From positions 160,001 through 224,000 of the forward strand of contig CBDCYI010000004.1 in the NCBI GenBank assembly GCA_965224085.1: a stretch of DNA of 64,000 nucleotides. The letters run 5' to 3'. The notes under the pieces are model-generated. The model was not told the origin of the DNA. It made no database searches and was given only the letters and a program-made list of their open reading frames with translations. Each line of letters opens with the position of its first letter. Within the stretch, counting starts at the first letter, position 1. Shown here piece after piece: positions 1 to 64,000 of this stretch. The position numbers and the translations under genes are program-made. The stretch is from Candidatus Marinacidobacterales bacterium (lineage in GTDB: Bacteria > Acidobacteriota > Vicinamibacteria > Marinacidobacterales > SMYC01).

Positions 1-910
1 CCAACGTGACCACGGGCATTCCCATCGCCATGTATTCGAAGATCTTGAGCGGTGACCAGTAGAAGCCGAGCTGCATCTGCCCGAGCTTCTCGGGTCGATA
101 CGGCGCGACGCCGACGTCACCCCATCTCAAATAGCCCGGCATCGCTTCGTAGCCAACGGCGCCGGTGAAGAGAACGCGGTCGCGAAGACCGAGCTCGTCC
201 GCGAGGCGCCGTGCTGGCTCCCATGAAGGCCCCGCGCCAACGAAGAGAAAGAATGCTTGCGGCAACTTCTCCGCGGCGCGCACGAGAGCGTCAGCGCCGT
301 GCCACGGGCGAAAGCTTCCCGAGAACACCACGACCGGCCGACCCTCCGGAATATCAAGCGCGGCAGGCTCGATCTCGGGGTGGAACCGCTCTACGTTCGC
401 GCCCCAATTCAACTGATGCACTTTCTCGGCGGGGACGTTGTCGGGAATGATCGACGGGAGCGGCGTAACGATTGCGTTAGACTTTGCCGCCACCTCGTCT
501 CGGAGACGACGCATGGGCCGGACGAGAAGTACATTGTCGAGAAAGCTCTTTAGTGAGCCGCGATGCTCCTCCAGCGGTGAGTTGACCTCTAGAAGCGACG
601 GGATGTCACGCTCATGCGCAGCTCGAATCCCTTCGCCACCAAAGTTGTAGTAGCGCTCGAGGACCGCGTCAATGCCGAATCGAACGAGAAGCTCGGCGAC
701 TTGGCGTCGCGCGGTCCATCGGAAAGCCCGGTGCTCCAAGAGCATCGCGCTCGGATGAAGCGTGAATGCCTCTCCGGACCCATGGCCGAGCGCGACAACG
801 TGAACTTCGTGCCCGAGCGACGCGAGACCGCGGGCCACTTCCTCGACGTGCACGGACCCGCCGGTGCGTCCCGGCACTCTCTGGTCGGAAGCGACGTAAA
901 GAAGGTTCAA
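1..910 (-). CDS. GT4-family glycosyltransferase, 3' end runs off window
   Basis: Not in ORF track. TTG at 910 overlaps stop of upstream gene; reads MNLLYVASDQRVPGRTGGSVHVEEVARGL...SPLKIFEYMAMGMPVVTL (GT4 EYMAxGxPVV motif). Confidence 0.85.
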   Translation of the reverse strand, partial: MNLLYVASDQRVPGRTGGSVHVEEVARGLASLGHEVHVVALGHGSGEAFTLHPSAMLLEHRAFRWTARRQVAELLVRFGIDAVLERYYNFGGEGIRAAHERDIPSLLEVNSPLEEHRGSLKSFLDNVLLVRPMRRLRDEVAAKSNAIVTPLPSIIPDNVPAEKVHQLNWGANVERFHPEIEPAALDIPEGRPVVVFSGSFRPWHGADALVRAAEKLPQAFFLFVGAGPSWEPARRLADELGLRDRVLFTGAVGYEAMPGYLRWGDVGVAPYRPEKLGQMQLGFYWSPLKIFEYMAMGMPVVTL

Positions 911-1992
911 ACCGCCTCGAGCAGCAAGAAAAACGGCCCGGTGCGCACCCGCCCAAAGAGCATCACATCGAGCTTCATCAACTGCGATGCGACCGTCAAC
1001 GGCGCGTGCGCCCAACGGCCGATTTCGGGCTTCGTCGAAACATAGTCGTGATCGTGCCCATCATGACCATCCCCATGGTGATGCGGCGCCTTCTCCCGGT
1101 CTACTTTCTTCTTCGCACCGCCAAAGAAGTTGTGCTCGATGAGCGGCAGCATGAGGTCTTCGAAGACGGCCTTGAAGACAACATTGTAATAACGGATGCC
1201 AGCGATGCGGAAACCGGCGCGCACGAGCACGTCGGCGAGTTGCTCGTAGCTTCGAAGCACGTTTTGATGATCGGATTTTCGCTCGCGTTCCGGCGCGTTG
1301 TCGACGAGGCCTCTTTGGTCGAGCCAGCGCACGGTCTTGTTAACGCCGCGTTGAAACGCCGCGAGCCGCGAGCTCATCATCACGTGCGAGTACAAGAAGA
1401 GCTTCCCGCCGGGTCTCAGGACGCGCCGTGCTTCGGCGAGCATCGCATCGACACCTTCTTCATCGAGGTGCTCGAGGACATCGAGCGAATAGGCTTTGTC
1501 GAAACTCGCGTCCTCGAACGGAAGCAGGCGGATATCGCCGCGCGTCAGATCCACCGTTTTCAGAGGTTCGGGCGCGAAGTGCGCGCCGGCATCGATCCCG
1601 ACAAGCTGGCCGCAGCGCGGCCGCGTGAAGTAGACAAAGCGGCCGTTGCCGCAGCCGATGTCGAGGATGCGATCCTTGCTCGACGGCGCAAGCATCTTCA
1701 GCATCATGTCCATTTTGATCCGCGCGGATAGAAAGAGCGGGCGGATCGCGTCCGTCCGGTAAAGGAACGCTTCTTCCGCGTATTCCGTGAGGCTCTCGAA
1801 CGTATCGGCCGGTGGTCGCAAGTCGAGATAGCCTCGCTCCGCGAGCGCCGGAAAGAGGCGACGGCAGCTCGGGCATCGCATGCCTTCGCCATCCGGTTCG
1901 AGCTTGGGCGGTTCGAGCTTGGGCGCGCCGCCGTTCGCCTGGGCCCGACAGGCAGGACAGTGCAGCACGCTCTTCAAATATTCCGAGATCAT
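907..1992 (-). CDS. Class I SAM methyltransferase with N-terminal Trm112-like Zn ribbon
   Basis: CPAC...CPSC; ILDIGCGNG motif I; DVLEHL; His-rich patch HHHGDGHDGHDHD. Confidence 0.85.
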   Translation of the reverse strand: MISEYLKSVLHCPACRAQANGGAPKLEPPKLEPDGEGMRCPSCRRLFPALAERGYLDLRPPADTFESLTEYAEEAFLYRTDAIRPLFLSARIKMDMMLKMLAPSSKDRILDIGCGNGRFVYFTRPRCGQLVGIDAGAHFAPEPLKTVDLTRGDIRLLPFEDASFDKAYSLDVLEHLDEEGVDAMLAEARRVLRPGGKLFLYSHVMMSSRLAAFQRGVNKTVRWLDQRGLVDNAPERERKSDHQNVLRSYEQLADVLVRAGFRIAGIRYYNVVFKAVFEDLMLPLIEHNFFGGAKKKVDREKAPHHHGDGHDGHDHDYVSTKPEIGRWAHAPLTVASQLMKLDVMLFGRVRTGPFFLLLEAV

Positions 1993-3338
1993 TGCGGCTC
2001 GCCCCGGCCGCTTCCCGCGAGGTCATCGCGCGCCACGAAATAGCGGCTCACGACCGAGACCAACCGTGGGGGCACCTCGTAGATCTGATTGTGAACGATG
2101 TCGCGCCATACGAGACGCTGGCGATCCATCAGTCCGAGGCCGAACTGCACCATGAGCGCTACGTTCCACAGCACGACGGCGCCTGCGAGTGTGGCGACGC
2201 CGGCACGCCTGACGTGAGGCACGACGAGCGCGAAGAACGCCGCTCCCCACACGGCGAAGATCACGGTCGCTCCAACGAATCGACGTGCGCCAAAAGCCCC
2301 CGCTTGCGTCCATGAGTCCACTGCCCCGGAGATCCAGACTTGCGACAAGAAACCAAGAAAGAGTGCTAACCCCGCCTCGCGCTCGCGGCGCAGAAACATC
2401 AACCCGCCCGCCGTGAACAACAGGAGGACCGGGCTCCAAAAATAGAGGCCATGTTGGGGAGAGAAGAGGACTTGAAAAAAATGCGGCGAGTACCACGCCA
2501 TCTTGTTTTGCACGTGCGACGATGGCAGCGGCTCTCCGTTCAGAATCTGGTACACGACGAGCTGGGGGAGGAAAACGAGAAAAGCGGCGAGCCCGAACGC
2601 CGCGAGCCGCTTCACGCGATCGTCCATCGCCACCGCCGGGACGAGCGCAGCCACCGCGAAGAACAGATCCTGCAAGCGCACGAGCGCCATGAGGCCCGCC
2701 GACGCGCCCCAAACCGCCCAGCGGAACGCGCTCGGCCGGACCCGCACCCAAGCTCCGAGACTGAAGAAGACGGCGACCGCAAACAAAGAAGCCGCGTGGC
2801 TCATTCCGGGTGCGATGTACATGTAATAAGCGACAGGGGTGCCCCACCAAAGGACGAGGATGGCGACGAGGCAGACGAAGGGCTCGGCGAAGCGGCGGGC
2901 GAGCCGGTAGCTGAGGAAAAGACCGATGGCGCCATAGAGCGCGGAGGCGAGGGTGACGGCCAGCCGGTAAGTCTGCGACATACCGTCCGCAGCCACATCC
3001 ACACCGTGGCTTCCGACAAAAACGAGCCCGGCATGCGCCGCAAGGTAAAAGGGCGACCAGAGCGCGGCCGTGCCGATCTCGCCGAAGTTCAGCTTCAAGC
3101 CGGTTGCCGTCTCGCGGTCGAGGAAGGTCTCCTTGAAACCTTGCCGGCCGTCCGGATCCTCTTCGTAGAAATGGGTGTACTCGTCGGCAAAGTCGAGGTC
3201 CCCGTCGAAGAGCACCGATGGTAAATAAGAGAAATATTCCACCGCGTCCGATTCGGAGATCCGAGGGCTCACGAGAACGAGCGAGCCGAGCAGCAGCACC
3301 CCCAAAACGAGCTCCGTTTTGTCCCGGAAGATCTTCAT
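1989..3338 (-). CDS. Multi-pass membrane glycosyltransferase (GT-C/PMT-like)
   Basis: SDAVEYFSYLPS loop after first TM, many TM helices, FGARRF motif; 4-bp overlaps with both neighbours. Confidence 0.7.
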   Translation of the reverse strand: MKIFRDKTELVLGVLLLGSLVLVSPRISESDAVEYFSYLPSVLFDGDLDFADEYTHFYEEDPDGRQGFKETFLDRETATGLKLNFGEIGTAALWSPFYLAAHAGLVFVGSHGVDVAADGMSQTYRLAVTLASALYGAIGLFLSYRLARRFAEPFVCLVAILVLWWGTPVAYYMYIAPGMSHAASLFAVAVFFSLGAWVRVRPSAFRWAVWGASAGLMALVRLQDLFFAVAALVPAVAMDDRVKRLAAFGLAAFLVFLPQLVVYQILNGEPLPSSHVQNKMAWYSPHFFQVLFSPQHGLYFWSPVLLLFTAGGLMFLRREREAGLALFLGFLSQVWISGAVDSWTQAGAFGARRFVGATVIFAVWGAAFFALVVPHVRRAGVATLAGAVVLWNVALMVQFGLGLMDRQRLVWRDIVHNQIYEVPPRLVSVVSRYFVARDDLAGSGRGEPQ

Positions 3339-4177
3339 GAGGACTTTCTGAGAAGGAGCTCCAAGTTACTAATAATGATGTTCTGGGTGAAGCCGTTCCG
3401 CTCCAGGGCGCTTCGCAGAAAGCCCGGAAGGTTCCGCATGAAAAAACCGCTCACATGGCGCTCTTCCTGCACGACATCGTAGCCGACTTTCTCGAGCCAC
3501 CGGTGGACCCCCGACACCGTCACTTTCTGGATCAGGTCGTCTTGTTTGGTCTCGCCGCGCTCTGCCATCAGCTTGAATGTGTTCGACTCTCTCGGCTCTT
3601 TCAGCCATTCCGGTCTTTTTCGGGCGATGTAGAAATTCAGCCGGAAGGCCCAGCTGCGAGGCAGCAAAAGATGGATCGGGATCGGGATACGCAGCCTCGA
3701 GAGGTGCGCGCCGGCAAAGCTGAGATACGGCGGGGTCTGAAGGAACAAAACGCCACCAGGCCGCAGCACGCGATGGCATTCCGCGAGATAGGACTCCGGT
3801 AAGTGCACGTGCTCGATGACCGAGTGGGAGAGCACGAGATCGAAGCTCTCCGCGGTGAATGGAAGCGCGGCGCCGTCCCCCTGCACGAAGCGCGCATTGC
3901 CGATCTTGCGCTCGCGCGCAAACCGCACACCCGCATCGCCGAACTTGTTCTTGATATCGAGCCCGACAGCCTGATCGCATTCCTCGGCGAACGAGACCGC
4001 GATGCCGCCGGAGCCGCAGCCCGCGTCGAGGACGCGGCCTTTCACATCGATACCGTCCCTTTCGAGCCGCTTCAGGATCTTGGCGCTGCGGTAGTACTCG
4101 AAGAGCGCGTAGTGATAGCTCGAGCGGAAGCGGATATCTCCGTGCTCGCGGATGGCATCGTTTTTGATCTCACGCAA
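3335..4177 (-). CDS. Class I SAM methyltransferase
   Basis: VLDAGCGSGG, FDLVLSHSVIEHV, LRPGG; TTG start at 4177 overlaps upstream stop (ORF-track start 4342 is probably too long). Confidence 0.8.
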   Translation of the reverse strand: MREIKNDAIREHGDIRFRSSYHYALFEYYRSAKILKRLERDGIDVKGRVLDAGCGSGGIAVSFAEECDQAVGLDIKNKFGDAGVRFARERKIGNARFVQGDGAALPFTAESFDLVLSHSVIEHVHLPESYLAECHRVLRPGGVLFLQTPPYLSFAGAHLSRLRIPIPIHLLLPRSWAFRLNFYIARKRPEWLKEPRESNTFKLMAERGETKQDDLIQKVTVSGVHRWLEKVGYDVVQEERHVSGFFMRNLPGFLRSALERNGFTQNIIISNLELLLRKSS

Positions 4178-5300
4178 GGCAAGCCTCGTAGAGATCGAGA
4201 TAGGTCCGGACCGCGGTCGCCGGACGCAGCTCCTTGTCGATGCGCGCTCGCGTCGCTTCCGAGGAGCGTGCGGTGCGACCGAGCTCGGTGCGGATGACTT
4301 TGGCAAGTGGCTCGATTTGCTCCCGTGGCACGATGCGGACATCGTCGGGAAAGAGCTCGCTGAGCTCGATGCCTCCTGGGTGATCAGCCGAGACGATACG
4401 AAGGCCGGACGCCAGCGCTTCCGCCGCCACCGTGGGAAAGGCTTCGAGTCGCGAAGGCAGCACGAAGAGATCCGCAGCGTGGTAGTAACGCGGAAGCTCG
4501 CGGTTGTCGACGAGGCCGAGTAGCGTGACCACGCTTTCGAGCGAAAGCTCCCGGATCAAACTTTCGAGCTCGCCGCGGGATTCGCCTTCTCCCGCGATGA
4601 TGAGCTTGGCGTCGGGAAATTTTTGGAGCACGAACGGCATCGCCTCGACGAGAAAACGCTGGCCCGCCAGAGGATGAAGCCGCTTGACGTTGAGAAGAAG
4701 TGGGCCTTCGATGCCGAGCGCTTGGCGCGCTTTTCGGCGTTCGCCCTCGGTCGGCGCGCGAAAACGATTATCGACAGGTGGGTAGATGACCGCGGGATGT
4801 TTGGGGACGATGCCGAGCTCGATGGAGCGTTCGAGCAACAGCCGGCTGTAGAAGGCCACGTGCTCGGCGTTCTCGTTCATCCACAAGAACGGATCGATCC
4901 GGCGCCGCTGGTAGTGCCAGATCTCCGTTCCGTAATGCGTGAGGACGTAAGGCAAACCCCGCCCGCGAGCGATGGCCGCGGCTGCCTGGTTCATGAACGT
5001 GTTGCTGTGGATGTGCACGACGTCCACGTCGTGAAACGCTTTGCGCGCTTTGGCGCGGACCGCAAACCACGTCTCGAGCTGGCTCAACCGAAGCTTGCGG
5101 CTAAGACCGTTGCGCGGGCGCGGGATATAGTGGACGCCGGGGTTTTGGGGACTTTTTGCGGGACTGGGGTCGCGAGGCTCGAAGGCCATGAGCTGTACGT
5201 CGTGGCCGTCCGCGACGAGCCCGTCGTGCAAAAGCTGTGGCAAGAGCGCGTTGGCCGCCTGATCGGGCGGAAGGTGCGGGGTGACCATACATATCTTCAC
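4170..5300 (-). CDS. GT4-family glycosyltransferase
   Basis: VKICMVTPHLPP start (GTGA overlap); ADLFVLPSRLEAFPTVAAEALASG motif. Confidence 0.9.
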   Translation of the reverse strand: MKICMVTPHLPPDQAANALLPQLLHDGLVADGHDVQLMAFEPRDPSPAKSPQNPGVHYIPRPRNGLSRKLRLSQLETWFAVRAKARKAFHDVDVVHIHSNTFMNQAAAAIARGRGLPYVLTHYGTEIWHYQRRRIDPFLWMNENAEHVAFYSRLLLERSIELGIVPKHPAVIYPPVDNRFRAPTEGERRKARQALGIEGPLLLNVKRLHPLAGQRFLVEAMPFVLQKFPDAKLIIAGEGESRGELESLIRELSLESVVTLLGLVDNRELPRYYHAADLFVLPSRLEAFPTVAAEALASGLRIVSADHPGGIELSELFPDDVRIVPREQIEPLAKVIRTELGRTARSSEATRARIDKELRPATAVRTYLDLYEACLA

Positions 5301-6292
5301 GCGTTCACCCAAGCCTCTCGGAACCCGCAGAAGGTCGCGCCGCGTGCGCCGTTTTGCGTCAGAAAGGCCAAAAGCGTCTCGAGCTCGCGATAGAACCGGT
5401 CCACGTCGTCCTGGGTCTGGTTGTACGGGCTTCCGCCCGGAAGAAGCTCGCTCGAGTGAAAAATGATGTTCGCCGTGGGCGCCTCCCCATCCAAGACACG
5501 TCGTGCGAGCTCGAGCATGTCTTCGGTCTTGGAGTAGGAAGGTCGAAGCCAGATCGGTCGTGTGATCCGGAGAAGCCTCAACGCGCGGCGAAACTGATAG
5601 GCGGGCGTGACATCGGCATAGGCCGTTTGCAAGATTCGTGGCCATTTGCGATCGAGCGCGCTCGTGATGGGGATTTCGAGAAGTGTGCTCTCGCCCGCGC
5701 GCCGTGGATCTTCACGGCTCAAGAAATACGGCACGAGGGGCGCCCCCGCGAAAGACGGACCGCCTTTGCGCTTCTCATTGAAGAACGGATCGACGCTCGA
5801 GTCCACGAGATAGCCTTGCTCTTCGAGGATCCCCACTTGCCAACCCGTGAAGCCGTTTCTTCCGGCGCGATAGGACACAGGCGCCTGGTGCGCGATCTCC
5901 GCGACCGCAACGGTCAAGACTTTCAGCTGCGCGCGAAAGTGCTCGGGCGACAAGTTCAACGGGTACAGATGCCCGTCGACGAGCGGCGGCGTCGACCACG
6001 GATGATGATGGGTCGCGATCTCGGCGCGCCCCGTTTCCGCGAGCTCGCGCAACACTTTCTTGGCGCCGTCATCCACCGCCATCTCGTGCGTCACAAGATA
6101 GGTCGGCGGCACGCCGTAGCGATCGCAGAGCTCTTGAAGGCGCGGAAGCTCGTACACGTTGCGCACCGGGAGCGCCTTACGCGCGTTCGGCTCCCACTGA
6201 TTGTCAGCCTCGGTATCGACTCCGAGAAGGATGCGCGTGTCAATCTTAGCCTTAGTCTTAGCCTTAGTCTCAGTCTCAGCCTCAATCTCCAT
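5297..6292 (-). CDS. Polysaccharide deacetylase (WalW-like)
   Basis: GVDTEAD, EIATHHHPW, SYRAGRNG, FHSSEL motifs. Confidence 0.85.
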   Translation of the reverse strand: MEIEAETETKAKTKAKIDTRILLGVDTEADNQWEPNARKALPVRNVYELPRLQELCDRYGVPPTYLVTHEMAVDDGAKKVLRELAETGRAEIATHHHPWSTPPLVDGHLYPLNLSPEHFRAQLKVLTVAVAEIAHQAPVSYRAGRNGFTGWQVGILEEQGYLVDSSVDPFFNEKRKGGPSFAGAPLVPYFLSREDPRRAGESTLLEIPITSALDRKWPRILQTAYADVTPAYQFRRALRLLRITRPIWLRPSYSKTEDMLELARRVLDGEAPTANIIFHSSELLPGGSPYNQTQDDVDRFYRELETLLAFLTQNGARGATFCGFREAWVNA

Positions 6293-7383
6293 CACGCTTC
6301 CCGATCCTGATCGGAATCTCCGAAGGTAACGTGCCAGCGGGACGTGTCGCGGAAGAACCTTTCGTCGACGTGGTCGCTTCGGATGCGCACGCAAAACTGC
6401 ATCGGGCTTTCGAGCCGCATGAAGCCTTTGTTGGCGAGCCGCGAAGCGATTCGGCGATCGAAAGTGAAGGTCTGCATGCGTGCCGCGCCCCGCTCGCGCG
6501 CCCAAGCGAAAGCCTGGTCGAGTAGAGCCCCAATCGTGGCTTTGTCCTCAGGATGCGCCAGCAGGTCGACGAGGAGGGCGAGTGGGACGCTGTTTCTCTC
6601 CGTCATCCGCAGTACGATGTAGCCCGAGAGCTCGCCGTCTCGGTGCGCCTCGAAGACGTCATAGCTGACGTGCGGTACGCGGTGGTACTTCCACTCCAGG
6701 TAGCGCGCCTTGCGTTCAGCAATGAAGTCGAAGTTGGGCGCGACGCGCTCCCACAGAGCGTCGTAGGCATCGTCGAAGGGTTCCATGACCGCACGCGTCT
6801 CGATCGTGGCGCGCACTCGGGTCTTGCGCTCAGGAAAGACGAGCCAAAAGAACAAAGACACGAAGGGCGCGAGCACGGCCGCGACGGCCGCGCCGAGACG
6901 GCGTGTGAGAAGGCCACGGACGTCGAGCACTTTCGAGAAGCACGGCACCGGGCCGACATCCTCCCAATTCAGCCTCTTGAAAAGCGTATAAGAGGAGACC
7001 GACAAGCCCAGCCCGAGCGAAGCCTCTACTTGCTGGTCCCAGTACAGAAACAGCCGCGAGCCGATGCCCTTTCGCTGGAGGTTGGAGCCAACCATGACGT
7101 CCATGCCCCAGGAGGCTCGCAGGATCTTGCCCAGAACTTTGAGTCGAACCGGCATCGTCGCATATTGGCCGAGCACCCGATCACCTTCTTTGGCCACCCA
7201 GATTTCGGGGCCTTCAGGCGGGCAGTTCGGGTTGTCTTCGTACTGCCATCGCCAGCGCTCGCGGCTGTTCTCGGTGGCTTTCGCGCCAAAGACCTCTCGA
7301 TACATGGCTTCGAGCGGGCCTCGATCCGCCTCCGAGCGTCGCGAGATCGCGATTCTCTCTCCCGGGCGGCTTGCGGCCGTCAT
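6292..7383 (-). CDS. GNAT-family N-acyltransferase (tandem GNAT)
   Basis: WRWQYEDNP, MDVMV..QRKGIG acetyl-CoA motif, C-terminal GDSD. Confidence 0.8.
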   Translation of the reverse strand: MTAASRPGERIAISRRSEADRGPLEAMYREVFGAKATENSRERWRWQYEDNPNCPPEGPEIWVAKEGDRVLGQYATMPVRLKVLGKILRASWGMDVMVGSNLQRKGIGSRLFLYWDQQVEASLGLGLSVSSYTLFKRLNWEDVGPVPCFSKVLDVRGLLTRRLGAAVAAVLAPFVSLFFWLVFPERKTRVRATIETRAVMEPFDDAYDALWERVAPNFDFIAERKARYLEWKYHRVPHVSYDVFEAHRDGELSGYIVLRMTERNSVPLALLVDLLAHPEDKATIGALLDQAFAWARERGAARMQTFTFDRRIASRLANKGFMRLESPMQFCVRIRSDHVDERFFRDTSRWHVTFGDSDQDREA

Positions 7384-7453
7384 CGTCGGTGCAGAAGACA
7401 TGGTCGAAGAAGAAGATCCTAGCACGAGGCTCGTGCTGGGGTCGGAAGCCGGC

Positions 7454-7648
7454 CTAGTCCGGGGGCATGACGAGAGCGAGGATTACATAGACGAGGATGC
7501 CGGGAAAAGCGGCCGAGCAGATCGAGACCAGCACGTAGGCAACCCGGACAATCGTGGGATCCCAACCGAGCCATTTGGAAAGGCCACCGCAGACACCGAG
7601 GATCATGCGATCGCTGCTGGAGCGCGTGAGCCGATTCGAGCTCGTCAT
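7454..7648 (-). CDS. pspC: PspC domain protein
   Basis: RLTRSSSDRMILGVCGGLSKWLGWDPTIVR...YVILALVMP. Confidence 0.85.
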   Translation of the reverse strand: MTSSNRLTRSSSDRMILGVCGGLSKWLGWDPTIVRVAYVLVSICSAAFPGILVYVILALVMPPD

Positions 7649-7710
7649 CTCTCGAGAAGATTACCACAAGCAGTTGAACCTGGGGCCGGCGTCCTTTACT
7701 CTCCCGTTTC

Positions 7711-7989
7711 ATGGGCTGCCTCGTGGGTTGCGTCGCACTCGCCTTCCCCCGTTTGGTGCTCTTCTTCATGTTCCTCACGAGCAACTATATCGGCCGCGCT
7801 TACGAAACGAACCTCTGGCCGGTGGTGGGCTTTCTCTTCATGCCGCTCACGACGATTGCTTATGCCTGGGCGGTGAACGCGAATGGCACGGTAACGGGCG
7901 CCTATCTCGTCGTAGTGGTCATCGCGGTCCTAATGGATCTGGGGACGACGGGTAACGGCGCCCATCGTGGCGCCAAGCGGTGGGAGTAG
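7711..7989 (+). CDS. Small hypothetical membrane protein
   Basis: Hydrophobic 92 aa, FPRL...GFLFMPLTT; converges on rhomboid gene. Confidence 0.65.
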   Translation: MGCLVGCVALAFPRLVLFFMFLTSNYIGRAYETNLWPVVGFLFMPLTTIAYAWAVNANGTVTGAYLVVVVIAVLMDLGTTGNGAHRGAKRWE

Positions 7990-8874
7990 CTACTGGTTCG
8001 GGAAGAAATTCAGCCCCGTCACGAACGAGACGATCACGGCGATGGCGGTGAGCGCGATGCACACGACGGCGAGAAGCAAGTGGTCGCCTCGCTCCGGCTT
8101 TAGCGGGTCGAGAAACTTCGCCACAAAATAGCCGCCCACGAGCCCGCCGAGGTGAGCCTGGTTGTCCACGCCGCGCATAACGATCCCGAAGACCGCGAAC
8201 ATGATGGCGTAGAACTTCATCTGCTGCTCGAGGGCGGAGCTTCCCGTGCGCCGGCTGTAATACCAGAGCGCGCCTAGGAGCCCAAAAACCGAGGCGGACG
8301 CCCCGATGGTCAGCTGCGCTCCCGCGAGACCCACGAAGGATAAAAGCCATCCAAACGGTAAATAAGGATAGATCAGCATCGCCGCGCTGCTGAACGCGAA
8401 GCCGGTGATACATGCCACGGTATAAATGATGATCATCCGGCCCGCGCCGTAATACTCCGCGACGGCGGGCGCGAAGCTTCGGACGATATACATGTTGAAG
8501 CCAATATGCATGATCCCGCCATGAAGCCACCCCGCGCTCAGAACCGTCCACCAGCGGCCGAGCTCGAAGACGGGGATCTGGCCGCTCGCCCCGAAGATAA
8601 AGAGCGCGTTGGTGCTCGGGCTCAGCATGTTCATGAACCCGCCCATCTGGATGCCGGAGGGGTCCACGGCGAGCGTCGCGATGTAGAGGAAGACGGAGCC
8701 GGTGATGACGAGCTTGACGAAGCCCATGTCGCGGCCGAGCGCACGGATGGCGCCCCCGAAACCCCACATGCTGGGATTACTGCGCCCGCAGTTGAAGCAC
8801 GTCTCGTCGTTCACGCCGACGAGCTGGCCGCACGAGGAACAAAGGACGGATCCCGACTTTTGTCGTTCGAACAT
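7990..8874 (-). CDS. Rhomboid intramembrane serine protease with N-terminal Zn ribbon
   Basis: CSSC..CFNC, HGGIMHIGFN, GASAS, NQAHLGGLVGG. Confidence 0.9.
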   Translation of the reverse strand: MFERQKSGSVLCSSCGQLVGVNDETCFNCGRSNPSMWGFGGAIRALGRDMGFVKLVITGSVFLYIATLAVDPSGIQMGGFMNMLSPSTNALFIFGASGQIPVFELGRWWTVLSAGWLHGGIMHIGFNMYIVRSFAPAVAEYYGAGRMIIIYTVACITGFAFSSAAMLIYPYLPFGWLLSFVGLAGAQLTIGASASVFGLLGALWYYSRRTGSSALEQQMKFYAIMFAVFGIVMRGVDNQAHLGGLVGGYFVAKFLDPLKPERGDHLLLAVVCIALTAIAVIVSFVTGLNFFPNQ

Positions 8875-9024
8875 CTTTGGTGGCATTCTAGCAGGCAAAA
8901 GAGAATTTCACTCGCCTGGGTACTTTCGAGTGAACGAACGATTTCGGTCACTCCCCGATGACCTCCGCCCACGCGGGCGGTGCCCTTGCTGTCAAATTGA
9001 GCTGGTGACTGACAGAATGGTCCA

Positions 9025-9729
9025 ATGAAGACCGATGCGCCAAGCTACCACGGCTATCGATTTCCACCGGAAATCATCAGCCACGCCGTCTGGCTCTACC
9101 ACCGATTCTGCGTGAGCTTTCGAAACGTCGAAGAGCTGCTTGCTCAGCGAGGCATCACGGTTTCCTACGAAGCGATCCGACTTTGGTGCATCAAGTTCGG
9201 GCCGGAATACGCTCGGCGACTGAAGCGTCGGCAGGGTCGCCTTGGTGACACGTGGCACCTGGACGAGGTCTTCATAAAGATACAAGGCGAACGCCAATAC
9301 CTCTGGCGCGCGGTAGACCAAGATGGTGATGTGATTGATATCCTCGTCCAGCCTCGCCGTGATCAGAAAGCCGCCAAACGATTCTTCCGCAAGCTGTTGA
9401 AAGGGCAAGGCCGTCCGCCCTGGCAGCTGGTCACCGACAAACTGAGAAGCTACAGCGCCGCTCACCGCGAGGTCATGCCGTCCGTCGTCCACGACACTGA
9501 CCAGTACAGAAACAACCTAGCCGAAGTCTCGCACGAACCGACGCGACAACGGGAACGACAGATGCGGAAGTTTAAAACTCCTGGGCAGGCGCAACGATTC
9601 TTGACCGTGCATGGACTCGTGCAAAACCTCTTTCGCGTCGGACGGCATTTGTTGCAAGCGCATCATCATCGGGAGCTACGAGACCGCGCTTTCATCGTCT
9701 GGCAGGAGGTAACCTGTGCCGTCCGATGA
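9025..9729 (+). CDS. IS6-family DDE transposase
   Basis: YHGYRFPPEII, WHLDEVF, YLWRAVD, VTDKLRSY, NNLAEVSH. Confidence 0.95.
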   Translation: MKTDAPSYHGYRFPPEIISHAVWLYHRFCVSFRNVEELLAQRGITVSYEAIRLWCIKFGPEYARRLKRRQGRLGDTWHLDEVFIKIQGERQYLWRAVDQDGDVIDILVQPRRDQKAAKRFFRKLLKGQGRPPWQLVTDKLRSYSAAHREVMPSVVHDTDQYRNNLAEVSHEPTRQRERQMRKFKTPGQAQRFLTVHGLVQNLFRVGRHLLQAHHHRELRDRAFIVWQEVTCAVR

Positions 9730-9790
9730 GAGCAAAGGAAATCAGCTCGACGCAATAGGTTCGCTCGCTCAACGTCAACTAATAAGAAAC

Positions 9791-11044
9791 TCAGGGTGTA
9801 GCGTTGGCAAGAGGTGTGAGAGTGACGTCAAAACCGAGCTCCCTTAGGCGTCGTGTCATTCGTATTGTGAGCTGTTCCTTGTCGCGTTGATGGAAGTAAT
9901 CGGCACCCAGTTCCCGGTATGGAATCTCATTGTGGAGCATGTAGTAGACGGCGGTGATGATGGAGGCGGCGACGGCGACGACAGCTTTCTTGGGGCCCCG
10001 ACGAGATTTGAGCCGGAAGAACTGGGCACGCAGATAGCTGTCGCGCTTGCGGCTTGCCGCCCAAGCGGCTTGGACAAGAGCGGTCTTGAGCCATGGAGCC
10101 CCTTTGCGGGTTTTCTGAGAAAAGCGTTTACCGGCACTCTCATGAAGCCGTGGGCATAGACCGGCCCAAGAGCGAAGGTGTCCGGCCGTTGGGAATGCCG
10201 AGACATCGGGTCCGATCTCGGCGACGAGAATGGCCGCCGTGGCTTCACTGATGCCCGGGATCGTCACCAGAAGCTCGACGGCCGATCGAAAAGGGCGCAG
10301 GCTCTCTGTGATACGGGATTCGAGCGCGCTCACTGAGGCTTCAAGCTGCTCGATATGATTGAGATGAAAACCCAACAGGAAACGATGATGGTCGGTAACG
10401 TAGCCCTCGAGCGCTGCGCTCAATTCCTGTTCAGTGGCTTTGAGTCGGCTTGAGCCCAGCTCACTCAGCTTGTGAGGGTCGCTTTCTCCCGCAATGATCG
10501 CTCGGAGAATCGCCCGCCCGCTTACTCCCAAAATCGTGCTAATCACGCTCGTCAATTTGATGTTCGCGTCTTCCAACGTCTTTTGAATTCGCTGGGTCTC
10601 CCGAGCGATTTCTCGAACGAACTGCTTTCGCGTTCGGGTCAGCTCTCGCAGTTCCTGGATCGGCGTTGGCGGAACGAAGCTAGCTCGAATGAGACCATGG
10701 GCAAGCAAATCCGCTATCCACAAGGCATCACTGATATCGCTCTTACGACCCGGCATGTTCTTGACGTGGGCCGGTTGTGCCAACACCAACTCAAAATGAC
10801 CTTCGAGCACATGCCACACCGGCTTCCAATACACTCCGGTCGCTTCCATCGCTACAATCGTGCAACCGCACTGCCCCAGCCAATCCAACATTTCCAGCAA
10901 TTCGCTCGTGGCCGTGCCGAACACACGCGTCTCGCGCACCACCTTCCGCTTCGTCGCTACCCGCACGCAAGCCGTAATCGATTTCTGGTGGACGTCCAAT
11001 CCGGCGCATCGCTTATGAACCACTCTCATCGCAGCCTCCTTCAC
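9791..11044 (-). CDS. IS110-family DEDD recombinase/transposase
   Basis: GLDVH, MEATG, KSDISDA (DEDD); WAGLCPRLHESAGK (catalytic Ser region). Confidence 0.95.
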   Translation of the reverse strand: MKEAAMRVVHKRCAGLDVHQKSITACVRVATKRKVVRETRVFGTATSELLEMLDWLGQCGCTIVAMEATGVYWKPVWHVLEGHFELVLAQPAHVKNMPGRKSDISDALWIADLLAHGLIRASFVPPTPIQELRELTRTRKQFVREIARETQRIQKTLEDANIKLTSVISTILGVSGRAILRAIIAGESDPHKLSELGSSRLKATEQELSAALEGYVTDHHRFLLGFHLNHIEQLEASVSALESRITESLRPFRSAVELLVTIPGISEATAAILVAEIGPDVSAFPTAGHLRSWAGLCPRLHESAGKRFSQKTRKGAPWLKTALVQAAWAASRKRDSYLRAQFFRLKSRRGPKKAVVAVAASIITAVYYMLHNEIPYRELGADYFHQRDKEQLTIRMTRRLRELGFDVTLTPLANATP

Positions 11045-11258
11045 GTCGCACCGGCGTGGAGCCCACGAACTTGTAATCTAATAGACGCGCTCAACTATCC
11101 CAGCTGGAATAGAAAACGCAATTTGGGGTACGCGCAGGACTCCCAGCCAAACTTGACAACGGGCTCAGTCGCACCAACGTTAAGCCGACCTCTGAGCCGG
11201 TGCCACCTTCACAGACTACCGCGTTTCATTCATTCGGGGTGGCCGTCAGGCCGTGGAA
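11045..11258. ncRNA. Candidate IS110 bridge/seek RNA in the non-coding end
   Basis: About 210 nt upstream of the recombinase with several stems and target/donor-like segments (AACTTGACAA 11150-11159, CAACGTTAA 11175-11183, CTAATA 11078-11083); transcript strand and ends unknown. Confidence 0.65.
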
Positions 11259-11272
11259 AACTTGACAATACC

Positions 11273-11374
11273 GTCATGGGTCACCTTGTCTTCGGTGCCA
11301 TTCTGGGCGGCAGCTACGGGTGGATCTCGATCCCGGCGTGCTCCTCTTCAGGACTGGCAGCCGAGGCGCCCTGA
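11273..11374 (+). pseudogene. 3' remnant of a membrane-protein gene cut at the IS6 end
   Basis: MGHLVFGAILGGSYGW...* begins right at the IS6 right IR. Confidence 0.5.
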
Positions 11375-11385
11375 CCCGAGTAGAT

Positions 11386-11418
11386 CGACCCCCTGGACAT
11401 CAGTCCGAGGGGTCGACT
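11386..11418. terminator. GC-rich hairpin (possible terminator)
   Basis: TCGACCCC-CTGGAC-ATCA-GTCCGA-GGGGTCGA inverted repeat after the stop at 11374; no U-tract. Confidence 0.4.
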
Positions 11419-11459
11419 TCCCCCTCGAGTTTCGAGGACCAAACACGGTAGAGAAAAAG

Positions 11460-12221
11460 ATGATTCAAAACGAGGACCAACCGACACGACTTCGTTGCTC
11501 AGAAATCTGGGGCGGCATTGGGAATACGGATCTGGATGTTTCTACCAGACCAGTGACGACGAGCTTATTCTCCAGCGCATCCGATAGCGACAGCGGCGGT
11601 GATGTTTATTACTTCAGTGTCTGCTCCCGCAACACGATCGTTCGGATCGCGATGGCCGACGTGATGGGCCACGGACGTGCCGTGAGCACGATGAGTCAGT
11701 GGATGTACACCGCTCTCGTCGAGAGCATGGACAGCATCCATAGTAACGACATACTCGGCGATCTCAACCGCCTTGCCAACGAACGAGGTCATGAAGCCAT
11801 TACCACAGCGGTAGTGTTCAGCTTCCGGGTCGACAACTCCGAGCTGTACCTATCGTATGCGGGGCACCCGCCCGTGTGGATTCGCCGGCACAGGGAGGGC
11901 GTGTGGCAGCCGCTTGCACAAAAGCAACAGACTCAGCCAATGAACCTCCCGCTGGGTATGTTTCCTGGTACCAAATACAGCCAGCAGCAGCTTCGCCTCG
12001 ATTCGGGCGACCGAACTTTGGTGTTCACCGACGGCCTCATAGATGCGCCGAGCAAAAACGGCCAGCCTTTCGGTCACGAGCGGCTTCGAGCCGCTCTGGA
12101 AGAGGCTGGCGGCGGGACTCTGTTCCACCTCAAACAAAGTGTTCTCGCGGCCGTGCGCTCGCATACCGGCGGCTCCCTTGGTCACGACGATTTGACGCTT
12201 ATTGCGGTAGATGTGCATTAG
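11460..12221 (+). CDS. PP2C/SpoIIE-type Ser/Thr phosphatase
   Basis: GGDVYY, ADVMGHG, YAGHPP, FTDGLID, DDLTLI. Confidence 0.9.
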   Translation: MIQNEDQPTRLRCSEIWGGIGNTDLDVSTRPVTTSLFSSASDSDSGGDVYYFSVCSRNTIVRIAMADVMGHGRAVSTMSQWMYTALVESMDSIHSNDILGDLNRLANERGHEAITTAVVFSFRVDNSELYLSYAGHPPVWIRRHREGVWQPLAQKQQTQPMNLPLGMFPGTKYSQQQLRLDSGDRTLVFTDGLIDAPSKNGQPFGHERLRAALEEAGGGTLFHLKQSVLAAVRSHTGGSLGHDDLTLIAVDVH

Positions 12222-12233
12222 CGGCGGCTCGAA

Positions 12234-13658
12234 TCACTCCGCTCCGAGCTCGTCGATACGGAACAACCGACCCGCGCGCATGACGTGAGTAACGTTGCGA
12301 AGATGACGGATATCTTCGAGCGGATTCTCCGCGAGCACAATCAGATCCGCGATCTTGTTCGACGCGACGACACCTATGTCGTCGCGGCCCATCGCTCGCG
12401 CGCCATTTCTCGTCGCCATGACGATGAACTCGTTCGACTCGATGCCCGCGGCGTGCATCGCTTCGATCTCGGCATAGACCGATGGACCATGGAACGTCCC
12501 GGGATTGCCCGCATCGGTGCCCATCGCGATGGGGATGCCGGCACGGTGGACCCGGCGGAGGTTCTCGACTTTGCGCTCGTAGGATTCAGCAAGTCGCTCA
12601 CGGTAAGCGGCGAAATCGCGTTCGAACGTCCGCACCTCGGGATGGTCCACGAGGCTCGGACTTTCGAGGACCCGCCGCCTCGTCGCGATGTCGATGCATC
12701 CGTTCGGATCGTCGAGACTCGGCGCGGCGACGCCTTTGACGGCTTCGAACATGTTTAAATAGCCGTCGCTGACCATGAGGGTCGGCGTGTAGATCGTTCC
12801 CGCCTCTTTCGCCAGCGTCAGAAACTCGTCGTCCACGAGTTGATCGTCGACGCCGTGGACGAGGAGATGCGTGCCTTCACGCAATACGACTTTCGCCTCG
12901 CGCAAGCTCGTCGCGTGGTCGATCAGCGGAAGGTTCTTGCGGCGCGCCTCGTCCGCGACGGCTATCACCCGGCCATCGATGTCCTCGCGCTCGCCTTCGC
13001 GCACGCGAAGAAACCAGACCTTGATTGCGTCGGTCGCCCGCGACGCCATGTAGCGCACGGCGGCGCGTCCCGCCTCTTCGTCCGACAACAAGATCATCTC
13101 CTGCTCGCCGGGCAGATTCAGCTTTTCCCGTGGTGCATGCGTGATCAACGGGCCCGCGGCGGCGACGTGCGGCGACATTGGTTCGCGCTCGGCCGGAGCA
13201 CGCAGCTCCCATGACCAAGGAAAGCCGCCGACATCGAAGACGCTAGTGACGCCCGAGCACAGGTACGAGCGATAGTAGCGGCTCGGGTTCGACTTGAGCT
13301 GGGCTTGGGTGACGTCGAACGGATGCCGATCGCGAAGGTCCAGCGTGTCGGGGCGTCCCTCGAACCAGCCGGTTTGAGCGAAGTGCACATGCGCATCGAC
13401 GAGCCCGGGAAGAACCCAAGACCCCGACGGCAGTGCGACGACGAGAGCACCCTCGGGAGCAGCGCATGCGTCGCGCGTGCCGGCGCAGACGATCTGCTCA
13501 CCCCGCACCACGATGCGCGCGCTCGGCACCGGGGCCGCCCCCGTTCCATCGAAGAGCGTCCCTCCCTCGAGAATAAGAGCCGCGTCTTCGGTCTCTGCCG
13601 GAGCTCCGACGGCAACGATACAGACGACGAGAAGAGCCACCGATACACACTGTTTCAT
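12234..13658 (-). CDS. Secreted amidohydrolase-family protein
   Basis: Signal peptide MKQCVSVALLVV; PGLVDAHVH, GTDAGN, ADLIVL..NPL. Confidence 0.9.
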   Translation of the reverse strand: MKQCVSVALLVVCIVAVGAPAETEDAALILEGGTLFDGTGAAPVPSARIVVRGEQIVCAGTRDACAAPEGALVVALPSGSWVLPGLVDAHVHFAQTGWFEGRPDTLDLRDRHPFDVTQAQLKSNPSRYYRSYLCSGVTSVFDVGGFPWSWELRAPAEREPMSPHVAAAGPLITHAPREKLNLPGEQEMILLSDEEAGRAAVRYMASRATDAIKVWFLRVREGEREDIDGRVIAVADEARRKNLPLIDHATSLREAKVVLREGTHLLVHGVDDQLVDDEFLTLAKEAGTIYTPTLMVSDGYLNMFEAVKGVAAPSLDDPNGCIDIATRRRVLESPSLVDHPEVRTFERDFAAYRERLAESYERKVENLRRVHRAGIPIAMGTDAGNPGTFHGPSVYAEIEAMHAAGIESNEFIVMATRNGARAMGRDDIGVVASNKIADLIVLAENPLEDIRHLRNVTHVMRAGRLFRIDELGAE

Positions 13659-13675
13659 GTCTATCTCCGGACGAT

Positions 13676-14089
13676 TCACTCTGGAAGTAGATCGAGACCA
13701 ATCGGCTTTCTTAGAGCCTCGAAGTGTCGACGATCCGTGGTTGCGATACGCCGCAGCTCGAGAGTTTCTGCCAAGGCAACGACCGCTGCGTCCACGAAAC
13801 CGAGCTCGAGATCCTCGAATATCTCGTTCAGCTCGAGAACGCGACGATAGGCATCGCGCGGCAGGTCGGCAACGAAATAGGAGCCGTCTACCAAGCCCTT
13901 GTAGAAGGTCTTGCGCGCGGCGCTTCCAAGTCGGGAACCGAGAAGATGATCGACCTCGGGAATGACGGGCGCCGGCACAATCAGCTGACCCGGCTCCTTT
14001 TTCAAGAGATCCGCGCTGCGCCGATGCCACGCGTCACTCCGATCGTAGAACGCGTAAAGAACTCCGGTGTCGAGGATGATGGGCATCAA
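13676..14089 (-). CDS. vapC: VapC-like PIN-domain toxin
   Basis: ILDTGVL, PEVDHLL, GFVDAAVVALAE, ATTDRRHF. Confidence 0.9.
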   Translation of the reverse strand: MMPIILDTGVLYAFYDRSDAWHRRSADLLKKEPGQLIVPAPVIPEVDHLLGSRLGSAARKTFYKGLVDGSYFVADLPRDAYRRVLELNEIFEDLELGFVDAAVVALAETLELRRIATTDRRHFEALRKPIGLDLLPE

Positions 14090-14322
14090 TCCTTCGACTC
14101 ACCGAAACCGGACTCCGCAAGCACTTCGTCCACACGCCCGGCGGTATCCGAGAGGCCGCTCGCGAACTCTCCTTCTCCCGGCGGAAGCTTCCCGGGTCTC
14201 TTTTCCAGGTACTCGCGCAGAGCTTCCCTGATGATCTCCGCCATCGGCGTTTTCCGCTGCATGGCTTCGAGTTGCAGACGGACTTCGAGCTCCGGATCCA
14301 GGTATATCGTCGTCCGCTTCAT
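14086..14322 (-). CDS. CopG/RHH antitoxin
   Basis: MKRTTIYLD...AEIIREALREYL; 4-bp overlap with the PIN gene. Confidence 0.9.
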   Translation of the reverse strand: MKRTTIYLDPELEVRLQLEAMQRKTPMAEIIREALREYLEKRPGKLPPGEGEFASGLSDTAGRVDEVLAESGFGESKD

Positions 14323-14347
14323 ATGTTTATGTTAGCATAAGCATATG
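14320..14347. promoter_or_regulatory. Palindromic operator of the TA operon
   Basis: CATATG-T-TTATG-TTAG-CATAA-G-CATATG inverted repeat overlapping the antitoxin start codon. Confidence 0.6.
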
Positions 14348-14430
14348 GTATATCGCGAACCGCGTCGTTGTTCGAATCTGAGCTGAGTGCATGGCTAGCA
14401 CTATTTACTCGCACAGGAGCGTAGTGACTT

Positions 14431-14925
14431 TCAGAGATCGACCTCGAACGTGACGCCGCGTTCCGTCTCGTAATCGACGAGTTGGGTCGGGTTCGGGTCG
14501 ACGTTCAAAATGACGAAGCTCGCTCCCGGGGGCGAAAGTATGTAGCGATCGAGCGAATGCCACGTGCCGATCTTGTATACAAAACCCTGTGTCCCGTCGA
14601 TCAGGAACGCATGAACGTCTTCAGGCTCGGGGATGGCTTTCGGGTCGTTCAGGTTCGTGGGGGCCGCGACGGCGACCACCGCGAGCGAGCCCGAAAGCGG
14701 CACGAAGGTCTGGGTGACGTTGAAATGCCTTTCGAGCTCCGTGAAAGTGCGGCCTTGGTAGGGCTGCCAGATGACGTCGAGCGTCGGCCGGCCGTCGATC
14801 TCGCAGGGCGCCGAAAAAAACTCGCGTTGCTCCGCCGGCATCGACTTTGCCTCCATGACTTCCCCAAACGGACGGAACGACTCCGCCGTCATGACTTCGA
14901 CTTTGAGCTTGTGAACTTTTGTCAT
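14431..14925 (-). CDS. Ureidoglycolate lyase (AllA)-like cupin
   Basis: TAESFRPFGEV, LERHFNVTQTFVPL, GTWHS. Confidence 0.8.
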   Translation of the reverse strand: MTKVHKLKVEVMTAESFRPFGEVMEAKSMPAEQREFFSAPCEIDGRPTLDVIWQPYQGRTFTELERHFNVTQTFVPLSGSLAVVAVAAPTNLNDPKAIPEPEDVHAFLIDGTQGFVYKIGTWHSLDRYILSPPGASFVILNVDPNPTQLVDYETERGVTFEVDL

Positions 14926-14937
14926 GGTATCCTCCCG

Positions 14938-16341
14938 TTAGAAGGGCCCAAGCGCGATGGATTGCGCGATGACCACCCCGATGACCGCCGTCGCGAGCAC
15001 GATCCAAAAAAACGGCCAGTAGAATTTTAGCCACGTCGCGAAGCTCACGCGGCCGATCGCGAGCGTCGCCACGAAATAGCCGGACGTGGGGAAAAGAATA
15101 TTGGTGATGCCGTCGCCCCAATGGGTCGCGAGCACGACGACTTGACGCGTCAGCCCGACAAGATCCGCCATCGGGAGGAGAATCGGAAGCGTGATCAGGC
15201 ATTGACCGCTCCCCGACGGCACGAGAAAGTTGAACACGGTCTGTGTGAACAGAATCCCAACCGCCGTGAACGCTCCGGGAAGCGACTGGACGACGCTTGC
15301 GATGTGGAACACAAAGGTGTCGAGAATATTGCCTTCGACCATAATGACCGAGACGCCACGCGCCACCCCGACGATCAGAGCCCCGACGAGCATCTCCTTG
15401 AGCGCGCTGTTGAAGTTGCGGCAGATTTCGTTGACCGCGTGCCCCACGACCAGGGACGTGACCACCGCCATGGCGACGAAAAGGCCCGAGATCTCCTCGA
15501 AACTCAGACCGAGTCGCAGGATCGCGACGACGATGGCGATGAACATAATGAGTGCAGCGGGCGCAGCAAAGCGTTGACGCTCGGTGAATCTCTGTTCAGT
15601 TTCTCCCTCCGCGGCGAGCTCCGTCCGGAGCGCCGCATCCACCGCCGCGTTCAAACCCGACTCGGGATGCGCGTGCACTTTTCTCGCGTAGCGCATCACG
15701 AAAGCGATGGAGAAGAGCTCGACTGCGAGAAAGGACAACGCGCGATACCAAGCGCCAGAGAACATCGGGAGCTGCGCCAGCATGTGCCCGATGCCAATCG
15801 TGGAGGGCGCGCTAATCCCGAACGCATAGCCAAGCGAGGACGAGAGCAGCACGAGCGCCGCCGCCGTCACGGAGTCATAGCCGAGCCGAAGCATGAGCGG
15901 AAGCACGATCGGCAAATACGCGATGCTGAGCTCCGGCGTTCCGATGAAGGCCGCGGTCAGCCCAAAGACTCCCATGAGCGCCGGGATCAAAAGCTCGATC
16001 CGACCGCCCATCGAAATCATCAGACGTCGAACCCCTAAATCGATGACGCCCGTGCGGCGCAGCACGCCGACCGAACCACCAACGAGAAGTGTCAAGAACA
16101 CGACACTCGAAGCGTCGCTGAGACCTACGGGTATCGCCGTCACGATATCCATGAACCCGACAGGCGTCGACTCGATCACGTGGTACGAGCCCGGAACGAC
16201 ACTCTCGCGGCCGTTCGGCAACACGATGCGCTCGTAGCTTCCCGCGGGCACGATCCACGTGAGAGCCGCGACAACGAGGATGAAGCCGAACAGCACGACA
16301 TAAATGTCGGGAAGCTCGAAGCGCGCCCGCGCCACCGTCAC
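14938..16341 (-). CDS. YfcC/DcuC-like transporter
   Basis: TWIVPAGSYER, FLVPSGSGQ, WGDGITNILFPTSG; GTG start overlaps upstream stop. Confidence 0.85.
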   Translation of the reverse strand: MTVARARFELPDIYVVLFGFILVVAALTWIVPAGSYERIVLPNGRESVVPGSYHVIESTPVGFMDIVTAIPVGLSDASSVVFLTLLVGGSVGVLRRTGVIDLGVRRLMISMGGRIELLIPALMGVFGLTAAFIGTPELSIAYLPIVLPLMLRLGYDSVTAAALVLLSSSLGYAFGISAPSTIGIGHMLAQLPMFSGAWYRALSFLAVELFSIAFVMRYARKVHAHPESGLNAAVDAALRTELAAEGETEQRFTERQRFAAPAALIMFIAIVVAILRLGLSFEEISGLFVAMAVVTSLVVGHAVNEICRNFNSALKEMLVGALIVGVARGVSVIMVEGNILDTFVFHIASVVQSLPGAFTAVGILFTQTVFNFLVPSGSGQCLITLPILLPMADLVGLTRQVVVLATHWGDGITNILFPTSGYFVATLAIGRVSFATWLKFYWPFFWIVLATAVIGVVIAQSIALGPF

Positions 16342-16709
16342 GCGGTCCCCCGCGCGTAGCGCCGAACGACGAAGGCGTAGAGGGCTACGTTCGCGACCAG
16401 AACGAGCGCGGCCAGCCCGAACTGCACGTTGCGCGTCAGCGCTTCGGGATAGATGACGGGCAACAAATAGTGCTCGACGAAGCTCGTCTCGTAGCCGCGC
16501 TCCCCCGCCAGGCGACGGAGCCAATTTTCGAGCGGTGTCAATGGGCACGTCCAGCCGCCAAGCTCGATGAGAACAGCCCACACCGCCGCAGGTAAATGCG
16601 CCCACAGGAGGCGGGGCCAGCGGGCCACGAGCAGCCCGCCCAGTACGATAAAAAAGATGAAGGCGAGGTGGATCGCCAACGTCAGGTCAGCAAGTGCGGA
16701 TGGGATCAA
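16338..16709 (-). CDS. DUF2784-family membrane protein
   Basis: HLAFIFFIVLGG, CPLTPLENWLR, FVEHYLLPVIYP. Confidence 0.85.
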   Translation of the reverse strand: MIPSALADLTLAIHLAFIFFIVLGGLLVARWPRLLWAHLPAAVWAVLIELGGWTCPLTPLENWLRRLAGERGYETSFVEHYLLPVIYPEALTRNVQFGLAALVLVANVALYAFVVRRYARGTA

Positions 16710-17611
16710 CGCGCGTACACCACCTTGTCGCCTACGATGGTCGTGAGCACGCGGATGTCCCGAATGTGCTCCTCTACGACGCTCAGCGGGTTCTCCTCGA
16801 GCACGACGAAATCTGCGCGCTTCCCGACTTTGATCGATCCCTTCAAATGATCTTCGTGGTTTTGCCACGCCGCGTCGATCGTTACCGCGCGCAACGCTTC
16901 GCGCGCGGTGATACGTTGCTCCGGGCCGAGCACTTTCCCAGACGTCGTGATGCGGTTGACCGCGTCCCAGACGAGCTGGAGCGGTTTGACCGGTGTGACG
17001 GGCGTGTCGTCGTGCACGGTGAAACGAATGCCGCGATCGACTGCGGATTTCAGAGGGCTCAAGCGCGCCGCGCGCTCGGGACCCATGAAGATGTCCCGGT
17101 GGCGATCGCCCCAGTAGTAGGCGTGGCCAACGAAAAAGGATGGGCTGATGCCGAGCTCTTTGATCGCGTCGAGCTGATCCTCTCGGGCCATTTGGCAATG
17201 CTCGATTCGGTGGCGCGCGTCTTCACGAGGAAAATCCTTTTGCGCTTCGCGATAGGCGTAGAGGATGTCGTCTATGTCGTCTATGTCGTCTATGTCGTCC
17301 ATAGTCTCGATGCCGCCGATCGGCGGGCTGTTCAGGTCCACGCTGAAAAGCGCCACCCGACCCGAGCCCGGGAAGTGGTCGTGCGCCGCGTAGAGGCCAG
17401 GAAGGAGCACCGCCCCGTCGAGGTCGACATGCTTCGTTTCCGGGCCCGCCATCGCCTCGATGGTTGCGTTGTCTCCCACCGCAACGATCTTGCCGTCGTC
17501 GACGGCGACTGCCTGCGCCTCGGTTGCGTCCGCGTCCATCGTCACAACTGTCGCGTTCAAATAGACGGTGTCCGGGCTCAGAAGAGCCAGCAGCAAAGCC
17601 CACATGGTCAT
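16706..17611 (-). pseudogene. Amidohydrolase-3 (YtcJ-like) with large in-frame internal deletion
   Basis: N-terminal PGLYAAHDH joined through (DDI)4 to C-terminal HRIEHCQ...GSIKVGKRADFVVL; 301 aa, whereas family members are usually around 550 aa. Confidence 0.7.
17265..17299. repeat. 9-bp tandem repeat x4 (ATGTCGTCT)
   Basis: Seen directly; encodes DDIDDIDDIDDI. Confidence 0.9.
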
Positions 17612-17617
17612 CGCGCA

Positions 17618-19342
17618 CTACCCTTCGAGGTGTTTGTAGTGGTCCAAGTGGCGCACGGGCTTGCTGAGTGCGTCCCGCCGGAACGGTTCGGCAAGCACGT
17701 TCTCGCCCCCCTCGATCACGGCTTCGATGACGCACGGTTTCTCCGAAGCCACCGCCTGCTGCACAGCATCTTGAACTTCCTGATAGTCCTCGACGCGAAT
17801 CCCTTTCGCACCCATGTCTTCAGCAAGCCGCGCGTAGCTAGGGCTCTTCGAAAGGTCGGTGCCGACGAAGCGATTGTCGTAGTAGTCGATTTGGTTCTTC
17901 TTCTCGGCGCCCCATTCGTGATTCTGGAAAATAACGGCGATGACCGGGATGTCCTCGCGCACCGCCGTCATGACTTCCGAGAGCCCGCTGATGCCCCATG
18001 CGCCGTCGCCTTGGAGCGCGAAAACCGGACGCCCCGGCGCGCCGATTTTCGCGCCGAGCGCGGCGCCATAGGCGAAGCCGCAATTGCCCCAGGAAAGCGC
18101 GGGGAAGAACTGCCGGGGGCCGGTGAACTTCAAGTAAGCGTTCGACATCGAGCAGTTGTTGCCGACGTCGGTCGTGACGATGGCCGCCTTCGGGATCGCG
18201 GCCGCGAGCTCGCGCAAAAATCGCCTCGGGTGCATGAGCTTCGCCGTCGACGACGAGGTGGACTCGAGCTCTTCGTCCCAAGAGCGTCGCGCGGCTTCGA
18301 CCTCGTCCATGCGCTCACGATTGGGCACGAGCTCCCATCCGCTTCGAAGCGACGAAAGGAGCTCGGCCGCGAACGCGCGCGCGTCGGCGAGCACCGCCAT
18401 CTCGACCCGTTGGGTCAAGCCGAGCATCTTCGGATCGATGTCGACTTGGATGACTTTCGCGTCTTTGGGCCAATACTCGATGTCGTATTGCGGCAGCGTG
18501 CCGAAAGGACCGAGCCGGCTGCCGAGCGCGAGCACAACGTCGGCCTTCCCCATCGTGCGCATGGCAGCTTTCGATCCGCAATAGCCGATCGGCCCGACAG
18601 AGAGCGGATGGTCCGCAGGAAACGAATCGTTGTGCAAGTAGCTATTGACGACCGGCGCCGACAGGTGCTCAGCAAGCGCACGGGTCTCATCGACAGCATT
18701 TCCCATCGAAACGCCGCCGCCCGCAAGGATGACGGGATAGCGAGCCTTCGCAAGAAGCGCCGACGCTTCTTCGATCTGCTCCCGCGGCCCCGCGCCACGC
18801 GCAAGTTCCGGCGTTTTATAGATCTCGTCTTCACACGACCCGTAGAAATAGTCCCGCGGAATGTTGAGTTGGGTCGGACCGTTCTCGGCCTTCGCCATGT
18901 AGAAGCAGCGCCGTGCGAGCTCGGCCATCCGGTCGGGCCGGTTCAAGCGTACTTGATACTTCACGCTCTTTTCGAACATCGACATTTGGTCGAGCTCTTG
19001 AAAGCCGCCTTTGCCGATCCCGCCTGAGCCCGTCTCGGGCGTCAGCGCCACAACCGGCGAGTGCGCCCAAAGGGCGGCTGTGACCGCGGAGACGAGGTTG
19101 GCGATCCCAGGCCCGTTCTGAGCAATGCACGTCTGCGGGCGGCCGGTGACGCGCGCCAGGCCGTCCGCAGCATGCGCCGCCGCCTGCTCGTGAGCGACAG
19201 AGATGAAGCGGATGCCCGCATCGGGAAACAAATCGAGCGCGTCCATGAACGCGGAGCCGACGAGCCCAAAACAGACCTCGACGCCTTCGGCGCGCATGGT
19301 TTCCACGAGAGCTTCGCTCGGCGTCATCTGGAGCTTTGCCAT
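17618..19342 (-). CDS. xsc: Sulfoacetaldehyde acetyltransferase (ThDP-dependent)
   Basis: MTPSEALVE, GLVGSAFMD, GYCGSKAAM, FGTLPQY, GDGAWG, WGAEKKNQ, EPFRRDAL. Confidence 0.92.
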   Translation of the reverse strand: MAKLQMTPSEALVETMRAEGVEVCFGLVGSAFMDALDLFPDAGIRFISVAHEQAAAHAADGLARVTGRPQTCIAQNGPGIANLVSAVTAALWAHSPVVALTPETGSGGIGKGGFQELDQMSMFEKSVKYQVRLNRPDRMAELARRCFYMAKAENGPTQLNIPRDYFYGSCEDEIYKTPELARGAGPREQIEEASALLAKARYPVILAGGGVSMGNAVDETRALAEHLSAPVVNSYLHNDSFPADHPLSVGPIGYCGSKAAMRTMGKADVVLALGSRLGPFGTLPQYDIEYWPKDAKVIQVDIDPKMLGLTQRVEMAVLADARAFAAELLSSLRSGWELVPNRERMDEVEAARRSWDEELESTSSSTAKLMHPRRFLRELAAAIPKAAIVTTDVGNNCSMSNAYLKFTGPRQFFPALSWGNCGFAYGAALGAKIGAPGRPVFALQGDGAWGISGLSEVMTAVREDIPVIAVIFQNHEWGAEKKNQIDYYDNRFVGTDLSKSPSYARLAEDMGAKGIRVEDYQEVQDAVQQAVASEKPCVIEAVIEGGENVLAEPFRRDALSKPVRHLDHYKHLEG

Positions 19343-19494
19343 TCGTTTTCTCCTTAAATGTAATGCTCGCGCGCTCCTCGCGCGCTCGCCCAGTGTGCCG
19401 TCGGCCCATTCGGGCCGGGCTCGCTCCGAGAGGCACTGCGCGACCACTGTGCTACAGTTCATCGCACGTTCGAGGTGGTCCCGTCAAGCCGGAC

Positions 19495-20100
19495 ATGCAT
19501 GAACAACGCGTAGAGCTCGAGAAATCACTTCGCCCGCTGCACGTCGCGTCGCTGGCACTCGGGTGCATCATCGGCTGGGGCTGTTTCGTTCTAGCCGGGG
19601 ACTTCCTTGCACGCGCAGGACCGCTCGGCGCCACCATCGGACTTCTCGCGGGCGCAGCTTTGATGCTGCTCATCGTCGAAAGCTATGGCCCGCTCGTCGA
19701 GCGATTCCCCGTCGCCGGCGCCGAGTTCGCGCACGCCTACTACGCCGCGGGGCGCTACCACGCCTACCTCTGCGGCTGGTTCCTGACGCTCGGCTATCTC
19801 TCGATCATCCCGCTGAACGCAACGGTGCTCGCGCTCCTCGGGAAATTCCTCGCCCCCGAGCTCTTCGCCCGCGGCCTCCTCTATAGCGTCGCAGGATGGA
19901 ACGTCTATCTCGGAGAAGTGCTCCTGGCGTCAACCGCGATCCTCCTCGTTGGTTACTTCAACTACCGCAGTGTCCGAAGCGTCGGCGTCTTCCAGCTCGT
20001 ACTCACGAGCGTCCTCGTTGGCACCGTTGTGCTCATCGCCATCGGCACTTTCCTATCACCGGGGAGCGCGGTCGAGAATTTTCGTCCATTGTTCACGTCC
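19495..20100 (+). pseudogene. APC amino-acid permease, 3' half missing
   Basis: LEKSL..LGCIIGWGCF, PVAGAEF; similarity ends near ENFRPLFT after about 5 TM. Confidence 0.7.
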
Positions 20101-20286
20101 GGAGACATAAGCCATAGCGAGAAAGACGGCTCCCGTGCCGCTGGCTGCGTTTGCGAGGGTGAACAGATCGGCGACATGGAACGAGCGAATCATAGAGAAG
20201 CGGCGTGTCACCCTTGGATCTTACGCGACTCGGGACGGGCCAACCAACTTCCGACATGAGCCCTCGAGGATCGCTCGAGTGACCTG

Positions 20287-20682
20287 CTAGGCCTCTTGAA
20301 CCTCGCGGCGAAGCTCAGCCGCTAGCTCAATCCCACTCAGCCCCAGAAGAATTACGACAAATGCCCAAAGAATCACGGCGCCATGCGGCGTCAGGTCAAG
20401 GCGACCAGAAAGCAACCAGGCGGCCAGCGCGATACCGAAGCAAGTATTGATGGTCAATGCCCCGCCCAGGCCAAGACCGCTGATCTTGGCCCCCCGTCGC
20501 GGGAGCTCCATGAGAAGAGCGACGCCAATACCAAACAAGACGGCGCCAAATAGACTCGGATAGAAACGGTGTTCGATTCCAGGAATCCCGAGCCAAGCAG
20601 TGAGTCGCATCGGTAAGACAATCAGAAGCCAGCCGAGAACTACGTTGCCAATGCCATCAACGACGAGAAGTTCCTTCTTCAT
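20287..20682 (-). CDS. Hypothetical membrane protein
   Basis: GAGGAGG RBS; 4 hydrophobic segments, FYPSLFGAVLFGIG. Confidence 0.7.
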   Translation of the reverse strand: MKKELLVVDGIGNVVLGWLLIVLPMRLTAWLGIPGIEHRFYPSLFGAVLFGIGVALLMELPRRGAKISGLGLGGALTINTCFGIALAAWLLSGRLDLTPHGAVILWAFVVILLGLSGIELAAELRREVQEA

Positions 20683-20805
20683 GATCATCCTCCTCATGGA
20701 TATATACAGCTCTGCTTGTCGGTTGTCACGTTCGCCGCCCGGAAAAGCCAAGCCGTGCTCGTTGCGTCGAACCGCCGAGGCCGGCATCATGGAGAAAGGT
20801 CTCCG

Positions 20806-21045
20806 ATGTTCGACCCCAGCAAAGAACAACGGCAAGGCGCTTGGATCGTACTGGCACTCTACGGTGCTGCGGCGGCTGTTCCGCCGCTCGCTTCTCACTG
20901 GATGACGCGCGAGCTCCACTCGGGCTCGGGGCCGCATAGCGGGATGGGCCTACCTTTGGTTCTGGGCGGCCTCGCGTTCGTCGGGCTGGCGAGCCTCGCA
21001 CTTGGGCTGGTGGGAACGATCCTCGTCATCTACGGGGCCGTTTGA
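20806..21045 (+). CDS. Small hypothetical membrane protein
   Basis: GAAAGG RBS-like site; two TM segments; abuts next ORF. Confidence 0.5.
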   Translation: MFDPSKEQRQGAWIVLALYGAAAAVPPLASHWMTRELHSGSGPHSGMGLPLVLGGLAFVGLASLALGLVGTILVIYGAV

Positions 21046-21693
21046 ATGACGATGCACGGGCCCGTCTATCTGCTGACCAGTCTTCTCGCCACGTTTCTGG
21101 CTCTCACTCCCGTCCTCATGGGCTGGAACGAGCTCAACGAGCCTTGTGCACGTGCCGATTTCGACCCCGGCGATTGCACGGCCTGTGCCGTGGAGGGAGC
21201 GTGTGTTCTGCCTTGGGGAGGCGCCTCCATCGGAATCAAATCGGTAGGGGAGTGCCGCTCCGAACGCCGACACGGTGAGTGGATTTTTCGTGACAAGGAA
21301 AAACACAAGATCGCGTCCTTTGCATTCGCAAACGGTGTGCGCCATGGGCCCTTCGAGACGAACACGATTCGCGGCGCTTACGCCAACGGATTGCGCGACG
21401 GCGATTGGTCGTGGCACCAATTCGAGCGGACCCAGAAGCTAGGCCGCTACGTCGAGGGACTGGCCGACGGACGCTGGGCATGCTTCGACCGCGTTGGTGA
21501 GGAGGAGCTCTCGTGGGTGCTCTTCGATCGGGGCGAAGTGTTGGAGGGAAATGGAAACGTCTATCTCGATGGATACATTGAGTCGGCGGTTAATGCGGCA
21601 GGGAAGCTCGTCCCGGCCGGCATTTTTTGCGACGATGCCGAGCCCTCCGACATGGTCTTCGGTCGCATGTTCGAGTTTCGATCGGGATCTTGA
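21046..21693 (+). CDS. Hypothetical protein with MORN-like repeats
   Basis: RHGEW, NGVRHGPF, NGLRDGDW, EGLADGRW repeats. Confidence 0.6.
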   Translation: MTMHGPVYLLTSLLATFLALTPVLMGWNELNEPCARADFDPGDCTACAVEGACVLPWGGASIGIKSVGECRSERRHGEWIFRDKEKHKIASFAFANGVRHGPFETNTIRGAYANGLRDGDWSWHQFERTQKLGRYVEGLADGRWACFDRVGEEELSWVLFDRGEVLEGNGNVYLDGYIESAVNAAGKLVPAGIFCDDAEPSDMVFGRMFEFRSGS

Positions 21694-21789
21694 ACGAGCA
21701 TTCGAGCGACCCACTGTCTTGCGGTCACGACGCGCACGTGCTAGCGTGCCGGGAAGTGATGCGACCCATGATTGAGGTATAGCCCAGAC

Positions 21790-22077
21790 ATGAACTCGCT
21801 GGCGCGGTTTCGGCAGTCCCCACGGTGGCTGGTTCTGCTGATCGGCTTCGCAGCGCTAACGGTCACCACTGCTTCGCTCGTCCCTCACGACGCGGGCAAA
21901 AGCGAGGACTTGGATTGTCTCGTCTGCGGCGCAGGTCGCCAGCCACTTACCGCATTATCGGCCGTGTCTCTTGCCCAGCCACTTCTGGCCCTCACTGCAC
22001 CGACGCCCGGCTACCGGGTCATGTTTACGTGGGTCCCGGTCATCGGTTCCGGGTCGCCGCGCGCCCCTCCCGCGTAA
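21790..22077 (+). CDS. DUF2946/CruR-like leader protein (CxxC plus C-terminal RAPP)
   Basis: TM segment, PH...DCLVC, ends SPRAPPA; 62 bp upstream of a TonB receptor. Confidence 0.7.
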   Translation: MNSLARFRQSPRWLVLLIGFAALTVTTASLVPHDAGKSEDLDCLVCGAGRQPLTALSAVSLAQPLLALTAPTPGYRVMFTWVPVIGSGSPRAPPA

Positions 22078-22139
22078 CTCCCTCTCCACCCAGGCTCGCT
22101 TTCAGGTGAGTCGGGGAATTTTGAACAGGGAGTAGTTGT

Positions 22140-24434
22140 GTGAGATTTCCTATTTTGTTGTTGTCGACGTACATAGCGATCGGATTTGGATCCGACGCTC
22201 TGGCGCAGGACAGCGGAACCGTGACCGGTACGGTAACACTCGAGGCGACCGGTGAGCCCGTTCACGGGGCCGTGGTGCTCCTCATCGGCCTCGGGCAATT
22301 CACGACGACGGATGGCTACGGACGCTACACGATTGCGAACGTGCCACCGGGAATGTACCAACTGCTGGTCGAGCGGGAGCATTTGACGGCGGAGCGGCAA
22401 GACGTCACGGTTGGCGCGGACGAGGCCGTGGAGCTTTCGGTAACGCTAGCGCTCTCGCCCTTCCACGAACAAGTCACAGTAACAACGAGCGTTCGCGGTG
22501 AATCGACCGCGCTCGAGCAGTTCAATGCGGTCACCTCGCTGGATTCCTTCGAGCTGTCGAAGGACATGCAGGGAAACATTGGTGAAGCCCTCCAGAACGA
22601 GGCCGGAGTCGCGAAGCGAAGCTTCGGCCCCGCGCCGAGCCGGCCTATCATTCGCGGCTTCGACAACGATCGCGTGCTCATCATGAACGACGGGACCCGC
22701 ACCGGCGACCTCTCGAGCCAATCGGCCGACCACAACGTGACGATCGATCCAGCGAACCTCGAGCGCATCGAGATCGTCAAAGGGCCGGCAACCCTCTTGT
22801 ATGGATCCAACGCGGTTGGCGGCGTCGTGAACGCGATCAGTCCGCAGGACAGCTTCCGACGCTCGCAACCACAAGGGCTGAGGGGTCAAGTAGTGTTCGA
22901 CGCCGGCTCCGCGAACGCGCAGTTGGGCGGCAACGCCAACTTCAGGTATGGCAGCGGTCGGTGGATGGCGTGGGGCGGCGGCGGCACACGGAAGACAGGC
23001 GACTACGATACTCCAGCAGACACGGTCAAAAACTCCCAATCGGAACTGACCAATGGCAGCGTCGGCACCGGTTATTACGGGCCGCGGGCGTTCATGAGCG
23101 TGGGATACGGCATCGAGGACGGTCGTTTCGGCATCCCGGGGGCCGCCGAGCTTCACGGCCACGACGATGACGGTGAACGCGAAGACGAGGCGTTTTTTCT
23201 CGACAACGAGCAGCGGCGGCACAACCTCCGCTTCGACGTCGGCGTTCAGGAGCTGACTGATAGCCTCGGCGTCAACATTCTCAACTCCGCGCGCGTTACT
23301 ATTCAGCGCATCGACTACAACCAAAACGAGCTCGAGATCGAAAGCGGTGTCGAAAGCATTGGGACCACCTTCAACAACGACATCTATCTCCTCCGAGCGG
23401 AGCTCGAGCAAGCAAGGACGTCGAATCTATCCGGAAGGTTTGGTCTCTGGTACAAGAACCGCGACTACGACGTCATTGGAGCGGAGGCGCTCGCACCGCG
23501 CACCAAGCAGAACGCTCTTGCCGGCTTTGCTTATGAAGAGCTCACGGTTGGACCCGCCTTGACGCTCTCCTTCGGAGCTCGCGTCGAGCACAACGCCTAT
23601 GACCCACAAGCGCGGCTCGCGCCAGCTGAGTCCGACGGGCGCGATGAAGAACCCCCGCCGGCGATCCCTCGCTCATTCACTGGCTTGTCTGGCTCATTCG
23701 GACTGCGCTACGACTTGACGAGCTCGGCCGCGCTCGTCGGCAACATCACGACGTCGCACCGTCCTCCTGCGCTCGAGGAGCTCTACAACTTCGGTCCTCA
23801 TATCGGAAACCTCGCCTTCGAGGTCGGTGATTCGACGCTCGAGCACGAGCGCATCAATGGTCTCGACGTCGGCATCAAAGCGCGGACCAGCAGTGTCGAC
23901 GCGAACTTCAACGTTTTCTACTACGACATGGACAACTTCATGTTCTGGTCGTTCCAGGACGAGATCGTAGACGGGCTCCGGCTCGCGGAAATCCGGCAGG
24001 ATGCGGCTCGGTTCGTCGGGTTCGACGCGCAAGCGAATTTCCGGCTCAGCAAATTCCTGTGGCTCAAAGCCGGGTTTGGCCTCGTCAACGCCAAGCTGAC
24101 GGAAATCGACGAACATGTGCCGAGGATTCCCCCGTTTCACGGACGCGTGGAGCTCGAGATTCCTTGGAATGCCTTGACGGTCACCCCGGAGCTCGTCTGG
24201 TCGGCGAGTCAAGACAAGATCTTCAGCGTGGGCGAGACTGAAACGGACGGCTATGCTGCTTTCAACTTCAAAGTGCAGTACACGCTCGCGCGAACGCATT
24301 CGGCGCACATTTTCTCGGTCAACGCCTACAACTTGACGAACGAGCTCTACCGGATGCACACGAACTTCATCAAGGAGCTCGCGCCGGAGATCGGGCGCGG
24401 GATCAAGTTCACCTATTCGCTGCGCTTCTTTTAG
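22140..24434 (+). CDS. TonB-dependent receptor (ZnuD-like metal uptake)
   Basis: Signal peptide, carboxypeptidase-reg-like domain, plug RPIIRG..SADH, IEIVKGPATLLYG, His/acidic loop, terminal Phe. Confidence 0.9.
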   Translation: MRFPILLLSTYIAIGFGSDALAQDSGTVTGTVTLEATGEPVHGAVVLLIGLGQFTTTDGYGRYTIANVPPGMYQLLVEREHLTAERQDVTVGADEAVELSVTLALSPFHEQVTVTTSVRGESTALEQFNAVTSLDSFELSKDMQGNIGEALQNEAGVAKRSFGPAPSRPIIRGFDNDRVLIMNDGTRTGDLSSQSADHNVTIDPANLERIEIVKGPATLLYGSNAVGGVVNAISPQDSFRRSQPQGLRGQVVFDAGSANAQLGGNANFRYGSGRWMAWGGGGTRKTGDYDTPADTVKNSQSELTNGSVGTGYYGPRAFMSVGYGIEDGRFGIPGAAELHGHDDDGEREDEAFFLDNEQRRHNLRFDVGVQELTDSLGVNILNSARVTIQRIDYNQNELEIESGVESIGTTFNNDIYLLRAELEQARTSNLSGRFGLWYKNRDYDVIGAEALAPRTKQNALAGFAYEELTVGPALTLSFGARVEHNAYDPQARLAPAESDGRDEEPPPAIPRSFTGLSGSFGLRYDLTSSAALVGNITTSHRPPALEELYNFGPHIGNLAFEVGDSTLEHERINGLDVGIKARTSSVDANFNVFYYDMDNFMFWSFQDEIVDGLRLAEIRQDAARFVGFDAQANFRLSKFLWLKAGFGLVNAKLTEIDEHVPRIPPFHGRVELEIPWNALTVTPELVWSASQDKIFSVGETETDGYAAFNFKVQYTLARTHSAHIFSVNAYNLTNELYRMHTNFIKELAPEIGRGIKFTYSLRFF

Positions 24435-25240
24435 CTTGGCTTCACTTGGTTTCTTAAGCGGTCCAGCCGCAGTCGATGGCGCTCGTCGAAAAGACGCCGC
24501 GCCGTCAACGCGACCGACACGAAAACCCCGAAACCCGTACCCGCGGCGACGAGAAACATGATCAAGATCTGATATTTCACCGCTTCGACGGGCGGACTTC
24601 CCGCGAGGATCTGTCCCGTCATCATCCCCGGCAAGCTCACGAGCCCCGCCGCGGCCATCGAGTTCAGGATCGGCACCATCCCCGTTCTTACGCTTTCGCG
24701 TCTAAGATCGAGCGTCGCTTCTTCCCGCGACTGGCCGAGTAGGAGCCGTCCCTCGAGCACGCGTTTTTCCCGATACGCCACTTCGGTGAAACGGCCTGTC
24801 CCGAGCGCAACCCCATTCATGGTGTTTCCGAGAAGCATTCCGAGAAGCGGTATCGCGTATTGCGGCTGGTGCCAAGGCGTCGCGCCGATAACGGCCACGA
24901 GCGCGAAGACCGTGATCGAGAACGACGAGATAAACATGGAGAGCGCCCCGACGGAAAAGCCCCAAGCGCCTGCGAGCGGTCGCGTTTGACGCGCCCGCAC
25001 TTCCCTTCCCGCGGCCAAGAGCATGACCATCGCGATGGCCACGAGCCAAAGGAGCTCTTCGCTCTCAAAGAGCGTTCTAAGCACGAACCCCACGAGCATG
25101 AGCTGTATCGTCGTGCGCGTTGCGGCCAATAGGATCGAGCGCGTCAGACCGAGCGACGACCATAGGCTGAGCCCGGCGAGCGCGAGGACGAGGCCGGCGG
25201 CGATGGCGAGGTCGGTGGCGCCGAGCGAAATGACTCCCAT
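24431..25240 (-). CDS. fetB: FetB/UPF0014 ABC permease
   Basis: QYAIPLLGMLLGN, GLVSLPGMMTGQILAG, AVKYQILIM. Confidence 0.85.
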   Translation of the reverse strand: MGVISLGATDLAIAAGLVLALAGLSLWSSLGLTRSILLAATRTTIQLMLVGFVLRTLFESEELLWLVAIAMVMLLAAGREVRARQTRPLAGAWGFSVGALSMFISSFSITVFALVAVIGATPWHQPQYAIPLLGMLLGNTMNGVALGTGRFTEVAYREKRVLEGRLLLGQSREEATLDLRRESVRTGMVPILNSMAAAGLVSLPGMMTGQILAGSPPVEAVKYQILIMFLVAAGTGFGVFVSVALTARRLFDERHRLRLDRLRNQVKPS

Positions 25241-25244
25241 GGTG

Positions 25245-25841
25245 TCAGGCCGCCACCAAAAGTCCGTCGCGGAGTTCAAAGTGGCGCGAGGCGACCCGTC
25301 GCGCTTGCTCGCGGTCGTGGCTCACCCAAATCACTGGTGCCTCTTTGCCGCGACAGAAGCGCTCCACGAGTGCTTCGACCCGGGCGACATTGTCGGCATC
25401 GAGGCTCGCGGTTGGCTCGTCCAGCAAGAGAGCTTCCGGTCCAATCGCGAGGAGCCGCGCGAGCGCGAGACGCTGGCGCTCGCCTGTCGACAACCGATGC
25501 ACGTCAAAGCCGAGAATGTCGCGATCGAAGCCGAGCGCCAAAAGCTCATCGCCGCTATATCCCGCGGGAAAGTGCGGTGCCACGTCGTCCGCCCACCACG
25601 CGCTCTCCGGCGGAAGCATACCGAGACGCCGTCGCCACTCCGGCGCGGGCGTCGCCGCGCAGGGCGTTCCATCGAAGCGCACACTTCCCTCGTGAGCGTC
25701 GAGGTCTGCGAGCGCTCGTAGGAAGAGTGTTTTGCCCGAGCCGGACGCGCCCATCACCGACACGCATTCGGAAGACTCGATCGTGAGGTCGATCGGACCT
25801 CTAGAGAGGAATTGCAGCGCTTGAATCTCGAGTCGGCTCAT
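25245..25841 (-). CDS. fetA: FetA-like ABC ATPase
   Basis: GASGSGKT, LSTGERQR, LLLDEPT. Confidence 0.85.
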   Translation of the reverse strand: MSRLEIQALQFLSRGPIDLTIESSECVSVMGASGSGKTLFLRALADLDAHEGSVRFDGTPCAATPAPEWRRRLGMLPPESAWWADDVAPHFPAGYSGDELLALGFDRDILGFDVHRLSTGERQRLALARLLAIGPEALLLDEPTASLDADNVARVEALVERFCRGKEAPVIWVSHDREQARRVASRHFELRDGLLVAA

Positions 25842-25902
25842 CACGACGAACTCTACACCGCCTCTTTGACAGCGCCAAAGCCCTCCCGTAGGCTTTCGCG
25901 CG

Positions 25903-27291
25903 ATGCGAAAAACGGTCTATCTCGCCATCGGGGTCGCGGTCATGCTCGGTGTCTACATTCTGCCGGCGCCGCCGCCGGTGGGCGACGCCCAGCTCACCCT
26001 TGAAGGCAAAGCTTGCCTGGCCGTCCTCGCCTTCGCCGTGGTGCTCTGGATCTCGGAAGCACTACCCTTCGCCGTCACGTCGCTCTTCGTGCTTCTCCTG
26101 ATACCGGCGTTTGGCGTCGAAGACTATGCGGCCGTCGTACGCACCGGTTTCGGCAACCCTATCATTACGTTCTTTCTCGGTGTCTTGTTGCTTTCGGCCG
26201 CGTTCAGCCGCTCGGGTCTCGGCCCCAGGCTCGCGCTCAACATCTTGCGCCGGGTCGGCACTCGAACGGATCGCGTACTCCTCGGGTTCCTCGTCGTGGG
26301 CGCCGCGCTCTCGATGTGGATTACAGATATGGCGGTCGCGGCGATCCTTCTCCCGCTCGGGGTGGGTGTCCTGCAGGATGCCGAGCTGAAGCCTCTCGAG
26401 AGTAATTTCGGTCGGGCGCTCATGATTGCCTGTGCCTTCGGACCGCTGATTGGCGGCATCGCGACGCCCGCCGGAACCGGTGCCAACCCCATCGCACTCA
26501 GCTATTTCAAAGAGCTCGCGGGCGTCGAGATCTCGTTTCTCGAATGGATGCGCTACGGCCTCCCCGCCGCCGCTCTCATGATCCCCATCGCTTGGCAAGT
26601 GCTGCTGCGGATTTTTCCTCCCGAGCTCGAAAAGCTGCCCATGGACGCGTCTGAGCTCGAGAAAAAGCTCGCCGCCCTCGGCCCGCTTACGCCCGCGGAG
26701 CTCAAGACGCTCGCCGTGTTCGGCATGACCATCACGCTGTGGCTCGCGACCTCGCTTCCGATCCAGGGGGTCGCACTCTTCGGCGGCATCACGCTCTTCC
26801 TACCGGGGATGAACGTGATGGGCTGGAAGGACGCGCAGCGGGACGTCGACTGGGGCGGCATCCTTCTTATTGTCGCCGGCATCTCGCTCGGGATGATGGT
26901 CTACGAGACGGGGGCGGCGGAGTGGATCGCTCTGGCCTTGATGGGGCGCATGGGCGACGTCCCCGCGATCTTTCGGCCTTTTCTCATCGTGCTCGGCGTG
27001 GCGTTGCTGCATCTGTTCTTTTCCAGCAACACCGTGACGAGCACGATCATCATGCCCATCCTCATCGCACTCGCCGCGAGCCTTGCGCTCGACCCGTGGA
27101 CACTCGCGGGTCCCGCGGCGTTTACGTCTTCCCTAGCTTTCATCCTCGTAACCGAGAGCCCGACCAACGTGATCCCTTATTCCTCCGGCTATTTCTCGAT
27201 CCGCGACATGGCCAAAGCGGGGATCGTCATGACTTTCTTCGCCGCGATCTGCGTCGCGGTTTCCATTCTCGTCATGGGAGCGTTCGAATGA
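25903..27291 (+). CDS. DASS/SLC13 anion transporter
   Basis: LWISEALP, ATPAGTGAN, VDWG, SSNT, SPTN; ATGA overlap with sauS. Confidence 0.9.
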   Translation: MRKTVYLAIGVAVMLGVYILPAPPPVGDAQLTLEGKACLAVLAFAVVLWISEALPFAVTSLFVLLLIPAFGVEDYAAVVRTGFGNPIITFFLGVLLLSAAFSRSGLGPRLALNILRRVGTRTDRVLLGFLVVGAALSMWITDMAVAAILLPLGVGVLQDAELKPLESNFGRALMIACAFGPLIGGIATPAGTGANPIALSYFKELAGVEISFLEWMRYGLPAAALMIPIAWQVLLRIFPPELEKLPMDASELEKKLAALGPLTPAELKTLAVFGMTITLWLATSLPIQGVALFGGITLFLPGMNVMGWKDAQRDVDWGGILLIVAGISLGMMVYETGAAEWIALALMGRMGDVPAIFRPFLIVLGVALLHLFFSSNTVTSTIIMPILIALAASLALDPWTLAGPAAFTSSLAFILVTESPTNVIPYSSGYFSIRDMAKAGIVMTFFAAICVAVSILVMGAFE

Positions 27292-28691
27292 CGACCGTCC
27301 AAGAAGTCGTAGCCCGCGCGCGAGGGGCGCAGCGGGAGCTCGCGAAACTCGACCAAGCAGGCGTCGACGACATCGTCACCGCAGTCGCTTGGGTTATGGT
27401 CGGAAACGCCGAGCGACTCGCCAAGCTCGCCGTCGAGGAGACGGGACTCGGCAATGTCGACGACAAGATCAAGAAGAACCGGCGCAAGACGATGGGTACG
27501 CTTTACGACCTACAAGGCGCCAAGTCCGTAGGCATTTTGAAAGAAGACCGAGAGCGAGGGATCACTGAAATCGCGAAGCCCGTCGGCGTCGTCGCAGCCG
27601 TAACACCAGTGACGAATCCCGGCGCGACGCCTATCAACAACATCATGATCACCTTGAAAGGACGAAACGCCGTCGTGCTGGCGCCACACCCGAAAGCCGA
27701 GGACACCTGCACCGAGCTCGTCCGTCTCGTTCACGATGCGCTCGATAAGTTGGGCGTGCCGCGCGACGCGGTGCAGCTTTTGAGCCTTCGAGCGAAGAAC
27801 AAACAAGAGAGCAAAGCTCGCGCTCAGGAGCTCATGGCGCTCGCGGATCTCGTCGTCGTGACGGCGGGTCCGGCCAACGTGCTCGCCGGCTATCGAAGCG
27901 GGACGCCCGCGCTCGGCGTGGGGCGCGGCAACGCTCCGGTGATCGTGGACGCGAGCGCGGATATCGACGCCGCGGCGGACAAGATCCTCCGGAGCGCGAC
28001 GTTCGACCACGCGACGAGCTGCTCGTCGGAGAACTCGTTGCACGTGGAGGCGTCGGTTTACGACAAAGTGCTCGCGGCACTCGAGGCGCGGGGTGCGTAC
28101 CTCGCTCGCGGCGAGGAAAAGTCGGCGCTCGAAGGGGCACTCTGGAAAAACGGCGTGCTCGACCGACGGCTTGTCGCACAATCCCCGGCCGCGGTCGCCG
28201 AGGCCGCCGGGTTGACGCACGAAGCGGCCGCGAAGGCCCGACTCTTTCTCGTCGAAGAAGAGGGCGTCGGGCCCGATTATCCATTCTCCGGCGAAAAGCT
28301 CGCTCCGGTCGTCAGCGTCTATCGATGGGAACGCTTCGACGAGGTGCTCGCGACGATCGACCGCATTTTGGACTATCAAGGCCTCGGCCATTCGGTCGGC
28401 ATCCACTCCCGTGACGACGAGCGCATCGAAACGCTCGCACATCGGGCCAAAGTCTGCCGCGTGCTCGTCAATCAAGCCCATTGCATCGGCAATGGCGGGG
28501 ATTTCGTGAACGGTCTCGACTTCACTTTATCGCTCGCCGCCGGCACATGGGGCGGGAACAGCACGTCGGACAACATTACTTATCGGCACTTTCTCAACAT
28601 CACCCGGCTCTCACGCCCGATCGCAGCCGAACCGCCGAGCGAAGCGGATCTCTTCGGCGACTACTGGGAGCGATTCGGTATCACGCCATGA
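27288..28691 (+). CDS. sauS: Acylating sulfoacetaldehyde dehydrogenase
   Basis: DKIKKNRRKT, PVTNP, TFDHATSCSSENS, GHSVGIHS, NGGDFVNGLDFTLSLAAGTWG. Confidence 0.8.
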   Translation: MTTVQEVVARARGAQRELAKLDQAGVDDIVTAVAWVMVGNAERLAKLAVEETGLGNVDDKIKKNRRKTMGTLYDLQGAKSVGILKEDRERGITEIAKPVGVVAAVTPVTNPGATPINNIMITLKGRNAVVLAPHPKAEDTCTELVRLVHDALDKLGVPRDAVQLLSLRAKNKQESKARAQELMALADLVVVTAGPANVLAGYRSGTPALGVGRGNAPVIVDASADIDAAADKILRSATFDHATSCSSENSLHVEASVYDKVLAALEARGAYLARGEEKSALEGALWKNGVLDRRLVAQSPAAVAEAAGLTHEAAAKARLFLVEEEGVGPDYPFSGEKLAPVVSVYRWERFDEVLATIDRILDYQGLGHSVGIHSRDDERIETLAHRAKVCRVLVNQAHCIGNGGDFVNGLDFTLSLAAGTWGGNSTSDNITYRHFLNITRLSRPIAAEPPSEADLFGDYWERFGITP

Positions 28692-29746
28692 ACTTCGACG
28701 AGCAAACGGCGAAAGAGCTTCTCGAAGCGCGGGGGATCCGCATCCCGCGCGGCCGACTCGCCACAACTGCCGAAGTGGCAGCCGCAGTCGCGAGCGAGCT
28801 AGGAAAGTCGGTCGTGCTCAAACCACTGCTCCCGACCGGGCGACGCGGCAAAGCCGGGCTCATCCGCTTCGCCGAGGACGCGCGTGCGGCCTTGGCGGAA
28901 GCTGCGGATCTCTTGGCGCACGCGGAACGTCTCCGCGTTGAAGAGCGCGTGCCCATCGAGCGCGAGCTCTATGCCGGCATCGTCACCGATCGCAGCGCAA
29001 AATCGCCGATGATGATCTTCTCGCCGGAAGGCGGCGTCGACGTCGAGACGGCGCAGCACGTCACGAAGAGGCCCATCGATATACGGCGCGGCGTGAGTGC
29101 CTCCACCCTCGAGTCCTTTCCCGAGAACGTGCGCGCGGTGCTCGAGACGTTGTACGAAGCTTATCGGGCACTCGATGCCGATTTGCTCGAGATCAATCCC
29201 CTTGCTGTGACCACGGCGGGAGAGCTCATAGCACTCGACGCAAAGCTCGTCGTCGATGACAGCGCGCTCGCGCGACACGCGGAGCTGCCGCGGCCACCGA
29301 GCGAGGGCACGCCGCTCGAGAAAAAGGCGAGAGAGGCCGGCCTCTACTACATCGAGCTCGACGGCGATGTCGGGGTCCTCGCGAACGGCGCGGGGCTCAC
29401 CATGGCCACCCTCGATGCGGTGCGTTTTTACGGCGGTCGGCCCGCGAACTTCATGGAAATCGGCGGCGATGCCTATCGCAAAGCAAAAGAAGCTCTCGAG
29501 ATCGTTTTGGGGAATCCACGCGTTCGCAGCTTGCTCGTGAATCTTTGCGGCGCCTACGCCCGCACCGACGTGATGATCGACGGCTTTCTCACCGGCTGGC
29601 AGGCGCTCGCACCCTCTGTACCCGTGGTGTTCAGCATTCACGGCACGGGCGAAGCACGCGCGGTCGAGCTCGTCAACAAGACTCTCGGCCTCCAGCCTTT
29701 CGATGAGATGGACGACGCGGTCAAAGAGGCGATCCGCCGTGTCTAG
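28688..29746 (+). CDS. ADP-forming acyl-CoA ligase beta subunit (SucC-like; probable sulfoacetate-CoA ligase)
   Basis: GRRGKAG, LLEINPL, NGAGLTMATLD, PANF; NLCGAYAR replaces the SucC NIFGGI motif. Confidence 0.8.
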   Translation: MNFDEQTAKELLEARGIRIPRGRLATTAEVAAAVASELGKSVVLKPLLPTGRRGKAGLIRFAEDARAALAEAADLLAHAERLRVEERVPIERELYAGIVTDRSAKSPMMIFSPEGGVDVETAQHVTKRPIDIRRGVSASTLESFPENVRAVLETLYEAYRALDADLLEINPLAVTTAGELIALDAKLVVDDSALARHAELPRPPSEGTPLEKKAREAGLYYIELDGDVGVLANGAGLTMATLDAVRFYGGRPANFMEIGGDAYRKAKEALEIVLGNPRVRSLLVNLCGAYARTDVMIDGFLTGWQALAPSVPVVFSIHGTGEARAVELVNKTLGLQPFDEMDDAVKEAIRRV

Positions 29747-30614
29747 CGTTTTCGCGCAAGCGCCGAGAGTCGTCGTCCAAGGCATCACTGGACGCGAAGC
29801 GCGTTTCTGGACGGAGCGCATGATCGCCTGCGGGACGCCGATCGTCGCGGGCATAACACCCAAAAAAGGCGGTCAACACGTTGACGCCATCCCCGTTTAC
29901 GACAGCGTCGAGGAGGCGGTAGGGCAACACAGCGCGACGACATCGGTCCTCTTTGTCCCACCGCGCGCGGCGAAAAGCGCCGCAGTCGAAGCCATGGCCG
30001 CCGGGATCGAGACCATCGTCTTGCTCACCGAGCACATTCCGGTCCACGACACGATGGAGCTCCTCGCAGAGGCCGACGAGCGCGATGTGAGCATCCTGGG
30101 CCCGAACTCTCCCGGCATGGCCGTTCCTGGGAGCTACTTCCTCGGCATCCTGCCTGCGTGGGAGCCGACGATTTTCTCTCCCGGTCCTATCGGCGTCGCC
30201 AGTCGGAGCGGCAGTCTCGGTACGCTCGTTTGCGTCGAGCTCGTCCGGCGCGGTTTCGGACAATCCGCCTTTCTCGGCATCGGCGGCGACCCGATCCTCG
30301 GGACGACGTTTTACGATTGCCTCAACGCCTTCGAGGCTGACCCGGGAACAAAAGCCGTCGTTCTCCTCGGCGAGATCGGGGGCGCGATGGAAGAAGACGC
30401 TGCGGCGTTCATCGCGGAGATGTCGAAGCCTGTCGTCGCGTTCATCGGCGGGTCGAGCGCTCCAGAAGGCCGGAAGATGGGCCACGCGGGTGCGATCGTC
30501 GCGGGCAACAAGGGGACGGCGCAGTCGAAGATCGCAGCGCTCCGAGAGGCTGGGGCTCATGTGGCGGAGGTCCCCTCTCACGTGGGACGTCTCGTGGCTG
30601 AGCTAGCGAGATAG
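29739..30614 (+). CDS. ADP-forming acyl-CoA ligase alpha subunit (SucD-like)
   Basis: VVQGITG, GPNSPG, SRSGSL, GIGGDP, MGHAGA phospho-His motif. Confidence 0.85.
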   Translation: MSSVFAQAPRVVVQGITGREARFWTERMIACGTPIVAGITPKKGGQHVDAIPVYDSVEEAVGQHSATTSVLFVPPRAAKSAAVEAMAAGIETIVLLTEHIPVHDTMELLAEADERDVSILGPNSPGMAVPGSYFLGILPAWEPTIFSPGPIGVASRSGSLGTLVCVELVRRGFGQSAFLGIGGDPILGTTFYDCLNAFEADPGTKAVVLLGEIGGAMEEDAAAFIAEMSKPVVAFIGGSSAPEGRKMGHAGAIVAGNKGTAQSKIAALREAGAHVAEVPSHVGRLVAELAR

Positions 30615-30704
30615 CAGGCTCGGAGTTCGCTAATTTCCTCTCAACTCTCGAACGACAGGTTTATTTACAATCGCCCAACGCAGTGGCAAGATGGATGAAC
30701 CACG

Positions 30705-30972
30705 TTGTCCCTTGCCGCCCGCGCTTCCTACCTCCTGTCTCGCCCCCACTTTCCCTTGATCGCGGGCTGCGTTGCGGTGCTCTTCACCTTGCCTTCCGTC
30801 TGGAATGAGTGTCGCGGTGCTCGAGCTGACGGACGAAGGCTTGCCCAGGGAGGTCGTCTATCGATTCGACGTCCCTCTGGAAGACGCCTCGCTGCGATGG
30901 GTGTCTCTCGAGGGAGGCGTCTATATCCCCGCCACCCCGCCCGAAATCGGATCGTCGGTTGTCCTCGAGTAG
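30705..30972 (+). pseudogene. Gene reduced to fused N- and C-terminal stubs
   Basis: MSLAARASY...TLPSVW joined out of frame near 30802 to GMSVAVLELTDEGLPREVVYRFDVPLEDASLRW...*. Confidence 0.5.
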
Positions 30973-31104
30973 GGTCGGCCGGTCGCCGTGGCTCGACGCG
31001 CAAGAGCTATCGCCGAAGGCAAAGCAGATCGGCAGACTGTGTCTTTCTCCTCGCGAACGGTCTTCGACGCTCATACCGTCCTTGCAGATCCACGCTGAGG
31101 AGCT

Positions 31105-32268
31105 TCAGTTGCTCGGTCGCTCGTAGTTCTCGTGCACCGGTGGCAGGAACATCTGAGCGATAGCCTGCGCGTGCTTCCTGGAATCGAAGGGCAGCGCGTT
31201 CGCCTGTACTGCCACGACGAGATCGTATTCCGGGTAGTTCAAGACGACCGAGCGCGTCCCCTTCACCGTGCCGGTCTTGTTGATGTACCAGTGGCCTTTG
31301 GCGTCCTGATCGAGTTGAAATCCGAGCGCCATCTTGAAGTCCCGCTTCACCGTCTCGCCGTTTCGATTGAGCTGCATGACAGGGTCGACATGAACGGCGT
31401 ACATCGTGGCGAGCGTAGCCGGCTTCATTAGCGTGCCGTCGTTGAGCGCCTGACCGAACCGTACGAGATCTTCCACCGTGGACAGCATCCCGCCGCCGGC
31501 GTACTTGTAGCTGGGATCGACGTAGCGTACGTTGACGAGGAGGCCGCGCTCGTTCCGAACGTAGCCCCGGCCGCGTTTGTACACGATGCGCGAAGGGACA
31601 TCGAACGAAGAGCTCAACATTCCCGCGGGCTCCCAGACGAAGCGCCTCATGTACTCTTCGAACCGCAGGCCGCTCGCTGTTTCCACGACACCCTGTAGAA
31701 GGTTGAACGCGTGCGAGGAGTACAAATAGAGGGCACCCGGCTCGAACATCAACGGGTCGTCCCGAAAGTGCTCGATGGCCTCTCCGATGTCCTCGAAGTG
31801 GCGGGCCTCGAAGAGCCCGTGAGGGCCGAACTCACCGTCACGATAATGTCGAATGCCCGAGGTGTGCGTGAGGATGTGCTCCAACGTGATAGGGGCTCGC
31901 TTTTCCGGATAGCTCGGTACGTATTCCTGGATGCGATCGTCGAGGCTCACCTTTCCGCGCTCCACGAGCTGCATCACGCCGCCGACCGCCAGGACCTTGG
32001 AGACCGAGCCGACGTTCCATACCGTTCCACCGTCCGCCGGAGTACGATTGTCGAGCTCCGCATAACCCACGCCGTCCGAGAAGACCATCTCTCCGTTCGA
32101 GCCAACGGCGGCGGTGATTCCCGGCGCACCGGTCTCGTTCCGTACTTGCTCGAGATAGCGAACTATCGCCGATGTGCGGTCGTCCGCGCTCGTTTGGGCG
32201 AGCACGAGAGTAGGCGCGAGCAGCAAAAGAATCGCGGGCGTCATCAAACGCGGGAGAATGCTGAACAT
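31105..32268 (-). CDS. Serine hydrolase, beta-lactamase family
   Basis: Signal peptide, GSVSK (SxxK), ILTHTSG, YLYSS, AGGGMLST; start uncertain. Confidence 0.88.
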   Translation of the reverse strand: MFSILPRLMTPAILLLLAPTLVLAQTSADDRTSAIVRYLEQVRNETGAPGITAAVGSNGEMVFSDGVGYAELDNRTPADGGTVWNVGSVSKVLAVGGVMQLVERGKVSLDDRIQEYVPSYPEKRAPITLEHILTHTSGIRHYRDGEFGPHGLFEARHFEDIGEAIEHFRDDPLMFEPGALYLYSSHAFNLLQGVVETASGLRFEEYMRRFVWEPAGMLSSSFDVPSRIVYKRGRGYVRNERGLLVNVRYVDPSYKYAGGGMLSTVEDLVRFGQALNDGTLMKPATLATMYAVHVDPVMQLNRNGETVKRDFKMALGFQLDQDAKGHWYINKTGTVKGTRSVVLNYPEYDLVVAVQANALPFDSRKHAQAIAQMFLPPVHENYERPSN

Positions 32269-32300
32269 CTTCTTGTTCCTCCAGATCCAAAGGATAGACA

Positions 32301-32554
32301 TGATGTATTGAACCTGCCCGGCCTTGAGAGCGTAGGTTACGCTGTCGCGGAAAAGTACGAAGACGCAGAGCCATAATCAAGGAGAGCAGGTCATGGCAGA
32401 GTTTAGCCGATACGTGGGACTGGATGTACACAAGGAGACGATCGCGGGAGCGATGGCGTACGTTGGCTTGGTTGCATGTAAGTATTCGAGCGGCGGCATC
32501 GACCACCCCGACGAGATCGCGGAGATCGACGCAAATGCTGATGCGGGCGTTTAG
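32301..32554 (+). mobile_element. Internally deleted IS110 relic (different subfamily)
   Basis: AAGGAG RBS, ATG 32393: MAEFSRYVGLDVHKETIA fused to MAYVGLVACKYSSGG; left boundary approximate. Confidence 0.7.
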
Positions 32555-32985
32555 CCTGGGCCAAACACGAGAGTACCCCCGTCGTAGCGGATCCGAAGCT
32601 CGTTGCTGGTGCGCGAGAACGAGACCGCGCTATCGAGCGCCTGTGTGTACTCGTCGAAGAAAGACGCCTCGCCGCAGAAAGCGCGGGTGCAGGCGAGGGT
32701 TGAGATCTCGAGGCTGGTACCGTCGACCTGATAGCCGCCATTGCACTGGTTGCAGTCAGCGCGAACCGCGAGGTCCCCATCGACAGAAAACGTGGCGGTG
32801 TAGCGTTCCGGGTCGTCGATCGTGACGGTGTTGCCGCCGTCTCGTTCGATGGATTGGAGCTGCCAGCTTCCGACCAGTGTCGTGACCTCGGTGGGGCCGG
32901 CGGTGTCGTCGTCGCCGCCGCAGCCGGCGAGGGTGATACAGCAGAGGCCTAGTCCCAGTGCACGTAGCGTTGCCATGACAAACAT
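32551..32985 (-). CDS. META (HslJ-like) domain lipoprotein
   Basis: Lipobox LAGC, WQLQSI, ADCNQCNGGY, CTRAFC. Confidence 0.85.
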   Translation of the reverse strand: MFVMATLRALGLGLCCITLAGCGGDDDTAGPTEVTTLVGSWQLQSIERDGGNTVTIDDPERYTATFSVDGDLAVRADCNQCNGGYQVDGTSLEISTLACTRAFCGEASFFDEYTQALDSAVSFSRTSNELRIRYDGGTLVFGPG

Positions 32986-33050
32986 CTCCTTCTAACTGAC
33001 GGGCACTGGGTAAGCCATACTAGCACGCTGCGGCGTGGAGGACGCCGCCG

Positions 33051-35552
33051 TTACTCGGAGCGCAGCACGACCGCCGGATCCAGGCGTGACGCGCGACGGG
33101 CGGGGAGATAGGAGGCGAGTCCGGCCGCCGCCACGATGACGAGCGTTACGACTCCATAGATTGCGGCATCCGTCGGTGCAATCTCGTAGAGATGCGCTTG
33201 AAGACGAGCGCCCGAGAAAGCCACCCCCGCTCCCGCGGCCACGCCGAGGAGGACCGGTCTCATTCCCCGTCGCAGCACGAGGCGCAGGACGTCTCGCGCG
33301 CTGGCACCTAAGGCGATCCTCAGTCCCATTTCGTGCGCCCGACCTGCGACGGCTTGGGAGACGACGCCGAAAACACCCAGAGTTGCCAGAACGAGGGCGA
33401 CGAGCGCAAACACGGTCACGATCGTCGTATTGAAACGCCAGGGAAGAAGCTCGCTATCGATGACGGATTGCATCGTCCGCACCCGCTCGACGCGAAGATT
33501 CGCATCGATCTCGGCGATCGCCAACCGAACGCGAGTGGCGGCGGCGAGAGGGTCACCTTCAGCTCGAACCGCGAGCGCCATTGGGACGAACCGCGACTGT
33601 TGGTATGGAATGTATACGTCCATTCGAGTGCCCGTCAGTTCGCGGTAGCGTGCATCCCCGACGACGCCCACGACGGTTTGCCACTCGGAGCGCCGGTTCT
33701 CGCTCCGATGACCCAGGGTGATGACGTGCTGTCCGATCGGGTCTCGATCAGGCCAGAGCTTTTCGGCGAAACTTTCGCTGACAATGACGACGCGCGGCGC
33801 GTTCTCCGTATCCTCGCCGGTGAACGTGCGACCACTCAGAATCGGAATCGCCATCGCGGAGAAATAGCCTCCGGAAATCGCTTCCCAGTTGACGCGCGGG
33901 TTTTGCTCCATGAACTGCAGCGAGGGTGCCGAGAAGTCGAGCTCTTCTCCTGTTTCGGGGTGGGTTCGAAAGACCGTGTCCCACGGTGGATTCTGGCTCT
34001 CCGCGACCCACCACAAGTCCCAACCAAGGGCACCCGCGGCGAAAGGTGGGACTAGTACCGCACCCGCGCGGGACACGCCAGAGAGCCCCTCGACGCGCTC
34101 GATCGAGCGCCGAATCAAAGACCGACTCTCCTCGACGGACTCATAGCTACCCGCGGGTCGTTTGATATCGAATAGAAGAAGACGCTCCGTTCGATAGCCG
34201 AGATCCGTATTCTTCAGATTGAAGAAGCTCTCGATCAAAAGCCCGGAAGCGACGACGAGTACGAAGGTCATCGCGATCTCGAAGAATACGAAACTCTGAC
34301 GCAGCCTCACCGATTCGGTGGAAACGCTCCCGCGCGCATCGGAAATGGCGACCGCCGGTGAACGCCGTGTCGCGCCGATGGCAGGGCCAGCGGCCACGAG
34401 CACAGCCGCCGCGCCCGCGGTCGACAAAGCAAAGAGGAGCATGGGCCAATCGATTCCGATTTGATCGAGTCGCGGCAACCCGGATGGGGCGAGCGCGAGT
34501 ATGGATTCGAGCGCAGTGTGAGCGACAAAGATCCCGAGGCCTCCACCGACGAGCGCCACGACGGCCGTCTCCGCGAGAATCGCGCGCGTTACGTGACGAC
34601 GCGAGGCTCCGAGCGCGGTACGGATGGCGATTTCCTTACGCCGTAACGACCCCCGGGCCAGAAAGAGGCTCGACACGTTGGCGCAAGCGATAAGAAGGAG
34701 CATCACTACAGTCCCTTGCAACACCCTGAGCGCCGAGCGCGTGTTGTCGCCCAAGAAATAGTCCAAGACTGGGACCGCGTGAACTCGTCGCGAGGCTGCC
34801 TCGGCGCGGTCGTTCTCCCGGTAGAGTTGCGGAATAAGTGCGTCGAGCTCTGCGGCCGCCGCTTCCACGGCAACCCCTGGTGCGAGGCGACCGACGGCGA
34901 ACAAGAACGAGAAGCCGCGACTCGGCCAGATGGGGTCTTCTTTCCGGAGCGGAGTCCAGAGCTTGGCACCGCTCGGAAACTCGAATCCGGGTGGCATCAC
35001 GCCGACGATCGCGCGGTCGCGCTGCTCCAACCGGATGCGGCGTCCCAAGACTTCTTCGTCAGCTTCGAAGATCTGTCGCCACGCCTCATAGCTCAGCACC
35101 ACGGCGTGATCCGACTCCGGCAGATCTTCCTCTGGCAGAAAGCCGCGCCCGAGAAAGGGCTGAACGCCAAGCATTTGGAAAAAGGAAGGAGTTACTTGGG
35201 CCGCCAGGACTTCGATGTGCTCACCCCCGTCTAGCTCGAGTCCGTATCGACTATGCGTCGGGGTGAACGCCGCCATGTCTTCGAAAGACGTGGTCCTTTC
35301 TCGCCAGTCGAAGAAATGGGGAAGCGAGATCTCACTGAACGGCACCTCGTCCGCTGGCTTTCTTTCATAGAGGACGTAGACTCGATCCTCGTCCAGGACG
35401 AGCGGCTCGAAGAGGACGGCATCGACAACGCTGAAAATCGCTGTTGCTGCTCCGATGCCGACGCCGAGAAGCAGGACCCCCGCTATGGAGAAACCTGGCG
35501 TGCTCGACAGCCAACGTAACGCGTGTCGAATCTCTTGGAGCAAAGCTTCCAT
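33051..35552 (-). CDS. ADOP/MacB-FtsX duplicated ABC permease
   Basis: LQEIRHALR, GIGAATAIFSVV, LLIACANV, EIAIRTALGA, PARRASRLDP. Confidence 0.92.
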   Translation of the reverse strand: MEALLQEIRHALRWLSSTPGFSIAGVLLLGVGIGAATAIFSVVDAVLFEPLVLDEDRVYVLYERKPADEVPFSEISLPHFFDWRERTTSFEDMAAFTPTHSRYGLELDGGEHIEVLAAQVTPSFFQMLGVQPFLGRGFLPEEDLPESDHAVVLSYEAWRQIFEADEEVLGRRIRLEQRDRAIVGVMPPGFEFPSGAKLWTPLRKEDPIWPSRGFSFLFAVGRLAPGVAVEAAAAELDALIPQLYRENDRAEAASRRVHAVPVLDYFLGDNTRSALRVLQGTVVMLLLIACANVSSLFLARGSLRRKEIAIRTALGASRRHVTRAILAETAVVALVGGGLGIFVAHTALESILALAPSGLPRLDQIGIDWPMLLFALSTAGAAAVLVAAGPAIGATRRSPAVAISDARGSVSTESVRLRQSFVFFEIAMTFVLVVASGLLIESFFNLKNTDLGYRTERLLLFDIKRPAGSYESVEESRSLIRRSIERVEGLSGVSRAGAVLVPPFAAGALGWDLWWVAESQNPPWDTVFRTHPETGEELDFSAPSLQFMEQNPRVNWEAISGGYFSAMAIPILSGRTFTGEDTENAPRVVIVSESFAEKLWPDRDPIGQHVITLGHRSENRRSEWQTVVGVVGDARYRELTGTRMDVYIPYQQSRFVPMALAVRAEGDPLAAATRVRLAIAEIDANLRVERVRTMQSVIDSELLPWRFNTTIVTVFALVALVLATLGVFGVVSQAVAGRAHEMGLRIALGASARDVLRLVLRRGMRPVLLGVAAGAGVAFSGARLQAHLYEIAPTDAAIYGVVTLVIVAAAGLASYLPARRASRLDPAVVLRSE

Positions 35553-35589
35553 GGATGGGTGTCCGCGCCGCGTTGAGTCGGAAAACGCG

Positions 35590-36234
35590 TCAGGCTTTCG
35601 TTTTCCTCGCGCGTGAAATCGCTTTCTTTCTCGCTGGGGGTTTCCTCTTCGCCGTCGCCTTCTTCTTCGCGCTCGCCTTCTTGGACGCAGCGCCTTTGCC
35701 CTTGGCGGCACGCTTCAGTTTCGCCACTTCTTTCTTCAAGGCGTCCACCTCGCTCTTTCGGGCCACGCCCGCTCACTTAACCCTAATCGCAAAATCTTCG
35801 AAGCACGAAAACGCGAAACAGCCGCACTGGGCGCAGGCGAGAAGCTCGTGCTGGGGCACCCGCTCGCCGCCACTATAGGTGATTCTGCACGGTGTATGCA
35901 GAACCTGGAAAAGGTGCTATTCACGGGGCCAAAGACCTCAGACACGGTGACGTTTATTTGCGATTAGGGTTAAGAGCCCTTGCGCCCTCGCGATCGAAGG
36001 CCGCTTCGATATTCGTGTAGGTCTCGTTCGCTTGCTTGTTGGCGGCCTTGACGGTGTCCTGGCCGTCGCCCGAGTCGGGATCAGGTCTTCATATTTTCTT
36101 GCCTTGCTTTACGAGGGTCTTGAAGAGCTTGTCGCCCTGCTTTTCCGCTTGGGCCAGTGCCCCGAGGCCGCGAGCCATACCTTGTTGGCGGAAGTCTTCA
36201 ATGCGCCCAAAGCGTCGTCTTTTTTCTTCGCCAT
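35590..36234 (-). pseudogene. Phasin (PhaF-like) with Lys/Ala tail; frameshifts, nonsense codon and MITE insertion
   Basis: SANKVWLA/LGALAQAEKQGDKLFKTLVKQG, FDREGARALK*AGVARKSEVDAL, KKASAKKK tail. Confidence 0.75.
35781..35969. mobile_element. 189-bp MITE with 13-bp TIRs and TTAA target duplication
   Basis: TTAA|CCCTAATCGCAAA...TTTGCGATTAGGG|TTAA; excision restores the phasin reading frame. Confidence 0.85.
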
Positions 36235-36358
36235 AACGGATAGTGTACCGCGTCTCGAGCGTGGCGGCCACCTGGCGGCGACGGTTTCGTTAGAATGAGA
36301 CCCCACCATGCTCCGTGTCGTTGCCCTCGGCGTCGCAATACTGATTTTGGTGCGCCCG

Positions 36359-36878
36359 TCACCAGCGGCGCAGGGGGTCGAGCGACGCGACGCGCTGGCG
36401 GCCAAAATCGACGAACCCCCTTGGCCCGAGACTCCTGAAATACTTATTGATGTTGGCTTTGAACTCGTAATCGAGCACCCGCGTCGGAAGCTCGGAGAAG
36501 ACGTTGGCGTTGTCCATGCTGGCAATGTTGGCTGGGTCGATCACTTCGGCTCCCGCGGCCCTCATGTCTTCAATGGCCTGATCGAACACGGCTAGCACGC
36601 GTTCGTCGAAGCCAGGAAAGTTCCGAGGCCACGCCGATGCGCGCGCCTTTCAACCCATCCGGATCCAAAAACTGTGTGTAGTCCGCGTGGAAGTTGCCCT
36701 CGCTCGCGGCCGTCGCCTCGTCTCGCGGATCGACACCGGTGATCGCACCGAGGAGAGCGGCGGCGTCCGCCAGGGTTCGCGTCATCGGCCCGGCGGTGTC
36801 CTGTGAATGCGAGATGGGGATGATGCCGGAGCGGCTCCAAAGACCGACCGTGGGCTTGATCCCCACGATACCGTTTGA
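36359..36878 (-). pseudogene. Amidase internal fragment, frameshifted
   Basis: NGIVGIKPTVGLWSRSGIIPISHSQDTAGPM, LKGARIGV, YEFKANINKY; both ends missing. Confidence 0.75.
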
Positions 36879-36950
36879 TCGAGGACGGATAGCTATCACG
36901 CTGACGGTTAAGGCGAGCTAATCCGAAGAGAACGGTCCCAGAGTACTTCG

Positions 36951-38720
36951 CTAGCTCCCAATCAACGCTCGAAACCCGATATTGTCCAGAATAAGATTGC
37001 CTTTTTCGGTTCGGTCGAACACGAAGCGCACTTCGGTGATGCTCGCGACGTCGAGCTTGGATTCGGCTTCGATAAAATCCGAGAGAGGGAACGAAAAGCT
37101 TTGATAGACGGGCTCGGAGGTCTTCGAGCGATTGAATAGAGCGCTCTTCCGAACTTGCACGTCGATCTTGGGCTGTACCGGCGCGAAGTGGCTCAACGGC
37201 AAACGCGCCGTCACCCGAAAGCCGTCTTCGACTTCGAGCGCGAGGTCGATAGGTTCCTCGGCCGGCTCGCCTTCGCTGGCATCCGCGAGCGTGAAAACGA
37301 GCGCGTGGGCATCCGAGAGGTCGAGCCCGCCCGGGAGCGTCAATCGATAGACGGCCGTGCCGCGCTCGGTCACCTTCTCGTCGTCCCCTTCTTCCTCACC
37401 CCAACCCAAGTACACTCCGCTCGTGCCTTTGTCGTTGCTCTTGAGCTCGACGAGCGATTCGCGCCACGTCGTCAAGTTCTCGGCGGAGAACTCCCCCCCG
37501 GGAATGGACGTCGAGCGTAGGTCGAGATCTTCCTCGAAATCCGCGACGACGACGTGGGTCGAGTCTTCGTATTGCGTCAAGTAGATCGTGTCGGGAAGCC
37601 ACGCGCCGCCGGCGCGCGCGTCGCGGAACAGAGGCAAATAGCCGCGCTCCTCGTTGAGGCTGGCCTCGAAAAAAGCCGCGATGTAAACGCGCGCAATCTG
37701 AGCTTGATCCGGCTCGGGCATGATGTGCCGGAGGTTCAGAAAATTCTTCGACGGGAACGAGTTGTCGGTGCGCCCCCAAGTCGAGTTGAACTGACCGTGA
37801 TTCGCGCCGTAGACGTAGAGGCTCGACTTGAACCGAAAGCTCTCACCGGTGAGCAAGACGCGCTCGAACTGGCGCGAGCCGGCAAAGGACTGCACGTCCC
37901 CGTCATGCGAGCCGTGAATGACGAAGTAGTCGACATCCGTTATCGGTGTACCGCGCCCAGCTGGCTTGTACTGGCCGTCGACGGGTGCTACCGCGACGAC
38001 GCCGCGGATCGCAAAGTCGAAGTCGAACTCGATGTTCGCGTCGTCCGGGTAGAGGTCGAGCCGGTTGAACGCGGCCGCGACGGCGACCGCTTCTCCCCCG
38101 CGCGAGTGGCCGATGAGACCGAGGCGGTCCATGTCGACCTGCTCGAAGAAAGGGCCGTCCGCCGTCCTGTTCCACTGACGCCACTGTTCGAGATGCTTCA
38201 GCAGCAGGTAGCCGCGGGCGTCGTTCTCCGTCTTCAACCCGCGGCCGCGAATCTCGTCGAGACGCCCCGAGAACGAGCTGTTGATGAAGTTCTCGTCCAC
38301 GGATACGAGGATGATGCCCCGGCTCGCGAGAAGCTCGCCAAGATAGGCGTAGCCCGGGTCCGAGAAGTCCTCCATCGCGTGATTGCCATGCACGACGAGC
38401 ACGAGAGGAAACGGCCCCTCACCCGCCGGATACCATACGCGGCCTTGGAGCGGCAGATGCTCGGCGTCGAAGCCCCAATATTGTGCTCTCGCCCAACCCG
38501 AGCGCTTCTCCCAGCCTTCGATGAAAGCGGAGCCGTCTACCGGCTCGGTCACCAGATCGACGTCGGCGCCGAATTCCGGGCGGTGGCGGTCCGTGCCGCT
38601 GCCGTAGCTCAGCGTTTTGACGTCGTAGCTTCCCGGGGTGCTCGGATCGGAAAGCTCGATGAGCGCAAGTGCTTTAGCCGCGAGCTTCGCCGCATTGACC
38701 GGAGGCTCGACGGCAAAACC
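36951..38720 (-). pseudogene. Alpha/beta hydrolase, 5' truncated
   Basis: VHGNH, GHSRGG, HGSHDGD, GANHGQFN; frame stays open upstream of 38552 to about 38720 with no native start. Confidence 0.7.
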
Positions 38721-38739
38721 GGCACGGAAGAGCCCCGGC

Positions 38740-38895
38740 GCTCAGAGCTTCGCCGTCGCGCAAAAGCGCGAGCGTCTCATAGGCGAAAGTCGAAAAGGTC
38801 GTGAAGCCGCCGAGCACGCCGAGGAAGACGACGAGCCGAGCGCTCGGGCCGAAAACGCCCCGCGCATCGGCCATGCCGCCGAGCACTCCGATCAC
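38740..38895 (-). pseudogene. crcB: Fluoride channel CrcB/Fluc fragment
   Basis: GVLGGFTTFSTFAYET signature; first TMs and C-terminus missing. Confidence 0.75.
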
Positions 38896-39119
38896 GAAGC
38901 AAACCTTGGGAGCAAGAGACCCACTTTTTCGATCTCTTGCTCACGTGAACTGCCGGCTACACGTCGTGCTGAACCAGGTGTTTCGAGGAGATGCCCGCGC
39001 GATATGCCTAGCAAGTGACGTGCCATGACACAAACCGCCCAAATGCTGATACTTGGGAATATGGAGTGGGTGGAATATCCTACGAACCGCGGCAGCCGCC
39101 GTTACTCTTTGAAACGAAG

Positions 39120-40082
39120 CTAGTCCGCCAACACTCGCTTGAGCGTATCTACGCTGACTTTCTTGCCGCTGACCACGAGCACGACCCTTTTCCCGCGCCA
39201 GGCATGGTTCTGCTTGAGCAAAGCGGCGATCGATAGAGCGGCCGCTCCTTCGATCATCATGTGGTGTTTCTCTACGGCAAGGCGCATCGCGGCGGCAATC
39301 TCGTCCTCCGCTAAGAGCACGAACGCGTCAATAGTTCTTTGGCAGATCGGAAACGTGATGGTGTTCGGATCGAGTCCGCCTGCCGTCCCGTCCGCGAGTG
39401 TCGGCTCAGAAGCGAGATCGAGGATCTTGCCCGCGCGTACGGACTCCGCCATGACGCGAGAATTCTCCGGCTGGCAGCCCACGACATGGAGCTCCGGACG
39501 GCGCGCTTTGATGTAACCCGCGATACCGGCAACCAACCCGCCGCCGCCGACGGGGACGAAGACGGAATCGACGTTTTCGAGCTGTCGTTCAATCTCCACG
39601 CCTATTGTTCCCTGGCCGCCGATGACCTTCGGATCGCTGTAGGGAGAGACGTAGACCAACCCTTCCCTCTTCGCAGCTTTCATCGCTTCGAGCTCACCCT
39701 GGACGGAATCCTGGCCGACGAGCCGCAGCTCGACCCCATAGGGCAAAAGCGCCTCCTTTTTTGCTTTCGCGACGGTCTCGGGTAAATAGATGACCCCAGT
39801 GCCTCCAAGTTTCAACAGTGCGTACGCCACGGCCGCCGCGTGATTTCCGGACGACGCCGTCACTACACGTTGGCGTTCATGCTCGTCGAGCGATAGGAGC
39901 TTGTTCATCGCCCCGCGCAGCTTGAACGAGCCCGAGAGCTGCTGGCTTTCGAGCTTCAAATAGACGTCGGCGCCGCTTCGCTCGCTGAGCTCGTGCGATG
40001 GTTCGAGCGGCGTTTCGCGAATATGGGGGCGGATGCGCTGCTCGGCGGCTTCCACCTCAGCGAGAATTTCTTCTTCGCGCAT
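39120..40082 (-). CDS. PLP-dependent threonine/serine dehydratase family
   Basis: GSFKLRG, SSGNH, VGGGGL, IEGAAA. Confidence 0.9.
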   Translation of the reverse strand: MREEEILAEVEAAEQRIRPHIRETPLEPSHELSERSGADVYLKLESQQLSGSFKLRGAMNKLLSLDEHERQRVVTASSGNHAAAVAYALLKLGGTGVIYLPETVAKAKKEALLPYGVELRLVGQDSVQGELEAMKAAKREGLVYVSPYSDPKVIGGQGTIGVEIERQLENVDSVFVPVGGGGLVAGIAGYIKARRPELHVVGCQPENSRVMAESVRAGKILDLASEPTLADGTAGGLDPNTITFPICQRTIDAFVLLAEDEIAAAMRLAVEKHHMMIEGAAALSIAALLKQNHAWRGKRVVLVVSGKKVSVDTLKRVLAD

Positions 40083-40128
40083 ATCGGCTATTGTAGTTAG
40101 AATATTGGATCTCAAGGAGGAAGTTAAA

Positions 40129-41760
40129 GTGTCGAATGCGATTCTCAATGTGCCAGCGCCGCGGAACGAGCCCGTCTACGACTACACGCCGGGAAGCCCG
40201 GAACGGAGCGCGCTCCAAGCCGCCACCAAGGACATGCTCGGTAGAGAAATCGAGATCCCCATCATCGTCGGGGGAAAGGAAATCCGAACCGGCGATTTGG
40301 GCGAAGTCCGCTGCCCTCACGACCACGCCCACGTCCTGGCCAAATTTCACAAGGCCAACACGCAGATCGTCCATCAAGCCGAGAAAGCGGCCGGCGACGC
40401 CTGGCACGAGTGGTCCGTCATGGATTGGCGGGCGCGCGCGAGCGTCGTGCTGAGAATGGCCGAGCTTCTGTCGACCAAGTACCGGCCGATCGTGAACGCC
40501 GCGACGATGCTCGGTCAATCCAAGACGGCACATCAAGCCGAGATCGACGCCGCAGCTGAGCTCATCGACTTTTATCGCTTCAACGCCCACTACATGCGGG
40601 AGATCTATGCCGGGCAGCCCGCCTCGAGCCCGGGCATATGGAACTACCTCGAGTATCGAGCACTCGAGGGCTTCGTGCTGGCGATAACACCTTTCAACTT
40701 CACGGCCATTGGAGGTAACTTGTCCACGAGCCCCGCGCTCATGGGCAACACGGTACTGTGGAAGCCAGCTTCGACCGCCGTCCTCAGCTCGTACTACCTC
40801 ATGGACCTCTTCAAAGAAGCGGGCCTTCCCGACGGCGTCATCAATTTCATCCCAGGCTCCGGTGGCAAAGTGGGTCCGCCGGCAATGGCCATGCCCAGCC
40901 TCGCCGGCATCCACTTCACGGGCTCGACCGAAGTCTTCCAGTTGATGTGGTCCACCGTCGGCGAGAACATCAAGAACTACAAGGTCTATCCGCGGATCGT
41001 CGGCGAGACCGGCGGCAAGAACTTCGTCTTCGCGCATCCGTCGGCCAATGTCGAAGCGCTCGTGGCCAATACCATCAGGGGCGCGTTCGAATATCAAGGG
41101 CAGAAATGCTCCGCGGCGTCGCGGGCTTACATCCCGGAGAGCCTTTGGCACGCGTTCAAAGAGCGCTGGATCTCGGAAGTCGCGACCGTCAAGTCGGGTG
41201 ACGTTACGGATTTTGGGAACTTCATGGGCGCCGTCATCGACAAACCGGCTTTCGACACCATCACGGAATATGTAGATTACGCGAAAGACTCCTCGGAGGC
41301 CGAGTTCATCACGGGTGGGAGCTATGACGGCTCCAAGGGTTACTTCGTCGAGCCCACGACCGTCGTGACCACCAACCCACACTTCAAGCTCATCGAGGAA
41401 GAGATCTTCGGCCCAGTGATCACGATCTATGTCTATCCGGACGACAAGTTCGAGGAGACGCTCGAGATCTGCGACAAAACGTCTCCTTACGGTCTCACCG
41501 GTGGGATCTTCGCCGACGATCGTGTGGCGATCGAAAAAGCGTTCCGCACGCTACGTCAGAGCGCGGGGAACTTCTACATCAACGACAAGCCGACGGGCGC
41601 GGTGGTCGGCCAACAGCCGTTCGGCGGAAGCCGCGCTTCGGGAACGAACGACAAGGCCGGCTCTGCCGGTAACTTGACGCGGTGGACGAGTATCCGCACG
41701 GTGAAGGAAACGTTCGTCCCGGCGACCGATTACCGCTATCCTTTCTTGGAGAGCGAGTAG
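40129..41760 (+). CDS. pruA: L-glutamate gamma-semialdehyde (P5C) dehydrogenase
   Basis: AAGGAGG RBS plus GTG; PFNFTAI, GETGGK, FEYQGQKCSA, EEIFGP, NDKPTGAVVGQQPFGG. Confidence 0.95.
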   Translation: MSNAILNVPAPRNEPVYDYTPGSPERSALQAATKDMLGREIEIPIIVGGKEIRTGDLGEVRCPHDHAHVLAKFHKANTQIVHQAEKAAGDAWHEWSVMDWRARASVVLRMAELLSTKYRPIVNAATMLGQSKTAHQAEIDAAAELIDFYRFNAHYMREIYAGQPASSPGIWNYLEYRALEGFVLAITPFNFTAIGGNLSTSPALMGNTVLWKPASTAVLSSYYLMDLFKEAGLPDGVINFIPGSGGKVGPPAMAMPSLAGIHFTGSTEVFQLMWSTVGENIKNYKVYPRIVGETGGKNFVFAHPSANVEALVANTIRGAFEYQGQKCSAASRAYIPESLWHAFKERWISEVATVKSGDVTDFGNFMGAVIDKPAFDTITEYVDYAKDSSEAEFITGGSYDGSKGYFVEPTTVVTTNPHFKLIEEEIFGPVITIYVYPDDKFEETLEICDKTSPYGLTGGIFADDRVAIEKAFRTLRQSAGNFYINDKPTGAVVGQQPFGGSRASGTNDKAGSAGNLTRWTSIRTVKETFVPATDYRYPFLESE

Positions 41761-41769
41761 TTCCAGAGC

Positions 41770-42656
41770 TCAGCTCTTTGCTGCCAACAGATCCCGAAGG
41801 AGTCCGTTCTCGGCTCCCGCGGGAACGAGCGTCAGCTCGCCTTCGGTCTCGAGTAGCTTCGTCACCCGGAGAACCCGAAGCAGGGCCTCGACGACGTCGG
41901 GGTCTTTCGCGATGTCGCGAAGGGCCTCGCCCACGAGACGGGGATGCAGGGGGCTCGCGCGAACTCAACGGCGGCTTCTTTTTCCGCGGCGCTCGCAATC
42001 ACGTTGACTTGATTGTCGCCGGCCTGCCGGATGGCGGAGGTGACCTGCCGCAACCGATTGACGACTTTTTGCTCGATCTGTTGGATCATCACGTGGTCGC
42101 GGAAGTGGACTTTGCGGATGTAGACCGATCCGAGGTCATAGCCCCACGCCGAACCTTTGGGCGACACCTCTTCCCGAACGGTGCGGCTCATGCTGTGGCG
42201 ATCTTCGAGCATCTCGGGGAGTGGCAGATTACTCAGGCTTCGCACGGTGGCGTTCGCCACGTTGGCCCGAAGCGAGCCATCCGGATCGGCGTTTTCGAAA
42301 AGATAGGGCACGGGGTCGTGAACGCGCATCTCATACCAGACGCCGATACCCATCGGCGTGCCCTCTTCGGTGTTGACCGGCTGGCTCCTGAGGTAGCTTT
42401 GATTGAGACCCACGTCGACGTCGCGAACGTTACCAAAGAAGCGAACCATCAGGGCTCGGGGTCCGAACTTCGAGAGCGGAAAATGAAGGCCCGGCTCGTC
42501 GAGCACACCCAATACTTTTCCGAAGAGCACGTAGACTTTGGCGTGGCATTCGTGGACGATGGCGTAGACTCCGAAGAACCGAGCGAAACCGAACAAAATG
42601 GGCACACCGATGAGGGCGAAGAAGAAAACGAAGAAAGTCGTCGTGAAGAAGATCAC
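41770..42656 (-). CDS. SPFH domain protein, frameshift near 41950
   Basis: SPFH core; C-terminus LHPRLVGEALRDIAKDPDVVEAL...LLAAKS* continues in another frame. Confidence 0.7.
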
Positions 42657-43651
42657 GAGCCCACCTCCCCGATGATCCGCTTGGCACGGGGAATGAGATC
42701 GAGCTCGATCTTGCGGAGATAAGCGGAAAGCGCGCCTTTGCCGCTGCCTTTCAGCTCACTCAGCTCCTCCGCTAAACGCAGGAGCGGTTGCAGCTCGGCC
42801 TGAGCGCGCATGGTCTCGATCTCCACGGCTCTTTTCGACTGCTCGATCTTCTGATCCGCCATCGCGCGAGCCACGCTCACGTCTGCAGAGACCTCGTTGT
42901 GGGCGGTGTTGATGGCGGCTAGAGCGGACTCGATTTCATCCGGCGGATCCATCCCGGTGATGAGAGAAGCGTTCAACACCACGCCGTAGCGGGCAGCCGA
43001 GAAAAGGCACTCGCGGTCCATTTCCTCATTGACCTCGTTCAAGTTCTTGCGCAGATCGTTGATCGAGATTCCTTCGATGGCCAGAGCGTCGGGGACGACG
43101 CCCTCGAGCTCTTCCGAGGCCGCGCCGTCCTTCACTTTGAAAGTAGCGATGCGCTCTCGCAGAATAGAAACGAAGTAGCCCATCACATGAGCGATGGGGT
43201 GACGCACCCCGAAGAGATAAGCGTAGAGGTTCTCCTCACTCACTTTGTAGCGAAGCTGGCCTCGGATGCCGATGTTCAGTTGATCCTTCGTCACCGCATC
43301 CAGCATGGTGTTGTTGTGGTTCGCGGTGGGGGCCTCCGGATCGTAGGCGGCGCTCACCGTCTGGATGGCCACGTTCACTTTGTGCACCCGTTGCCACGGC
43401 CACTTGAAGTACGGTCCTCCGGGACCGATGACCCGCACCTGCGGATAGCTGTAGCGTTCGCGCTGCGACGCGTCGAGGTGCTCGGCGATGGGCGCTTCGA
43501 GTGTGGTCCGGCCTTCGAGCCGCTGAGCGCGGCCGAAGGCGGTGAGGACCGCTCTCTCGTTTTGTTGCACGGTTAAAAACCCCACCAGGACGACGCGTAG
43601 GATGAAGTAGAGAAACGATCCGGCGATGACGCCGGCCAAAAATCCCAACAT
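42653..43651 (-). CDS. SPFH domain protein
   Basis: N-terminal TM, GPYFKWPWQ, AVTKDQLN, coiled-coil tail; GAGGAG RBS. Confidence 0.85.
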   Translation of the reverse strand: MLGFLAGVIAGSFLYFILRVVLVGFLTVQQNERAVLTAFGRAQRLEGRTTLEAPIAEHLDASQRERYSYPQVRVIGPGGPYFKWPWQRVHKVNVAIQTVSAAYDPEAPTANHNNTMLDAVTKDQLNIGIRGQLRYKVSEENLYAYLFGVRHPIAHVMGYFVSILRERIATFKVKDGAASEELEGVVPDALAIEGISINDLRKNLNEVNEEMDRECLFSAARYGVVLNASLITGMDPPDEIESALAAINTAHNEVSADVSVARAMADQKIEQSKRAVEIETMRAQAELQPLLRLAEELSELKGSGKGALSAYLRKIELDLIPRAKRIIGEVGS

Positions 43652-43795
43652 ATTGGCTCTCCTCGAACGGAAGGACGGACTTTCTTGATTGTCGAGAAAT
43701 GGATGGAAGCTTGCTTTTATCCTACAGGGATGACCGCGTGCGCGCTACCGATATGCCTACGAGAAAGAGAAGAAAAAGAAGAGCTCGACCCGGAA

Positions 43796-44737
43796 TCAGT
43801 AGCCGCGGTCGGGATCGACGACGTTTTCGAGCGGCCTACCCGCGCGGAATCGCTCGAAGTTGGCGCAGAAAAGCTCGACGACTTTGGACTGCCAGCCTTC
43901 GATATCGCCGGTATGCGGTGTGATGACGACGTTTTCTAGATCCCAGAGCTCGCTTTCGGGGGGGAGCGGCTCCGTCTCGAATACGTCGAGAACCGCGCCC
44001 CGAAGCGCGCCGCCGCGAAGCATGCTCGCCAGGGCTGTCTCGTCCACGATCCCACCGCGCGAGATGTTGACGAGCACCGAGCCGGGCTTCATCGAAGCGA
44101 GCACGCTCTCCGAAACGAGACCGAGTGTTTTTTCCGTGCGCGGAAGCGTTACCGCGAGGAAGTCCGCGTCTTCGAGCACCTCGATGAGCTGATCGACCCC
44201 CACGGCGTCCCCTTGCGGACGTGACCGTACGCCTGTGACCTGAAGCCCGAGAGCTTTGGCCTTCGCGGCAACGCGTGATCCGATGCCTCCGAGTCCGAGC
44301 ACGACGAGTCTTTGCCCGTTCGAAGGTCGAAGTGGCTTCGGCTCCCAAACGTGATCGAGTTGTTGCCGGAGGAAAGCCGGAAAATGAAGGTTGAACATCA
44401 GCATCGCGCACACGACGTAATCCGCGAGGGCTTCGTCGTGAATGCCCGAGGCCGAGGTGACCCGGACGCGCCGGCTGAACGGGCGCAAGTGGTCGACGCC
44501 CGCCGAGTCGCATTGCATCCATTCGATGGAGGGTGCGTCGTCCAACAGAAGCTCGCGCGGGAAAGGCGCGCCGATCTTGCCCGCGAGCACGATCGAGGGC
44601 TCGAATCGGCGCGCGACGGCACCGAGCGCTTCGTAGCTCGAGCACGTCTCGAGTGCAAGCTCGGGATAGCGGACGCGGATCGGCGTCGCGTAGACGTCGG
44701 GCTCAGGCGCAAGAACGAGAAGGCGAAGCTCGCTCAT
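43796..44737 (-). CDS. D-2-hydroxyacid dehydrogenase family
   Basis: GLGGIG, NISRG, LDVFETEPLP, ITPH. Confidence 0.9.
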   Translation of the reverse strand: MSELRLLVLAPEPDVYATPIRVRYPELALETCSSYEALGAVARRFEPSIVLAGKIGAPFPRELLLDDAPSIEWMQCDSAGVDHLRPFSRRVRVTSASGIHDEALADYVVCAMLMFNLHFPAFLRQQLDHVWEPKPLRPSNGQRLVVLGLGGIGSRVAAKAKALGLQVTGVRSRPQGDAVGVDQLIEVLEDADFLAVTLPRTEKTLGLVSESVLASMKPGSVLVNISRGGIVDETALASMLRGGALRGAVLDVFETEPLPPESELWDLENVVITPHTGDIEGWQSKVVELFCANFERFRAGRPLENVVDPDRGY

Positions 44738-44741
44738 CGGC

Positions 44742-45983
44742 TCAGGTCACGAGCTGGCGCTTTTGGAACTCGGGGAGGCGCCAAGCTTCGGTCTCGAGAA
44801 TCTTCTTCAGGACCCAGACGGCGTCCCACACGTCGCGATATCGAAGGTAGAGAGGCGTGAAGCCGAACCGCAAAACGTCGGGAGCGCGAAAATCTCCAAT
44901 CACTCCGTTCGCGATGAGCGCCTGCATGATCGAGTAGCCATCCTCGTGCCGAAGCGAGACTTGGCTTCCGCGCTTGTCGCTATCGAGCGGGCATGCAATC
45001 TCGAGCCCGAATCCTTCGTAGTGCGCTTCGACGAGCTCGAGAAACAAATCGCCCATGCGTTGCGATTTCTTGCGTAGCTCCTTCATGTCCACGCGCGTTG
45101 CGATCTCGACGCCCACTTCGAGCGCTGCCATCGCGAGGATGGACGGCGTGCCACAAAGTTGCCGATCGATCCCGGGAGCCGGGCGATAATCCGCATCGAA
45201 AGCGAAAGGTGCTTCGTGCCCCATCCATCCGCTCAGCGGAGGGTCGATGTCGTCCTGGTGCCGCTTTGCAACGAAGAGAAACGCGGGCGCGCCGGGGCCG
45301 CCGTTCAAGTATTTGTAGCCGCATCCCACGGCGAAATCCGCTCCCGTTGCGTTCAGCTCGACAGGCAGCGCTCCCGCGCTGTGGCTCAAGTCCCAGACGA
45401 CGAGCGCCCCGGCGTCATGTGCGCGCCGAGTGACGTCCGCCATCTCGTGAACGTCTCCTGTCTTGAAGTCGACATGGGTGAGGGCGACCACAGCGACGTC
45501 GTCCCCGAGGGCGTCGTAGAGCTCCGAGCGCGGCACCAGTCGCAGCCGGTGCTCTCCGCCCAGAAACGAGGAAAGCCCCTGGGCGATGTACAGATCTGTC
45601 GGAAAGTTCTCTTGTTCCGAAACGATGATCCCGCGCCCGGTTCGGAGACCGAGCGCCGCCCCGAGCATCTTGAACAAATTGATGGAGGTCGTATCCGCGG
45701 CGACCACTTCGCCGGGCTCGGCCCCGATGAGCTGAGCGATCTGATCCCCGACTCGGCGCGGCAGATGAATCCAATCATGTGTGTTCCAGCTCTTGATCAG
45801 ATCGTGGCCCCACTCGTCCTCGATGAGCGCTCGAATCCGTTCCGGCGTTTTTCGAGGGAGAGCTCCGAGCGAGTTTCCGTCGAGATAGTACAAGCCTTCC
45901 GGAACGCGGAATTCTTCGCGAAACGGCGCCAAAGCGTCGGCGGCATCCAAGGCCGCGATCTCTTCGCGCGTTCGTCCCGTCAT
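44742..45983 (-). CDS. kynU: Kynureninase
   Basis: YLDGNSLG, WDLSHSAG, GCGYKYLNGGPG, RGSQVS, DFRAPD. Confidence 0.95.
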   Translation of the reverse strand: MTGRTREEIAALDAADALAPFREEFRVPEGLYYLDGNSLGALPRKTPERIRALIEDEWGHDLIKSWNTHDWIHLPRRVGDQIAQLIGAEPGEVVAADTTSINLFKMLGAALGLRTGRGIIVSEQENFPTDLYIAQGLSSFLGGEHRLRLVPRSELYDALGDDVAVVALTHVDFKTGDVHEMADVTRRAHDAGALVVWDLSHSAGALPVELNATGADFAVGCGYKYLNGGPGAPAFLFVAKRHQDDIDPPLSGWMGHEAPFAFDADYRPAPGIDRQLCGTPSILAMAALEVGVEIATRVDMKELRKKSQRMGDLFLELVEAHYEGFGLEIACPLDSDKRGSQVSLRHEDGYSIMQALIANGVIGDFRAPDVLRFGFTPLYLRYRDVWDAVWVLKKILETEAWRLPEFQKRQLVT

Positions 45984-45984
45984 T

Positions 45985-46836
45985 TCAAATGGCGGTCCGA
46001 ACGGACCAGAGCTCGGGAAAGAACTGCAAGCGCAGAGCCTTTTTGAGATAGGACGCGCCTGATGTACCTCCCGTGCCGCGCTTGTGGCCGATGATGCGCT
46101 CGACGGTTTTCATGTGCGCGAAACGCCACTGCTGGAACTTGTGCTCGAGGTCGACGAGCTTTTCCGCAAGCTCGTAGAGATCCCAATGCGTTTCGACGTC
46201 TCGATAGACCTGGAGCCACGCGGCTTCGACATCGGCGTGAGGCTCGTAGGGCTCGCTCCAATCGCGCTCGATACGATCCCTCGGAATATCGAAGCCGCGG
46301 CGAGCGAGCATCCGGACGGTTTCGTCATAGATGCTCGACGCCTCGACGGTCTTTTTGAGGTGCGCGTAGATCTCGGGCTCCTCGCGATGCACTTCGATGA
46401 GCTCCTTGTTCTTGTTTCCGAGCATGAACTCGAGCGTGCGGTACTGATAGGACTGAAACCCGGAGCTTTGCAGCAACTTGTCACGAAACGACATAAAGTC
46501 AAAAGGCGTCATCGTGGACAATACGTCCCACGAAAGAATGAGCTGGCCTTGGATGCGGGCGACGCGCGATAGCATTTTGAATGCGGGCTTGAGCTCGTCC
46601 GACTGAATTTGGTGCCGCACACCGTTGAGCTCGTGAAGCGAGAGCTTCATCCAAAGCTCGGTCACTTGATGGATGACGATGAAGAGCATCTCGTCAGGAT
46701 GCTCCGAGAGCGGCTTCTGCGCGCTCAGGAGTTGATCGAGGCCGAGATAGCTTCCGTAGCTCAAGCCCCCTGAGGGCTTCCAGTGGATCTTCTCCCCGGA
46801 TAGATCGACGGCGCCGGTCTGGGCATCTTTAGCCAT
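45985..46836 (-). CDS. kynA: Tryptophan 2,3-dioxygenase
   Basis: EMLFIVIHQVTELW, SSGFQSYQYR, GTGGTSG, FPELW. Confidence 0.95.
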   Translation of the reverse strand: MAKDAQTGAVDLSGEKIHWKPSGGLSYGSYLGLDQLLSAQKPLSEHPDEMLFIVIHQVTELWMKLSLHELNGVRHQIQSDELKPAFKMLSRVARIQGQLILSWDVLSTMTPFDFMSFRDKLLQSSGFQSYQYRTLEFMLGNKNKELIEVHREEPEIYAHLKKTVEASSIYDETVRMLARRGFDIPRDRIERDWSEPYEPHADVEAAWLQVYRDVETHWDLYELAEKLVDLEHKFQQWRFAHMKTVERIIGHKRGTGGTSGASYLKKALRLQFFPELWSVRTAI

Positions 46837-46890
46837 GAGCGATGGTAAACGACCGTAAGGGCGTGGGCAAGAGGGAAAGTGCCGTCTACT

Positions 46891-49026
46891 TCAAGACTCC
46901 GTCGTCGCCGAGCTTTCTTCCGGCTCTTTCAAACGAACAGCCCACAAGCCGGAATTGTAGTCCGAGAAAAAAATTACTCCCTTGTAGGGTTGGGCGCCCC
47001 AAACCTGAGGGGAGTTAGGGACGAAACCCTCCGGGTCGAAAGGCAAGAAGCGCGCGATCTCGCGTCCCTGGCGATAGAGGTTTCCCATGAGCTCGCCCGA
47101 GTCGTCGACGACCCGGAGCCCTCCGTTGTAGAAGGCCACGTACATGATGTCGTCCTCGATCCAGATATTATGACTTCCCGCCTCCGGCACTTCGTAGCGT
47201 GCCACGATTTCCGGCTCGCCCGCAGGGTCCCAAGAAAGGATGTGAATCCAGCCGCGCCAGCGCGCCGATTCACCCTCATAGCCGGGCGTTCCGATCCCGA
47301 TCTCTGAGCGCGGGCTGAAGCGTCCCGTGCGAGCGGCCTCGTCTCCTGCAAAGATGTAGAACTTTCCTGTTGAAACACTCTGGTAGGGGTAGATGGCATG
47401 ATTCCACCCGGTCGGGAAAGGGTGGCTTCCCATCTTCACGGGGTTTGTCGGGGAGCCGCCTTGACCTCCGCCCCCGACATCCACGACGACGACGCCATCG
47501 TTCCAATTCGCGGAATAGGCGATGCCGTCTTTGACGATGACGTCATGGATCGAGCGGTCGGGATTATCGAGCGCAAAGCGCCCGACGCGGTGCGGCTTCG
47601 TGGGATCCTCGATACTAATGACGTCGTAGCGCTGTCCGGCCGAGAGCGCATAGACGTGATTGTCGTGAACGTAAATATTGTGGACGCCGCCCGTCAGCTC
47701 GTCATCATAGCGAGACAGGATCCGAATGCCGACCTGTGGCTCGGACACATCGAGGACGACGATGCCGTTTCGTCGATTCGAAGCTCCCTCGCGGCTGATG
47801 ACGGCAATGCGGCCATCTTCTGAAATCTTGACGTCATTGACCGTGCGCGCATCGACGTGGACGGTATCAATGATCACCATGTTGCCCGGGTCGGTCACGT
47901 CCCAGATATAAGCGTGTCCGGCGGCGCGATGCGTACCAGTGATGGCGTAGTCGCGGCCATCCGTGCCTTCCCATACCCAGAGGTCGGATGTCGCGCGGTC
48001 GCTGACTCTACCATGCCCCACGAGCTCGATCTCACGCTGCGCTTCGCGAGCGAGGATGGTGATAGGCTGAAGCGCCACGTGGTTGCCGGAAGTAGCGACG
48101 ATCGTATATTCGCCCGGCAAGTCGGCGACGAAGCGCCCGTGTTGCGCATATTGCCCATATTGTTCGATGAGCCCGGAGCTCGGCCCTCCGCTTGCGAGGA
48201 CATTTGTCCGCCCGTTGAAGCTGAAAAGGACGGGGACGTCCTCGAGTGCGACTCCCGCACCATCCTTTGGCTTGGCGTCGAACCGGACGACGTCTCCGGT
48301 GCGCGCTACAGCGGTCGCGGTCTCGAGCTTCAGGCTGGCTGTCGGGTTCGCGACAACTTCGAAGGCCAGCTCTGCCGTCTTTCCTTCGGCGCTCGCCGAG
48401 AGCGTCGTCGACCCGCGTTTCAGAAAATGGAGGGTGCCCATCGAGTCGACGCGAAAAATCTCGGCGTCGAGACTCTTGAGCTCGGGCTCGAGGTCCCGGC
48501 GGACGTTGCCTGCCTCGTCGGTCAGCCGTGTCGTCACGCGTACGCTCGTTCCGTCGTAGAAACGGGCGGGGACGTCCACGAACTCCACCTTGGCTATGGG
48601 AGGACGGAGCACGGTCAAGGGGATCTCTTTTTGAAGAAAAGCTTCGGCGTCGATTCCGCTTGCGTTCTCGTCTTTCGGAACGCGGACCATGATGCGGTAT
48701 TTGCCTGGCCGCGATGCGGAGACGGTCCCGTCGGGTCGCACGCGAAAGAGATTGAAGCGCCAAGTCCGCTCCTCGAGGTTCCAGAATTGCCCATGGAGCG
48801 GGAGGAAGAGAACGCGCCGATCGAGGGTTTGGCCATCCGCATCTTTCACTGTAGCTTCGAGCTTTGCACTCTCTCCAATTCGTAGCGTGAGCTCGCTCGG
48901 TTCGACGAGGAGCTCCGCGGGCTCACTCTGCGAAGCCGCACTTTGGACGGTCGGCGGCGAGTAAGAGGGGAATCCAAGCGACGAATGACATCGGCGATTA
49001 CCTCCGAAAGGCGGAGCATATCGCAA
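46891..49026 (-). CDS. Ig-like plus LVIVD-repeat beta-propeller protein (start uncertain)
   Basis: Ig-like N-terminus; WDVTDP, LDVSEP, SHNIW, YVAFYNGGLRVVD; no clear signal peptide. Confidence 0.75.
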   Translation of the reverse strand: MRYAPPFGGNRRCHSSLGFPSYSPPTVQSAASQSEPAELLVEPSELTLRIGESAKLEATVKDADGQTLDRRVLFLPLHGQFWNLEERTWRFNLFRVRPDGTVSASRPGKYRIMVRVPKDENASGIDAEAFLQKEIPLTVLRPPIAKVEFVDVPARFYDGTSVRVTTRLTDEAGNVRRDLEPELKSLDAEIFRVDSMGTLHFLKRGSTTLSASAEGKTAELAFEVVANPTASLKLETATAVARTGDVVRFDAKPKDGAGVALEDVPVLFSFNGRTNVLASGGPSSGLIEQYGQYAQHGRFVADLPGEYTIVATSGNHVALQPITILAREAQREIELVGHGRVSDRATSDLWVWEGTDGRDYAITGTHRAAGHAYIWDVTDPGNMVIIDTVHVDARTVNDVKISEDGRIAVISREGASNRRNGIVVLDVSEPQVGIRILSRYDDELTGGVHNIYVHDNHVYALSAGQRYDVISIEDPTKPHRVGRFALDNPDRSIHDVIVKDGIAYSANWNDGVVVVDVGGGGQGGSPTNPVKMGSHPFPTGWNHAIYPYQSVSTGKFYIFAGDEAARTGRFSPRSEIGIGTPGYEGESARWRGWIHILSWDPAGEPEIVARYEVPEAGSHNIWIEDDIMYVAFYNGGLRVVDDSGELMGNLYRQGREIARFLPFDPEGFVPNSPQVWGAQPYKGVIFFSDYNSGLWAVRLKEPEESSATTES

Positions 49027-49043
49027 TTTGCGAGTGGGGTCGT

Positions 49044-49400
49044 TTATCCCCTCTCCAGATACGCTCTCACTTTCGGCAACACCTCGTTCAGGCGGTGCCG
49101 GCTGATCGGAAGGACGACGTCATTCGTGAGGATGAGCCGATAGGTGCGCTTGTCTCGTTCGATGCGTTCGAGATGAAGTGGGTTCACCGCGTGGGATCGA
49201 TGTATGAGCAGGAACGGGGATGGAATTTGCTGGAGCACCTCCTTGAGCGGGAGCGCCACGTCGGTTTTCTTCCAGCCATCGTCGTCACGATAGTGGATAT
49301 AGCAGTAGTGATCGTCCACGCTGAACCGCGTCGACGCGATCCAGACAGAGGCGTCTACCGGGCTAGGAATGATCCCATAGGTAGCGCGGAGGCTCGCCGC
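49044..49400 (-). pseudogene. LytTR DNA-binding domain fragment
   Basis: DHYCYI, FLLIHRSHAVN, LPISRHR; N-terminus missing. Confidence 0.7.
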
Positions 49401-50148
49401 CGCCACCGTCGGAAAACCCTTGGCCGAGCCGGAAACCGTCGGCGTTACGGAAGACGTTCTCGAGCGGTATGTGGGCCTGTACCGCGTCGATGAGAACGCG
49501 AGCCATGTCGTCTCGCTCGAAGACGGACACCTCTATCTTCGCCGCTATGGAGACGAGCACCCGGAAGGTGGTCGGGTAAGGAACCCAGGCCCGAGCGAGA
49601 GGCTGAACCGCGTACGCGCCGAGCTTTGGCCGAGCTCGGAAAGCACGTTCTTCCTAAAAGATTCTCCGCTGTCCGTGCGGTTCGAAGACGACGCGCTCGT
49701 CGTCGAGGGTGGGGGCCGGGCGGAGCGTGCACTGAAGCTAGACCTTCCCATTGATGACAGGTCGGTCATTCTAACAACGGTGCAAAAACTCTTCGACGGC
49801 ATGACGGCTCTCGACACCGACGCGATGCGCTCCGTACTCGATCCGGAGGCGCGTCTCGTACACACGTTCACGCGCGACGGCGTTCCCGGCATGCGCGCGG
49901 TCTCGATGAAAGACTTCTTGTAGAACATCGCGAGCCACACCGGGCCGACGCTCGTCGAGCGTAGTTACGACGCCGAGGTGCGCGTCGAAGACAACCTCGC
50001 CACCGTGTGGCTCGCCTATGATTTCTTCGTGGGCGACGAGCTCGACCATTGCGGCGAAGACACGTTCCAGCTAGCGCGCACGAGCCTCGGTTGGAAGATC
50101 ATCGCCATCGCCGACACGCGGCGGGACGAAGGCTGCGAGCGAAGATGA
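49400..50148 (+). pseudogene. C-terminal gene fragment (DUF3471-like plus NTF2-like) with in-frame TAG at 49921
   Basis: LERYVGLY, SESTFFLK; frame continues past TAG: VRVEDNLATVW..HCGEDTFQL..GWKI...*. Confidence 0.65.
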
Positions 50149-50180
50149 AACCCATAAGAGCGTCGCGCTCGCCCGATTGA

Positions 50181-50825
50181 CTAGGGGCTCGCTCCCGCCT
50201 GTCGAAGGAGCTGGCCCACGTCCGAATGACCCCGTTCTTCGGCCGCTTTGAGCGCCGTCCACCCGTTCGACGCGCGCGCGTCAACATCGGCGCCATGCGA
50301 CAGGAGATCGCGCACGAGCGCCGAGCTCCCGTAGCGAGAGGCCTCGATGAGAGGAGAGTTCCCCGTCTTCGAGGCGAGATTCGGATCCGCACCGTTATCG
50401 AGAAGAAGCTTCGCGACATCGACCCGCCCCTTGCCTGCCATCAAGAGAAGAGTCGTCCGCCCACGGGTATCGCGCGCGTCGACCGAAGCACCACGCTCGA
50501 CGAGCATGCGGACAACCTCATCGTGCTCGGCAACAGCCGCAACTATCAGCGCCGTCGACCCGTCACTCCGACGCCCATTGACATTCGCCCCCTGCTCGAG
50601 AAGCTCCCGTACGCGAGCACCATCCCCTGAAGAAGCGGCTTCGAGTAGCGAAAGCTCGAGCGCGGTCGTATCCGACGGCGCGAGCGAAACGCTAGAGGAG
50701 CCGACCGAATCGGTAATCGACTCGACCCCTGCCGAAACGTCATCCAAAGCCTCTTCCATCTCCGAAGGAAAGAGGTAGAAGAGTGCAAGAAGAACAATCG
50801 CAACAAGGAGCAGGATTTTGAGCAT
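50181..50825 (-). CDS. Membrane-anchored ankyrin-repeat protein
   Basis: N-terminal TM; GANVN, GSTALI, GADPN, GNSPL, GWTAL repeats. Confidence 0.9.
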   Translation of the reverse strand: MLKILLLVAIVLLALFYLFPSEMEEALDDVSAGVESITDSVGSSSVSLAPSDTTALELSLLEAASSGDGARVRELLEQGANVNGRRSDGSTALIVAAVAEHDEVVRMLVERGASVDARDTRGRTTLLLMAGKGRVDVAKLLLDNGADPNLASKTGNSPLIEASRYGSSALVRDLLSHGADVDARASNGWTALKAAEERGHSDVGQLLRQAGASP

Positions 50826-50830
50826 AACGG

Positions 50831-51211
50831 CTACCAATGCCAAGCGTGGTCGTAGCCGCTGATGAGCTCGGCGACATCGCTTCTCGATACCATCTTCAGA
50901 CCGTCGATGAGCGAGGACGCCTCGATGCCGCGCTCCGCGACGTCTTCCTCGATGATGTAGACGTCCACGCCTTTGCCGATGAGCTTTTCCACGTCTTCCG
51001 CGAGCTCGGGCGGTTTTGTCTGCGACACGGCGCCAAAGCTGAGACCCGAAGCATCCTGCCCTTTGACTCCGTAGTTGACCGCATTGCCACGCAGCAAGAC
51101 GTCGAGCTCGGCGCCCGCGCCTTTCATCGCGTGCGTGAGCCAGACGATCGTGTCGTCCTGCTCTTCGAGGGTGGCCCGATAGGCCGTCTCTATAATATTG
51201 ATGGCTTTCAT
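50831..51211 (-). CDS. DsrE/DsrF-like protein
   Basis: AYRATLEEQDD, LLRGNAVNY, EDVAERGI. Confidence 0.7.
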   Translation of the reverse strand: MKAINIIETAYRATLEEQDDTIVWLTHAMKGAGAELDVLLRGNAVNYGVKGQDASGLSFGAVSQTKPPELAEDVEKLIGKGVDVYIIEEDVAERGIEASSLIDGLKMVSRSDVAELISGYDHAWHW

Positions 51212-51222
51212 GGCTTCTCCCC

Positions 51223-51636
51223 CTACTTTGTCGGGATGACGAGCGTATTGTCCGAAGCGCTCGCCATCTTCCAAAGATCGCCCGGCGTACCACGGCGCAC
51301 ACCTTGAACAGCCTCGGCGACGCCACGCTCGTCAACGCAAAGCCCACAATTGACCCAGTCGATCTTGCCACCGTTTTTTTGCGCCTCTAGAATCAACGCC
51401 GCGACCCACTTGTGAGGCAGCGGATGATCTTCTTCGTCAGCGTCGTGGCCGTGAACCGCGTTGGCGTGTCCCGACTGCTTGGTGAAAGGAAGGCCAACCG
51501 CGCCCTCGTAGGCGAAAACGTTGATGTCATAGCCGCGGCTCGCCGCCACGTGCATGAGACGTAGCACGGTCGTGCTGCGGGCGTTCTCGAAGGGCGGATC
51601 CATGATAGCGAAGGTAAGTGTTTTCTTTTCGCTCAT
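51223..51636 (-). CDS. DsrE/TusD-like sulfur-transfer protein
   Basis: MDPPFE, VFAYEGAV, NCGLCVDERG (conserved Cys region). Confidence 0.75.
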   Translation of the reverse strand: MSEKKTLTFAIMDPPFENARSTTVLRLMHVAASRGYDINVFAYEGAVGLPFTKQSGHANAVHGHDADEEDHPLPHKWVAALILEAQKNGGKIDWVNCGLCVDERGVAEAVQGVRRGTPGDLWKMASASDNTLVIPTK

Positions 51637-51648
51637 CTCGGCCCCCCG

Positions 51649-51975
51649 TTAGTGCCACATGGCCTTGCGGCCCTCAGCGAGTTGATCCACGATGGTGTCG
51701 ATGGGCGCGGGCTTGACCGCGTCAAGAAGGCTCGCTTCCGCGATTCCCCGCTCGCGCAGTGAGAAATCATCCGCAAGCACTTCGACGCCCGCGGCCGCCA
51801 CGTCCGACAGCGCGCCGCTCATAGCACCCGGGCGCGCTGGAAACACACCGTTTTGGATCAAGAACAAAGTGACGTCATTCCCCGCCTTGGCTAAATCCTT
51901 GGCCAAGTCGTAGCAGAACCCGACATCCTGTGAGTCGTAGGGATCCCGCGACTCGATGAGAAGGTATTTAGCCAT
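51649..51975 (-). CDS. DsrE/DsrH(TusB)-like protein
   Basis: LFLIQNGV, ADDFSLRERGI; GAGGGAGG RBS. Confidence 0.7.
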   Translation of the reverse strand: MAKYLLIESRDPYDSQDVGFCYDLAKDLAKAGNDVTLFLIQNGVFPARPGAMSGALSDVAAAGVEVLADDFSLRERGIAEASLLDAVKPAPIDTIVDQLAEGRKAMWH

Positions 51976-52434
51976 CGTCTTCCCTCCCTCGACGAAACAG
52001 ATGGAATGAATGGGGCGAGAAAGTTACCACGGAATTTCTCTCCACGACCAAGAATCTCTCACGAAACCGGGCGCGTGTAAGCGCGCTAACAGGCTCTTCC
52101 CAAAAGCCCTTCTCTCTCAATGCATTTTATTGAATGAAAAATCAAACAATTGAAGTATGTTTACGGCCGACGGAGGGTGGTACCCCAATGTTGCCAAAAA
52201 CCCGGTTTCGGCGGTGTGTAGCGCTAGCCACGATCGCCACGCTTGCCTACCCGAGTGCCCGGCTCCACGGCCTCGTTGCAGCTGTTGTGGAGTGACCAGA
52301 GCAAACTCCTGAAAGACAAACTCGTCGCGCGCGGCTATGAAACGATGACCCGTGAGGTCGCGGCGATCCTCGCCAATGCCGGGATCAAGGTCTCCTGGTC
52401 TCCGCTCACGCAGGCTCTCGACAGCAAAAGCATT

Positions 52435-52912
52435 CCAAGCCGAAGGTAGCGATCGCAATCCCTCCCACGGAAGAAACAGGAGCCCGCTCCAACCGTCTTC
52501 ACGGCGAAAGACTCGCGTCGAGAGTCCGACGAGCTCCCAGGCAAGGTCCATCTTTTTGTCGGGAGATCCCTGGATCATGCGCACGTCGCAGGTGACGTTG
52601 GCCGGGCTCAGCTCGACCTCGGCGTAATGCGTCCCCGAGCCGTCGAGGATCAAGAAAGATCTCCACGACCTCTTCATTCCAAAGTGGGTCGTCACGTTTT
52701 TTCATCGTGTGCCACGGATCGGGATCGCGCACATCGAAACGGAGATGAACGCCACCCAGGGTCTCGGGCGTCCAGAGCGCGCGAAAGCTGGTACGGTAGG
52801 CGGCAGGGCCCCAAATAATGCGGTCTGCCTCACGCCAAATCTCGTCCTCGCCCGTGAGTAAAGAGGCGGACGAAGCGTCAGTGCTTCGAACGAAATATTG
52901 TCCCTCAGCCAT
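52435..52912 (-). pseudogene. CBM9-like carbohydrate-binding protein, frameshifted and truncated
   Basis: RDDPLWNEEVVEIFLDP / DGSGTHYAEVELSPAN in different frames; 3' end replaced. Confidence 0.7.
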
Positions 52913-52928
52913 GGGCGAATTCTACACT

Positions 52929-52971
52929 TCAACGCCCTTCAACGCCGGTCAACGCCAGTCAACGCCAGTCA
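52929..52971. repeat. 10-bp tandem repeat x4 (TCAACGCCNN), intergenic
   Basis: Seen directly. Confidence 0.8.
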
Positions 52972-55032
52972 TCGGATGCTACGGAACAGATTGGAAAAGT
53001 CGTCCGTCCAGAGAAAGTCTTCAAGACGCGTAGCCACGTCCGCGCGTCGCGGCGTCCACAACGATTGAAGCTCTGGGTCGGAGAGAAACGCGCCATTCGT
53101 CGTCACCAACATCCAATCGGACACGAAGAGACCTCTTTCTTCGTCCGCATCGCTCTCGACAAGGACCGCGACGAGATTCATGGCCTCCGCCCGGGCGCGA
53201 ATGACAGGCTTGAGATCGAAATGAAGGTTGGAGACGTGAATCGCAAGAATGCCGTCGGGCGCGAGATGCTGCTCGTAAATGACGAAGGCCTCTTCCGTCA
53301 ACAAGTGAACGGGGATCGCGTCGCCGTTGAAGGCATCGACGATGAGAATGTCGAGCTCGAGACTACCGTGCTCGCGAAGCTCGCGTTCCAAAAGAAGACG
53401 CCCGTCACCCGTCTCGATCGCGACCGCGGCCGGTGTGTCTTCGAGATAGTAGAAGTACTCGCGCGCAACATCGACGACGTCGGGGTTGATCTCGTAGAAG
53501 CGCCACTGGTCTCCGCCTCGAGCGAACAATGCGACGCTTCCCGTGCCGAGGCCGACTACGGCGATATGGCGACCCTGTTCAGCCTGTTCAGCCTGTTCAG
53601 CCGGTTCGGCTTCACCGTATCGAAGCGCGAGACCCACCCCCGTTTGCCGACCATAGTAAAGGATAGGGGTCTGTCGTCGGCCGGGCGCCAAGAATTGGCC
53701 TCCATGCGCGATCGGCCCGTTCCACAAATACCGCCGCCAGTCCCTAGAGCCCCGAGAGTGCTCGTAGACGCGGACGACGCCAAAGAAGCTTCGCCGCATC
53801 GTCAGCGCGCCGACGCTGTGCAAACGGACATAGCTCCCGAGAAACACGACGAGCGCAATGCCGCCGCCCAGCCAATAGAGCCGCTCACGTCCCGCAAACG
53901 GCATGGCGGAGCCGCCGAGCAGGTAGACGGCTGCGAGCCCAAGAGGATATTCCCAGTAGCCATCGAAGAGCTCAGGCGCAACGAGGCTCACGAGCGTGCC
54001 TCCAAGAACCCCGCCCGCGGCAACATAGAGATAGAAGGAGGTGAGCCGCTCGGCGCGTGGACGACGCCGGGCTAGCTCGCCGTGGCACACCATGCAGCCC
54101 GAGAGAAGGTTGACAGAATAGACGACGAACTGAAGATACAGGTCGGGCTCCGTCGCCTGCGCGAGCAACTCGAGCACGCCCAAAAGAGAACCGACGAAAA
54201 GCGGCGCCCAGAGCCAGCGCACGTACCAGCGATCGCGCTCGAAGGACACGACGAAAGAAAGGAGATACAAGCTCAGCGGCAACACCCAGAGAAACGGCAC
54301 CGCCGCGACGTTGCGCGTGAGCTGATTCGACGTCGCCATCAGCAGAATCGACCCTGTTGCAGAGAGGCCGAGCCACATGACTCGCTCGAGCCTGTCGCCT
54401 TCGGCCAAGGCGTCCGCTTTCTTGATTGGTGCCATCGGGGCCGCGTTTGCCCGAGCGGCACGGAGTGCACCGACCGCAGCGAAAAGCGCGAAAACGACAT
54501 AGCCAACCGACCACGCGCGAAGTTGAAAAGCGACCGTGGTCCATGGCTCGAGCAGGAACGGATAACTCCAGAGCCCGAGGAGCGAGCCGAGATTCGACAG
54601 CGCGAAGAGCCGATACACGCTCGACCCACCCGCCTCCGTTACCGTCCTCGAGGCCCAACGCTGCAGAAGCGGATTCGTCGCGGACAAAATCACGAGAGGC
54701 AAGCCCAAGCTCGCGGCGAGAGTCCACAAGATCGTGGTCGTGGGATTAGACGAGGCCGCGTCGACGGGCTCAGCCGGGTCGAGGGGCAGAAAGAGGAACG
54801 CCAAAACGAGAAGGGCTCCATGCAAGAGCGATTGCCTCCGGGCGTCGAGATAGCGGCTCGAAAGATGTGCATAGACATAGCCGGCGAGCAGCACGGCTTG
54901 AAAAAACAATAGCGCGACAATCCAAACTGTCGGGCTTCCACCGAACCACGGGAGAAGTTTTCGCGCAACGAGCGGCTGGACGACGAAGAGAAGCAAGGCG
55001 CTCCAGAAAATGGTGGTCCCAGTGACGATCAT
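52969..55032 (-). CDS. Fused membrane/spermidine synthase-like SAM-dependent protein
   Basis: LLPWFGGSPTVW, CHGEL, VVGLGTG, YEINP, VDAFNGDAIPVHL, WTDDFSNL. Confidence 0.9.
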   Translation of the reverse strand: MIVTGTTIFWSALLLFVVQPLVARKLLPWFGGSPTVWIVALLFFQAVLLAGYVYAHLSSRYLDARRQSLLHGALLVLAFLFLPLDPAEPVDAASSNPTTTILWTLAASLGLPLVILSATNPLLQRWASRTVTEAGGSSVYRLFALSNLGSLLGLWSYPFLLEPWTTVAFQLRAWSVGYVVFALFAAVGALRAARANAAPMAPIKKADALAEGDRLERVMWLGLSATGSILLMATSNQLTRNVAAVPFLWVLPLSLYLLSFVVSFERDRWYVRWLWAPLFVGSLLGVLELLAQATEPDLYLQFVVYSVNLLSGCMVCHGELARRRPRAERLTSFYLYVAAGGVLGGTLVSLVAPELFDGYWEYPLGLAAVYLLGGSAMPFAGRERLYWLGGGIALVVFLGSYVRLHSVGALTMRRSFFGVVRVYEHSRGSRDWRRYLWNGPIAHGGQFLAPGRRQTPILYYGRQTGVGLALRYGEAEPAEQAEQAEQGRHIAVVGLGTGSVALFARGGDQWRFYEINPDVVDVAREYFYYLEDTPAAVAIETGDGRLLLERELREHGSLELDILIVDAFNGDAIPVHLLTEEAFVIYEQHLAPDGILAIHVSNLHFDLKPVIRARAEAMNLVAVLVESDADEERGLFVSDWMLVTTNGAFLSDPELQSLWTPRRADVATRLEDFLWTDDFSNLFRSIR

Positions 55033-55075
55033 CTATAATGGGACGTTACAATACTTTTGAGGCAAAGCGAGATCC

Positions 55076-55642
55076 ATGGGAAAGAAACGAAAGAAGAAAG
55101 TCGAAACGCAAGCGCCGCAAGAGACTGCGGCGCCAGACAATAGCAGCACTGCCGGCCGCTGGATGGCCATCATGCTGTTGGTGCTCGGAAGCGGTGTCTT
55201 CCTGTACGCGCTCACGACGGACGGGCCGCCCGCTCCAGCGAACGACCACGCGGGCCGTACGGCTCCCCCTGTCACGACGCAGCGTGACCCGGGGCAAATC
55301 CATCAGTACCGCTATTTCGAAAATCCCGACGCGGCACAGCCTCTCCCGGTGACATTGCCGCCGAGCCAGTTCCAGAATGCGGGCATCGCCAACTCCTATG
55401 CCATCGCGAAGGAGATTCCCGTGGTCCTCGCCCAACAGCCTTGCCTGTGCGGCTGCGACAACACCTCCGACGACCACCGGAGCCTTTTGGACTGCTACAT
55501 CGACGATCACGCCTCGACGTGCATGGTCTGCATGAAGGAAGCCGTCTACGCAAGCGAAATGACCGAGGCGGGCGAGTCAGCCGAGTGGATCCGCGACGCG
55601 ATTCTACGGAACGAGTTCGCCGGCACGAATATCGGGAATTAA
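55076..55642 (+). CDS. PCYCGC-motif protein
   Basis: TM anchor; QPCLCGC, HRSLLDCY, HASTCMVC. Confidence 0.8.
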   Translation: MGKKRKKKVETQAPQETAAPDNSSTAGRWMAIMLLVLGSGVFLYALTTDGPPAPANDHAGRTAPPVTTQRDPGQIHQYRYFENPDAAQPLPVTLPPSQFQNAGIANSYAIAKEIPVVLAQQPCLCGCDNTSDDHRSLLDCYIDDHASTCMVCMKEAVYASEMTEAGESAEWIRDAILRNEFAGTNIGN

Positions 55643-55646
55643 ATCA

Positions 55647-55880
55647 TCACGGCGTGTACCAGATCGGCGAGGTGTAGGCTCGTTCCTGAGTGGTCATGGG
55701 CACCTCATCCGGCATCTGGATGCCAAATCGGACCGCCTCGTACGCCGTCCAGCGCGGCGTCGGAATCTCGATAACACGCGCATAGTAGAAAGCGCGCTCA
55801 CCTGGATCGAACGCGGGATCCTTCCAGACGGTAATCAGCTCGGAATCGCCGATGGTGTTGCTCCAGGTGGCGCGCTCGAT
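55647..55880 (-). pseudogene. DUF3604 C-terminal fragment
   Basis: [42 protein letters not shown]; paralogous to the end of 58534-61188. Confidence 0.8.
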
Positions 55881-55884
55881 ATCT

Positions 55885-55968
55885 ATGGTCGGCCTGCTCG
55901 AAGAGGTCGAAGCAAAGCAGCCCCGCAAGCGCGGACCCTACAAAAAGAAGTCCGCGGTAGTGGCCTAA
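55885..55968 (+). pseudogene. Possible IS1-like transposase C-terminal tail
   Basis: [19 protein letters not shown]; recalled motif only. Confidence 0.45.
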
Positions 55969-56643
55969 TTTTGAAATTAGGGACCACGGTATCACTCTCC
56001 GCCGAAGTGACGCTTCTCAGGGGGCAGCGACCTCGACCACAAAAACAAGCTCTTTTTCGCCGGATACGGCCGTGATCTCCCAGCAACCCGGCGTTGGAAA
56101 GTACAAACGATTCGGTTCGAATCCCTTCTTAAGATACGAAGCATTGGGCTCGACTCTGAAGGGCGGCGCATCCCCATCGAGGCGACGGCCGCTGATCTCC
56201 ATTTCCAGATCTGGCGGCTTGATCCACATGATTCGATTGCCTCTCTCACCAGAGGAAAGCGGCTGCCATGCGGCCCAGAGACTCCGGTCCTCATTCAGGT
56301 ACCACGGCCCGCTTCCGAACGGATCGGCACTCGGGTCATCGGGCGGCACGTCCTTGATGGGCTTAGTTGGGTGGCACTGGAGCCTGAATTCTGGAACATA
56401 CGGAAAAACATTCTGTGGAGCGCCGTTCTGAATTAGAGAGGAACCCGTTGTGGCGAAACAGAGGAGACTCAGAGTCAATGCCGACGGAATCTCTCTCAAA
56501 GACATGAACGCCCTCCTTGGGTTCACATTCTGCAGATATCGTAGCACGTCTCGCGTCTTTGTGACTCTGACCACTGGCGGGGTGTTGACAGTCACGGGGC
56601 ACGGGTTTGGTAACACCCGCCAATTTCAAAAGACCCCACTACC
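55956..56643. mobile_element. TIR-bounded cassette without transposase (IS1-like GGTAGTG ends)
   Basis: GGTAGTGGCCTAATTTTGAAATT ... AATTTCAAAAGACCCCACTACC; lower GC; no direct repeat found. Confidence 0.65.
56017..56508 (-). CDS. Hypothetical exported protein (cassette cargo; start uncertain)
   Basis: Signal-like N-terminus; ISGRRLDG, LYFPTPGCWEITA. Confidence 0.6.
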   Translation of the reverse strand, partial: FMSLREIPSALTLSLLCFATTGSSLIQNGAPQNVFPYVPEFRLQCHPTKPIKDVPPDDPSADPFGSGPWYLNEDRSLWAAWQPLSSGERGNRIMWIKPPDLEMEISGRRLDGDAPPFRVEPNASYLKKGFEPNRLYFPTPGCWEITAVSGEKELVFVVEVAAP

Positions 56644-57084
56644 AACAGTTGGCTGGACTCGTGCGCTTTCGACTCCGACTACCCAGACCAAGGGAACGCG
56701 ATAAAGGAAATACTTGTTCTATACTGCGACGGTACACTGGCTGGCCGCGTACACATCCCAGACTCCGTAAAAAAGGAGATTGACCATCCCAGAACTCCGG
56801 CCACCGTCAAGGCGGACGCGGCAAGCCTTTCTTACTCACTGCCCGTTGAACCGACGGCCGAGGAAGGGTTGAAACTGCGAGAGATCGAGAGCGTTCTTGC
56901 GGGAAACGGAAAGCGCGAGACAATACAAGCCGACGCCAAACACGTTGCCGAATCGATCAAGTGGGGTGGGTACTTCATCACCTGTGATGATGGAATTCTC
57001 AAGAGGGACGGGCTCAAGGCTTTGGGTGCAAACGTCCTGCTACCGAGCGAGTTTCTGGCTCTCGTTAAAGTCAACCTACCGTAA
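56644..57084 (+). pseudogene. PIN-fold protein lacking its start
   Basis: Open frame from the TIR: WLDSCAF, KKEIDHPRTP, ADAKHV, YFITCD. Confidence 0.6.
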
Positions 57085-57402
57085 AACCCGCTGCTGAGTA
57101 CCGGACGAAACCTTGAAGATGCTTCGCATCCAGCGTGGCCAAAGTTCGTCGATGAACAGACCGGCCTCGAGTTCGGGGGGCCGCCGGCGCACCATGGTTG
57201 CCGATGTGGTAAACGGTTCATCTTGAGGCGCACACGTAGACCGATGGGCGAGGAGGAAGCGGCCTAGCAGAGACAGCGGCGAGCGGTGCTCGTCGCGAGT
57301 CGTAGAATCTGTGTCACCTTGCTGAGCTCGACAGGAAATCGAAGCGGATGACCTTATTGGGATCGCCCGACCGGTAGCTCTGCACGAAAGCCTTGTCGAT
57401 CG

Positions 57403-58374
57403 CTACCTCAACGGTCCAGCCGTCGACGAGCTCTTGCAGCGGCGGCTCCGGCACGATATCCGGATAGCCACCGTCGACGGGGTAGACCTGAAGGGAGGCC
57501 AGGAATTCGTTAAGAGCCGATCAAGAAACGGAGCTACCAATTGCTCGTATCGCTCCTGCGCAGAGGACCGCTCCGACATGCGGCGATCGAGGGGCGTCAT
57601 GGGGGCTGGATACTCCCGAGGATCCCCATACCCAGTCCAAATCGCGTCTGCCGGAAATACGAAATGAACGCGTTCGCGATCGCCAGCTTTGAGCATGCCG
57701 TGCAGCGTCATCTGGGCGTTCCGAAGTGTACAGAAAATGAAATCGCCCCCGCTAAACACGACCCGCTCGGCGTCCACCACGATCTGGTGCTCCTGCCCCT
57801 CACTCACGACCGCCAGATCGGGCTGGCGGTCCTCGGTGTACCAGAACGGGTAGTCCTGGCTAACGAAGTAGACGACCGGATGCCCGCGTGCCTTGAACTC
57901 GCGCACCAGCCGGTCTATTCCGGGCTTGGCCACCGCAGTGTGATCCCACCCGTCCAGATTGGCATGGCCGACGAAGAGCACCACCGCCCCGGCGATACGA
58001 TCTAACTCTGTGTGATGCGTGGTGGGGATCGGTGGCCTTGCAACCGGCTCGACTTCGATTGAAAGCACCCGCTCGCCGACGTCACTGCGCACGAGCACCT
58101 CGGACCTCCCGGGGGACACCGCTTCGAGCCGAATCGAATCGACCACCCGGACCACCGCGGGGTCCTTGCTCTCTAGGCTGTAGTCTTCGACGAAATTCGG
58201 CGCTCCATCCCGGCGGTACATGACCGTGTAGTGGATCTCGTCACCCACGCGCAGACGTGAGTGCGCCGGGTAGATCTCCAGACGGGACTGCGGTGTCTGC
58301 GCACAGCTAGCAATGACGACCGTCGCGGCGACACTAGAAAAAACCAGGCCGCACTTCTGGCTCGTCATACTCAT
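57403..58374 (-). CDS. Lipoprotein: Ig-like plus isochorismatase-like domain; 3' end possibly frameshifted
   Basis: IASC lipobox, VRVVD..AVSPG Ig-like segment, FSGGDFIFC. Confidence 0.5.
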   Translation of the reverse strand: MSMTSQKCGLVFSSVAATVVIASCAQTPQSRLEIYPAHSRLRVGDEIHYTVMYRRDGAPNFVEDYSLESKDPAVVRVVDSIRLEAVSPGRSEVLVRSDVGERVLSIEVEPVARPPIPTTHHTELDRIAGAVVLFVGHANLDGWDHTAVAKPGIDRLVREFKARGHPVVYFVSQDYPFWYTEDRQPDLAVVSEGQEHQIVVDAERVVFSGGDFIFCTLRNAQMTLHGMLKAGDRERVHFVFPADAIWTGYGDPREYPAPMTPLDRRMSERSSAQERYEQLVAPFLDRLLTNSWPPFRSTPSTVAIRISCRSRRCKSSSTAGPLR

Positions 58375-58533
58375 TATCAGCCTACTTGCGGTCGTGAGAA
58401 GACACGTGCCATGTCGCTATCATGCCCAGAAACGGCGCCAAAGCGTCGGCGGCATCCAAGGCCGCGATCTCTTCGCGAATACCGGGCCGGGCCGAGCGAC
58501 GGATGGTACCAGACTTTCGGACTTGCCAAGTCG

Positions 58534-61188
58534 CTACGGCGTAAACCAAATTGGCGAGGTGTAAGCGCGTTCCTGGTGGCTCAGTGGCACAGCTTCGGGC
58601 ATCGTGATACTGAAGAACTTGGCGTCATAGGCCTGCCAAGTCGGCGTCGGGATCTCAAGCACACGAGCGTAATACACGGCGCGCTGATCCGGATCGAAAT
58701 CCGGATCCGTCCAGACCGCGCGCAACTCGGCATCTCCGATGTTGTTCAAGTACGTCGCGTCGGCTTCATCAACCGTGTTGCCAACCGGGTGTTTACAGCG
58801 GCCGTCGGGACCGATGCTGCGTCCATCGGAAACAGCCACGTCATAAACCTTCTCGTGGCGTTCCCCCTTTTCATCCATCCAGCCCTTGATGATCTGAATG
58901 CGGTCAAGATTGCCGGACCAGGGGTCCTTCAACGCGCCCACCAGGAAGGTCGGGCCGTCTTTCCCTACTGGACGTTTGGGCAGATCGCCGCCCATCGGCA
59001 CGCCTTTGCTGTAGCCGATGGCGACGGCGTCCGGCCGGTAGGCGTCGTTTTCCCCATAGTCCCAACCGCCGAACAAACGCACTGTGAGTCGCGTACCGGT
59101 AGTAGCATAGGTTTCTTTCTTCTGCATCGCTTCGAAGAGCGCCTCGCGCGTGTTCTCGCGGGCCCAGACCCCAGCGAGCCCCGAGGCGAGCGTCTCGTAC
59201 GAATAGGTCGTCAGCGCATCGTTGCCAGCGACGGACCCGATCACAACGTGCTCCCAGCGATCGGGAGACGGCTCCATGGTCGGGGTCTTGCTCCAGGTGT
59301 TCTCGTCCCGGGTTGTGGCCAGCGAGGTGTGCGCGTCGGTGCTCCCGATCATGCCGAACTTGTAAGGGTTGACACCGAGCTTTTGCTCCTGCTGGAGACC
59401 CACCTGCAGGGCGGTGCGGGCGTATTCATACTGAAGCATCCAGTCCTCTTTGGGCTTGAGGCCAGCAATGTCACCTTTGTCCCATGTGCCGTAGTCGGCA
59501 AACTCGTCTTTGGGAGAGAGGAACGGATGCGCCTCGCCGTCGCCCTTCATCTGGGTGACCTCGTAAAGAGGTTCCCATCGGATGCGCGCCTCGGCGTACG
59601 CTCGGTCGATCGGTTGGCCGTTCAGCCGCTCGAGCGGGAACATCTGCCCATTGGAGACATTGCCGTTGTGGGCGATGGCGAGAACGCTCCCGCCGGTCTT
59701 CTCTTCGTAGGCCGCCATGTACTCCCACAGATTCTCCAGATCGTTCGAGTGCACCGTGCTGAAGGGTAGGACCCGCCCCACCTTGTTGCCGCCGTCTTTG
59801 AAGATGACGACCCGGTGCAGATTGCCCGGCGTTTCCGACGTGGCAATCGAGCTCCATTCGAAGCCGATCAAGGCAGTGAATTGTCCGGGCTCGTTGTATT
59901 CCTCGGCGAAGGCGATCTGACGCTCCCAGACCGTGCGTGTCATCTTCGGATTGCTGATCGGATCTTTGTTTACGGTGACAGCATCCGCGAGCCACAGCTG
60001 GAACGCATCGCGGCCCTTGCCGGCCTTCACCAGGTCGTGGACCCTTCGGCCCCACTCGTTCTTGAAGAGCTCCGGGTTGGACTCTGCGATCATCGGAGCG
60101 AGCCCCAGGTTCTCGGCGTGGTCTGCCACCACGAGAAAGTCCAGGGGACGGATCAGACGGACTCGCAGTCCCGCAGCTGACAGAACTTGCCACAGGGAAT
60201 CAGGGTGGTAGGGATTGAGCCGCATGGCCTTTCGTATCCAGGTCGCGGATTCCTCGTGGTGGCCGCGGAAGCAGTGGATCTGCCCCATCGCGCACACCTG
60301 GCGATCGTCGTTCGGGTTTAGAAGAAGACCCCGCTCCTGGTACGACTGGGCGCTCGCGAGATCGTGGCGGATCATGGCGATATGGGCGAGGATCCGGTAC
60401 GACTCGGCGTCCTGTTTGTCGAGCTCGCGGGCGTGCTCAGCGGCCTGTTGCGCGAGAGCGATGAGCGCTTCGTCCTCATCCGGGCGGTAGGCCCGGGCCT
60501 GCCCCAGCCCACAGGCGAGCCAGGCGTGTGCGGGGGCGAAGTTGGGGTCGCGCTCGATGGCACGCTCGAACATCTCGATCGCTTTCTGGCAGTCCTCCGC
60601 CGTGTAGCGGTGATGGTGGTCTTTGCCGCGGAGCACGTAGTCATAGGTGTCGAGTCGCTCGGGCGGCAGGCGGCGCGCGTGGGCGAGGCGCGAGGCTTCG
60701 ACGCGTCCCGCGAGAGTCGACACGACGGTGGCGCTGATCTCATCCTGGACCAGGAAGACGTCCTCGGGCTCCCGGTCGAACTTTTGGGCCCACACGTGCT
60801 TGCCGCTCGTCGCGTCGACGAGCTGGATGTTGATTCGGACGCGAGCTCCGGCTCGTCGTACGCTTCCCTGCACGATGAACTGGGCCTCGAGCTCTCGCCC
60901 AATCTGCTGCACGGTCAGATCACGATCGCGGTAGGCGAACGCCGACGCACGAGCAATCACCAGAAGGGATCCGAAGCGGGAAAGCGCCGTGGTGATATCC
61001 TCAGTAATTCCGTCGACGAAGTAGTCTTCGTTCCGTGCGAGAAGCTCCATGAGGGAACGGTGGGCTGGCTCGCAAGCAGGATCCATCGCGAGTCGCCGTC
61101 GATGGAGCTCCATGGCTTCCTCGAGCTTGCCTTCGTCGAGACGGGCGTCGGCGAGTCTCTGGAGAACGGACAAGGCCTGTTCTCTCAA
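58534..61188 (-). CDS. Chimeric ORF: BTAD fragment, TolB-like/TPR region, DUF3604 lacking its N-terminus
   Basis: DPACEPAHRSLM | DYFVDGITEDITTALSRF..AMRLNP | RLIRPLDFLVVADHAE...[12 protein letters not shown]. Confidence 0.7.
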   Translation of the reverse strand: MREQALSVLQRLADARLDEGKLEEAMELHRRRLAMDPACEPAHRSLMELLARNEDYFVDGITEDITTALSRFGSLLVIARASAFAYRDRDLTVQQIGRELEAQFIVQGSVRRAGARVRINIQLVDATSGKHVWAQKFDREPEDVFLVQDEISATVVSTLAGRVEASRLAHARRLPPERLDTYDYVLRGKDHHHRYTAEDCQKAIEMFERAIERDPNFAPAHAWLACGLGQARAYRPDEDEALIALAQQAAEHARELDKQDAESYRILAHIAMIRHDLASAQSYQERGLLLNPNDDRQVCAMGQIHCFRGHHEESATWIRKAMRLNPYHPDSLWQVLSAAGLRVRLIRPLDFLVVADHAENLGLAPMIAESNPELFKNEWGRRVHDLVKAGKGRDAFQLWLADAVTVNKDPISNPKMTRTVWERQIAFAEEYNEPGQFTALIGFEWSSIATSETPGNLHRVVIFKDGGNKVGRVLPFSTVHSNDLENLWEYMAAYEEKTGGSVLAIAHNGNVSNGQMFPLERLNGQPIDRAYAEARIRWEPLYEVTQMKGDGEAHPFLSPKDEFADYGTWDKGDIAGLKPKEDWMLQYEYARTALQVGLQQEQKLGVNPYKFGMIGSTDAHTSLATTRDENTWSKTPTMEPSPDRWEHVVIGSVAGNDALTTYSYETLASGLAGVWARENTREALFEAMQKKETYATTGTRLTVRLFGGWDYGENDAYRPDAVAIGYSKGVPMGGDLPKRPVGKDGPTFLVGALKDPWSGNLDRIQIIKGWMDEKGERHEKVYDVAVSDGRSIGPDGRCKHPVGNTVDEADATYLNNIGDAELRAVWTDPDFDPDQRAVYYARVLEIPTPTWQAYDAKFFSITMPEAVPLSHQERAYTSPIWFTP

Positions 61189-61397
61189 CTGCGTGCGTAG
61201 ACCGGGAACTCAACGGCGCCGAGCATCTTCTCCTTGGCGGGCGTTGCCGTTTCCTCGGCCAGGGCGAGCGAGCCGGCACCGAGCACCCAGGCCAGGACCA
61301 CGAGCCCCATCGGGCGAACGGAATTACATTGGAGCGTCCGCGCGTAAGAGCGTGTCTCGACTGCGGACGTCCCTGACTGAGACTTGCTATTGGACAT
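61185..61397 (-). pseudogene. Orphan N-terminus of an exported protein
   Basis: GGGAG RBS, signal peptide, LGAVEFPV then abrupt end. Confidence 0.5.
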
Positions 61398-61599
61398 GAT
61401 TTATCTCCCTTCCAGGTGTTCCAACTCTCTGACTTGCTATACGCATCATGCCCTGACGCCCGCCTTCGTACCGTCTTTCGGGGCGTCTGTGTGCCGTCTA
61501 TTAGGCGTCTAAAGGTGCTTGCGCCCTAGGAGGTGAGCATGGGGTGCGCTTCTGGGGAACGAGCTGCGGTGGTGGGAGGCTGAGTTGCGGTTCTAGCTC

Positions 61600-61999
61600 A
61601 TGAGCTGCGGCGCTGGTGTGGCATGCTTGTGCTTCCTCGGAGAGATCTATGGCTTCGGTTGTACGCCAGGTCGAAGCCGATCGCGAATAGCTGGGCGGTT
61701 CGGGCGGTCGGCCGGTGCCGTCAACTCATTTCCCTTCACGTCGGAGCTCGACCCGAGCGCCGCACAACCGCTCACCTTTCTCGGCGAGCTCTACTTGAAG
61801 AAAAGCGACTTCGAAGGAGCCATCGCATCGTTCTAGAGGGGCCCGTCGCCCAGACGCCGACTATTTCGAAGCCTATTACCACCTCGCGCAAGCCTACCGT
61901 CGCGCGGGGCGAACGGGTGACGCACGCACGGCCTTCGAAACCTACGAAAAGCTGAAACAAAGCGAACGCGGCCTATCTCGCAACGAGAACCAACGCTGA
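61600..61999 (+). pseudogene. TPR protein fragments
   Basis: LDPSAAQPLTFLGELYLK, stop/frameshift, YFEAYYHLAQAYRRAG. Confidence 0.55.
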
Positions 62000-62145
62000 T
62001 CCCCGAACGTTACCGCCGCCACGGTCCGGTCTCTTGGTTGAATCCCTCGCCGAGAAGGCAGAGGCGCCGGAACGGCATCGCCTCGCGTAAGCGCCTCGAG
62101 CGCGTCTTCGTGCCGGCCCGGGGCGACAGCACATACCCTCCGTAG

Positions 62146-62301
62146 AAGCTCTTCCGCGTCGGGCGTCACCTGTTGCGTGCTCCTAATCATCGAGATCTCA
62201 GAGGCCGTGCATTCCTCGCGTGGGACGCGGCACCAATCGCGACGTGATCCGAACGGCCAACGTCACTCCGGCGGCGCCGGCGTGCGTGCGCAACGTCAAC
62301 T
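62146..62301 (+). mobile_element. IS6-family 3' remnant; right IR continues at 63784-63792
   Basis: KLFRVGRHLLRAPNHRDLRGRAFLAWDAA* (stop 62245-62247) aligns with the C-terminus of the 9025-9729 transposase. Confidence 0.85.
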
Positions 62302-62311
62302 AATAAGAAAC

Positions 62312-63565
62312 TCAGGGTGTAGCGTTGGCAAGAGGTGTGAGAGTGACGTCAAAACCGAGCTCCCTTAGGCGTCGTGTCATTCGTATTGTGAGCTGTTCCT
62401 TGTCGCGTTGATGGAAGTAATCGGCACCCAGTTCCCGGTATGGAATCTCATTGTGGAGCATGTAGTAGACGGCGGTGATGATGGAGGCGGCGACGGCGAC
62501 GACAGCTTTCTTGGGGCCCCGACGAGATTTGAGCCGGAAGAACTGGGCACGCAGATAGCTGTCGCGCTTGCGGCTTGCCGCCCAAGCGGCTTGGACAAGA
62601 GCGGTCTTGAGCCATGGAGCCCCTTTGCGGGTTTTCTGAGAAAAGCGTTTACCGGCACTCTCATGAAGCCGTGGGCATAGACCGGCCCAAGAGCGAAGGT
62701 GTCCGGCCGTTGGGAATGCCGAGACATCGGGTCCGATCTCGGCGACGAGAATGGCCGCCGTGGCTTCACTGATGCCCGGGATCGTCACCAGAAGCTCGAC
62801 GGCCGATCGAAAAGGGCGCAGGCTCTCTGTGATACGGGATTCGAGCGCGCTCACTGAGGCTTCAAGCTGCTCGATATGATTGAGATGAAAACCCAACAGG
62901 AAACGATGATGGTCGGTAACGTAGCCCTCGAGCGCTGCGCTCAATTCCTGTTCAGTGGCTTTGAGTCGGCTTGAGCCCAGCTCACTCAGCTTGTGAGGGT
63001 CGCTTTCTCCCGCAATGATCGCTCGGAGAATCGCCCGCCCGCTTACTCCCAAAATCGTGCTAATCACGCTCGTCAATTTGATGTTCGCGTCTTCCAACGT
63101 CTTTTGAATTCGCTGGGTCTCCCGAGCGATTTCTCGAACGAACTGCTTTCGCGTTCGGGTCAGCTCTCGCAGTTCCTGGATCGGCGTTGGCGGAACGAAG
63201 CTAGCTCGAATGAGACCATGGGCAAGCAAATCCGCTATCCACAAGGCATCACTGATATCGCTCTTACGACCCGGCATGTTCTTGACGTGGGCCGGTTGTG
63301 CCAACACCAACTCAAAATGACCTTCGAGCACATGCCACACCGGCTTCCAATACACTCCGGTCGCTTCCATCGCTACAATCGTGCAACCGCACTGCCCCAG
63401 CCAATCCAACATTTCCAGCAATTCGCTCGTGGCCGTGCCGAACACACGCGTCTCGCGCACCACCTTCCGCTTCGTCGCTACCCGCACGCAAGCCGTAATC
63501 GATTTCTGGTGGACGTCCAATCCGGCGCATCGCTTATGAACCACTCTCATCGCAGCCTCCTTCAC
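62312..63565 (-). CDS. IS110-family DEDD recombinase/transposase
   Basis: 417-aa translation identical to 9791-11044. Confidence 0.95.
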   Translation of the reverse strand: MKEAAMRVVHKRCAGLDVHQKSITACVRVATKRKVVRETRVFGTATSELLEMLDWLGQCGCTIVAMEATGVYWKPVWHVLEGHFELVLAQPAHVKNMPGRKSDISDALWIADLLAHGLIRASFVPPTPIQELRELTRTRKQFVREIARETQRIQKTLEDANIKLTSVISTILGVSGRAILRAIIAGESDPHKLSELGSSRLKATEQELSAALEGYVTDHHRFLLGFHLNHIEQLEASVSALESRITESLRPFRSAVELLVTIPGISEATAAILVAEIGPDVSAFPTAGHLRSWAGLCPRLHESAGKRFSQKTRKGAPWLKTALVQAAWAASRKRDSYLRAQFFRLKSRRGPKKAVVAVAASIITAVYYMLHNEIPYRELGADYFHQRDKEQLTIRMTRRLRELGFDVTLTPLANATP

Positions 63566-63779
63566 GTCGCACCGGCGTGGAGCCCACGAACTTGTAATCT
63601 AATAGACGCGCTCAACTATCCCAGCTGGAATAGAAAACGCAATTTGGGGTACGCGCAGGACTCCCAGCCAAACTTGACAACGGGCTCAGTCGCACCAACG
63701 TTAAGCCGACCTCTGAGCCGGTGCCACCTTCACAGACTACCGCGTTTCATTCATTCGGGGTGGCCGTCAGGCCGTGGAA
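63566..63779. ncRNA. Candidate bridge/seek RNA, copy 2
   Basis: Same sequence as 11045-11258. Confidence 0.65.
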
Positions 63780-64000
63780 AACTTGACAATACGCCACGAC
63801 AACTTCTCGTCTCACAGCGCCGTATGGTAACCGGCGTCGCGGTCTGCGAGTTACAACAGATCCGCCGCCATACGGGATCGAGCGAGCCGTCGATTCATTC
63901 CGTTCCCGCACAGCTTCGCAAGGAATGGAATCTTCCGTTGAAGTGTGGGATGATCCTTTGCGTCCAACAAGATGTTTATCGAGCCCGGAGCCCATCTTCA

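What the first reader, a model, noticed from the sequence alone, without database searches (positions are those of the whole stretch)
9770..11272. IS110 that targets the right inverted repeat of IS6 elements (two independent hits)
Seen: both IS110 copies have identical short flanks, CAACGTC-AACT on the left and AACT-TGACAATAC on the right, beyond which the flanks diverge. Removing copy 1 rebuilds TCAACTTGACAATACC. Its reverse complement (GGTATTGTCAAGTTGA) matches the IS6 left IR at 8985-9000 and has the terminal GG. Copy 2 sits at the same nucleotide downstream of a diverged IS6 transposase tail, so this is not a duplicated IS6+IS110 block. The left IR reads AAATT instead of AAGTT, lacks the core and is unoccupied. 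Known: IS110/IS1111 recombinases are RNA-guided, and IS4321/IS5075 target Tn21-family IRs; I know of no described IS6-IR specialist. Inference: a hyperparasitic IS uses IS6 ends as safe harbours and immobilises the IS6 until precise excision restores the IR.
Basis: partly seen in the sequence, partly recalled or inferred. Interest (0 to 1): 0.9.

Follow-up and report, generated by a model that had tools for sequence, protein, structure and literature searches.

The report
IS110 element aimed at IS6 ends
A small RNA-guided jumping gene (IS110 family) carries guide sequences that match the terminal repeat of a different jumping gene (IS6 family) and inserts there again and again, a new example of a known habit rather than a new kind of system.

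Summary
Two identical IS110-family copies (window 9781-11262 and 62302-63783) sit at the same nucleotide of IS6-type right inverted repeats with otherwise unrelated flanks. Genome-wide there are 8 full copies, 2 truncated ones and about 15 miniature 142-bp derivatives. All have TGACA on one side. 15 of 22 sites are IS6-type repeat ends, as are 7 of 7 junctions in five other genomes. 31 empty IS6 right ends and a tandem junction show the shared flanks are target, not element.

The upstream non-coding end encodes a conserved structured RNA. In 78 relatives its guide matches each element's own left junction (0 mismatches in 61; control 0 of 1560). Here it reads TGTCA-AG-TT, positions 6-14 of the IS6 repeat.

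- The left repeat is not empty. It holds a 66-bp miniature of a second IS110-family element that targets positions 1-11 of the same repeat.
- The two left/right repeat mismatches fall in the two elements' AG cores, so each end accepts only one element.
- IS110-family elements that target another insertion sequence's repeats are already in print (IS1383/IS1384).

Immobilisation of IS6 is untested; the outer 14 bp of the repeat survive insertion.

The parts
8919..8924 (+). Outermost 6 bp (GGTACT) of the IS6 left inverted repeat
   Evidence: All IS6 copies start GGTA(C/T)T; flanks diverge upstream of it
8925..8990 (-). 66-bp miniature derivative of a second IS110-family element ('B'), inserted at GGTA-CT|GTCAA inside the IS6 left repeat
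   Evidence: Present in 13 of 24 IS6 copies placed on the tree and absent from 11. Its start is 83-87% like the left end of the full-length element B
8991..9006 (+). Inner part of the IS6 left inverted repeat (GTCAAATTGAGC...), with AA where the right repeat has AG
9025..9729 (+). IS6-family transposase, 234 aa
   Evidence: PF13610 DDE_Tnp_IS240, E 6e-38; about 35 copies or fragments in the genome
9765..9778 (+). Inner part of the IS6 right inverted repeat; this is the right-target side of IS110-A (TTGACG... on the minus strand)
   Evidence: Continuous with TGACAATACC in 31 empty copies
9779..9780 (-). Core dinucleotide (CT on +, AG in transposase orientation), left copy
   Evidence: AG is invariant at both junctions in the relatives that passed the AG-anchored motif search (79 of 80); tandem junction
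9781..9790 (-). Right end (RE) of IS110-A, only 10 nt; it holds the left-donor sequence TTATT next to the core
9791..11044 (-). IS110-A transposase/recombinase, 417 aa
   Evidence: PF01548 E 4e-28 and PF02371 E 2e-23; six copies translate to 100% identical protein in the listing
11045..11260 (-). Left end (LE) of IS110-A, encoding the bridge-RNA-like structured non-coding RNA
   Evidence: Alignment of 44 LEs: 30 consensus pairs, 16 of them with compensatory changes
11078..11084 (-). Left-donor guide (CUAUU-AG)
   Evidence: Matches the element's own right end with 1 mismatch. In the family, 0 mismatches in 47 of 69 loci versus 6 of 1380 in the control
11150..11158 (-). Left-target guide (UGUCA-AG-UU), identical to IS6 repeat positions 6-14
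   Evidence: 0 mismatches to its own left junction. In the family, 61 of 78 loci have 0 mismatches versus 0 of 1560 in the control
11178..11185 (-). Candidate right-target guide (GCUUAACG); UUAAC can pair with G-TTGA of the target
   Evidence: Position 7 pairs with the core G in 87% of 48 relatives; the remaining positions covary only weakly. Tentative
11261..11262 (-). Core dinucleotide, right copy
11263..11272 (+). Outermost 10 bp of the IS6 right inverted repeat (TGACAATACC, i.e. GGTATTGTCA read from outside); TGACA at 11263-11267 is the left target of IS110-A
   Evidence: TGAC follows every one of the 23 copies listed and TGACA follows 21 of them; flanks diverge after CC
62149..62244 (+). 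Degenerate tail of an IS6 transposase gene upstream of copy 2
   Evidence: tblastn, 59% identity to residues 202-233, E 2.9e-5
62302..63783 (-). IS110-A copy 2, identical to copy 1, at the same nucleotide of a degenerate IS6-type right repeat (outer part 63784-63793, TGACAATACG)

Best explanation
The feature is an IS110-group insertion sequence ('IS110-A'). It is 1482 bp counting one core copy, with a 417-aa DEDD recombinase on the minus strand, a 216-nt left end and a 10-nt right end. Its left end encodes a bridge-RNA-type structured RNA. The 3' strand of the first internal loop carries a left-target guide, UGUCA-AG-UU. The 5' strand carries a probable right-target guide, UUAAC. Together they specify TGTCA-AG-TT-R-R, which is positions 6-16 of the IS6-type terminal inverted repeat GGTATTGTCAAGTTGA. 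A second loop carries a donor guide that matches the element's own right end. Recombination at the AG core places the element inside the repeat in one orientation, with the recombinase gene pointing into IS6, and without any duplication beyond the core. IS6-type repeat ends (on full IS6 copies, on short units bounded by such repeats, and on remnants) carry roughly three quarters of all copies of this motif in the genome. They are therefore the main landing site. Shown here: the anatomy, the insertion sites, the empty sites, guide-target and guide-donor covariation across relatives, and the RNA's conserved pairing. Inferred from the published IS621 mechanism: that the RNA binds the recombinase, that a circular intermediate forms, and that excision is scarless. 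A second IS110-family element ('B', about 1.69 kb, plus a 66-bp miniature) reads TTGAC-AG-TACC on the other strand, which is repeat positions 1-11. The left and right IS6 repeats differ at positions 5 and 12, and each difference falls in one element's AG core. Hence A fits only right-type ends and B fits only left-type ends.
For: Family identity: Pfam PF01548 and PF02371. Sites in this genome: 8 full or near-full copies, 2 truncated copies and about 15 miniatures. The right flank begins TGAC at all 23 listed elements and TGACA at 21 of them (one miniature has TGACG; one abuts the next element in tandem). The five bases upstream of TGTCA match GGTAY at 4 or more positions at 11 of 18 sites (chance about 3% each, my arithmetic), and 4 further sites are left repeats already split by the 66-bp element, giving 15 of 22. 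Flanks are target, not element: 31 empty IS6 right ends read ...GTCAACTTGACAATACC, and a miniature and a full copy abut in tandem sharing AACT with no TGACA between them. Other genomes: 7 of 7 LE-side junctions in G033, G003, G012 and G010 read TGACAGTACC (5), TGACAATGCC (1) or the split left repeat (1), and diverge after CC; the G016 copy is cut before that end, but its left flank resembles the inner part of the IS6 right repeat. Guides: in 78 unique upstream regions of 57-66% identical relatives from many phyla, the 9-mer after a conserved GCCCGU equals the element's own left junction with 0 mismatches in 61, 1 in 13 and 2 in 4. The control with another locus's 9-mer gave 0 of 1560 at 0 mismatches. 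There are 41 distinct 5-mers. Donor guide: 0 mismatches in 47 of 69 loci versus 6 of 1380 in the control. RNA structure: 30 consensus pairs, 16 with compensatory changes; two stems close the two guide-bearing loops. Element B shows the same layout, with GCCCGU followed by UUGAC-AG-CA and GGUAC placed where A has UUAAC. Motif counts: TGTCAAGTT occurs 99 times versus 23 expected; TGTCAAGTTGA occurs 47 times versus 1.4 expected. Co-occurrence: close copies of A (86% or more protein identity) were found in 6 of 41 related genomes (G000 included). All 6 hold the 98-100% identical IS6. None was found in the 27 genomes with no IS6 match. These genomes are kin and are not independent.
Against: Six of 22 sites are not clearly repeat-like (rows 0, 4, 6, 8, 15, 19), and row 9 matches only 3 of 5. 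By my hand classification, about a quarter of motif-bearing sites are occupied both inside and outside IS6-type repeats, so nothing beyond the roughly 11-nt motif needs to be recognised. Only 3 of 34 right ends of the major IS6 are occupied in this genome. Of the 12 IS6 loci fetched from other genomes, 7 were parsed and all 7 are empty; 5 lie on the other strand and were not parsed. The right-target guide is weakly supported in the family: the mean best complementary run is 3.36 versus 2.94 when shuffled, with 0 of 1000 shuffles reaching the observed value; per-position pairing is 43% or less beyond the core. No right-donor guide was identified. Guide order in the loop (right 5', left 3') is the reverse of what I recall for IS621, and I did not check that recollection. 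No Rfam family matched. The single-sequence fold was no better than shuffles (z 0.02). No RNA, circle or excision product was observed; only contigs were available.
Confidence: 0.85

Rival explanations
1. The link with IS6 is incidental. The element simply targets a short generic motif containing the promoter-like hexamer TTGACA, IS6 repeats happen to contain it, and there is no specialisation or dependence on IS6.
For: The left-target guide is only 5 nt plus the core. About 6 of 22 sites are not repeat-like. Occupancy of motif sites is similar inside and outside repeats (hand count).
Against: The 11-mer occurs 47 times versus 1.4 expected, almost always in an IS6-type repeat context. 15 of 22 local sites and 7 of 7 junctions in other genomes are repeat ends. 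Close copies of A were found only in genomes that also hold the near-identical IS6. A second IS110 element reads the overlapping part of the same repeat.
Confidence: 0.1
2. The shared flanks (CAACGTC-AACT and TGACAATAC) belong to the IS110 itself, so no IS6 repeat is being targeted.
For: TGACA follows 21 of the 23 listed copies, which on its own could suggest it is part of the element.
Against: 31 uninterrupted IS6 ends carry the joined sequence with no IS110 present. A tandem miniature-plus-full junction lacks TGACA. Left flanks before AACT vary. In relatives the equivalent 5 nt vary (41 different 5-mers) and are tracked by the guide.
Confidence: 0.01
3. The two window copies are one duplicated IS6+IS110 block, or a repeat-collapse assembly artefact.
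For: The two copies are 100% identical, and repeats are where assemblies fail.
Against: Flanks differ on both sides. The IS6 tail beside copy 2 is only 59% identical in protein. The same junction type recurs at over 20 loci and in five other genomes. A 4442-base contig of run X15 runs from inside the IS110 (11246) into the unique right flank, but that run may come from the same sample as the assembly.
Confidence: 0.02

Closest known systems
IS1383 of Pseudomonas putida H, which integrates specifically into the inverted repeats of IS1384 (Muller, Lauf & Herrmann 2001)
   Same: An IS110-family element whose specific target is the terminal inverted repeat of another insertion sequence. This is the same ecological arrangement as here.
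   Different: I saw only the title, in the reference list of PMC11208160; the paper is not held. By its name IS1384 is a different insertion sequence, and I could not check its family. Nothing is known to me about its guides, miniature derivatives or a second element sharing the same repeat.
[quoted passage not shown]
   Same: A DEDD-recombinase insertion sequence that inserts at one position and orientation in the terminal repeat of another transposable element.
   Different: Those elements are in the IS1111 group, with sub-terminal inverted repeats (title in the reference list; Introduction passage of PMC11187229). According to passages read, the guide RNA of that group lies downstream of the transposase gene. 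Element A is in the IS110 group: long left end, 10-nt right end, guides upstream. Its target is an IS6-family insertion sequence, not a Tn3-family transposon.
IS621 and its bridge RNA (Durrant et al. 2024, PMC11208160)
   Same: A recombinase with PF01548 and PF02371. The RNA is encoded in the left end. It has two internal loops, one reading the target and one reading the donor. The left guide has the same sense as the top strand and includes the core. Excision is scarless via a circle (passages read).
   Different: The IS621 recombinase is much shorter (315-330 aa versus 417 aa). Its core is CT and its natural target is a REP element with a 7-nt left target. Here the left target is 5 nt, the core is AG in recombinase orientation, two further guide bases match the element's own first bases, and the left guide lies on the 3' strand of its loop. 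No Rfam model matched.

Membership tests
IS110 family, IS110 group | DEDD (RuvC-like) N-terminal domain plus the IS116/IS110/IS902 C-terminal domain | tested here: met
   PF01548 E 4.4e-28 and PF02371 E 1.8e-23 on window 9791-11044, minus strand
IS110 family, IS110 group | Long non-coding left end upstream of the recombinase gene and a short right end (opposite to IS1111) | tested here: met
   LE 216 nt (11045-11260), RE 10 nt (9781-9790); criterion taken from PMC11208160 section 12
IS110 family, IS110 group | No terminal inverted repeats and no target duplication other than the shared core | tested here: met
   By inspection of the ends, AATAAGAAAC... and ...GGCCGTGGAAAA are not inverted copies of each other. 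Only AACT is shared at both junctions. No repeat-finding tool was run.
IS110 family, IS110 group | Site- and orientation-specific insertion | tested here: met
   Same nucleotide and orientation at more than 20 sites here and at 7 junctions elsewhere
IS110 family, IS110 group | Circular double-stranded intermediate and scarless excision | not testable with these tools
   Only assembled contigs of public runs were available. The circle-junction sequence also exists in the chromosome as a tandem junction.
Bridge RNA of IS110 elements | Conserved structured RNA encoded in the non-coding end | tested here: met
   44 left ends aligned: 30 consensus pairs, 16 with both-side compensatory changes
Bridge RNA of IS110 elements | Loop segment that covaries with the left target plus core | tested here: met
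   0 mismatches in 61 of 78 loci, 1 in 13, 2 in 4; control 0 of 1560 at 0 mismatches
Bridge RNA of IS110 elements | Loop segment that covaries with the left donor plus core | tested here: met
   0 mismatches in 47 of 69 loci, 1 in 20; control 6 of 1380 at 0 mismatches
Bridge RNA of IS110 elements | Right-target guide complementary to core plus right target | tested here: inconclusive
   Candidate position 7 pairs with the core G in 87% of 48 loci; the next positions pair in 43%, 37% and 29%. The shuffle test is modest. It fits well in A (UUAAC to G-TTGA) and in B (GGUAC to G-TACC).
Bridge RNA of IS110 elements | Right-donor guide | tested here: inconclusive
   No convincing segment was found by inspection of alignment A1
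Bridge RNA of IS110 elements | Match to a curated RNA family model | tested here: not met
   No Rfam 15 family at E of 1 or less on window 9600-11500. This may only mean that this subfamily is not in Rfam.
IS6 family (the target element) | Single DDE transposase of the IS240/IS26 type in an element of about 0.8 kb | tested here: met
   PF13610 E 6.3e-38; 234 aa; 806-bp element without inserts
IS6 family (the target element) | Short terminal inverted repeats beginning with GG | tested here: met
   Left GGTA(C/T)TGTCAAATTGA, right GGTATTGTCAAGTTGA, 14 of 16 positions alike
IS6 family (the target element) | 8-bp target duplications | tested here: not met
   0 of 23 copies have matching 8-mers at their two ends. 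From general knowledge, IS6-family copies often lack them after cointegrate resolution or recombination between copies.
IS110-family elements that target terminal repeats of other transposable elements (IS1383, IS4321/IS5075) | Fixed position and orientation inside the terminal inverted repeat of another mobile element | tested here: met
IS110-family elements that target terminal repeats of other transposable elements (IS1383, IS4321/IS5075) | IS1111-type anatomy (sub-terminal inverted repeats, long right end), as in IS4321/IS5075 | tested here: not met
   A has a long left end and a 10-nt right end. It works like those elements but belongs to the other group.

The most novel reading that the evidence does not exclude
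Two separate bridge-RNA IS110 lineages have divided the two ends of one IS6 family between them. The only two left/right repeat mismatches (positions 5 and 12) each fall in one lineage's AG core. Together with their 66-bp and 142-bp miniatures, the two lineages act as reversible, scarlessly excisable blocks on IS6 transposition. This would be a layered parasite-on-parasite network that travels with IS6 between genera.
Probability: 0.2. Interest if true: 0.8.

Novelty: new member of a known kind. Interest (0 to 1): 0.55.

Why it matters
IS110 elements are the natural source of bridge recombinases. Every well-documented natural guide-target pair helps to define the guide code outside the IS621 branch. 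This locus gives a clean, internally controlled case for the long-recombinase IS110 branch. It shows a 5-nt left guide plus an AG core plus two bases that match the element's own start, a donor guide, many occupied and many empty sites in one genome, and a natural one-base discrimination between the two IS6 ends. It also shows one mobile element family serving as the main landing pad for two others and their miniatures. This bears on how insertion sequences limit damage to the host and possibly restrain one another. The habit itself, an IS110-family element in another element's repeat, is already known, so this extends existing knowledge rather than overturning it.

Tried and rejected
- Single-sequence fold of the left end: energy no better than shuffles (z 0.02). 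It was uninformative and was replaced by the comparative fold.
- Rfam scan: no match at E of 1 or less.
- First guide-parsing pattern failed on all 81 sequences because of an off-by-one in my pattern. I corrected it.
- Right-target guide: only weak family-wide covariation, so it is kept as tentative.
- Right-donor guide: not found.
- 8-bp direct repeats around IS6 copies, looked for in order to test whether IS6 copies carrying inserts had transposed as units: none at 0 of 23 copies, so the test gave no answer.
- Tree of 26 IS6 cores, to ask whether the 66-bp insert arose once: long and short forms are interspersed. Well-supported branches force at least 4 changes, and identical cores occur in both states. 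Gene conversion between copies cannot be excluded.
- Public runs: all 24 listed runs are kept as contigs. Laying 4 of the 24 (X15, X17, X1, X2) showed the miniature form as a joint (9856 to 11193 in X15, X1 and X2), the empty IS6 end as a loose end, and the right junction joined to the unique flank in X15. It showed no excision product at this locus and no circle, and contigs could not have shown them. Depths are not copy numbers and I draw nothing from them.
- I rejected the idea that the 546-bp element nested beside two IS6::miniature junctions is IS110-related. It encodes an IS200-type Y1 transposase.
- Promoters at the circle junction or at the integrated junction: inspected by eye only, with nothing convincing; the promoter scan tool was not run.
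- Literature: six searches found no paper describing an IS110-family element in IS6-family repeats. That claim rests on those searches only.
Supplementary Table 1 of PMC11208160 (known targets) and the target logos behind Fig. 8 of PMC11187229 might list such a case, and I could not see them.
- What I read of each paper. PMC11187229: passages and section 13. PMC11208160: passages and section 12. PMC11208158, PMC13626964, the 2025 bioRxiv preprint 10.1101/2025.10.25.684509 and PMC12288879: search listings and abstract starts only. Muller 2001 and Partridge & Hall 2003: titles in reference lists only.
- Three points are recalled, not taken from a call: the 'handshake' reading of the two extra guide bases, the guide order in the IS621 loop, and the 14-bp repeat of IS26.
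Full report
**What is at the coordinates**

Window 9781-11262 is an IS110-family insertion sequence, here called IS110-A. Its 417-aa ORF (9791-11044, minus strand) carries PF01548 (E 4e-28) and PF02371 (E 2e-23). In recombinase orientation it has a 216-nt non-coding left end (11045-11260) and a right end of only 10 nt (9781-9790). A second, identical copy lies at 62302-63783.

Immediately to the left of copy 1 is an IS6-family element. Its 234-aa ORF (9025-9729) carries PF13610 (E 6e-38).

Copy 2 follows only a degenerate IS6 transposase tail (59% identity to residues 202-233). The two copies are therefore separate insertions, not a duplicated block.

**The flanks are target, not element**

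- The window's genome (G000: 6.87 Mb, 12 contigs, 60% G+C) holds about 35 copies or fragments of this IS6.
- Thirty-one of them end ...CTCAACGTCAACTTGACAATACC, after which every flank differs. This is exactly the sequence obtained by removing the IS110.
- At contig C4, 27.9-29.5 kb, a miniature copy and a full copy abut. They share AACT and have no TGACA between them.
- The element therefore runs from AATAAG... to ...GGAAAA plus one core copy, and TGACA belongs to the target.

**Genome-wide sites**

BLAST found 8 full or near-full copies, most 99-100% identical. Two of them have an altered left end, and one of those is 98% identical. It also found 2 truncated copies, a few fragments, and 12 complete plus 3 partial or tandem miniatures of about 142 bp. 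The miniatures consist of the first 80 and last 70 bases of the element.

The right flank begins TGAC at all 23 listed elements and TGACA at 21 of them. One miniature has TGACG, and one abuts the full copy in tandem. The left flank before AACT varies.

I classified 22 sites that have a left-end junction by the five bases upstream of TGTCA, compared with the IS6 terminus GGTAY. The counts below are my own, read from that output:

| Class | Sites |
|---|---|
| 5 of 5 match | 5 |
| 4 of 5 match | 6 |
| IS6 left repeat already split by a 66-bp insert | 4 |
| 3 of 5 match | 1 |
| 2 of 5 or fewer | 6 |

One of the last six lies in a short repeat unit, and one has CGTCA in place of TGTCA. Chance of a 4-of-5 or better match is about 3% per site (my arithmetic). 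So 15 of 22 sites are IS6-type repeat ends.

Three of these are right ends of the major IS6. Copy 1 in the window holds a full IS110-A. Two others hold a miniature, each with an IS200-like element nested beside it.

**Other genomes**

Among 41 related genomes (G000 included), copies with 86% or more protein identity to A occur in six: G000, G033 (a different family), G016, G012, G003 and G010.

All 7 junctions on the left-end side in the loci fetched from four of these (G033, G003, G012, G010) read TGACAGTACC (5), TGACAATGCC (1) or the split left repeat (1). All diverge after CC. The G016 copy is cut before that end. Its left flank ends ...GACGTC-AACT, like the inner part of the IS6 right repeat.

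None of these loci has an IS6 transposase gene within the fetched 1.5 kb. There, the element sits in short repeat-bearing units or remnants.

All five other genomes do hold the same IS6 at 98-100% protein identity, with 4 to 51 matches each. Of the 41 genomes, 14 have an IS6 match at E of 1e-60 or better. The six genomes with A are a subset of these, and none of the 27 genomes without an IS6 match has A. These genomes are kin, so this is a consistency check rather than a statistical test.

**How the site is read**

A scan of one genome per species returned 80 loci with recombinases 57-66% identical to A, from many phyla. Their upstream regions share a conserved layout:

- GGUCG, then about 8 variable nt, then UGGUGC...GAGCCCGU, then 5 variable nt, then AG and 2 nt, then GGACC;
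- further on, GAGCRCG, then 5 variable nt, then AG.

The evidence that these variable segments are guides is as follows.

- **Left-target guide.** The 9-mer (5 nt + AG + 2 nt) equals the element's own left junction about 105-140 nt upstream. It has 0 mismatches in 61 of 78 unique regions, 1 in 13 and 2 in 4. With a 9-mer taken from another locus, 0 of 1560 trials gave 0 mismatches. There are 41 different 5-mers.
- **Left-donor guide.** The second variable 7-mer equals the element's own right end with 0 mismatches in 47 of 69 loci. The control gave 6 of 1380.
- **RNA structure.** RNAalifold on 44 left ends gives 30 pairs, 16 of them with compensatory changes. There is a long outer stem. One stem closes the loop that holds the first variable block and the target 9-mer. 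Another stem closes the loop that holds the donor 7-mer.

This matches the published bridge-RNA logic, in which the left guides have the sense of the top strand and include the core (passage of PMC11208160). It differs from IS621 in four ways: a 5-nt left guide, an AG core in recombinase orientation, two extra bases that match the element's own first bases, and the left guide lying on the 3' strand of its loop.

For IS110-A the target 9-mer is UGUCA-AG-UU (11150-11158). It is identical to positions 6-14 of the IS6 right repeat G1-G-T-A-T-T-G-T-C-A-A-G-T-T-G-A16.

The first variable block (GCUUAACG, 11178-11185) can pair through UUAAC with G-TTGA. That fits the observed right flanks: TT follows AG at 12 of 14 distinct sites, usually followed by G. 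Family-wide support for this block as the right guide is weak, so I mark it tentative.

**A second element on the same repeat**

The IS6 left end is GGTACT at 8919-8924. Between it and the inner repeat (8991 onward) lies a 66-bp insert. It is present in 13 of the 24 IS6 copies placed on the tree that carry the short or long label, and absent from 11.

The start of the insert resembles the left end of another IS110-family element, 'B'. Element B is about 1.69 kb, carries PF01548 and PF02371, and has 8 copies. Every B copy is flanked by CAA(T/C/G)TTGACAG on one side and TACC on the other. It therefore sits at GGTA-CT|GTCAA of an IS6-type repeat.

B's left end has the same GCCCGU anchor, followed by UUGAC-AG-CA. 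It has GGUAC where A has UUAAC. B thus reads TTGAC-AG-TACC, the complement of repeat positions 1-11.

The left and right repeats differ only at position 5 (C versus T) and position 12 (A versus G). Position 5 lies in B's core and position 12 lies in A's core. So A fits right-type ends and B fits left-type ends. The exception is consistent with this rule: a diverged IS6 whose left repeat reads AAGTT does carry a full IS110-A there.

On a tree of the IS6 cores the forms with and without the 66-bp insert are interspersed. Well-supported branches force at least 4 changes. The insert has therefore been gained or lost repeatedly, or has been moved between copies by recombination.

**Specialist or motif?**

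TGTCAAGTT occurs 99 times in the genome against 23 expected from base composition. TGTCAAGTTGA occurs 47 times against 1.4 expected. The 99 sites break down as follows:

| Class of TGTCAAGTT site | Count |
|---|---|
| Occupied junctions | 22 |
| The guide inside IS110-A copies | 9 |
| Empty right ends of the major IS6 | 31 |
| Other empty sites | 37 |

By my reading of the contexts, about 22 of the 37 other empty sites are also IS6-type repeat ends.

Occupancy is thus about one quarter both inside and outside repeats. I conclude that recognition needs nothing beyond the roughly 11-nt guide-coded motif. The element counts as an IS6-repeat specialist only because IS6-type repeats carry most copies of that motif.

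**Immobilisation**

- After insertion the outer junction still reads GGTATTGTCAAGTT, which is 14 of the 16 repeat positions, because the element begins with TT as the displaced repeat does.
- No target duplications flank any IS6 copy (0 of 23), so movement of composites cannot be traced.
- Only one full IS6::IS110-A composite exists in this genome.
- Scarless excision is a published property of the family. I did not observe it here, because only contigs of public runs were available.

**Comparison with what is known**

The habit is known. IS4321 and IS5075 target Tn21-family repeats, and IS1383 targets the inverted repeats of IS1384. I saw only the titles of those two papers, in reference lists.

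Six full-text searches found no report of an IS6-family repeat as an IS110 target. The supplements that might list one are closed.

I therefore file this as a new member of a known kind. Its added value is the guide code for this IS110 branch, the pair of elements that split one repeat between them, and their miniatures.

Noticed in passing
window 8925-8990; also 12 other IS6 copies in G000: A 66-bp miniature of a second IS110-family element sits inside the IS6 left repeat at GGTA-CT|GTCAA. It is present in 13 of the 24 IS6 copies labelled short or long on the tree, and the two states are interspersed there (at least 4 changes forced by well-supported branches).
   Followed up: yes
L141 (G000 contig C5, 946200-948100) and 7 other copies: Full-length second IS110-family element ('B', about 1.69 kb, with PF01548 and PF02371). 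It is always flanked by CAA(T/C/G)TTGACAG and TACC, i.e. it lies in IS6-type repeats. Its left end holds UUGAC-AG-CA after the same GCCCGU anchor as in A. The L141 copy carries a 62-bp internal insert that shortens the ORF to 390 aa.
   Followed up: partly
G000, 12 complete and 3 partial loci (for example contig C9 751918-752067); seen as the joint 9856 to 11193 when contigs were laid on the window: Miniatures of IS110-A of about 142 bp (first 80 plus last 70 bases). They lack the recombinase gene and all guide segments but keep both ends. Most are only 82-86% like A in the 80-base part. The same deleted form appears in contigs of runs X15, X1 and X2.
   Followed up: partly
L142 (G000 contig C9, 26840-27600) and about 35 other loci: A 546-bp IS200-like element (Y1_Tnp, E 3e-40) with hairpin ends. 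It is nested at two IS6::miniature-A junctions. Parts of it are fused to the altered left end of two IS110-A copies (contig C4 at 30980 and at 1400039).
   Followed up: partly
G000 contig C9 about 107157-107256 and contig C11 about 614736-614835: Pairs of IS6-type terminal repeats face each other about 100 bp apart, so they look like miniature IS6-type units. Similar short units carry several of the A and B insertions, both here and in G033.
   Followed up: partly
G002, G003, G010, G012, G016, G021, G033: The same IS6 transposase occurs at 98-100% protein identity in genomes of different genera and of two families, with up to 51 matches in one genome. IS110-A is 99% identical in G033. This points to recent horizontal spread of both elements.
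   Followed up: partly
L092, L096, L106, L116 (Vicinamibacterales records): In some relatives the right-target flank is the left-end start of another copy, and the left-target flank is another copy's right end. These elements therefore insert into or beside each other in tandem.
   Followed up: no
L072, L074, L075, L078, L084, L086 (one Planctomycetota record set): A 62% identical relative with many copies has the same 15-base left flank (ending CCGAACC) at several loci, next to a hairpin-like CCGCCTAAAGGCGG motif. Its target also appears to be a repeated element.
   Followed up: no
G000, 23 IS6 copies: No IS6 copy, with or without inserts, is flanked by an 8-bp direct repeat.
   Followed up: yes

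Follow-up and report, generated by a model that had tools for sequence, protein, structure and literature searches.

Does the long non-coding end of an insertion sequence lodged in the terminal repeat of an IS6 element encode an RNA that guides the element to that site and, if so, from which strand is this RNA read and how are its guides laid out? The locus lies in a stretch of 64,000 nt from a Candidatus Marinacidobacterales bacterium (hereafter the window, i.e., the whole stretch of DNA analysed, at its full length). The original prediction, made from the letters alone, had placed a candidate bridge RNA or seekRNA in this non-coding end; the six sequence strings that it quoted are all present where it put them (GGCTCAG and CTGAGCC begin at 11162 and 11192).

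The insertion sequence, its insertion site and its recombinase

The element boundaries were set by comparing 9–10 copies in the same genome (nine long copies and one 679-nt fragment) and empty IS6 right ends. The main features are as follows.

9781–11260, minus strand: IS110-family insertion sequence of 1480 bp, not counting one copy of its 2-bp core
9779–9780 and 11261–11262: core, CT on the plus strand and AG on the recombinase strand, flanking the element
9770–9780, plus strand: left target half, within the right terminal repeat of the IS6, and core (CAACGTCAA-CT)
11261–11272, plus strand: core and right target half, reaching the IS6 terminus (CT-TGACAATACC)
9791–11029, minus strand: recombinase gene (412 aa; ATG at 11029, AAGGAGG at 11041–11035)
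62302–63781, minus strand: second, near-identical copy of the element (bridge RNA at 63567–63727)

The insertion point is a CT in an IS6 element, within its right terminal repeat. Of the 33 other IS6 right ends of the genome, 30 have this site empty (CAACGTCAA-CT-TGACAATACC, with a single CT) and read CT-TGACAAT; the IS6 terminus was placed after ATACC, where the flanks of the 30 uninterrupted copies diverge. On the plus strand, TGACA follows the left end in all nine copies that have one, and AA-CT precedes an intact right end in seven of nine copies, the others being without an intact right end. At least 68 perfect 9-bp target sites occur without an adjoining left end of the element. The genome contains dozens of copies of this IS6, whose terminal repeat is the preferred site.

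The recombinase carries the domains PF01548 (E 4.4e-28) and PF02371 (E 1.8e-23), and scores 292.8 bits (cut-off 140) with NF033542, “IS110 family RNA-guided transposase”. It can be aligned to the IS621 transposase (PDB 8wt6; E 1.3e-10) over the EATG, D..D and ES motifs, with D12, E62, D98, D101 and S298 as putative catalytic residues. The recombinases of this clade, some 400 aa long, are 40–46% identical to IS110 relatives in Streptomyces and Mycobacterium. The two non-coding ends are of very different size: 216 nt on the left, upstream of the recombinase gene, and 14 nt on the right, after its stop codon.

A conserved RNA fold in the left non-coding end

We aligned 56 distinct non-coding ends from loci whose proteins are 56–66% identical. 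The consensus fold consists of two domains, each composed of a stem, an internal loop and a hairpin, within a long-range closing stem.

11046–11206, minus strand: core fold of the bridge RNA (161 nt), in which stem P1 encloses a target-loop and a donor-loop domain
11196–11203, minus strand: 5′ strand of P1, GCACCGGC, pairing with 11048–11055 (five of eight pairs changed on both sides)
11048–11055, minus strand: 3′ strand of P1, GCCGGUGC, ending 6 nt upstream of the AAGGAGG
11160–11176, minus strand: P3, inner hairpin of the target loop (99.6% of cells paired, one compensatory pair)
11137–11143, minus strand: 5′ strand of P4, GGAGUCC, the outer stem of the donor loop, pairing with 11058–11064 (7/7 compensatory)

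In this fold, 97.3% of the alignment cells are paired, against 88.9% in shuffles (none of 500 reached the observed value) and 35–45% when the partners are slid. Compensatory changes occur in 17 of the 29 consensus pairs and maintain five helices. An all-against-all column scan of the alignment was too noisy to add further helices. Folded as a single sequence, the segment 11030–11270 is not better than shuffles (z −0.11). A search of 8500–12000 against Rfam 15, which may or may not include a bridge RNA model, returned two chance snoRNA-like matches (E ≤ 10), neither of them in 11045–11260.

Two stems that had been proposed from the single sequence did not hold up across the homologues. TTTGG/CCAAA is paired in 50.4% of cells against 53.4% in shuffles, and GGCTCAG/CTGAGCC in 57.1% against 56.6%, its conserved part amounting to GGC/GCC.

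The same alignment gives the strand. The original prediction had considered an RNA antisense to the recombinase, i.e., a plus-strand transcript, a reading that agrees with the CT of the IS621 core being read on the plus strand here. The conserved helices, however, contain G.U or U.G in 176 cells and A.C or C.A in 12, so the RNA is recombinase-sense; on the opposite strand, the 176 wobble pairs would become mismatches. A covariance model, R1, recognises the bridge RNA only on the minus strand, where it scores 121.7 bits (E 8.5e-28), and is without a plus-strand match at either copy in the window. We therefore give next to no credence to the antisense RNA. Across the genome, R1 has at least nine matches (150 of the 2958 candidates were scored), and all nine copies are matched on the recombinase strand. 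The model found no RNA beside a 363-aa IS110 type with a downstream non-coding region (E 0.95). Motifs in that type look similar, by eye, to those of the bridge RNA.

The target guide and its covariation with insertion sites

The two sides of the target loop are the following.

11150–11159, minus strand: target guide, 3′ side of the loop (UUGUCA at 11159–11154, AG at 11153–11152, UU at 11151–11150)
11177–11186, minus strand: 5′ side of the loop, GGCUUAACGU, positioned by the consensus fold

The target guide is the exact 10-nt match, AACTTGACAA, which had been noticed earlier as a copy of the core and an adjoining flank. In the 64-kb window, this sequence occurs four times (at 11150, 11259, 63671 and 63780; 0.06 expected, and none of 100 shuffles reached four), that is, once in the non-coding end and once at the junction for each of the two element copies.

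Covariation between homologous non-coding ends and their target flanks, the check that the original prediction had named, was run, and the guide does covary. When all RNA columns were scanned blindly against all flank positions, the top five pairs fell on one diagonal (RNA 103–107 against flank −7 to −3, same sense, identity 0.82–0.97; 62 pairs). Anchored on flank −7 to −3, the identity is 0.78–0.95 against 0.28–0.41 in shuffles (60 pairs; 0/500 shuffles). Of the 38 distinct target guides, 31 agree with every cognate site at four or more of the five bases, 24 being perfect. Three loci (L051, L097 and one more) with a mis-set left-end start or guide were kept in these counts as rows with 0–1 of five matches, while L042, L043, L059 and L117, which are without a detectable left end, and the loci without a right end were dropped beforehand. 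The homologues are related, so the shuffle tests overstate significance; we would argue that 38 distinct guides speak against inheritance alone.

It is at this covarying position that the 10-nt match falls: 11158–11154 are the specific bases with family support, followed by the AG at 11153–11152, and its reading as a guide to the IS6 site is thus upheld. The core (A108, G109) is invariant in all 56 sequences, in accordance with the earlier observation that it reads AG on the recombinase strand. The next two bases, UU (11151–11150), are also the two with which the left end begins; across the family, the two bases after the guide match the left-end start in 0.93–0.97 of pairs against 0.82–0.84 (0/500 shuffles). 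They behave as expected of a handshake guide (Hiraizumi 2024), and we call them handshake-like by analogy.

These data also bear on a reading with no RNA guide, in which the region is a leader or promoter and the flank copies are leftovers of imprecise excision or protein-binding sites. The RNA itself is known here from sequence only, and AGTT, within the 10-mer, is conserved throughout the family, so that it is not specific to the IS6 target. This reading is nevertheless contradicted by the covariation, where 38 guide words track 38 sets of insertion sites, 26 donor words track the right ends (see below) and compensatory changes keep five helices; we consider it very unlikely. With the fold conserved and the guides covarying, the proposal of a bridge RNA or seekRNA in this non-coding end is borne out: in all probability, judging from this comparative evidence, the left non-coding end encodes a bridge RNA of about 160 nt (11206–11046), in the sense of the recombinase, with target and donor guides.

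The 5′ side of the target loop

The opposite side of the loop contains the string CAACGTTAA (11175–11183), which had been put forward as an 8/9 match to the left flank. That string does lie within the 5′ side of the target loop; at the family level, its likeness to the flank finds no support. The window contains 27 occurrences of CAACGTCAA with up to one mismatch, where 12.8 would be expected, and an 8/9 match to one 9-mer is expected about 0.04 times per 214 nt by chance, a figure that is higher if other flank words are allowed.

What this side contacts could be read in two ways. Both sides of the loop might pair with the same DNA strand: UUAACGUUG (11183–11175) would pair with CAACGTCAA left of the core and the 3′ side with CT-TGACAA, so that the RNA covers 19 contiguous bases of one strand. 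The 8/9 match is correctly placed in the fold for this, and the 5′ side of the donor loop has an analogous same-sense relation to the left end. Against it, same-sense local alignment does not score cognate pairs above non-cognate ones (682 of 1000 shuffles did as well over 12 nt, and 497 over 40 nt), and register scans peak at z 2.7–3.1, solely at flank position 1. Moreover, the reverse complement of AACGTT is again AACGTT, and the target comes close to a palindrome, which makes a chance 8/9 match easier. We find this layout improbable.

The other reading, which we prefer, is likely, though weakly supported: UUAAC (11183–11179) would pair with the core G and the right-flank TTGA of the recombinase strand. 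A C stands opposite the core G in 90% of pairs, and right-flank position 1 is complementary to the loop side in 0.47 of pairs against 0.31 in shuffles (z 3.4, in one of four registers). Beyond right-flank position 1, fixed registers in both senses gave nothing convincing. A local alignment to the complement of the right flank over 12 nt was equalled by 55 of 1000 shuffles; the maximum over all offsets within 45 nt of either flank was z 2.7, and that against the right and left ends of the element was z 2.9.

The donor guide and the element ends

The donor loop and the ends of the element to which it relates are laid out as follows.

11076–11084, minus strand: donor guide, 3′ side of the donor loop (C-UAUU at 11084–11080, AG at 11079–11078, then AU)
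11115–11136, minus strand: 5′ side of the donor loop, UGCGCGUACCCCAAAUUGCGUU, with a same-sense likeness to left-end positions 21–33
9781–9790, minus strand: right end, reading GUUUC (9790–9786) and UUAUU (9785–9781) on the recombinase strand, then the core
11223–11260, minus strand: left-end terminus, i.e., TTTTCCAC (11260–11253), the hairpin GGCC-TGAC-GGCC (11252–11241), ACCCCGAATGAAT (11240–11228) and GAAAC (11227–11223)

The donor guide is the stretch that had been noted as a donor-end match, CTAATA, and it agrees with UAUU-AG of the right end at six of seven positions (four of five against UUAUU). By themselves, matches of 6 and 7 nt such as CTAATA and TCAACTA carry no weight, and CTAATA acquired its meaning only from the comparison of homologues, which puts 11078–11084 at the RNA position that covaries with the right end. 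In the anchored test (57 rows), identity at right-end positions −7 to −3 is 0.65–0.98, compared with 0.28–0.38 in shuffles at −7 to −4 (0/500) and 0.95 at the conserved −3 (5/500). A blind scan likewise paired RNA 177–180 with right-end −7 to −4 (identity 0.70–1.0, 44 elements). All but one of the 26 distinct donor guides match the right end at four or five of five bases, and the core AG of the donor guide is invariant or present in at least 90% of the 56 sequences. A handshake guide in the donor loop is unsupported (0.32 against 0.30 and 0.21; 125 and 20 of 500 shuffles). TCAACTA (11091–11097) belongs to the 3′ strand of the inner hairpin and a conserved GAGCGCG box, away from the positions at which the RNA covaries with target or donor.

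The right end carries GTTTC-N4-(T)AG, the terminal motif of nearly all homologues, in which GTTTC is inverted relative to the GAAAC of the left end. In the aligned homologues, left-end G34, A35, A36 and C38 are invariant. Most homologues have a left-end hairpin with varying stem sequences, which is the sole support for that hairpin; on average, its stability is close to that of mononucleotide shuffles (−8.0 against −7.3 kcal/mol). Three 141-bp miniature derivatives of the element keep the left-end terminus region (equivalent to 11223–11260).

The left-end ACCCCGAATGAAT is mirrored in the 5′ side of the donor loop. Across 49 distinct pairs, donor-loop 5′ sides are more similar to their own left end than to non-cognate ones (mean local score 5.92 against 4.82; 0/2000 permutations). 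This mirror matches no pairing rule in the published bridge RNA and seekRNA accounts consulted. A search of 48 elements for a complementary partner of the donor-loop 5′ side, with two mismatches at most, gave only three scattered matches in coding sequence, and neither inspection of the aligned 5′ sides nor the donor scan revealed a complementary guide to the start of the left end. The mirrored segment (left-end 21–33) adjoins the conserved hairpin and the GTTTC/GAAAC inverted pair.

Size and possible expression of the RNA

The functional RNA could be a shorter, processed molecule of the seekRNA type (70–100 nt) that comprises only the target-loop domain, the donor domain coming from a separate molecule or a longer precursor. 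SeekRNAs of 70–100 nt are described as outnumbering a longer form (Siddiquee 2024, PMC11187229), and in the IS621 synaptic complex, the two loops are reported to be provided by two RNA molecules (Hiraizumi 2024, PMC11208158). On the other hand, P1 encloses both domains and has the strongest covariation (5/8 compensatory), which points to one transcript folding as a unit at some stage, and contigs from RNA libraries run from the donor into the target domain (10929–11168), contigs being unable to show ends. On balance, we judge a shorter RNA rather unlikely and retain the transcript of about 160 nt.

The contigs come from four runs (X1–X4) of one study. They span about 10908–11168 overall, from the donor into the target domain; all four cover 10997–11095, and two extend to 11168. 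We take them as a weak hint of expression: strand and transcription cannot be read from contigs, which may equally represent DNA carry-over. Most of the recombinase gene and the stretch 11169–11192 are not covered by contigs of these runs, a gap that proves nothing. No sigma-70-type promoter was found in 9700–11400, nor across the natural tandem right end–left end junction of homologue L072.

Comparison with known RNA-guided elements

The system resembles that of IS621 (PMC11208160, PMC11208158) in several respects, as far as these accounts describe it: an IS110-family DEDD/Tnp recombinase; an RNA encoded in the long left end, which lies upstream of the gene, and in the same orientation as the gene; two domains of stem, internal loop and hairpin, the first for the target and the second for the joined ends of the element; and guides that include the 2-nt core common to target and donor, together with the two handshake-like bases. 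According to Durrant 2024 (PMC11208160), the IS621 guides are 8–9 nt long, same-sense with the left target plus core and with the right end plus core, and situated on the 5′ sides of the loops, with CT as the core on the top strand. In this clade, by contrast, the covarying guides (five specific bases plus core) are shorter and occupy the 3′ sides, with a core that reads AG on the recombinase strand, taking the “top strand” of those papers as recombinase-sense. Both same-sense guides (alignment columns 161–168 and 255–261) are 3′ of the loop hairpins. The expectation of a layout unlike that of IS621 was thus correct. Other differences are the long-range stem P1 around both domains and the 412-aa recombinase itself, related only distantly (E 1.3e-10).

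SeekRNAs of IS1111-type elements and ISEc21 are described as short RNAs that stem from a non-coding region and carry, for each strand of the target, one complementary stretch; in the IS1111 type, the complement of the top strand comes first and the match to the bottom strand second, an order reversed in the IS110 type (Siddiquee 2024, PMC11187229). The order here would be that of the IS1111 type, the match to the bottom strand lying on the 3′ side of the loop and the top-strand complement on the 5′ side being weakly supported. Unlike the IS1111-type elements presented in that account, which have a downstream non-coding region and subterminal inverted repeats of 11–13 bp, the region is upstream here; in place of the subterminal inverted repeats of 7–17 bp that characterise the IS1111 subgroup, there is only the 5-bp GTTTC/GAAAC pair (right-end −12 to −8, left-end +34 to +38). 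Another IS110/IS1111-family element likewise has its preferred target within a terminal inverted repeat that belongs to a different mobile element, and inserts there in one orientation; the present element differs from it in its IS6-family host element, its subgroup and the position of its RNA. In ISPpu10 (IS110), a DNA stem-loop beside the paired bases is reported to add specificity (bioRxiv 10.64898/2026.03.19.712850); that stem-loop is in the target, whereas the conserved hairpin here is in the left end of the element itself, on the donor side.

A recent catalogue lists 32,190 predicted bridge RNAs under 86 covariance models, many of which, by its own description, depart from the fold of IS621 while still covarying with target and donor (bioRxiv 10.64898/2026.10.21.760802). 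The RNA family described here may already be among these 86 models, none of which is in Rfam 15 as searched, and the layout may already have been presented in the supplementary material of Durrant 2024 or of the catalogue.

A model of insertion and its meaning for the family

Since UGUCA-AG, on the 3′ side of the target loop, is identical to the recombinase-strand flank that abuts the left end, it would pair with the complementary DNA strand, which reads CT-TGACA on the plus strand. A short second contact, weakly supported, would be made by UUAAC on the 5′ side of the loop against G and TTGA. By analogy with IS621 and the seekRNA systems, the RNA-bound recombinase would align the circularised element (right end–AG–left end) with the target (AA-CT-TGACA), and strand exchange would take place at the 2-bp core. 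Insertion would occur in a single orientation, in this case 12 bp into the right terminal repeat of the IS6. Given an AG core and same-sense guides on the 3′ sides of the loops, the site would thus be read as that of IS621 is, with the strands exchanged relative to the genes.

Tentatively, this clade might possibly embody a third configuration of RNA-guided IS110-family elements, combining an upstream RNA, a site read on the opposite strand, an IS1111-like order of guides, an AG core and an extra donor determinant, with the five specific bases and the core on the 3′ loop sides. If that were so, the donor would be contacted some 20 bp from the crossover, or the RNA would mimic a protein-bound DNA site.

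At present, we are dealing with an ordinary, well-supported member of a class catalogued in tens of thousands: on the comparative evidence, it is a genuine bridge RNA of a recently discovered class, with a guide layout unlike the textbook example. It demonstrates that a real RNA guide can be spotted by a reader in raw sequence, and it provides a natural example, from a clade far from IS621, in which element ends, empty site, fold, target guide and donor guide are all mapped. The flipped polarity of the site and the donor mirror, if upheld, would bear on donor recognition and directionality in bridge recombinases, and on which of the natural scaffolds are reprogrammable.

The IS110-group element and its neighbours

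The minus-strand open reading frame of the element at 9781-11260 scored 292.8 bits with the NCBIfam model NF033542 ("IS110 family RNA-guided transposase"; cut-off 140), and its C-terminal half aligned with the IS621 transposase structure 8wt6 (E 1.3e-10) and with ISCro4 (E 6.4e-08). Residues D12, E62, D98, D101 and S298 occupy the positions of the EATG, D..D and ES motifs of IS621, for which Hiraizumi 2024 (PMC11208158) names the catalytic residues, and are putatively catalytic. Translation is likely to start at the ATG at 11029, behind AAGGAGG, since all homologues begin at that place. The nearest relatives in plasmid records, from Burkholderia (57.9% identity), Streptomyces (45.8%) and Mycobacterium avium (39.7%), assign the recombinase to the IS110-group enzymes of about 400 aa and set it well apart from IS621.

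Genes and element copies in the window
9025-9729, plus strand: IS6-type DDE transposase open reading frame (PF13610, E 6.3e-38)
9791-11044, minus strand: IS110 recombinase open reading frame (DEDD_Tnp_IS110, E 4.4e-28; Transposase_20, E 1.8e-23)
11461-12221, plus strand: SpoIIE/PP2C-type phosphatase domain gene (PF07228, E 1e-33), scanned as a longer frame, 11253-12221, with its likely start at the ATG at 11461
62302-63781, minus strand: second near-identical element copy, predicted bridge RNA at 63567-63727

The phosphatase gene starts about 190 bp past the IS6 end, with the composite IS6 and IS110 insertion in its upstream region.

Element copies and the target site

The genome to which the window belongs (12 contigs, 6.87 Mb) holds nine long copies of the IS110 element and one 679-nt fragment. 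In all nine copies with a left end, the plus strand reads ...GGAAAA-CT-TGACA and diverges beyond; the element start on that strand is ...AA-CT-AATAAGAAAC in seven of the nine, the last bases being missing in two. The 21 bases preceding the window element occur 33 times in the genome. They continue as CTTGACAAT... in 30 cases, with divergence after ATACC, into the element in one (the window) and into something else in two; the empty site is therefore CAACGTCAA-CT-TGACAATACC, the last 21 bases of the IS6 right end. CT stands on either side of the element with no other duplication; the core is AG on the recombinase strand. The 9-mer AACTTGACA is found 99 times, comprising nine copies of the guide itself, 22 occurrences behind a left end, 33 unoccupied IS6 right ends of the window's type and 35 places elsewhere in the genome, many within IS6-like ends. 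The IS110-group element homes to the IS6 terminal repeat. The copy at 62302-63781 lies between GCGCAACGTCAA-CT and CT-TGACAATACG; this site resembles the IS6 end, but its context is different.

This genome is very IS-rich: the IS110 transposase model matched 61 times, 38 of them above cut-off, in at least five size and score classes (open frames of 363-365, 428, 475, 487-496 and 339 aa), and the window-type IS6 matched 44 times, 29 matches covering about 750 nt or more. On the left side of the IS6 copies, similarity begins at query position 1, 3, 15, 32, 40-41 or 81 (window 8950-8990); thus, either the left terminus is not uniform or flanking sequence is common to some copies. A second IS6 type (83% identical, C9:13012-13651) carries the IS110 element in its left repeat twice.

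Three 141-bp miniature derivatives (C4:29374-29518, C4:1724559-1724712 and C9:777459-777609 on contigs of the same genome) join left-end bases 1-68 to the last 73 right-end bases and have neither loop domain nor a recombinase. An IS6 end, GGTATTGTCA-AG, precedes two of them, and the third immediately follows a full copy; the fusion junction also occurs in RNA-library contigs of two runs, X2 and X4, with loose ends at 11193. They look like non-autonomous elements mobilised in trans.

Ends of homologous elements

Scanning one genome per species gave 497 relatives, of which the best 80 loci (56-66% identity) were retained. Copies within seven multi-copy groups lose similarity exactly beyond a left boundary, ...N5-AG preceding TT(C/T)(T/C)CCAC, and a right boundary that closes GTTTC-N4-TAG; these motifs were used to place the ends in single-copy loci. 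Natural head-to-tail junctions of homologues have a single AG between right and left ends.

In Vicinamibacterales (loci L076, L096, L086, L100, L094 and L072), related elements lie directly behind one another's right ends. In the L094 type, the target guide (TCTGT-AG) is identical to the L075-type right end; likewise, the L100-type guide TTCTT-AG repeats the L094-type right end. Some relatives thus appear to home to ends of other family members; L072 is a head-to-tail tandem.

Fold and strand of the RNA

A common fold was obtained with RNAalifold from an alignment (A1) of 56 distinct left ends.

Consensus helices (RNAalifold), all on the minus strand
11203-11196 with 11055-11048: closing stem P1
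11190-11187 with 11148-11145: P2, first domain
11176-11160: P3, inner hairpin of the first domain
11143-11137 with 11064-11058: P4, second domain, which also holds an inner hairpin

Paired cells make up 97.3% of these helices, against 88.9% after shuffling (0/500 shuffles reach the observed value) and 35-45% with slid partners. Two-sided changes occur in 17 of the 29 pairs (P1, 5/8; P4, 7/7). The helices contain 176 G.U cells and 12 A.C cells, and the folded strand is therefore the recombinase strand. A covariance model of the core fold (R1) matched at least nine places in the genome; the two copies in the window each scored 121.7 bits, with hits confined to the minus strand. Two stems of the original prediction dissolved in the alignment: neither TTTGG/CCAAA (50.4% paired vs 53.4% shuffled) nor GGCTCAG/CTGAGCC (57.1% vs 56.6%) is conserved.

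R1 also found a distant relative in L122 (C5:677100-679700 of the same genome; 1982-2135, minus strand; 30.2 bits, E 7.9e-06), upstream of the IS110 type with the 475-aa frame. Both of its 3'-side segments end in AG, so a layout with an AG core extends beyond the window's family. Another IS110 type, of 363 aa (C5:1162157-1163143 plus seven further copies), carries its conserved non-coding sequence, more than 300 nt long, downstream of the gene in an IS1111-like arrangement; some boxes in it resemble those of the window RNA (CAGAGGTCG.., GGAGCACCC and GTAGAT), and R1 did not detect an RNA there (E 0.95).

Two guides covary with target and donor

In a blind scan, every RNA column was compared in both senses with every target position (62 element-site pairs) and every donor position (44 elements). 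The five top target pairs fell on one diagonal, RNA 103-107 against positions -7 to -3 of the left-end-side flank (same sense, identity 0.82-0.97), and the top donor pairs on another, RNA 177-180 against right-end positions -7 to -4 (same sense, 0.70-1.0). In an anchored test, the target guide matched at -7 to -3 in 0.78-0.95 of 60 pairs (0.28-0.41 shuffled) and the donor guide in 0.65-0.98 of 57 rows (shuffled: 0.28-0.38 at -7 to -4, 0.95 at the conserved -3). Of 500 shuffles, none equalled the observed identity at the target positions or at donor -7 to -4, and five did at donor -3; at -8 and beyond, the family showed no match. Among 38 distinct target guides, 24 matched 5/5 at every cognate site and 31 at least 4/5; of 26 distinct donor guides, 14 were perfect and 25 matched at least 4/5. 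In A1, AG comes after each guide in every or almost every sequence.

Guides of the window RNA
11159-11152, minus strand: target guide UUGUCA-AG; the extra U at -8 matches here and is not a family feature
11084-11078, minus strand: donor guide C-UAUU-AG, with one mismatch, at -7

In 0.93-0.97 of pairs (0.82-0.84 shuffled, 0/500), the two bases that follow the target guide (UU at 11151-11150) are those with which the left end begins, and they appear to behave as a handshake guide, as described in Hiraizumi 2024 (PMC11208158), should. The two bases after the donor guide did not convincingly track the right flank in the anchored test.

All strings quoted in the original prediction are present in the window, and its 10-nt target match, AACTTGACAA, occurs there four times, twice per element copy, against 0.06 expected. 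The 8/9 match proposed as a same-strand guide fared worse, being only mildly unusual, with family scans and alignments negative or marginal.

The 5' sides of the two loops

That 8/9 match falls within the target loop, on its 5' side (11186-11177). In 90% of family pairs, this side has a C that could face the core G; complementarity of the following base to flank position 1 reaches 0.47 vs 0.31 shuffled (z 3.4). Beyond that position, nothing else stood out in the fixed-register test; all-offset scans and local alignments in both senses were negative or marginal, and no relation to the donor was seen. AA precedes CT in all seven own-genome sites with an intact right junction, which fits pairing of UUAAC with G+TTGA of the recombinase strand, and so a short second target contact through UUAAC is likely, and the same-strand reading of the 8/9 match is unsupported.

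In the donor loop, the 5' side (11136-11115) shows high conservation. It has no complement to the left-end start, and no complementary partner was found inside the elements; what it resembles, in the same sense, is a segment of each element's own left end, positions 21-33. This likeness tracks between elements (mean local score 5.92 vs 4.82 for non-cognate combinations; 0/2000 permutations; 49 distinct pairs). The mirrored segment lies between a hairpin whose stem sequence varies among homologues and an invariant GAAAC, inverted relative to the right-end GTTTC (9786-9790).

Left-end feature
11223-11252: conserved hairpin GGCC-TGAC-GGCC, 8 nt inside the left end, then the donor-mirrored segment, then GAAAC

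As guesses, the mirror could serve as a distal donor contact, imitate in RNA a DNA site bound by protein, or pair with an outward transcript in a regulatory role.

Comparison with known systems

The IS621 RNA lies in the left end, its first loop binding the target and its second the donor; on the 3' side, 4-7 nt pair with the top strand, and the core is CT (Durrant 2024, PMC11208160). As described there, IS621 and the window's family are alike in loop order and domain topology. In the latter, unlike IS621, the guides that are same-sense with the left flank plus core and the right end plus core lie on the 3' sides, and the core is AG; at the RNA level, the 3'-side guides end in AG in both. The window's family thus resembles an IS621 whose recombination site is read from the strand opposite to that of the genes. 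According to Siddiquee 2024 (PMC11187229), seekRNAs of the IS1111 type carry the complement of the top strand ahead of the match to the bottom strand, and in the IS110-type ISEc21 this order is reversed; the window RNA appears to share the IS1111 guide order, although its place upstream of the gene is that of the IS110 type. Durrant 2024 (PMC11208160) and a 2026 preprint (bioRxiv 10.64898/2026.10.21.760802) describe many predicted bridge RNAs whose folds depart from that of IS621; the preprint covers 32,190 RNAs in 86 models. The window's family may already be among these deviating RNAs.

Expression, proposed mechanism and significance

Four RNA-library runs of one sponge-metatranscriptome study yielded contigs on the element stretch, one per run (10929-11168, 10908-11095, 10998-11168 and 10997-11095), spanning the donor domain, part of the target domain and the gene start. 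They weakly hint at RNA expression, as contigs of a single study that give neither strand nor ends, from libraries in which DNA is possible.

Sequence comparison establishes the fold and its strand, both covarying guides, the common AG core and the empty site. By analogy with IS621 and the seekRNA work, the element would excise as a circle in which AG links its right end to its left end; the junction of this circle would be bound by the recombinase-RNA complex via the donor loop, and a ..AA-CT-TGACA.. site via the target loop, and strand exchange would take place at the core. With 5+2 firmly read bases and a short second contact, specificity would be modest.

The core of the original prediction stands, namely a bridge RNA, an IS110-group element and the IS6 terminal repeat, while several of its details fall away; judged from sequence comparison, what this element encodes is very probably a genuine bridge RNA. 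Large numbers of bridge RNAs have by now been catalogued, and this one would gain in significance should its flipped polarity and donor-side mirror turn out to be new.
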